Source of the DNA: a virus
Lineage: Duplodnaviria > Heunggongvirae > Uroviricota > Caudoviricetes
Strand: one strand, 5' to 3'
IMG/VR virus record: IMGVR_UViG_2675903606_000015
DNA length: 6,148 nucleotides
Numbering within the stretch: the stretch's first letter is position 1; every line of letters begins with the position of its first letter. Both the position numbers and the translations under genes were made by a program. Below the pieces are notes generated by a model. That model did not search any database, had not been told where the DNA came from, and saw only the letters and a list, made by a program, of their open reading frames with translations. This document shows, in pieces, positions 1 through 6,148 of the stretch.

Positions 1-79
1 CGACGGTCGCCGGTTCGGTGACGCTTAATTCATTAAACACCACTCTGGCGGTTTCGGTCATATCCTGCTGTTTTAGCAT
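1..79 (-). CDS. Partial ORF (first 26 codons, runs off the left edge); hypothetical first gene downstream of the Q terminator
   Basis: Minus-strand ATG at 79..77 (second in-frame ATG at 61..59) is open to position 1: MLKQQDMTETARVVFNELSVTEPATV. It lies ~120 bp downstream of the tR'-like hairpin. Absent from the ORF track only because it is short. No family recognised. Confidence 0.3.
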   Translation of the reverse strand, partial: MLKQQDMTETARVVFNELSVTEPATV

Positions 80-202
80 GCCTTTTTCCCTTTTCCGGTT
101 AACGTGACACACCAATAACTCTTGTCGAAAAAGCCAGCAAGCTGAAAGAACGGTATTAATAACCACCAGCGAATTTATTGCGCTGCTGTATATTACGGAC
201 AC

Positions 203-223
203 AAAAAAACCACCTTCCGGTGG
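203..223 (-). terminator. Rho-independent terminator downstream of Q (tR'-like position)
   Basis: On the minus strand, CCACC-GGAA-GGTGG hairpin (plus 210-223) followed directly by a T7 run (plus 203-209). The plus-strand version lacks a U-tract, so it is unidirectional. About 100 nt downstream of the Q stop. Confidence 0.5.
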
Positions 224-320
224 CTTCCTTGTGCGAAAAAACTTGCATTTCGCCTCGCGATACAGCTTTGCGAAGCTTACAGGAATTCAAGCTGTTTCTG
301 CGTAAAAAAGCAAGCTTTTT

Positions 321-863
321 TTATCGAAATGAATCGTGCATAGGTACATAAAGCATGTGTTCAGCCACGGCTAACCAACCTGCAATACGTTTCTCACATG
401 TGCTGAAACACCATTCCGGGTGAGTACGATTTAAACATTCTGCCATTTTTCTCTTACTCATTCCCCGTCCTTCGTACCTTTGCCGGAGAATATTGATTAG
501 CCCGGGATATTCCCCAAGCACCTCACTGATAACGCGATCAATAATCAACGCCTCTGTGTCTGTACAATGTGACAACCAGCTCTTCTGCTTCCCTCTGGTC
601 ATATCCCGAAAAAATGCCTCAAGTTCCGGTTTTTCCAGCCCGGATTTCTTCATGCTGCGTAAAACCTCATTAACTGCTGTTTTCGTCAGCCTTTTCGAAA
701 CCAGTAACCGGTTAAACATATTTCCGGATTTACCCCCACCGATATACGACCACCGCCCCCACATCCGTAATTTCCCCTGGATCCAGACTGCTTCCAGCGT
801 GTTCAGGCGTAAATGTTCGCCGCTTTTGCCTGTAATTTCCGGATATATCATATTTACGCTCAC
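321..863 (-). CDS. Late-gene antiterminator Q-like protein (phage 82/QuuD-like family suspected), 180 aa
   Basis: Intact 180-aa ORF. GTG start at 863 overlaps the rusA stop (GTGA); alternative ATG at 851. Position immediately downstream of rusA and upstream of a terminator is canonical for Q. WG-W motif near the N-terminus and a C-terminal Cys cluster. Family assignment from memory only. Confidence 0.6.
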   Translation of the reverse strand: MSVNMIYPEITGKSGEHLRLNTLEAVWIQGKLRMWGRWSYIGGGKSGNMFNRLLVSKRLTKTAVNEVLRSMKKSGLEKPELEAFFRDMTRGKQKSWLSHCTDTEALIIDRVISEVLGEYPGLINILRQRYEGRGMSKRKMAECLNRTHPEWCFSTCEKRIAGWLAVAEHMLYVPMHDSFR

Positions 864-1219
864 TCACTCTCAATTTTGTAAATCTTCACACCCAGCCGTC
901 CACCAGATACTGGCTGACCACGTACAATATTGATTTCATCAAACTGCTCGTCATCAATGAGCACTCCCGCATGCGTCAGCGCATCCAGCGGTGCTTTCAG
1001 AATATTGTCCAGGTCACGACGACGCTTATCCGGTGGCTCTGCAATAATTTTTATTGCCAGCCGTCCGGACAGGCTTAATTTCAGTCGCTGCTGGCGAACA
1101 ATAAGCGCCACTGCCCGGCGATAACGCTCCCCGGCTTTTGATACAAAATATGTGCTGCCACGGCGTCGCCAGTAGGTGTTCACCGTCGGCGGGTAAGGTA
1201 AAACCAAATCTATGAGCAT
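860..1219 (-). CDS. rusA: RusA-family crossover junction endodeoxyribonuclease (Holliday junction resolvase), copy 1
   Basis: 119-aa ORF with LPYPPTVNTYWRRR and PDKRRRDLDNILKAPLDALTHAGVLIDDEQF motifs that align to E. coli RusA. Strong SD (AAGAGGTGA) 3 nt upstream of ATG at 1219. Confidence 0.85.
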   Translation of the reverse strand: MLIDLVLPYPPTVNTYWRRRGSTYFVSKAGERYRRAVALIVRQQRLKLSLSGRLAIKIIAEPPDKRRRDLDNILKAPLDALTHAGVLIDDEQFDEINIVRGQPVSGGRLGVKIYKIESE

Positions 1220-1231
1220 CAGTCACCTCTT

Positions 1232-2121
1232 TTACCCGAGCACGCCAGTCGCAAAGGCGTGATCAAGAAAACGAAAAATTAACTCAATCTGAGAGCCGTA
1301 CTTTTTCTCAAACTCCAGCGGGTCTGCATGAAGTTCGTTGTGGTGCTCCCGGCACAACGGTAACGTGAAAATATCGTGGGCCTTTGTCCCCATTCCCCCC
1401 TGACCATGACCAATCAGGTGATGCGGATCGTCAGCAGGCTTACCACAACACGCACACGGCTGTGTCTTTACCCAGCGCGTGTATTTCTCGTTAACCCAGC
1501 GGCGACGTTTAGGTCGTTTCATGAAAGATTCCGGAGACTCAGGATCAACGGCAATGCTGACCACCGTCTTTTCCTGTGGTGGGTTCTGTTGCTGGTGGGC
1601 GTGAGGCAGCGGCGCAAGATTTTTTGTGCGCTGTTTCAGTATGCTGGTGGCGGTCTGCTCTCCCGGCACGATGTCGCTTTCACGGTACATTGAGCGGATT
1701 TTTTCCGCACGCAACCCCAGCGAACGACGTAATACCGCTTCCGGTAGCGCGTCCGCCACCTGATTGCGGACCGCCCACCAGGATAATTCAGCCAGAGATA
1801 ATTCACGCTCCTGCGTACCGCTTATTGCGTGACCGATGACGTCAATCATCCAGGCTGTCAGATTTTGTTGAGCAAGCTGCCCGAGTGATTCGGATGTCTG
1901 GTCGCGCAGCTGGTTGTCGCAGTGCCAGCACAACACCATTGCGCCGGTACCATAACGGTGAATGACGGTTTCGCTGTGATGATAATCGCCGTGTGGCCAC
2001 TGGCAGGATTTAATATGGCGCAACAGCCAGTCAGACAATGCACCAGCACCACCAGCAGCACGAATCACCCGTGCGTTACTGAAAAACGGCAGCAATGTTT
2101 TGTCTTCCACTAGCGGCTGGA
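1232..2121 (-). pseudogene. DUF968 (YdfU-like) gene, 5'-truncated copy lacking about the first 53 codons
   Basis: Matches the C-terminal ~296 codons of the full copy at 2630..3679. Homology ends abruptly at 2121, where sequence switches to Q-internal sequence. The track ORF 1232..2137 uses a fortuitous GTG inside the Q fragment with no convincing SD. Stop TAA at 1234..1232. Confidence 0.6.
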
Positions 2122-2261
2122 CCGGATTTACCCCCACCGATATACGACCACCGCCCCCACATCCGTAATTTCCCCTGGATCCAGACTGCTTCCAGCGTGT
2201 TCAGGCGTAAATGTTCGCCGCTTTTGCCTGTAATTTCCGGATATATCATATTTACGCTCAC
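2122..2261 (-). pseudogene. Q-like antiterminator 5' fragment (first 47 codons only)
   Basis: Identical to 724..863. Reading frame runs past the junction at 2121 into out-of-frame DUF968 sequence and stops at 2076 (track ORF 2076..2261, 61 aa). Confidence 0.7.
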
Positions 2262-2617
2262 TCACTCTCAATTTTGTAAATCTTCACACCCAGCCGTCCA
2301 CCAGATACTGGCTGACCACGTACAATATTGATTTCATCAAACTGCTCGTCATCAATGAGCACTCCCGCATGCGTCAGCGCATCCAGCGGTGCTTTCAGAA
2401 TATTGTCCAGGTCACGACGACGCTTATCCGGTGGCTCTGCAATAATTTTTATTGCCAGCCGTCCGGACAGGCTTAATTTCAGTCGCTGCTGGCGAACAAT
2501 AAGCGCCACTGCCCGGCGATAACGCTCCCCGGCTTTTGATACAAAATATGTGCTGCCACGGCGTCGCCAGTAAGTGTTCACCGTCGGCGGGTAAGGTAAA
2601 ACCAAATCTATGAGCAT
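2258..2617 (-). CDS. rusA: RusA-family Holliday junction resolvase, copy 2 (intact)
   Basis: Protein identical to copy 1. One synonymous nucleotide difference (2573 A vs 1175 G). Same SD. Confidence 0.85.
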   Translation of the reverse strand: MLIDLVLPYPPTVNTYWRRRGSTYFVSKAGERYRRAVALIVRQQRLKLSLSGRLAIKIIAEPPDKRRRDLDNILKAPLDALTHAGVLIDDEQFDEINIVRGQPVSGGRLGVKIYKIESE

Positions 2618-2629
2618 CAGTCACCTCTT

Positions 2630-3679
2630 TTACCCGAGCACGCCAGTCGCAAAGGCGTGATCAAGAAAACGAAAAATTAACTCAATCTGAGAGCCGTACT
2701 TTTTCTCAAACTCCAGCGGGTCTGCATGAAGTTCGTTGTGGTGCTCCCGGCACAACGGTAACGTGAAAATATCGTGGGCCTTTGTCCCCATTCCCCCCTG
2801 ACCATGACCAATCAGGTGATGCGGATCGTCAGCAGGCTTACCACAACACGCACACGGCTGTGTCTTTACCCAGCGCGTGTATTTCTCATTTACCCAGCGG
2901 CGACGTTTAGGTCGTTTCATGAAGGATTCCGGAGACTCCGGATCAACGGCAATGCTGACCACCGTCTTTTCCTGTGGTGGGTTCTGTTGCTGGTGGGTGT
3001 GAGACGGTAGCGCAATATTTTTTGTGCGCTGCTTCAGTATGCTGGTGGCGGTCTGTTCTCCCGGTATGATGTCGCTTTCACGGTATACGGAGCGGATTTT
3101 TTCCGCTGGTAATCCCAGCGAACGACGCGCTACTGCCTCAGGTAGTGCATCCACCACCTGATTGCAGGCCGCCCACCAGGATAATTCGGCCAGCGATAAC
3201 TCCCTCTCCTGCGTACCGCTTATTGCGTGACGGATGACATCAATCATCCAAGCAACCAGATTCTGCTGAGCAAGTTGATCGAGTGATTCTGATGTCTGGT
3301 CGCGCAGCTGGTTGTCACAGTGCCAGCACAACACCATTGCGCCGGTACCATAACGGTGAATGACGGTTTCGCTGTGATGATAATCGCCGTGTGGCCACTG
3401 GCAGGATTTAATATGGCGCAACAGCCAGTCAGACAATGCACCAGCACCACCAGCAGCACGAATCACCCGTGCGTTACTGAAAAACGGCAGCAATGTTTTG
3501 TCTTCCACTAGCGGCTGGCGAACGGCAGGAACAACCCCGGACGGCAGATTACGCATGCTTTTCGGTTCCGGCTCCACCAGTACCCGGGTATTGTGGAATA
3601 CCGGCATGGATTCACGGCCCGGCTTAACGATCACCAGCCCGAGTTCCGGTACCAGAACAGGTCGAAGTAATACCCGCAC
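2630..3679 (-). CDS. DUF968 (YdfU-like) protein, full length 349 aa, with C-terminal Cys/His-rich HNH-like zinc-finger motif
   Basis: GTG start at 3679 preceded by GGAGGT SD. C-terminus CACCGKPADDPHHLIGHGQ...LCREHHNELH. Length matches E. coli YdfU (349 aa, from memory). This is the only copy with both N- and C-terminal parts. Confidence 0.7.
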   Translation of the reverse strand: MRVLLRPVLVPELGLVIVKPGRESMPVFHNTRVLVEPEPKSMRNLPSGVVPAVRQPLVEDKTLLPFFSNARVIRAAGGAGALSDWLLRHIKSCQWPHGDYHHSETVIHRYGTGAMVLCWHCDNQLRDQTSESLDQLAQQNLVAWMIDVIRHAISGTQERELSLAELSWWAACNQVVDALPEAVARRSLGLPAEKIRSVYRESDIIPGEQTATSILKQRTKNIALPSHTHQQQNPPQEKTVVSIAVDPESPESFMKRPKRRRWVNEKYTRWVKTQPCACCGKPADDPHHLIGHGQGGMGTKAHDIFTLPLCREHHNELHADPLEFEKKYGSQIELIFRFLDHAFATGVLG

Positions 3680-3680
3680 G

Positions 3681-3892
3681 TTACCTCCAGATGCGTTGCT
3701 GGAATGTGCGGGACGGACGCGGCGGGCGTTCGGAATAAAGGAGCCTGACGTAGATTATCCAGTGACGGTAGTCGAGGCTAAGGGCTTTCTTAAACTCATA
3801 CCCACGTCTGCGGTAGTTATGAATCAGCCATTCGGCCTGTTCTTCAGTGCAGGGATCGTGCTGATACCAGTCATATTTGAATGTGTGAGAAA
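3681..3892 (-). pseudogene. 3' fragment (about 70 C-terminal codons) of the 108-aa hypothetical gene
   Basis: Identical to 4697..4908. Loses homology at the 3892|3893 junction. No start codon of its own. Contains the SD for the downstream DUF968 copy. Confidence 0.6.
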
Positions 3893-4695
3893 GTGTATTT
3901 CTCGTTAACCCAGCGGCGACGTTTAGGTCGTTTCATGAAAGATTCCGGAGACTCAGGATCAACGGCAATGCTGACCACCGTCTTTTCCTGTGGTGGGTTC
4001 TGTTGCTGGTGGGCGTGAGGCAGCGGCGCAAGATTTTTTGTGCGCTGTTTCAGTATGCTGGTGGCGGTCTGCTCTCCCGGCACGATGTCGCTTTCACGGT
4101 ACATTGAGCGGATTTTTTCCGCACGCAACCCCAGCGAACGACGTAATACCGCTTCCGGTAGCGCGTCCGCCACCTGATTGCGGACCGCCCACCAGGATAA
4201 TTCAGCCAGAGATAATTCACGCTCCTGCGTACCGCTTATTGCGTGACCGATGACGTCAATCATCCAGGCTGTCAGATTTTGTTGAGCAAGCTGCCCGAGT
4301 GATTCGGATGTCTGGTCGCGCAGCTGGTTGTCGCAGTGCCAGCACAACACCATTGCGCCGGTACCATAACGGTGAATGACGGTTTCGCTGTGATGATAAT
4401 CGCCGTGTGGCCACTGGCAGGATTTAATATGGCGCAACAGCCAGTCAGACAATGCACCAGCACCACCAGCAGCACGAATCACCCGTGCGTTACTGAAAAA
4501 CGGCAGCAATGTTTTGTCTTCCACTAGCGGCTGGCGAACGGCAGGAACAACCCCGGACGGCAGATTACGCATGCTTTTCGGTTCCGGCTCCACCAGTACC
4601 CGGGTATTGTGGAATACCGGCATGGATTCACGGCCCGGCTTAACGATCACCAGCCCAAGTTCCGGTACCAGAACAGGTCGAAGTAATACCCGCAC
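3893..4695 (-). pseudogene. DUF968 (YdfU-like) gene, 3'-truncated copy (N-terminal 268 codons, lacks the Cys/His domain)
   Basis: GTG start at 4695 with GGAGGT SD. Identical to the copy-1 allele over the shared region. After codon ~268 the frame enters the out-of-frame 108-aa gene fragment and stops at 3871 (track ORF 3871..4695, 274 aa ending FSHIQI). Confidence 0.6.
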
Positions 4696-4696
4696 G

Positions 4697-5023
4697 TTAC
4701 CTCCAGATGCGTTGCTGGAATGTGCGGGACGGACGCGGCGGGCGTTCGGAATAAAGGAGCCTGACGTAGATTATCCAGTGACGGTAGTCGAGGCTAAGGG
4801 CTTTCTTAAACTCATACCCACGTCTGCGGTAGTTATGAATCAGCCATTCGGCCTGTTCTTCAGTGCAGGGATCGTGCTGATACCAGTCATATTTGAATGT
4901 GTGAGAATACCGCCCTTGCCTGCTGGCAGGGGCGATATCAGAATTGTGATGTTTGGTATTGTGCGCCATCGGTTTTCTCTGCTGGCGCAGCAGGTGCCAG
5001 TTGTTCAAGCTGGCGTGCGGCAA
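4697..5023 (-). CDS. Hypothetical phage protein (108 aa from TTG at 5023; about 90 aa if started at ATG 4969), translationally coupled to DUF968
   Basis: Its TAA stop (4699..4697) is one base from the GTG start of DUF968, and the DUF968 SD lies in its last codons. Protein is basic and Trp/Tyr-rich (KYDWYQHDPCTEEQAEWLIHNYRRRGYEF). No family recognised. Confidence 0.45.
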   Translation of the reverse strand: MPHASLNNWHLLRQQRKPMAHNTKHHNSDIAPASRQGRYSHTFKYDWYQHDPCTEEQAEWLIHNYRRRGYEFKKALSLDYRHWIIYVRLLYSERPPRPSRTFQQRIWR

Positions 5024-5038
5024 TATTGTCTCTGATTT

Positions 5039-5069
5039 CTGTTGTCGTCAACAGGCAACGTGCTATCAT
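5039..5069 (+). promoter_or_regulatory. Candidate parDE promoter with overlapping palindromic operator
   Basis: Perfect inverted repeat CTGTTG-N4-CAACAG at 5039-5054 overlaps a -35-like TTGTCG (5042-5047). 16-bp spacer, then -10-like TATCAT (5064-5069), about 35 bp upstream of the parD ATG. On the other strand the same palindrome contains TTGACG, a possible -35 for the divergent phage operon. Confidence 0.3.
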
Positions 5070-5104
5070 CGAATGGTGTTCTATCCTACTCCGTGAGGTT
5101 TACC

Positions 5105-5362
5105 ATGCGTACAACCCAACAATTCAGCATTACATTAACTAACGAAATGGCTGACATGGTGCGCGCCCGTGTGGCTTCCGGTGCCTATGCTTCAGAAAGC
5201 GAGGTCATTCGTGAAGGGCTTCGCGCACTGAATGAGCGCGATAAAGCAATCGAAGCGTGGTTAACGCATTCAGCCGCCCCCTCTCTTGATTCTATCCGCG
5301 AAAACCCAAACAACGGACGCTCCATTTCACAGGTTCGCGCCGCGATTCGATCCGGGAAGTAA
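5105..5362 (+). CDS. parD: ParD-type (COG3609-like, ribbon-helix-helix) type II antitoxin, 85 aa
   Basis: ATG at 5105 with GAGG 8 nt upstream; the track ORF start at 5042 would lie inside the promoter/operator. Sequence VRARVASGAYASESEVIREGLRALNERDKAIEAWL matches the conserved ParD/CopG-like core. Stop is 5 nt before the toxin ATG. Confidence 0.7.
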   Translation: MRTTQQFSITLTNEMADMVRARVASGAYASESEVIREGLRALNERDKAIEAWLTHSAAPSLDSIRENPNNGRSISQVRAAIRSGK

Positions 5363-5367
5363 TCTGC

Positions 5368-5667
5368 ATGACATATGAAGTCATCATTACTCCTGAGGCC
5401 GAACAACAAATAATCAACCTGCACAGGTATATAACGGAGAAAGCAGGGAACGTCATTGCTGACAATTATGCCAATGCGCTTCTTGATTATCTTGATGGGT
5501 TTTCTACATTCCCGCATCGGGGCAATAAACGCGATGATATTCGCCAGGGGATGCGGGTAACTCATTTCCGCCACAGAACGATTATTGCTTTTGCCGTTGA
5601 TAGCAGAAAAGTCTTTATTGTCGGTATCTATCATGGTGGGCAAAGTTATGAAACCGATTTCTTATAA
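5368..5667 (+). CDS. parE: ParE/RelE-superfamily type II toxin, 99 aa
   Basis: Small basic protein directly downstream of the RHH antitoxin. C-terminal FPHRGNKRDDIRQGMRVTHFRHRTIIAFAVDSRKVFIVGIYHGGQSY resembles the ParE fold signature. Classic antitoxin-then-toxin operon order. Confidence 0.7.
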   Translation: MTYEVIITPEAEQQIINLHRYITEKAGNVIADNYANALLDYLDGFSTFPHRGNKRDDIRQGMRVTHFRHRTIIAFAVDSRKVFIVGIYHGGQSYETDFL

Positions 5668-5740
5668 ACTTTTACCCACATCATTCCGGTGTTAGAATTA
5701 ACCGTCCGCCCCCCTCTCTTACTGGCGGATTCGTAGGCTA

Positions 5741-5775
5741 TATAAATCAAAGATCCCGGCTCATGTTTATGTCGG
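5741..5775 (+). terminator. Intrinsic terminator after parE, possibly bidirectional
   Basis: Stem AGATCCCGGC (5741-5750) / GTCGGGATCT (5761-5770) with a 10-nt loop, followed by T6 (5770-5775). On the minus strand the same hairpin is followed by TTGATTTATATA, so it may also end the converging minus-strand ORFs. Confidence 0.6.
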
Positions 5776-5792
5776 GATCTTTTTTCGGCGAT

Positions 5793-5876
5793 TTATCCCC
5801 AGCGGCAAATCGAATACACCACCAGCGCCACCGCCATCGCAATTCCTACCGTTGTGAATGCTTCAGGCCAGGTCAT
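5793..5876 (-). CDS. 27-codon hydrophobic small ORF (predicted single-pass membrane peptide)
   Basis: MTWPEAFTTVGIAMAVALVVYSICRWG. Its ATG (5876..5874) overlaps the TGA stop of the upstream ORF (5875..5873) as ATGA. Ends with TAA at 5795..5793, just before the terminator. Not in the ORF track because it is short. Confidence 0.4.
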   Translation of the reverse strand: MTWPEAFTTVGIAMAVALVVYSICRWG

Positions 5877-6148
5877 CGTAAAATATCCTCCACGCTTATC
5901 AGTCCGTTCCGCTCCAGATAACTCATCGCCTTATCCGGTAATTTGCAGTCTGGCTTCGCTTTCCTCAGTTGCCAGGTTAACTGCTTTACCAGCATGGTTA
6001 ACTCATCGACCAGACGCTGATATCCCACTGGTTTGTATTCATGCAATTTACCGGCTGGCTCTGCTGCCAGCGATACCAGTGCGATTTCCAGAACAGCAAT
6101 ATCCATCTTATATGTGCGGATGATGTCATGGTCGATTGTGCCCGGTAT
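5873..6148 (-). CDS. Partial ORF of unknown function (C-terminal 91 codons; N-terminus beyond the right edge)
   Basis: Minus-strand frame is open from 6148 with no stop; the track shows only the part from the internal Met at 6106. Protein-like composition (…YLERNGLISVEDILR), whereas the antisense ORF 5854..6123 is Pro/Ser/Leu-rich and shadow-like. Confidence 0.45.
   Translation of the reverse strand: MPGTIDHDIIRTYKMDIAVLEIALVSLAAEPAGKLHEYKPVGYQRLVDELTMLVKQLTWQLRKAKPDCKLPDKAMSYLERNGLISVEDILR

Follow-up and report, generated by a model that had tools for sequence, protein, structure and literature searches.

The question raised by this locus is whether a kilobase-scale, head-to-tail repeat in a prophage region of Escherichia coli records a duplication that took place in a cell, or whether it came about when the sequence was assembled. 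The window, by which is meant the whole stretch of DNA that was analysed, is the entire 6148-bp contig CYAZ01000130.1 of the draft E. coli assembly GCA_001284505.1. The original prediction held that positions 724-2121 are repeated head-to-tail at 2122-3519, and self-comparison of the window does recover this direct repeat (724-2121 vs 2122-3519) at an offset of 1398; however, the copies are 96.3% identical rather than exact, with 52 mismatches over 1398 positions, which fall at 1175, in a cluster of 50 at 1490-1919 (where identity is ~89%) and at the junction base 2121. Tandem Repeats Finder has a longest period of 500, and its blank result is accordingly uninformative on a repeat of 1398 bp. 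Examined as a whole, the window resolves into three blocks and two joins, of which the repeat is only one part, and each block can be placed without gaps on a comparison locus (L001):

1..2120: contig block I, single-copy coordinates 1-2120, collinear with L001 3001-5120 and ending at an N; it contains the region downstream of Q, the Q/DUF1133 gene, rusA, and the allele-1 DUF968 from its codon 54 onward to the stop codon
2121: single-N scaffold gap, "junction 1"; N in the stored CYAZ01000130.1, A in the window
2122..3891: contig block II, single-copy coordinates 724-2493, mapping to L001 3724-5493; a redundant contig with a variant allele, holding the first 46-47 codons of Q, rusA, a complete DUF968 gene whose centre is allele 2, and 212 bp of upstream sequence
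3892: single-N scaffold gap, "junction 2"; N in the stored record, A in the window
3893..6148: contig block III, single-copy coordinates 1479-3734, mapping to L001 4479-6734; it carries codons 1-268 of the allele-1 DUF968, a gene for a 90-aa hypothetical protein, ParD/ParE, and a partial open reading frame at the contig end

When placed on L001 in this manner, neighbouring blocks overlap by 1397 bp (I and II) and by 1015 bp (II and III). The second of these overlaps is seen within the window at an offset of 1016, pairing 2877-3891 with 3893-4907, and at an offset of 2414 blocks I and III are identical over exactly 642 bp (1479-2120 and 3893-4534). Exact repeats of 451, 314, 642, 323, and 250 bp are thus found inside one 6-kb contig, and repeats this long could probably have been crossed by a short-read contig only by paired-end scaffolding.

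The identity of the bases at the two joins is central to the interpretation of this arrangement. The window departs from the stored CYAZ01000130.1 at two positions only, 2121 and 3892, at both of which the record has N and the window has A; these are also the only two Ns in the record, and each sits exactly where collinearity with the single-copy locus, and with the repeat, breaks. As both positions are N in the record, both apparent duplication junctions are single-N scaffold joins, and no junction was sequenced. It had been pointed out in the original prediction that base 2121 matches neither parent and that microhomology is lacking, and both observations hold: the parental bases are T at 723 and C at 3519, base 3892 is similarly unlike either of its parents (T at 4908, C at 2876 and 1478), and microhomology is absent at both joins. 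The proposal of illegitimate end-joining that was drawn from the orphan base was reasonable on the letters given, but the orphan base is a rendered N, and it is the other option offered, that of an assembly join (with an assembly artefact as the outcome that would tell against duplication), that is backed by the N at 2121. Chimeric ligation of an A-tailed fragment was entertained as a source of the orphan A and became moot, the A being an N in the record. Taken together, the apparent tandem duplication is read here as a scaffold artefact, in which overlapping contigs of one E. coli prophage region were strung together, with a probability of approximately 0.93. Directly observed are the N at either join, the collinearity of the three blocks, the identity of block I with block III where they overlap, and the absence of either junction from the other collections searched.

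That absence was established with 200-bp probes over either junction, for which none of 5,426 complete E. coli genomes gave a match crossing the join, and with junction patterns permitting any base at the join, which gave 0 matches in viral, metagenome, and species-representative genome collections. The same absence would also be expected of a private, recent duplication, and by itself it argues only weakly. An account in which the array is real would have illegitimate recombination amplify DUF968-rusA to two or three head-to-tail copies, with the Ns masking uncalled bases, and is considered very improbable; the same holds when it is phrased as a genuine double tandem duplication (units of ~1398 and ~1016 bp) that left one unresolved base per junction and was followed by conversion of the middle copy from a paralogous DUF968 allele, a history to which we would give only a slim chance. 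Tandem duplications do occur in bacteria, the I-II-III order and orientation were presumably picked from read-pair links, and an ambiguous call within truly sequenced DNA might in principle also be written as one N. Such an array is formally attainable by two illegitimate duplications plus gene conversion over at least 2573-3641, inside block II. However, this requires three independent rare events, and it must further accommodate the placement of both of the contig's only Ns exactly on the junctions, the lack of microhomology at either one, and the lack of the junctions from the complete genomes and the three other collections. In addition, a true junction should yield reads and k-mers that assemble through it, not two contig ends. 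The window does resemble genuine bacterial tandem duplications in having a head-to-tail unit of kilobase scale with a junction inside two genes. However, in a genuine duplication the novel junction is itself sequenced and commonly shows short homology, and the copies are identical at first, whereas here there is an N at the join with a contig end on either side, no microhomology, and a 50-site allele patch that separates the copies.

Further indication that the scaffold conceals an ordinary locus comes from removing the redundancy. Merging blocks I and III gives a single-copy locus of 3734 bp that carries ParDE, the hypothetical gene, DUF968, rusA, and DUF1133/Q, and that is 99.87-99.89% identical, end to end, to single-copy loci of other E. 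coli, one on a 4.93-Mb contig and one on a 1.11-Mb scaffold. Individually, block I is 99.86-99.91% identical to loci L010 and L007, and block III 99.87-99.91% identical to the same two loci. The DUF968 protein of the merged locus has an exact match on 15 other contigs, and the assembly index has the same 176-aa Q protein in 700 of its blocks; all 10 of the 10 other loci bearing this Q protein have one DUF968-rusA-Q each. In more than 800 complete E. coli genomes, the full length of the window is accounted for by ~3.73 kb of genomic sequence, which amounts to a single copy. No complete E. coli genome or phage record is more than 99.2% identical to any block, and no phage record covers at least 80% of the window. 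Paralogous copies of the module are common within an E. coli genome, in up to 10 places. The de-duplicated locus is equal in gene content and order to the late-regulatory lambdoid prophage module of STEC/EPEC type, DUF968 (YdfU-like)-RusA-DUF1133/Q, and 99.9% identical to single-copy loci of other E. coli; no difference from that module is left after removal of the artefact, the extra copies occurring in this scaffold only. As a lambdoid-prophage module, the locus beneath the artefact is ordinary and widespread, and it presents no biological novelty.

The consequences of the two joins for the gene models may be followed in the features of the window:

321..851, minus strand: DUF1133/Q-like antiterminator gene (PF06576, 3.9e-110, 365.5 bits, full length; PF06530, 1.5e-08)
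860..1219, minus strand: rusA, RusA family Holliday-junction resolvase (PF05866, 1.6e-16; RusA annotation in L001)
1232..2137, minus strand: "headless" DUF968 open reading frame, artefactual, 301 aa (PF06147, 5.5e-78)
2122..2261, minus strand: 5' fragment of Q (PF06576 positions 1-43 only; identical to 724-863)
2258..2617, minus strand: "second rusA", from redundant contig II (one synonymous difference, 2573 vs 1175)
2630..3679, minus strand: full-length DUF968 of block II, 349 aa, mosaic allele (PF06147, 9.7e-78)
3871..4695, minus strand: "tailless" DUF968 open reading frame, artefactual, 274 aa (PF06147 positions 1-93 only)
5042..5667, plus strand: ParD-family antitoxin and ParE/RelE-family toxin (PF03693, 2.3e-07; PF05016, 4.5e-10; likewise annotated in L001)

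The ParD/ParE pair lies outside the artefact and is given as context only. No tRNA and no Rfam match was found in the window, and its promoter and terminator counts equal the expectation from shuffled sequence.

The Q gene at 321..851 is the sole real copy in the contig; it is annotated at 176 aa in other genomes, the mechanical open reading frame being 180 aa with a GTG start at 863, and its antiterminator role is predicted from sequence (PF06530, 35 bits against a cutoff of 26). The codon arithmetic given for junction 1, DUF968 codon ~54 against Q codon 47, is likewise correct, as codon 54 of the 349-aa frame contains base 3518, and codon 47 of the 180-aa, GTG-started frame (codon 43 of the 176-aa frame) contains base 724. 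A biological duplication as the origin of the second rusA, the truncated Q, and the headless DUF968 is not supported, because the junction base is an N between contigs, and the three supposed gene gains are false, being products of the scaffold joins. The Q fragment at 2122..2261 is a contig end and not a truncated gene. The two rusA frames, 860-1219 and 2258-2617, encode identical proteins (the RusA profile PF05866 scores 61.5 bits against a cutoff of 22.8). In the 301-aa frame, real DUF968 codons 54-349 run through the N at 2121 into the Q fragment, and in the 274-aa frame, real codons 1-268 run through the N at 3892 into unrelated sequence. Profile PF06147 is covered over positions 1-171 of 171, at 260-261 bits and above its curated threshold, in the 301-aa and 349-aa frames, and over 1-93 only in the 274-aa frame, because the latter runs into the N. 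The record translation of this 274-aa frame, the one N-crossing frame among those looked up, is flagged as unequal to the query.

Several origins may be considered for block II, which departs from blocks I and III at 52 sites, namely 2573, 50 within 2888-3317, and 3641, such that 50 of the 52 are packed into 430 bp; these are the copy-specific differences by which a heterotype copy escapes collapse. As third codon positions account for 32 of the 50, the differences display the pattern of a natural allele and not of drift following duplication. The flanks nearly match the main locus, with 1 difference in 766 bp on the left and 1 in 574 bp on the right, and in its centre, 2877-3337, the block matches the DUF968 gene of a ydfT-type prophage in O145 RM9872 at 100% identity. 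Targeted mutagenesis of the kind produced by diversity-generating retroelements (DGR) was considered for the 50-site patch and rejected, as the substitutions are of mixed type with transitions predominating, and they are not specific to adenines; it is also countered by the perfect identity of the patch to a natural allele in other genomes. The encoded 349-aa protein has 15 amino acid differences from that of allele 1.

Within the scaffold-artefact reading, it is possible, although on balance doubtful, that block II is a chimeric contig whose consensus path alternates between the main locus and the DUF968 of a ydfT-type prophage, in which case the mosaic allele would be absent from the cell. 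Consistent with this, the mosaic protein is confined to this contig among ~15 billion proteins, the whole block reaches at best 95.5% identity to any complete genome, its left crossover has no complete genome at 100% (best 98.4%), and the centre belongs to a different prophage type. However, the sequence common to both parental types at the crossovers, with locus L003 as donor, is only 11 and 20 bp, too short for a path switch in a de Bruijn graph at usual k, and DUF968 genes are naturally mosaic, making a rare genuine recombinant equally plausible. An unlikely variant would derive block II from a mixed culture or a contaminating second E. coli strain, which would make this a true "heterotype" false duplication. 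Near-identical flanks about a differing centre are what two alleles of one locus in two strains would present, and the restriction of the block II protein to this contig is compatible with such a source. However, the window has no sign of contamination, and a paralogue within the same genome, where the module may occupy up to 10 places, fits equally well.

The scaffold-artefact reading allows the construction of a model by which the window may have arisen. This model proposes that short-read draft assembly of an E. coli isolate gave three overlapping contigs of one lambdoid-prophage late-regulatory region, where contigs I and III would be the two halves of the true single-copy locus, with 642 identical bases in common, and contig II a redundant contig from its middle, its DUF968 allele contributed by a paralogous prophage within the genome, by a chimeric consensus of paralogues, or by a second strain. 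Since the ends of contig II are identical to the true locus, read pairs would connect it to contig I on one side and to contig III on the other, at gap sizes estimated as strongly negative, and the scaffolder, finding no end-to-end overlap, would put a single N at each join. In SSPACE and ABySS, a single N denotes a negative-gap join without a detected overlap; we infer the read-pair, negative-gap mechanism, and with it the identity of the scaffolder. Each N became A when the window was prepared, and reading the scaffold as continuous DNA generates the false tandem duplications of 1398 and 1016 bp together with the false second rusA, the Q stub, and the headless and tailless DUF968. The primary assembler, however, left contigs I and III unmerged despite their 642 identical bp, which counts against the artefact reading. 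In single-copy coordinates the contig end points are 724, 1479, 2120, and 2493, and no fixed k-mer distance separates contig ends from allele differences, the offsets being 11, 201, 250, and 451 bp.

A gap lying between duplicated copies on one scaffold ranks among the primary hallmarks of a false duplication (Ko et al. 2022, Genome Biol, PMC9516828). As in the cases described there, the window presents two or three gap-separated versions of one region side by side with allele-like substitutions, and it yields false gene gains and fragmented gene models. However, those cases concern haplotype copies in diploid vertebrates, whereas in this haploid bacterium a paralogous prophage module is the most likely identity of the divergent copy, with a chimera or contaminant as the alternative; in addition, the gaps here are single Ns, hidden by the rendering of the window. 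For quality control, this means that an N shown as a normal base can make a scaffold join mimic a non-templated, microhomology-free junction of illegitimate end-joining, and orphan bases at repeat boundaries are suspect wherever an N was replaced by a base. The artefact has already entered public protein databases, where the 274-aa tailless DUF968, the 301-aa headless DUF968, and a 57-aa Q stub are called as genes, and the 349-aa DUF968, which is possibly chimeric, appears under accessions CTT83763.1 and WP_053879785.1.

The repeat lies in the letters of the window and is not a feature of the genome. At a probability of roughly 0.93, it is a false duplication, produced when redundant contigs from a prophage region present in several copies were scaffolded across single-N gaps. 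Exact-protein look-up identified the window as contig CYAZ01000130.1 (6148 bp) in full, part of the draft assembly GCA_001284505.1; the contig's proteins are named Escherichia coli by their sources. A position-by-position comparison of the window with this contig's stored record gave exactly two differences, at 2121 and 3892, where the record has N and the window has A. These are the contig's only Ns, and they fall exactly where the window ceases to be collinear with the single-copy locus, one at each of the two break points. What look like "junctions" are therefore scaffold joins of separate contigs, and the junction sequence was never determined at either position. As the original prediction held, base 2121 is unlike either flanking parent and without microhomology, and the same is true of the A at 3892. 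This orphan A is, however, the mere rendering of an N, apparently replaced during preparation of the window, and the illegitimate end-joining read from it falls away; the assembly join offered as an alternative is borne out by the Ns at both joins and by collinearity of three blocks with the single-copy locus.

Self-comparison of the window does place a direct, head-to-tail repeat at an offset of 1398 (724-2121 against 2122-3519), but the copy is neither exact nor isolated. Mismatches occupy 52 of 1398 positions (one at 1175, 50 in 1490-1919, where identity is about 89%, and one at the junction base), and two further overlaps exist, at offset 1016 (2877-3891 against 3893-4907) and at offset 2414 (a 642-bp exact match, 1479-2120 against 3893-4534). 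Together, the repeat and these overlaps resolve the window into three blocks parted by two single bases:

Blocks of the window and their positions on the merged single-copy locus
1-2120: block I, single-copy 1-2120
2121: join, single-copy not applicable
2122-3891: block II, single-copy 724-2493
3892: join, single-copy not applicable
3893-6148: block III, single-copy 1479-3734

In more than 800 complete E. coli genomes, 100% of the window is covered by about 3.73 kb of the genome's own DNA, that is, by a single copy. The blocks map ungapped onto L001, a comparison prophage locus from another E. coli, at 3001-5120 (I), 3724-5493 (II) and 4479-6734 (III). Contigs I and III, left unmerged in the assembly despite 642 identical bases, merge into 3734 bp that are collinear end to end with two single-copy loci, at 99.87% with L010 (UGDK01000002.1, a 4.93-Mb contig) and at 99.89% with L007 (KE702261.1, a 1.11-Mb scaffold). 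The DUF968 protein of the merged locus has exact matches on 15 other contigs, including the 4.93-Mb one, and each of the ten further loci retrieved through their identical Q protein has DUF968-rusA-Q only once.

The small remaining probability falls to a genuine tandem array in which the junction bases had not been called. Such an array would require two independent events without homology, gene conversion of the middle copy alone, and a chance placement of the contig's only two ambiguous bases exactly on both junctions. Against 5,426 complete E. coli genomes, every match to a 200-bp probe centred on either junction ended at the junction and none spanned it, and junction patterns (31-32 specified bases, any base at the join) had 0 matches in viral, metagenome and species-representative genome collections. 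Such absence is supporting evidence only, because a recent duplication private to this isolate would be missing there too; the N result is decisive. A short-read contig could not cross, without scaffolding, the exact repeats of 451, 314, 642, 323 and 250 bp that the 6148-bp contig contains.

The false duplication may have arisen as follows. Block II matches the true locus exactly at both ends, over 451 bp (left) and 250 bp (right), so that read pairs would tie it to I on one side and to III on the other, with gap sizes estimated as strongly negative (about -1397 and -1015 bp). A greedy scaffolder that found no end-to-end overlap would then have joined the contigs by a placeholder; in SSPACE and ABySS, such joins are by convention written as a single n. 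A gap separating duplicated copies within one scaffold is a primary hallmark of false duplication, which in turn produces false gene gains (PMC9516828). The contig ends, at single-copy 724, 1479, 2120 and 2493, lie 451, 11, 201 and 250 bp from the nearest allele differences, and these offsets share no common k.

The minus-strand reading frames concerned are:

321-851 (863), minus: Q/DUF1133
860-1219 and 2258-2617, minus: rusA, two ORFs with identical proteins
1232-2137, 2630-3679 and 3871-4695, minus: DUF968 ORFs

The codon arithmetic and gene identifications put forward for these frames agree with the ORFs and Pfam. A tandem duplication creating a second rusA, a truncated Q and a headless DUF968 does not survive, the junctions being single-N scaffold joins; the apparent gains of a second rusA, a Q stub, and headless and tailless DUF968 ORFs are false. 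Gene callers do call the artefactual minus-strand ORFs of 274 aa (3871-4695), 301 aa (1232-2137) and 57 aa (~2076-2249), which run into or across the Ns, so that public protein collections contain them as what look like truncated DUF968 and DUF1133 proteins. The 274-aa ORF, which crosses 3892, was flagged in the look-up as differing in translation from the query, which fits an N there. In practice, an N replaced by a base can imitate an illegitimate-recombination junction, and other windows treated in this way may hide similar gaps.

Block II covers the middle of the same locus, with 52 sites at which it departs from I and III. Among the 50 clustered differences, most (32) fall at third codon positions, and of the codon changes 25 are synonymous and 15 non-synonymous, a pattern that is the signature of a natural allele and not of post-duplication mutation. 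Positions 2877-3337 (461 bp) are 100% identical to DUF968 of a ydfT-type prophage in E. coli O145 RM9872 and in other O145 and O157 genomes, a donor type in which DUF968 lies directly upstream of ydfT, without rusA; the flanks of block II are of the main-locus type. No complete genome exceeded 95.5% against the whole of block II, or 98.4% against its left crossover. Block II is thus one of three things: a real prophage copy, paralogous or recombinant, at another place in the genome; sequence from a second strain; or a chimeric consensus contig, against which stands the shared sequence of only 11 and 20 bp at the crossovers (with the ydfT-type locus L003 as donor). Its mosaic 349-aa DUF968 (CTT83763.1 / WP_053879785.1), seen in this contig only, is a rare recombinant, or else the product of a chimeric contig that has reached RefSeq as a WP_ protein.

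In lambdoid prophages of E. coli this locus is a standard late-regulatory module, with minus-strand genes for a 90-aa hypothetical protein, DUF968 (349 aa, YdfU-like), RusA and DUF1133/Q, and a ParD/ParE pair on the plus strand. The DUF968 C-terminus (1232-1500, 2630-2900) has a sub-threshold match to PF16784 (HNHc_6, a putative HNH nuclease family; 23 bits, cutoff 26.6) and carries Cys/His-rich motifs (CACCGK...HH...CREHH), hinting at an HNH-type nuclease fold adjoining the RusA resolvase. The ParD-family antitoxin and ParE/RelE-family toxin (5042-5667, plus strand) are divergent from the DUF968 operon and kept at the same place in five comparison loci (L001, L005, L007, L010, L012). This position looks like a swappable slot, since other same-Q prophages hold RelE/HTH plus hok, or HTH/Peptidase_M78 plus hok, there. 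About 320 bp 3' of Q, up to the contig end (1-320), are without a called gene; in related loci, Q is followed by a 65-aa ORF, next by a DNA methyltransferase or AraC-type gene and, more distally, by tRNA genes. The window itself contains neither a tRNA nor an Rfam family. At the other end (5873-6148, minus strand), a hypothetical ORF overruns the contig end, with 91 residues called in the record copy; the longest closed ORF there has 77 aa and no Pfam match, and the counterpart in related loci is a 114-aa hypothetical protein.

Follow-up and report, generated by a model that had tools for sequence, protein, structure and literature searches.

A probable natural module exchange in a prophage DUF968 gene and an apparent tandem array produced by scaffolding in a draft Escherichia coli assembly

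Introduction

Mosaic exchange among lambdoid prophages is well known, including exchange between STEC prophages that reside together in the same host. The false duplications that scaffolding can introduce into draft genomes are well known too. Both phenomena bear on the locus described here, the central gene of which encodes a DUF968 protein. To our knowledge, no biochemical function has been described for the 349-aa form of DUF968 found in E. coli. In the His-Me finger (HNH) superfamily, DUF968 was placed in group 7 together with YdfU and DUF1364/YbcO, and the context given for the family is a prophage one, beside rusA and the antiterminator Q gene (PMC5714182). Elsewhere, an HNH zinc-finger motif fused to an Orf-like domain was described for DUF968 (PMC4118853).

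The window, i.e. the whole stretch of DNA analyzed here, is 6,148 nucleotides long and shows what looks like three copies of a segment carrying rusA and DUF968. In the original prediction, the middle copy was seen as a member of a tandem array that had been converted over part of its length by a diverged functional homologue, and the history of the array was discussed on that basis. In the present analysis, the three copies were compared with one another, with the public record of the contig, and with DUF968 alleles from complete genomes and IMG/VR.

Results

The features of the window are collected in Table 1. The product of the full-length DUF968 ORF matched PF06147 with 260.5 bits (cut-off 27.8) over residues 160 to 346, and the full model (positions 1-171) was covered. 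Its C-terminal part bears the Cys/His motif CACCG...HH...C..HH..H, and a weak match to HNHc_6 was found at residues 271-320, with 23.1 bits against a cut-off of 26.6. A PDB sequence search with the 349-aa protein found no relative. The DUF968 gene is located between a small ORF and rusA, with the RusA gene and the DUF1133/Q-like gene immediately downstream, and the order DUF968-rusA-Q-like is kept in the loci L001 to L008.

Several other elements surround these genes. The small ORFs at 4697-5023 and 5873-6106, both on the minus strand, have no Pfam match, and in complete genomes their counterparts at these positions bear the annotation of hypothetical proteins. Positions 5105-5667 (plus strand) encode a ParD/ParE toxin-antitoxin pair, upstream of DUF968 and of the small ORF beside it. 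The same slot is occupied in L002, L003, L005 and L007 either by hokD or by a toxin of the RelE/ParE family together with an HTH protein. Since the cassettes differ from locus to locus, the slot seems to hold interchangeable toxin-antitoxin cassettes. At the other end of the window, the minus strand contains a G+C-rich hairpin (CCACC GGAA GGTGG) followed by seven T at positions 197-223, which places it some 100 nt downstream from the Q-like gene; the hairpin scan reported this hairpin on the plus strand only. Judged from its sequence, this hairpin looks like an intrinsic terminator at a late-operon tR'-type position.

Table 1. Coordinates of the genes, scaffold pieces, modules and breakpoint intervals in the window.
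Feature	Position	Strand	Remarks
DUF1133/Q-like antiterminator gene	321..863	-	PF06576, 365 bits; Phage_antitermQ, 35 bits
RusA Holliday-junction resolvase gene	860..1219	-	PF05866; repeated at 2258-2617 in piece 2
DUF968 ORF, piece 1	1232..2137	-	N-terminal part lost at join 2121
DUF968 ORF, full-length, 349 aa	2630..3679	-	Pfam PF06147; CTT83763.1 / WP_053879785.1
DUF968 ORF, piece 3	3871..4695	-	C-terminal part lost at join 3892
Scaffold piece 1	1..2120	.	Collapsed-locus 1-2120
Scaffold gap	2121..2121	.	N in public record, A in window
Scaffold piece 2	2122..3891	.	Collapsed-locus 724-2493; c' and the only intact DUF968 ORF
Scaffold gap	3892..3892	.	N in public record, A in window
Scaffold piece 3	3893..6148	.	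Collapsed-locus 1479-3734
Alternative middle module c, piece 1	1490..1919	-	Same as 3904-4333
Divergent middle module c' of DUF968	2888..3317	-	50 substitutions vs both other copies
Alternative middle module c, piece 3	3904..4333	-	Same as 1490-1919
Longest tract identical to L002 allele	2877..3337	-	L002 next differs at window 2876 and 3338
Low-coordinate breakpoint interval	2877..2887		11 nt common to both lineages
High-coordinate breakpoint interval	3318..3337		20 nt common to both lineages

A search for the exact DUF968 protein led to contig CYAZ01000130.1 (6148 bp) in the draft E. coli assembly GCA_001284505.1, and the window covers this contig from end to end. The reverse complement of this contig (L004) is the same as the window except for an N at positions 2121 and 3892. 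The ambiguous bases were evidently swapped for A when the window was prepared, and the scaffold gaps were thereby hidden from a sequence-only reading. The N at both junctions means that the contig is made of three pieces, with a gap of a single N at each join. The overlap amounts to 1397 nt between pieces 1 and 2, to 1015 nt between pieces 2 and 3, and to 642 nt between pieces 1 and 3, and piece 2 opens with a repeat of the first 140 nt of the Q-like gene (2122-2261). When collapsed, the three pieces form a locus of 3734 nt that aligns without gaps to the complete-genome locus L001, with 69 mismatches, and the top complete-genome matches each span about 3730 nt, which is one copy. According to these results, the three-copy array is a scaffolding artefact made of three overlapping contigs. 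The middle copy has the only intact DUF968 ORF, and the ORFs at 1232-2137 and 3871-4695 are truncated merely because they were cut by the scaffold joins.

The A shown at 2121 and 3892 had also been considered as a non-templated filler or as the remnant of a third paralogue, and this question became moot with the N that the public record has at both positions. An A at collapsed-locus 1478 occurs in the natural alleles L007 and L008, and an A at collapsed-locus 2121 occurs in the natural IMG/VR alleles L009-L011; an A placed directly after the precise end of c was found in no complete genome. A literature search for the assembly GCA_001284505.1 and its WGS accessions found no mention of them.

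A similar arrangement was seen elsewhere in IMG/VR. In two unrelated loci (L044:5228 and L033:5165), the full DUF968 copy is followed, about 2.7 kb further downstream, by a second and partial one that has a single N directly before it. These partial copies probably represent the same scaffolding artefact in other assemblies.

The repeat copies of the three pieces were then compared base by base without gaps, copy 2 being offset by 1398 from copy 1 and by 1016 from copy 3. Within 2888-3317, copy 2 differed at 50 of 430 positions (11.6%), in agreement with the original estimate of about 50; the other figures of the original prediction were correct as well. The substitutions are at the same 50 sites in both comparisons, the first at 2888 and the last at 3317. 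Beyond this patch each comparison revealed a single SNP, at 1175/2573 for copy 1 and at 3641/4657 for copy 3, and the 642 nt common to copies 1 and 3 are 100% identical. Both isolated SNPs are synonymous, as predicted: the translations of the RusA ORFs are identical, and codon 13 of DUF968 is CTT in one copy and CTC in the other. The differences are clustered far more than chance would allow, with 50 in 430 nt versus one in 967 nt (Fisher p = 1.2e-25).

At the protein level, the patch covers residues 121-264 of the 349-aa DUF968 protein (minus strand), so that the swapped module is located upstream of the HNH-like motif (aa 271-320). Forty codons differ between the two versions, 25 of them synonymously, and the remaining 15 change 15 of the 144 residues, so that most of the changes are silent, as had been proposed. 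The Nei-Gojobori estimates for the patch were dN = 0.061 and dS = 0.387, giving a dN/dS of about 0.16. The two versions of the middle module, c and c', are both intact and both under purifying selection, which accounts for the excess of synonymous differences. The window contains two DUF968 alleles that have their outer modules in common and differ in the middle one.

The source of the patch was searched for in complete genomes. With 2860-3340 as query, DUF968 alleles of O145/O157 STEC prophages were recovered at 99.6-99.8% identity, and 15 complete genomes were at least 99% identical to the patch. The corresponding stretch in copies 1 and 3 belongs to a different lineage, with a best identity of 98.1% in complete genomes, and the two segments thus lead to separate lineages, as the original prediction had anticipated. 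The longest identical tract (461 nt, Table 1) is 100% identical to the DUF968 gene of a prophage of E. coli O157 FDAARGOS_293 (L002, NZ_CP022050.2). The nearest differences from L002 are at collapsed-locus 1478 (window 2876) and 1940 (window 3338). To the left of the tract, 11 differences are found over collapsed-locus 1325-1478, and to the right, 28 differences over 1940-2138; outside the tract, the L002 flanks show 4-15 differences per 60 nt from the window.

Because L002 diverges immediately beyond both edges of the tract, the patch is not merely a variable core with conserved ends. A variable core between universally conserved ends was rejected as the whole account, as the donor lineage departs from the window by 7-20% in the flanks too. 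The 100% identity of the tract to a natural allele, together with the dN/dS of 0.16, ruled out sequencing error or decay as the origin of the patch. These results showed that the patch is a segment of another natural DUF968 lineage placed in a different background, and the proposed import from a diverged functional homologue was borne out. In the phage collection, the best match of the c' module reached 90.6%, so that the donor lineage is known from prophages only.

The position of the patch edges was examined in a set of 90 natural DUF968 alleles, composed of 80 alleles from IMG/VR, 3 further IMG/VR loci and 7 alleles from complete E. coli genomes. Among them, the 5' (gene positions 1-362), middle (363-792) and 3' (from about 804) segments reassort freely. 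Fifteen alleles combine the 3' module of the window with a different middle module, and in 14 of these the mismatches end at gene position 792 (window 2888). Where the 3' module is diverged (72 alleles), the first mismatch is at gene position 804 (collapsed-locus 1478) in 50 cases. The 5' module of the window is present in 21 alleles, of which 13 depart from the middle copy for the first time at gene position 363 (window 3317). Both edges of the patch are thus junctions that recur in independent natural alleles. The presence of the same junctions in many independent alleles indicates that DUF968 acts as a three-module mosaic gene.

In E. coli E2865, both lineages are present in two prophages (X and Y) of one chromosome. 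Prophage X (L005, NZ_AP018808.1, 1882167-1892644) carries the left flank and the rusA gene of the window and then, from around position 1600, the c' module. On the low-coordinate side it has its breakpoint between collapsed-locus 1541 and 1600, compared with 1479-1489 in the window, and on the high-coordinate side it has none, the sequence remaining O157-like beyond position 1940. E2865 X is an independent recombinant of the same two lineages.

Two further observations concern the outer pieces. At 1175 (G) and 4657 (A) it is the outer pieces that hold the unusual base: the middle piece has the base of all aligned comparators at both sites (L001, E2865 X and E2865 Y for the SNP at 1175; L001 and E2865 Y for the SNP at 4657). 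Moreover, the resident middle module shows about 6-8 differences from L001 and L003 in roughly 50 nt, at 1853-1904 (= 4267-4318), and outside this interval it is nearly identical to these closest natural relatives. The cluster at 1853-1904 may be a second, smaller mosaic patch.

Discussion

Since the joins are N and the pieces collapse to one locus, the patch marks two versions of one locus and not a conversion within an array. The reading favored here, at a probability of about 0.75, is that the contig is a scaffold of overlapping contigs that also holds a natural module swap, with piece 2 coming most likely from a paralogous prophage of the same genome. Three overlapping contigs from the nin/Q regions of lambdoid prophages would have been strung together with single-N gaps in a short-read draft scaffold. 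Pieces 1 and 3 would then represent an ordinary single-copy locus with the Q-like gene, rusA, DUF968, the small ORF and parDE, and piece 2 would give the central 1.77 kb of this locus in a second version, set apart by the module swap and two SNPs. The most likely source of piece 2 would be a second, paralogous lambdoid prophage, whose co-residence in the same genome we infer. In complete STEC-like genomes, DUF968-bearing prophages are found in up to 9 places per genome, and both lineages co-reside in E2865 and in other complete genomes. A point against this reading is that the 90 natural loci show no homology boundary at the piece ends 724, 2120 and 2493 of the collapsed locus, so that the repeat structure by itself does not account for where the contigs stop; 1479 is the only piece end that coincides with a recurrent junction. 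The swap itself would have resulted from homologous recombination among lambdoid phages or prophages, within a pair of short conserved junctions (11 and 20 nt); the timing and the direction of this exchange, as well as the enzymes responsible, are what we infer here.

A different origin of piece 2 has to be considered, namely that it is an assembly chimera in which c' from an O157-type (L002) or E2865-X-type prophage was joined to collapsed resident flanking repeats, the sharply bounded mosaic allele then being present on no single DNA molecule. Neither breakpoint was found exactly in any complete genome, the best match, at 99.6%, having 2 mismatches in 481 nt, and the exact 349-aa mosaic protein is on record only on CYAZ01000130.1, so that the allele is either unique or perhaps a chimera. 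The missing high-coordinate breakpoint would fit such a chimera, and so would the natural arrangement of E2865 X, in which the left flank, b and c' already follow one another and the sequence stays O157-like past 1940. The same scaffold also indicates that the assembly had trouble with these paralogues. However, the usual k-mers and overlaps of short-read assemblers are longer than the 11 and 20 nt of identity available at the breakpoints, which makes a chimeric join there unlikely. Piece 2 has no internal N, and both edges of the patch are used in many natural alleles, so that a genuine recombinant is plausible. Altogether, a chimeric piece 2 is considered unlikely.

The second alternative is that the array is real, i.e. 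a tandem partial triplication of rusA-DUF968 in which the middle copy was converted from another prophage. The order in which the scaffolder placed the pieces is the one that a tandem would give, and an N marks a join only as unresolved. Nevertheless, both joins are N and not sequence, and the overlap of more than 1 kb between adjacent pieces is what would be expected for negative-gap joins over one locus. Among 5,426 complete E. coli genomes, none covers either junction (2121 or 3892), the junctions had 0 matches in the GTDB representative genomes and 0 in IMG/VR, and no microhomology was found at the putative junctions. Moreover, perfect repeats of 642-755 nt would presumably be beyond the resolution of short reads. 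A real triplication is thus very improbable, and the converted array member and the array history that had been built on it found no support.

Finally, a mixed sample, in which two strains or subpopulations have one prophage in different allelic forms, would agree with the allele-like divergence of piece 2 outside the patch (1 SNP in 755 nt and 1 SNP in 574 nt) and with piece 2 ending off the known mosaic boundaries, but it has very little probability, as STEC-like genomes routinely hold several DUF968-bearing prophages and the two lineages are found together in complete genomes such as E2865.

The preferred reading, an overlapping-contig scaffold with a natural swap, leaves room for a functional interpretation of the exchanged segment. 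Residues 121-264 could form a cassette for specificity in a prophage His-Me finger nuclease, exchangeable and under selection, with the two junctions as the cassette borders. The data are compatible with this idea, because several diverged middle modules join the same outer modules at the same two junctions, and because each middle version is under purifying selection. As an explanation of the swap, it is nonetheless quite doubtful. If it were true, exchange of the cassette would alter what DUF968 recognizes (e.g. a DNA structure or a partner protein), and the mosaicism would not be neutral.

For users of this contig, the main message is one of caution. What looks like a tandem array with a converted middle copy is three overlapping contigs whose Ns were shown as A, and any duplication history, truncated genes or junction mechanisms inferred from CYAZ01000130.1 would be wrong. 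What remains as biology is a clean and ordinary exchange of a sub-genic module among lambdoid prophages, with the donor lineage identified. The three-module structure of DUF968 could also aid later work on this uncharacterized HNH-like prophage protein.

Compared with known systems, the locus brings nothing new in kind; it combines known lambdoid mosaicism with an assembly artefact. The protein shares with DUF968/YdfU of the Qin prophage a strong Pfam match, the C-terminal Cys/His motif, and rusA and Q-like genes as neighbors. The apparent array resembles the false segmental duplications produced by negative-gap scaffolding in its single Ns at the joins, its overlaps of 1397 and 1015 nt, a collapsed sequence that equals the canonical locus, and a pattern found again in the IMG/VR loci L033 and L044; it differs in that the supplied window shows A where N is expected. 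As in lambdoid mosaicism, a tract identical to another lineage is set between diverged flanks, the junctions recur, intact and selected versions exist, and the site is in the nin/Q region beside rusA. The differences are that the unit exchanged here is sub-genic (aa 121-264) and not a whole gene, and that the modules are seen in exactly this combination nowhere else.

Follow-up and report, generated by a model that had tools for sequence, protein, structure and literature searches.

Among solved structures, Caulobacter ParD1/ParE1 (3KXE, TIGR02606 'antidote_CC2985') and Mesorhizobium ParD3/ParE3 (5CEG, 6X0A) are the best sequence and fold matches to the toxin-antitoxin pair found in our window, the whole 6,148-nt stretch of viral DNA that was analyzed. 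Both systems share the two-gene architecture of this pair. However, they are chromosomal while the module described here is phage-borne, and their ParD proteins differ in the N-terminal DNA-reading strand (here MRTTQQFSITL). The PaaR2-PaaA2-ParE2 system of E. coli O157:H7 comprises three components: its regulator PaaR2 is a protein of its own, and its antitoxin PaaA2 is short and does not bind DNA, whereas the antitoxin encoded here itself has a ribbon-helix-helix domain. Common to both is a lambdoid-prophage toxin of the ParE fold (5CW7, 5CZF; TM 0.77–0.78). Vibrio cholerae ParD2/ParE2 (7R5A, 7B22) is as well a bicistronic pair of a ribbon-helix-helix ParD and a ParE toxin, and its ParD N-terminus and ParE fold match those of our module. 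Nevertheless, it is distant (ParD E about 2.5e-3, ParE 17% identity) and resides in a superintegron instead of a prophage. The ParDE2 operator lies over the -10 element and the transcription start, with a footprint from -21 to +13 (PMC10776004). A conserved motif of our locus occupies the same relative place, although it is a single 21-bp TAGGATT/AATCCTA palindrome while the V. cholerae operator consists of three GGTA/GTAY boxes.

Further resemblances concern the surroundings of the module. The slot immediately upstream of a rem-like ORF, DUF968 and rusA is occupied by hokD in other E. coli prophages and by relBE-hokD in Qin of K-12, where these genes adjoin rem-ydfU-quuQ. A stabilizing or selfish role is presumed for them as it is for parDE. 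In contrast, their toxins belong to other families than ParE, Hok being a type I membrane toxin and RelE an mRNase, and hokD is co-oriented with the phage operon while parDE is antisense to it. Finally, the isrK-orf45-anrP unit of Gifsy-1 (PMC4825925) and the c4-icd-ant unit of P1 immI resemble our locus in that a minus-strand, promoter-like site of the window shares its ancestry with the isrK promoter. This promoter drives isrK, C4 RNA and an antirepressor in relatives, where it stands back-to-back with parDE, whereas the window keeps only a putative promoter remnant in which the -10 element and the TCCGGGGC block are mutated.

We consider it likely that positions 5039–5785 form a self-contained type II ParD/ParE moron with a proximal operator, and that the conserved part of the palindrome distal to parD is the -35 element of a decayed isrK promoter. 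This accessory unit, predicted to be equipped with a promoter, an operator and a terminator of its own, sits within the early-right (nin) operon of a lambdoid E. coli prophage, in antisense orientation. Its two plus-strand genes, recognized from the ORF list and by family models, are parD (5105–5362, ATG at 5105, stop at 5360–5362), encoding an 85-aa ribbon-helix-helix antitoxin, and parE (5368–5667, stop codon included), encoding a 99-aa ParE-type toxin. With only 5 nt between the parD stop and the parE start, they are bicistronic.

The initial annotation had called these proteins a ParD-type antitoxin and a ParE-type toxin, and protein searches with both ORFs confirm the assignment to the ParD and ParE families: family cut-offs are passed, solved structures match, and PHROG and RefSeq agree. 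ParD matches PF03693 (E=1.6e-7, 32.1 bits, cutoff 21), TIGR02606 (53.8 bits, cutoff 46.2) and PHROG 6494 'antitoxin' (E=1.7e-56), and is listed in RefSeq as WP_001260977.1 'ParD family antitoxin'. Its N-terminal 50 residues are matched by the solved ParD antitoxins 3KXE, 7YCV, 7B22 and 8C24. The N-terminal strand MR[ST]TQQFS[IV]TL is near-invariant across related ParD proteins, and the subfamily comprises more than 2600 proteins at E≤1e-5; a search of the PDB and the literature found no solved or experimentally studied member with the MRTTQQFSITL strand. ParE covers the full-length PF05016 model (1–89; E=4.5e-10, 40.4 bits, cutoff 23) and is assigned to PHROG 5232 'toxin'. Single-sequence phmmer of ParE against the PDB gave nothing at E≤0.01, and the comparison was redone with a 20-sequence profile. 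Five of the six profile matches were ParE-type toxins with ParD-type antitoxins (6X0A at 1.3e-7, 5CEG, 8C24, 6XRW, 7YCS), while the weakest was a chain labelled RelE/StbE (E=0.029). A Foldseek search of the PDB employed an AF2 model of ParE built from the single sequence with moderate confidence (pLDDT 71). Its top 21 matches were all ParE-type toxins (TM 0.69–0.78); RelE, YoeB and YafQ ranked lower, with the mRNases at TM 0.4–0.68. Judged by the profile matches and this model, the toxin is nearer to ParE, a gyrase poison, than to the mRNases RelE, YoeB, HigB or YafQ.

Thus parDE, as already named in RefSeq and PHROGs, is an ordinary toxin-antitoxin pair and no new system type. The module is 99.8% identical in E. 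coli O26:H11 11368, where it is annotated as ParD/ParE; of the 5426 complete E. coli genomes compared, about 325 carry it. Stx2a phages have an orphan ParD that is 86% identical, for which an anti-addiction role is conceivable. The cassette was further found at other prophage positions in ArgO145, Yersinia, Salmonella, Erwinia, Cronobacter and Enterobacter; it is mobile between differing prophage positions. A literature search for ArgO145 together with toxin-antitoxin found no paper. On a wider scale, 74 of 79 related loci have a ParE homologue downstream of parD, and ParD, ParE and the 21-bp palindrome are co-conserved across phyla.

Based on a consensus scan and on conservation, parDE would be transcribed from an extended -10 promoter, TGcTATCAT, at 5061–5069 on the plus strand. 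The pattern TGyTAnnnT is kept in 12 enteric relatives, in which the degenerate positions vary (TATCAT, TATTAT, TAAAAT, TATTTT, TATGTT). The consensus scan placed a -35-like hexamer, TTGTCG (5042–5047, plus strand), 16 nt from this -10 element. In the relatives the -35 spacing differs by 3–4 nt, with TCGTCA at 17 nt. We infer that TTGTCG is a weak -35 element, which is less needed given the extended -10. Transcription would begin near 5076, and parD is preceded by the Shine-Dalgarno sequence TGAGG (5094–5098, plus strand; read from the sequence), of which GAGG is kept in enteric relatives. Transcription would end at a bidirectional terminator-like hairpin at 5749–5785, AAAGATCCCGGC...GTCGGGATCTTT, with a T-run on the plus strand and TTTGATTT on the minus strand. 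It folds with -19.7 kcal/mol (z=-4.5 on the plus and z=-4.3 on the minus strand), and none of 200 shuffles folds as well. A consensus terminator scan of 4850–6148 found no terminator; it missed this hairpin because the loop exceeds 8 nt.

The proximal operator was predicted from the comparison of related parD loci. About 90 of them, from several phyla, carry the 21-bp family palindrome GAGTAGGATTnAATCCTACTC (also written GTAGGATTnAATCCTAC) of the TAGGATT/AATCCTA type directly before the ribosome-binding site, and in nearly all of them its 17-nt core begins 31–51 nt before the parD ATG. In the window, the core (5073–5089) begins 32 nt before the ATG. The predicted operator, GAATGGTGTTCTATCCTACTC at 5071–5091, is a degenerate copy that agrees with the consensus at 11 of the 17 core positions: its right half is that of the consensus, while the left half corresponds to the recurrent TAGTGTT/TGGTGTT variant. 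With a PWM derived from 76 distant loci, 5071–5091 is the top site in the whole window (15.0 and 13.8 bits), and the scan found no second significant copy of the motif there. Shuffle maxima had a 95th percentile of 11.6 bits, but the highest reached 18.1 and thus exceeds the 15.0 bits of the window, so that the significance of the site stems from its position and homology. In 65 loci the left half, TAGGAT or TATGAT, stands at a distance of exactly 17 nt behind a TTGACA-like hexamer, and it appears to double as the -10 element there. We take 5071–5091 to be the ParD operator. ParD dimers, with ParE as co-repressor, would bind this pseudo-palindrome, and since it covers the transcription start, ParD-ParE binding would shut off the module's own promoter. 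A full-text literature search with four sequence variants of the operator found no paper containing the motif, and the 21-bp palindrome may represent an operator, so far undescribed, that serves a very large ParD subfamily.

On the other side of the parDE promoter, a minus-strand promoter-like site was assigned by homology to the isrK/C4-antirepressor promoters. It spans 5022–5051 and was found in the consensus scan as TTGACG (5051–5046), an 18-nt spacer and AATATT (5027–5022). What 28 distinct isrK promoters have in common is TTGAC-N17/18-TATA(T/G)T, with a consensus -10 of TATATT or TATAGT that is preceded by TCCGGGGC. The window retains the -35 element and the 18-nt spacing, whereas its -10 reads AATATT and the adjacent block TCAGAGAC instead of TCCGGGGC. 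This degradation suggests that the isrK-type promoter is probably unselected here. In six related loci (L002, L004, L084, L090, L096, L098) the homologous sequence leads into Rfam isrK, C4 and c4-a1b1, behind which comes an antirepressor gene, and in L096 the isrK 5' end lies 7 nt after the -10. By homology, the minus-strand site thus appears to be the descendant of a real, conserved promoter and not a random match. The sequence GGGGTTCGAATCCCG, found left of parD in relatives, was also considered as a tRNA 3' fragment or att remnant; this was ruled out, since Rfam identifies it as part of isrK/C4. Downstream of the promoter remnant in the window, neither isrK nor C4, a1b1 targets or an antirepressor was found, and an Rfam search of 4900–6148 (E up to 1) returned no RNA family, which excludes isrK, C4 and sok-type RNA from that region. 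The DNA downstream is the leader of the rem-like ORF, common to Qin-like prophages. Most of 2871 matching records without the cassette match this leader (4970–5019), which is common to thousands of prophages lacking parDE, and a mosaic joint lies at about 5020–5022. Ancestrally, the isrK/C4-antirepressor promoter would have stood back-to-back with parDE. Recombination at about 5020 would then have swapped the isrK unit for rem-like/DUF968/rusA/Q, leaving a decayed promoter remnant behind.

The initial annotation had proposed a different operator. It read the inverted repeat CTGTTG-TCGT-CAACAG at 5039–5054 as an operator shared by divergent promoters, and in the model that follows from this reading ParD/ParE would repress both parDE and rem-like/DUF968/rusA/Q through overlapping divergent -35 elements. 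The repeat is present and perfect, and from the positions of TTGTCG on the plus strand (16 nt before the TG-extended TATCAT, 5064–5069) and TTGACG on the minus strand it follows that it overlaps -35-like hexamers on both strands; the promoter scan yielded three sites, with 2.0 expected. Two perfect 6-nt arms with a centre-to-centre spacing of about 10 bp are what would be expected for ribbon-helix-helix tetramers, and the core TGTCGTCAA is kept in E. coli, Cronobacter, Yersinia, Erwinia, Enterobacter, Izhakiella and one Salmonella lineage. However, in distant loci the same DNA-reading strand of ParD goes along with the other conserved palindrome before the ribosome-binding site and with no CTGTTG/CAACAG, and 5039–5054 has no similarity to that family motif. 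The symmetry is perfect only in this lineage and poor in four enteric relatives (L084, L090, L093, L102), while L087 and L100, both Salmonella loci in which parDE is intact, have no such element. Its conserved core, GTCGTCAA (TTGACGAC on the minus strand), which 9 of 11 enteric relatives share, is the -35 of the isrK promoter next to it; other isrK promoters have this -35 but not the symmetry. Nor is the palindrome beyond chance (P about 0.10): a perfect 6+6 repeat with a loop of 0–10 nt arises in 9.7% of dinucleotide shuffles of the 81-nt spacer, a share that rises to 15.7% with 135 nt, while the window holds 29 such repeats, five of them within 191 nt around 5039–5054. The idea that ParD reads the distal palindrome as a variant site, with GTGTT in both, was rejected as well, given that the ParD PWM scores nothing there and distant loci lack the element. 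Thus the overlap with divergent -35 elements stands, but the identification as ParD operator does not, and we regard this model as quite improbable; a second ParD binding site at 5039–5054 is conceivable on sequence alone. For the further suggestion that ParD might cross-regulate the phage operon we found no positive evidence, the predicted ParD site lying about 45–70 bp upstream of the leftward -10 and outside the leftward core promoter. An EMSA on 5039–5054 would probably be negative and could wrongly suggest that ParD lacks autoregulation, while the data point to 5071–5091.

If not ParD, another regulator such as a prophage repressor might use the distal palindrome as operator of the isrK-type leftward promoter and thereby gate Q transcription. 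The P1 immI promoter, which is related to the isrK promoter, is repressor-controlled. Furthermore, the palindrome sits exactly on the -35 and the spacer of the isrK-homologous promoter, and TTGACGACAACAG recurs in the isrK promoters L115 and L135, whose 75 nt of upstream DNA show no parD sequence. Yet the spacer varies freely across the 28 distinct isrK promoters without maintaining the left arm, and the block conserved among them is TCCGGGGC beside the -10 and not the dyad. Together with the loss of selection suggested by the degraded -10 and block in the window, this makes a role for another regulator very improbable. A further scenario starts from the ancestral interlocked pair of -35 elements: the isrK-type remnant would feed Q, and antisense early-right transcription would lower ParD, coupling induction to ParE release. 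We consider this unlikely. If true, the late-gene antiterminator would receive transcripts from a cassette-linked promoter, antisense early-right transcripts crossing parDE would cut ParD synthesis upon induction, and the module would be regulatorily tied to the lysis-lysogeny circuit instead of being a passive addiction cassette. With regard to the proximal motif, one might speculate that 5071–5091 is an RNA element within the 5' leader of parDE, such as a hairpin that controls translation or stability, because the consensus could fold, immediately ahead of the ribosome-binding site, into a stem of 8 bp closed by a loop of 5 nt. However, its conservation is one of sequence, without compensatory changes: about 20 loci, the window among them, have the GA-to-TG change of the left half, and none shows a compensating change in the right half, which favours a DNA site over an RNA hairpin. 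In addition, the left half appears to serve as -10 hexamer in the 65 loci mentioned above, 17 nt from a -35, and would there lie upstream of the transcript. On these grounds the hairpin was rejected, and an RNA element is extremely improbable.

The reading of parDE as a self-contained moron agrees with its position in the prophage. The left neighbour is a rem-like phage ORF of 90 aa on the minus strand (4697–4969; RefSeq ATG start, PHROG 1212), which the initial annotation had read as 108 aa from a TTG at 5023. In O26:H11 RefSeq starts this ORF at ATG 4969, an equivalent start is used for the gene in other prophages, and the PHROG 1212 profile covers only residues 25–90 of the 90-aa form. Consequently, the protein probably comprises 90 aa. 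The intergenic region of 81 bp (5024–5104) given earlier applies to the TTG start, whereas a start at ATG 4969 leads to a gap of 135 bp. parDE is indeed oriented opposite to rem-like/DUF968/rusA/Q, but no operon begins with these genes. The colinear prophage of O26:H11 carries replication O/P, HNH, a 114-aa ORF, the 90-aa ORF, DUF968, rusA and Q all on the minus strand, and parDE lies antisense within one long early-right transcription unit. In the window the left region (DUF968/rusA/Q in 1–4700) appears partly triplicated, and the DUF968 copy adjoining the cassette is truncated. As to the place of the module, the occurrence of hokD in the same slot elsewhere marks it as a recurrent toxin-antitoxin position of lambdoid prophages.

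Once ParD is degraded, free ParE would poison DNA gyrase, which would help the prophage to be retained and may possibly keep other phages out. Neither ParD and ParE nor either neighbour matched PADLOC-DB 2.0 at E up to 0.01, and since this database has no matching model, a defence role for parDE is speculative. For prophage biology, the slot upstream of rem/DUF968/rusA/Q emerges as a recurrent landing site of toxin-antitoxin modules in prophages of Shiga-toxin-producing E. coli. The locus further illustrates how prophage mosaicism makes look-alike 'shared operators', as two unrelated modules were joined at a promoter. Beyond the prophage, the comparative data yield GAGTAGGATTnAATCCTACTC as a consensus, predicted operator for a large and widespread ParD subfamily.

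The gene pair of the window consists of a parD open reading frame (ATG 5105, TAA 5360-5362, plus strand, 85 aa) and, after a gap of 5 nt, a parE open reading frame (ATG 5368, stop 5665-5667, plus strand, 99 aa). To its left, a rem-like phage ORF on the minus strand ends at 4697 and comprises 108 aa from TTG 5023 or 90 aa from ATG 4969. The 85-aa protein exceeds the curated cut-offs of Pfam ParD_antitoxin (32.1 bits, cut-off 21) and NCBIfam TIGR02606 (53.8 bits, cut-off 46.2), and its residues 1-50 can be aligned with the solved ParD antitoxins 3KXE, 7YCV, 7B22 and 8C24. The 99-aa protein covers the full Pfam model ParE_toxin (PF05016) with 40.4 bits (cut-off 23). Since PF05016 takes in RelE-like mRNases too, a profile was built from 20 toxins adjoining ParD homologues. 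Against the PDB it matched mainly ParE-type toxins (6X0A at 1.3e-7, then 5CEG, 8C24, 6XRW and 7YCS), the last match being one RelE/StbE-labelled chain (E=0.029). A single-sequence AlphaFold model of moderate confidence (pLDDT 71) gave ParE-type toxins throughout the top 21 Foldseek matches against the PDB (TM 0.69-0.78), among them E. coli O157 ParE2 and V. cholerae ParE2, while YoeB, RelE and YafQ ranked below. PHROGs assigns the two proteins to moron-class antitoxin and toxin, and RefSeq names them 'ParD family antitoxin' (WP_001260977.1) and 'RelE/ParE family toxin' (WP_000220601.1); PADLOC defence models gave no match to ParD and ParE. Family cut-offs, PDB profile and fold matches, RefSeq and PHROGs thus bear out the ParD-type antitoxin and ParE-type toxin that the initial annotation had correctly spotted, a pair that is ordinary and was annotated before.

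A search with ParD yielded over 2600 relatives (E<=1e-5), in which the N-terminal strand MR[ST]TQQFS[IV]TL, the DNA-reading part of a ribbon-helix-helix protein, is near-invariant among enterobacteria, alpha- and betaproteobacteria and Acidobacteria. When the DNA upstream of parD was taken from 80 genomic loci and 20 enteric loci, GTAGGATTnAATCCTAC was found in nearly all of them, often with arms of 10 bp (GAGTAGGATT/AATCCTACTC) and with a 17-nt core beginning 31-51 nt 5' of the parD ATG; a ParE homologue lies directly downstream of parD in 74 of 79 loci. An operator weight matrix was derived from 76 non-redundant distant sites, leaving out the window and its close relatives. Its best match anywhere in the window is 5071-5091, with 15.0 and 13.8 bits on the two strands (shuffle maxima: 95th percentile 11.6, highest 18.1 and thus above the 15.0 of the window), and the distance to the ATG is identical to that of all enteric relatives. 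The second-best match (GAGTACGATTTAAACATTCTG, 422-442, inside the Q/DUF1133 gene) reaches 9.8 bits and is treated as chance, since this falls below the 95th percentile of the shuffle maxima.

The copy of this proximal motif in the window, GAATGGTGTTCTATCCTACTC, has a consensus right half and a left half of the TGGTGTT/TAGTGTT type, a variant seen repeatedly in unrelated taxa (about 20 loci). In 65 loci the left half reads TAGGAT/TATGAT and serves as a -10, because a TTGACA-like hexamer precedes it by exactly 17 nt. An RNA hairpin was considered and rejected, as the left-half change is uncompensated and the left half is a -10 in those 65 loci. Judged from sequence, a DNA operator that overlaps the promoter is the best reading of the motif. 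Enteric loci conserve, separately from the motif and immediately 5' of it, an extended -10, TGyTAnnnT (TGcTATCAT, 5061-5069, in the window), so that the predicted transcription start near 5076 falls in the operator. The experimentally footprinted operator of V. cholerae ParDE2 extends from -21 to +13 (PMC10776004). A literature search found no paper printing the motif.

The initial annotation had instead proposed a ParD operator shared by divergent promoters at CTGTTGTCGTCAACAG, a perfect 6-N4-6 inverted repeat at 5039-5054. As a description of the sequence this is accurate: an inverted-repeat check and a consensus promoter scan recovered the palindrome and the overlapping -35-like hexamers, which belong to a plus-strand site (TTGTCG 5042-5047, 16 nt, TG-extended TATCAT 5064-5069) and a minus-strand site (TTGACG 5051-5046, 18 nt, AATATT 5027-5022). 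However, these elements carry little statistical weight. When the 81-nt spacer is shuffled by dinucleotides, 9.7% of the shuffles contain one or more perfect 6+6 inverted repeats with a loop of 0-10 nt; the window holds 29 such repeats, and the scan gave 3 sites against 2.0 from shuffles. For the latter reason, a further promoter-like site on the plus strand (TTTACC/16 nt/TG-TAGAAT, 5671-5698), directly 3' of the parE stop and ahead of the terminator-like hairpin described below, is probably chance. Aligning the upstream regions of twelve enteric loci shows conservation of GTCGTCAA(C/T)A but not of the dyad. Symmetry is perfect (6/6) only in the lineage of the window, 5/6 in Stx phage ArgO145, Izhakiella, Cronobacter and one Salmonella lineage (L002, L004, L096 and L098), 4/6 in Enterobacter (L093) and poor in Yersinia (L084, L102) and Erwinia (L090); two Salmonella lineages (L087, L100) lack the element and have parDE intact.

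Read on the minus strand, the conserved palindrome core is TTGACGAC, with TATATT or TATAGT 17-18 nt further on. Downstream of this promoter in relatives, Rfam identifies isrK (RF01394), C4 antisense RNA (RF01695) and a1b1 targets (RF03163), followed by an antirepressor gene, a unit of the Gifsy-1 isrK-anrP / P1 immI type (PMC4825925). The 5' end of isrK in Cronobacter is 7 nt past the -10. This unit stands back-to-back to the left of parD in L002 (4059-4241), L096 (2725-2921), L098, L090, L004 and L084, and the pairing recurs in five genera with interlocked -35 regions. We compared 28 distinct isrK promoters from viral contigs (L105-L143, 75 nt upstream of isrK), most of which carry no parD-type sequence within 75 nt upstream of the promoter. 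They have TTGAC-N17/18-TATA(T/G)T in common and a strikingly conserved TCCGGGGC block immediately 5' of the -10, while their spacers vary freely and maintain no dyad. This block, of which we found no description, may be bound by a regulator or set promoter strength. Because isrK promoters keep TTGAC and not the dyad, the conserved palindrome arm is the -35 hexamer of the neighbouring module.

In the window, similarity to the isrK module stops at about 5020-5022, where the rem-like leader starts; positions 4970-5019 of this leader are common to most of 2871 matching records, which are without parDE. The promoter remnant has a mutated -10 (AATATT) and a TCCGGGGC block degraded to TCAGAGAC, and Rfam detected neither isrK nor C4 RNA in 4900-6148 of the window. 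The isrK-parD junction type is found in 42 complete E. coli genomes, the window type in about 324. With its symmetry not conserved and its conserved arm explained by the -35 of another module, the palindrome is probably not a shared ParD operator; most likely it arose incidentally where two modules met with overlapping -35 regions.

Over the 1452 nt of 4697-6148, identity to E. coli O26:H11 11368, O103:H2 12009 and many further strains that produce Shiga toxin is 99.8%. At least 80% of this stretch is present in 324 of 5426 complete genomes, the parDE stretch alone in 328. In the O26:H11 prophage (cro/cII-like, replication O/P, DUF4014, HNH endonuclease, 114-aa ORF, 90-aa ORF, DUF968, rusA, DUF1133/Q antiterminator) all flanking phage genes run on the other strand from parDE. 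This puts the cassette inside the early-right (nin-region) transcription unit, in antisense orientation, and not at the head of a divergent phage operon as had been suggested. A strong terminator-like hairpin at 5749-5785 (z about -4.5), with a T-run on the plus strand and TTTGATTT on the minus strand, might terminate parDE transcripts and, on the phage strand, serve as a nin-type terminator. Nor is there support for cross-regulation of phage genes by ParD: the predicted ParD site is placed 45-70 bp 5' of the leftward -10, and there is no second significant motif copy.

Immediately 5' of the rem-like ORF, DUF968 and rusA is a slot that holds parDE in the window (5039-5785) and hokD in many other E. 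coli prophages (strain 5264, L104 1668-1823). In the K-12 Qin prophage, relBE-hokD adjoins rem-ydfU-quuQ. This nin-region slot looks like a toxin-antitoxin landing site. In Stx phage ArgO145 the cassette resides in the early-left region, and in Yersinia, Salmonella, Erwinia, Cronobacter and Enterobacter in varied prophage or IS settings; it is a mobile accessory module. A Rac-like Salmonella prophage (L100 2276-4789) has vapBC, parDE, a Fic-domain gene and hok adjacent in a small toxin-antitoxin/toxin-like island. Broken copies occur as well: parE is fragmented in Yersinia (L084 3001-3553), and in Stx2a-converting phages it is cut after 5 codons and replaced, leaving parD as an orphan antitoxin, which in phage Stx2a_JNE122398 (L003 3084-3341) is intact with 86% aa identity and the same promoter and operator. 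Orphan ParD antitoxins of EHEC phages have been mentioned (PMC12502783), and those of Stx2a phages may have an anti-addiction or anti-defence role.

Elsewhere in the window, the DUF968/rusA/Q region within 1-4700 is partly triplicated (1479-1778 / 2877-3176 / 3893-4192 and 724-1023 / 2122-2421), with copies 89-100% identical. It holds three DUF968 copies of 301 aa (N-terminus truncated), 349 aa (full-length) and 274 aa (C-terminus truncated), two rusA copies, one full Q and one 61-aa Q fragment. To span the 6148-nt window, the best complete E. coli genomes among the matches listed use only about 3.73 kb of their own DNA and are thus not colinear with it; either the triplicated region has truly been rearranged, or an assembly artefact has arisen between similar prophages. 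An unannotated 27-aa hydrophobic ORF (MTWPEAFTTVGIAMAVALVVYSICRWG, 5793-5876, minus strand) may encode a small membrane peptide, and its start codon shares bases with the stop codon of the 114-aa phage ORF upstream (ATGA), suggesting translational coupling.

Taken together, the new points are the family-wide operator consensus with its location in the window, and the origin of the minus-strand promoter-like site. The sequence data show the family membership of both proteins, the architecture of the pair, its conserved motif and its mobility. We infer that parDE would be an autonomous, autoregulated type II toxin-antitoxin operon, in which ParD dimers, with ParE as co-repressor, would bind at 5071-5091, blocking the extended -10 promoter of the operon. 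Upon loss of ParD, free ParE would poison gyrase, and prophages would keep the cassette as a selfish moron that stabilises them and may exclude other phages.

Follow-up and report, generated by a model that had tools for sequence, protein, structure and literature searches.

Comparative sequence evidence identifies a 27-codon open reading frame (ORF) in a lambdoid, Stx-phage-like prophage of E. coli as the form in E. coli phages of a previously undescribed microprotein family of phages (~24–35 amino acids), which we refer to as the ‘WPEAF’ family. The window, that is, the whole 6,148-nt stretch of DNA that was analysed, covers part of this prophage. A sequence-only reading had pointed to the 27-codon ORF, to the overlap of its ATG with the stop codon of the ORF at the right edge of the window and to a hairpin after its own stop. 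All three are present, and the strand, which that reading left unstated, is minus (Table 1).

Table 1 Features of the window around the small ORF (position 1 is the first letter of the window)
Feature	Position	Strand	Remarks
Small ORF, 27 codons, ATG to TAA	5793..5876	minus	MTWPEAFTTVGIAMAVALVVYSICRWG; predicted single-pass membrane microprotein of the WPEAF family; basis: sequence, intactness, codon-position pattern, pN/pS, hydropathy and wider family
Shine–Dalgarno GGAGG	5887..5891	minus	10 nt 5′ of the small-ORF ATG; within the final codons of the upstream gene
ATGA start/stop overlap with upstream gene	5873..5876	minus	Translational coupling signal; kept behind all unrelated upstream genes; ATGA or GTGA in distant high-GC homologues too
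Upstream 114-aa hypothetical gene, 3′ part (91 codons and stop)	5873..6148	minus	WP_000206830.1 in E. coli O26:H11 11368; cut by right window edge
GC-rich 10-bp hairpin, predicted bidirectional intrinsic terminator	5749..5782	both	Plus strand: then T6 (5780-5785), ends parDE; minus strand: then UUUGAUUUAUAUA; basis: fold energies
parD (5105-5362) and parE (5368-5667), convergent type II toxin–antitoxin pair	5105..5667	plus	PGAP names in the 99.8%-identical O26:H11 locus, and window ORFs

The start codon occupies positions 5876–5874 and the TAA stop 5795–5793, and ATG 5876 is the earliest start codon downstream of the preceding in-frame stop in the ORF list. Read on the minus strand, the junction is ...GTGGAGGATATTTTACG ATG ACC TGG ... 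GGA TAA, in which the TGA of the upstream gene (5875–5873) overlaps the start codon of the small ORF. The coupling to the upstream gene that had been proposed from this ATGA is upheld by its retention behind every unrelated gene that we found upstream. Programmed −1 frameshifting into the small ORF was rejected, as no slippery heptamer precedes the ATGA in any context. Within the window, no promoter-like site was found upstream of the ORF on the minus strand.

The description of the ORF as a small, hydrophobic, coding gene with a single transmembrane (TM) helix agrees both with the hydropathy of the peptide (best 19-residue Kyte–Doolittle mean, 2.11) and with the conservation of its frame. Because ORFs of this size are common here (27 ORFs of at least 20 amino acids overlap the same 1.6 kb of the window), a length of 27 codons is not by itself beyond chance, and conservation is therefore the test. 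Full-length homologues were found by tblastn against phage genomes in 94 phage records at 59–100% identity; the carriers include 933W, VT1-Sakai, VT2-Sakai, BP-4795, Min27, PhiR phages and the P1-like SJ46. Variation in the peptide is conservative in the 11 loci that were inspected (MNWPEAFTAVGVAIAVAFILYSLFRWG, MSWPDAIVTLGVVFAAAFVVFSICRWG and others), and one locus (L012) encodes a peptide identical to that of the window with 8 synonymous differences.

A pattern scan of IMG/VR and GTDB, in which the first six and last three codons were fixed and the spacing between them (40–58 nt) was free, returned 137 copies, all of them in frame and without internal stops (134 of 84 nt and 3 of 75 nt). These copies represent 33 protein variants and 56 DNA variants, with conservative hydrophobic replacements. 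The exact-codon pattern is too narrow to reach other genera. Its GTDB matches come from E. coli and Shigella only, plus a 431-nt Xanthomonas contig, which is likely to be contamination, and one Thalassospira match, which is out of frame and a chance occurrence. A second, 3′-anchored sample contained 129 evaluable copies, of which 120 are intact; the rest comprise two GTG starts, three in-frame 6-nt deletions, one stop-loss extension and three disrupted copies. Disruption takes the form of a TAG at codon 3 (in Shigella phage POCJ13 and in L142) or of 1-nt deletions (L150 and L158), which implies that the gene is dispensable in at least some prophages. In POCJ13 (L009, 1501–1634), where the translation reads MT*PEAF..., the RefSeq annotation at this place is instead a 42-aa ORF on the opposite strand (gp73).

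Frame conservation and the balance of synonymous and nonsynonymous changes had been put forward as the check on this ORF, and both speak for it. On the unconstrained central 19 codons of the pattern-scan variants, third positions are the most variable (entropy of 0.51, 0.29 and 0.94 at codon positions 1, 2 and 3, respectively), and pN/pS is 0.42 in the ORF frame versus 0.77 and 1.9 in the other two sense frames, both of which contain stops in all variants. The plus-strand frame that shares third positions has a pN/pS of 0.37 and, over the central 18 codons, lacks stops in 53 of 54 variants, so pN/pS by itself cannot decide the strand and we rejected it as a sole argument. That the conservation is owed to this antisense ORF, or to a structured RNA or DNA site, is nevertheless extremely improbable. 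In the window, the antisense frame contains no start codon (ATG, GTG or TTG) from its stop at 5743–5745 up to a GTG at 5854; its stop-to-stop span varies with the flanks from 37 to 112 codons; Rfam gave no match; and the boundaries of the conserved block coincide with the Shine–Dalgarno sequence and stop of the sense ORF. An intact frame, third-position bias, a pN/pS below 1 and a conserved start codon and Shine–Dalgarno sequence are the general marks of a coding gene. On these sequence grounds, it is highly probable that the small ORF is a real, translated gene.

The conserved unit extends little beyond the ORF. Over 72 distinct flank contexts, ungapped identity to the window is about 0.25 (random) upstream of −18, 0.53–0.55 in the Shine–Dalgarno bins (−18 to +5) and 0.72–0.96 inside the ORF, and it falls to 0.22 right after the stop. 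The conserved block thus runs from −18 to +84 relative to the ATG and ends exactly at the stop codon. Of 38 distinct upstream contexts, 36 have GGAGG, GAGG or GGAG at a distance of 5–10 nt before the ATG, whereas 7.5% of background ATGs do. These boundaries identify the Shine–Dalgarno sequence and ORF as a minimal mosaic module (~100 nt) that is inserted right behind varied early-region genes with a 4-nt start/stop overlap. Upstream of it, we found at least eight unrelated C-termini, including that of the window (...SVEDILR), DUF551 (...PEPPQEVNQ), the L0139 class (...NIEQKVNQ), EaA and a methyltransferase-like gene. The 114-aa upstream gene of the window is the variable partner and lies outside the conserved module; the C-terminal half of its product matches phrog_660 (E 2e-34), a PHROG entry of unassigned function, and the protein has no match in Pfam, NCBIfam or PADLOC. 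At least ten unrelated sequences occur downstream: hok/sok in ~39 contexts, a DUF4222 gene that starts 4 nt past the stop and is followed by xis–int in ~45, the parDE hairpin in ~10 and several other terminators.

The universal ATGA coupling would also suit a peptide that serves as a detachable membrane anchor or partner of the upstream-encoded protein, with coupling leading to co-translational assembly and the tethering of DUF551, Ea22-like and other proteins. In favour of it, natural in-frame fusions occur, of an Ea22-like protein to the peptide in two diverged sequences (P0095 and P0100; L191, 156–776) and as deletion fusions (P0129, P0130 and P0087), and DUF551, which is upstream in E. coli phages, is also the nearest called gene upstream in an unrelated phage contig of 68% GC (L201). 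However, the upstream partners are unrelated in sequence, C-termini included, which makes a common binding surface unlikely. Furthermore, fusions are rare (1 of 137) and mostly resemble prophage decay, and in L201 the small ORF lies 148 nt from the DUF551 gene. We consider an anchoring role decidedly unlikely. The deletion-derived fusions join the peptide to the N-terminal half of the 114-aa gene of the window or to a DUF4406 fragment.

The 84-nt ORF was matched in 1634 of 5426 complete E. coli genomes (about 30%), at 3110 places and up to 7 per genome, often in several prophages that include the Shiga-toxin phages 933W, VT1-Sakai and VT2-Sakai. Plasmids account for 163 of these places, mostly 90–100 kb non-mobilizable replicons of E. 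coli, Salmonella and one Klebsiella, which are taken to be phage-plasmids. The small ORF also occurs at 81.5% identity in vB_EcoM_TH18 (L006; 133.9 kb, Vequintavirinae), where it lies behind lambdoid-type genes annotated as EaA/Ea22, and a match of the same identity in Av-05 (120.9 kb) falls under a ‘hypothetical protein’ in the tblastn table. These two copies may reflect either accessory-cassette exchange between very different phage types or chimeric assemblies.

More distant relatives were recovered with a profile of the E. coli variants, which gave 53 matches at E ≤ 1e-3, nearly all of 25–90 amino acids, among 1.84e9 representatives. A second search with a mixed alignment gave 154 matches. 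One 1340-aa repeat protein (P0086, 15 profile matches) was dismissed as low-complexity repeat noise. Among the distant members are MTWPEAFRDVGYALAAAIMIWALLKYAIGKL, MNWPEAFATVGSLAAVSLMIWAFMKYSGDDDCR, MTWPEAFAIVGLAFAIVSPVIAAVRLGRKQ, MNITNWPEAFTYIGCAFAIAIIFYSMFRWG and a copy in an Acidovorax prophage. The family pattern is M-x-W-P-E-A-F-x-x-V-G-x-A-x-A, followed by the TM helix and a basic tail. W3, P4, A6 and G11 are invariant in the alignment and E5 is present in more than 90% of members. Position 15 is A or S in nearly all of them (G-x-x-x-A/S with position 11), most have an aromatic residue near position 21 and K or R beyond the helix, and many members have basic C-terminal tails. As criteria for the family, we propose an N-terminal x-W-P-E/D-A-F/I, G at +8 from the W, a small residue at +12, one TM helix, a basic C-terminal end, a total length under ~45 amino acids and a phage early-operon context; the peptide of the window has W3, P4, E5, A6, F7, G11, A15 and R25.

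All of the distant contexts that we inspected are phage early or DNA-metabolism operons, with neighbours such as YqaJ exonuclease, GapR, RusA, SNF2 helicase, HNH, DUF551, PolA and repressor-proximal strings of small genes. An ATGA or GTGA overlap with the upstream reading frame recurs in five of these loci (L196, L197, L198, L199 and L201), and in L198 the small ORF is the last early-operon gene ahead of convergent late genes, as in the window. The length of the TM helix is polymorphic in frame: expansion of a hexanucleotide repeat (GCGATG/GCGGTG) yields variants of 29–35 amino acids (...GIAMAMAMAMAVALVV...; P0063, P0065, P0067–P0069 and P0071–P0073). One 42-aa variant (P0020) has a duplicated N-terminal half.

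Family members come from contigs of 29–70% GC, and the codons that spell the motif follow the matching usage. One motif in different codons over this range is difficult to account for other than by selection at the peptide level. It also bears on the possibility that the peptide sequence has no function of its own, either because what matters is translation to the end of the operon (Rho shielding, or ribosome positioning at the terminator) or because the ORF is a hitch-hiking remnant. The frequent position of the small ORF as the last cistron ahead of a terminator and the disruption of some copies would fit such an account, but a motif conserved in different codons, a pN/pS below 1 and conservative hydrophobic replacements do not, and in ~45 contexts the small ORF is an internal cistron with the next gene 4 nt on. 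We regard a functionless peptide as very unlikely.

No existing family covers these sequences. None of the members reaches a Pfam threshold; the peptide of the window gives weak TM noise in Pfam and nothing above cutoff in NCBIfam; and PADLOC, Rfam and PDB have no match at the small ORF or its product. A weak match to phrog_4612 (another entry of unassigned function; E 0.015–0.019, over profile positions 33–57 of 57) is shared by few relatives, given that only 2 of 28 family members match this profile or the Pfam profile PF19029. phrog_4612 may simply hold N-terminally over-called versions of the small ORF. We found no description of the WPEAF motif or of the peptide in the literature, and the small ORF is not in the supplements of Hücker 2017.

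Positions 5600–6148 of the window are 99.8% identical to E. coli O26:H11 str. 11368 and to many STEC genomes of the O26, O103 and O111 types, and phage ArgO145 matches too. On the minus strand of the O26 locus, a DUF1376 O-like gene and P are followed by DUF1627, DUF977, DUF4406, Ea22-like and DUF4014 genes, then by an HNH endonuclease, the 114-aa hypothetical, parD–parE on the opposite strand, a 90-aa hypothetical, DUF968, RusA and DUF1133 (Q-like). The small ORF lies at the 3′ end of the 114-aa gene. It had been suspected that annotation misses the ORF, and this is largely so: it is absent from both RefSeq/PGAP loci and all 10 phage GenBank records that we inspected, among them 933W, Stx2 II, ArgO145, VT1-Sakai, PhiR, TH18, POCJ13 and SJ46. 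A few GenBank submissions do annotate it, as a ‘hypothetical protein’ or ‘bacteriophage protein’ (for example, AOM45384.1 and ASL59396.1). NCBI labels several contig-edge fragments of the small ORF (25–39 amino acids) as ‘DUF551 domain-containing protein, partial’ (P0012, P0018, P0019, P0028, P0037, P0038, P0040, P0049 and others), although they contain no DUF551 sequence. The peptide also shares a 90% cluster with DUF551 proteins of 121 amino acids, but these do not contain it, and we dismissed the link as an artefact of clustering and annotation. The DUF551 label on the fragments looks like a propagated mis-annotation or a clustering artefact.

In the left part of the window (1–5000), the DUF968–RusA–DUF1133 (Q-like) segment is tandemly amplified ~2.5 times, with repeat copies at 724–1023/2122–2421 and 1479–1778/2877–3176/3893–4192. 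Chimeric junction ORFs occur at 2076..2261 (a Q-like N-terminus fused to DUF968 sequence) and 3871..4695 (a truncated DUF968). In the best-matching of the 5426 complete E. coli genomes searched, the same query maps to only ~3.73 kb, with the segment present once. A rare rearrangement or an artefact of assembly would account for the amplification.

The sequence-only reading had also suggested a functional tie between the small ORF and the neighbouring toxin–antitoxin module, and here the comparison went the other way. The parDE genes run convergently on the plus strand, are not part of the conserved block and are missing from most contexts, which supports a positional link only and no functional partnership. 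Because parDE in the window and hok/sok in 933W and many others occupy the junction after the small ORF, this junction looks like an insertion hot spot for toxin–antitoxin ‘morons’. hok/sok starts directly after the small-ORF stop in 933W (L002, 2582–2950; sokW/hokW), in L012 (1584–1953; hokD) and in ~39 IMG/VR loci, and a putative hok promoter (TTGCGG-16 nt-TAGAAT) lies within the first 30 nt past the stop in the hok/sok loci.

The hairpin (5782–5749 when read on the minus strand) starts 10 nt past the small-ORF stop; its predicted fold energy is −19.4 kcal/mol for the minus strand and −21.2 kcal/mol for the plus strand (z ≈ −3). A simple terminator scan missed it because its loop is 14 nt long, and folding revealed it. 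The better T-tract is on the plus strand, which suggests that the hairpin chiefly terminates the convergent parDE and, acting in both directions, also serves the small ORF. It is specific to this context (only ~10 of ~135) and does not travel with the ORF. On the plus strand, right after the parE stop, a promoter-like site (TTTACC-16 nt-TAGAAT with an upstream TG; 5671–5698) would yield a transcript of ~85 nt (region 5700–5790) that ends at the shared hairpin. The transcript may be a small RNA, or the site may be a mere consensus match; Rfam has no match.

The idea that the product of the small ORF is a membrane-acting effector or modulator is a reasonable one. Considering all of the evidence, we favour, as the probable explanation, an early-phage microprotein with a single N-out/C-in span that acts by helix packing in the inner membrane. 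Because the module consists of only the Shine–Dalgarno sequence and the ORF, without a promoter of its own, the small ORF would be transcribed with the delayed-early operon, on the pR side in this prophage. The order here would be O/P-like replication genes, accessory genes, HNH, the 114-aa gene and the small ORF, and then DUF968–RusA–Q-like. Translation would proceed by coupling or reinitiation, aided by the strong Shine–Dalgarno sequence of the ORF itself. The product is very probably a single-span membrane protein, and it would insert into the inner membrane with its acidic N-cap outside and its R/K-containing tail inside. This N-out/C-in orientation, which is probable rather than secure, follows from the positive-inside rule, as the N-cap has E5 and no basic residue and the C-terminal ends are R/K-rich in many members; the charge bias is weak in the 27-aa E. 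coli form (E5 versus R25).

Once inserted, the peptide may pack helix to helix through the face F7-G11-A15-(L18)-S22, which is typical of tight TM–TM packing, against a conserved host inner-membrane protein or against itself, and thereby modify host membrane physiology early in lytic growth. That the motif stays invariant in phages whose GC content differs so widely implies that the peptide interacts in a specific, conserved manner within the host membrane. We suggest only tentatively that the peptide modulates a host membrane protein and is not a toxin. A bolder version, in which the WPEAF microprotein serves widely among phages as a conserved early effector and docks through its W-P-E-A-F...G-x-x-x-A face onto one universal inner-membrane machine of Proteobacteria (for example, a component of the divisome, Sec/YidC or FtsH), is improbable. 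If true, it would make the peptide an unrecognised and very compact host-takeover or exclusion factor that is common to Stx phages, P1-like phage-plasmids and unrelated high- and low-GC phages. With its mutational handles (W3, G11 and A15), the ~100-nt module offers a candidate new phage–host membrane interaction in tractable phages. The small ORF is also a concrete case for better small-ORF annotation in prophages, as it is widespread in E. coli, comes close to clinical interest through the Stx phages, lacks annotation in RefSeq and is described by no family database.

Several known systems resemble the small ORF in part. The type I toxins (Hok/Gef, TisB, DinQ, ShoB and Ibs) are likewise short hydrophobic inner-membrane peptides, and the size and single hydrophobic helix of the WPEAF peptide recall TisB, DinQ, ShoB and Ibs in particular. 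The peptide could thus be a membrane-damaging or depolarising toxin, type I toxin-like or Kil-like, that is made early in lytic growth and arrests the host. Its location in the early accessory regions that also house kil and other host-killing functions, the frequent adjacency of hok/sok and the tolerance of in-frame hexanucleotide expansions of the helix are consistent with this. In contrast to the type I toxins, however, the peptide has no toxin family match in Pfam or PADLOC, and no promoter, long 5′ untranslated region or antisense RNA travels with the ORF (block of −18 to +84, Rfam and promoter scan of the window). Type I toxins typically undergo tight translational repression, whereas the small ORF shows the opposite, a strong Shine–Dalgarno sequence with direct coupling, and the invariant WPEAF/G11/A15 pattern suggests specific packing over generic membrane disruption. 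We therefore consider a toxin unlikely. A holin or antiholin was also rejected, as the small ORF lies between replication or accessory genes and Q-like genes, or in the exo–xis region, with no adjacent lysis genes.

Small phage proteins that act on host envelope machinery include the SPO1 gp56 division inhibitor, T4 Imm and Sp, HK97 gp15 and lambda Kil and cIII. The small ORF shares with phage early host-targeting proteins its location in early accessory regions, but it has no detectable homology to them and its peptide is much shorter. Exclusion proteins are typically expressed from the prophage, whereas the small ORF has no promoter of its own. The coat proteins of the Pf3/M13 type have the same predicted topology, with a short acidic N-tail outside, one helix and a basic aromatic C-terminal end (RW...), and by analogy with them insertion of the peptide is likely to be Sec-independent or of the YidC type. 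These coats are 44–50-aa virion proteins of filamentous phages, whereas the small ORF belongs to the early operon of tailed phages and is not homologous to them. C-terminal tail anchors of the DUF883_C/ElaB type show weak profile similarity over the helix (PF19029, E 0.04). Membership was rejected, at 13.4–14 bits versus a threshold of 27; the small ORF stands alone and is not the C-terminus of a DUF883 protein.

Small bacterial membrane regulators are a further parallel. KdpF, AcrZ, CydX, MgtS and MgrB are 20–50 amino acids long and have one TM helix, which packs against a larger membrane protein. Identity with KdpF itself was rejected, as the match to TIGR02115 (E 0.024) scores 14.7 bits, far under the 26.85-bit cutoff, and the context is a phage early operon with no kdp genes (kdpFABC). 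The small ORF resembles these regulators in its small size and single TM helix and differs from them in being phage-borne, in residing in early operons and in having its own invariant WPEAF N-cap. We classify it as one of a kind that is already known, the phage-encoded small single-pass membrane proteins, and the WPEAF family itself as new.
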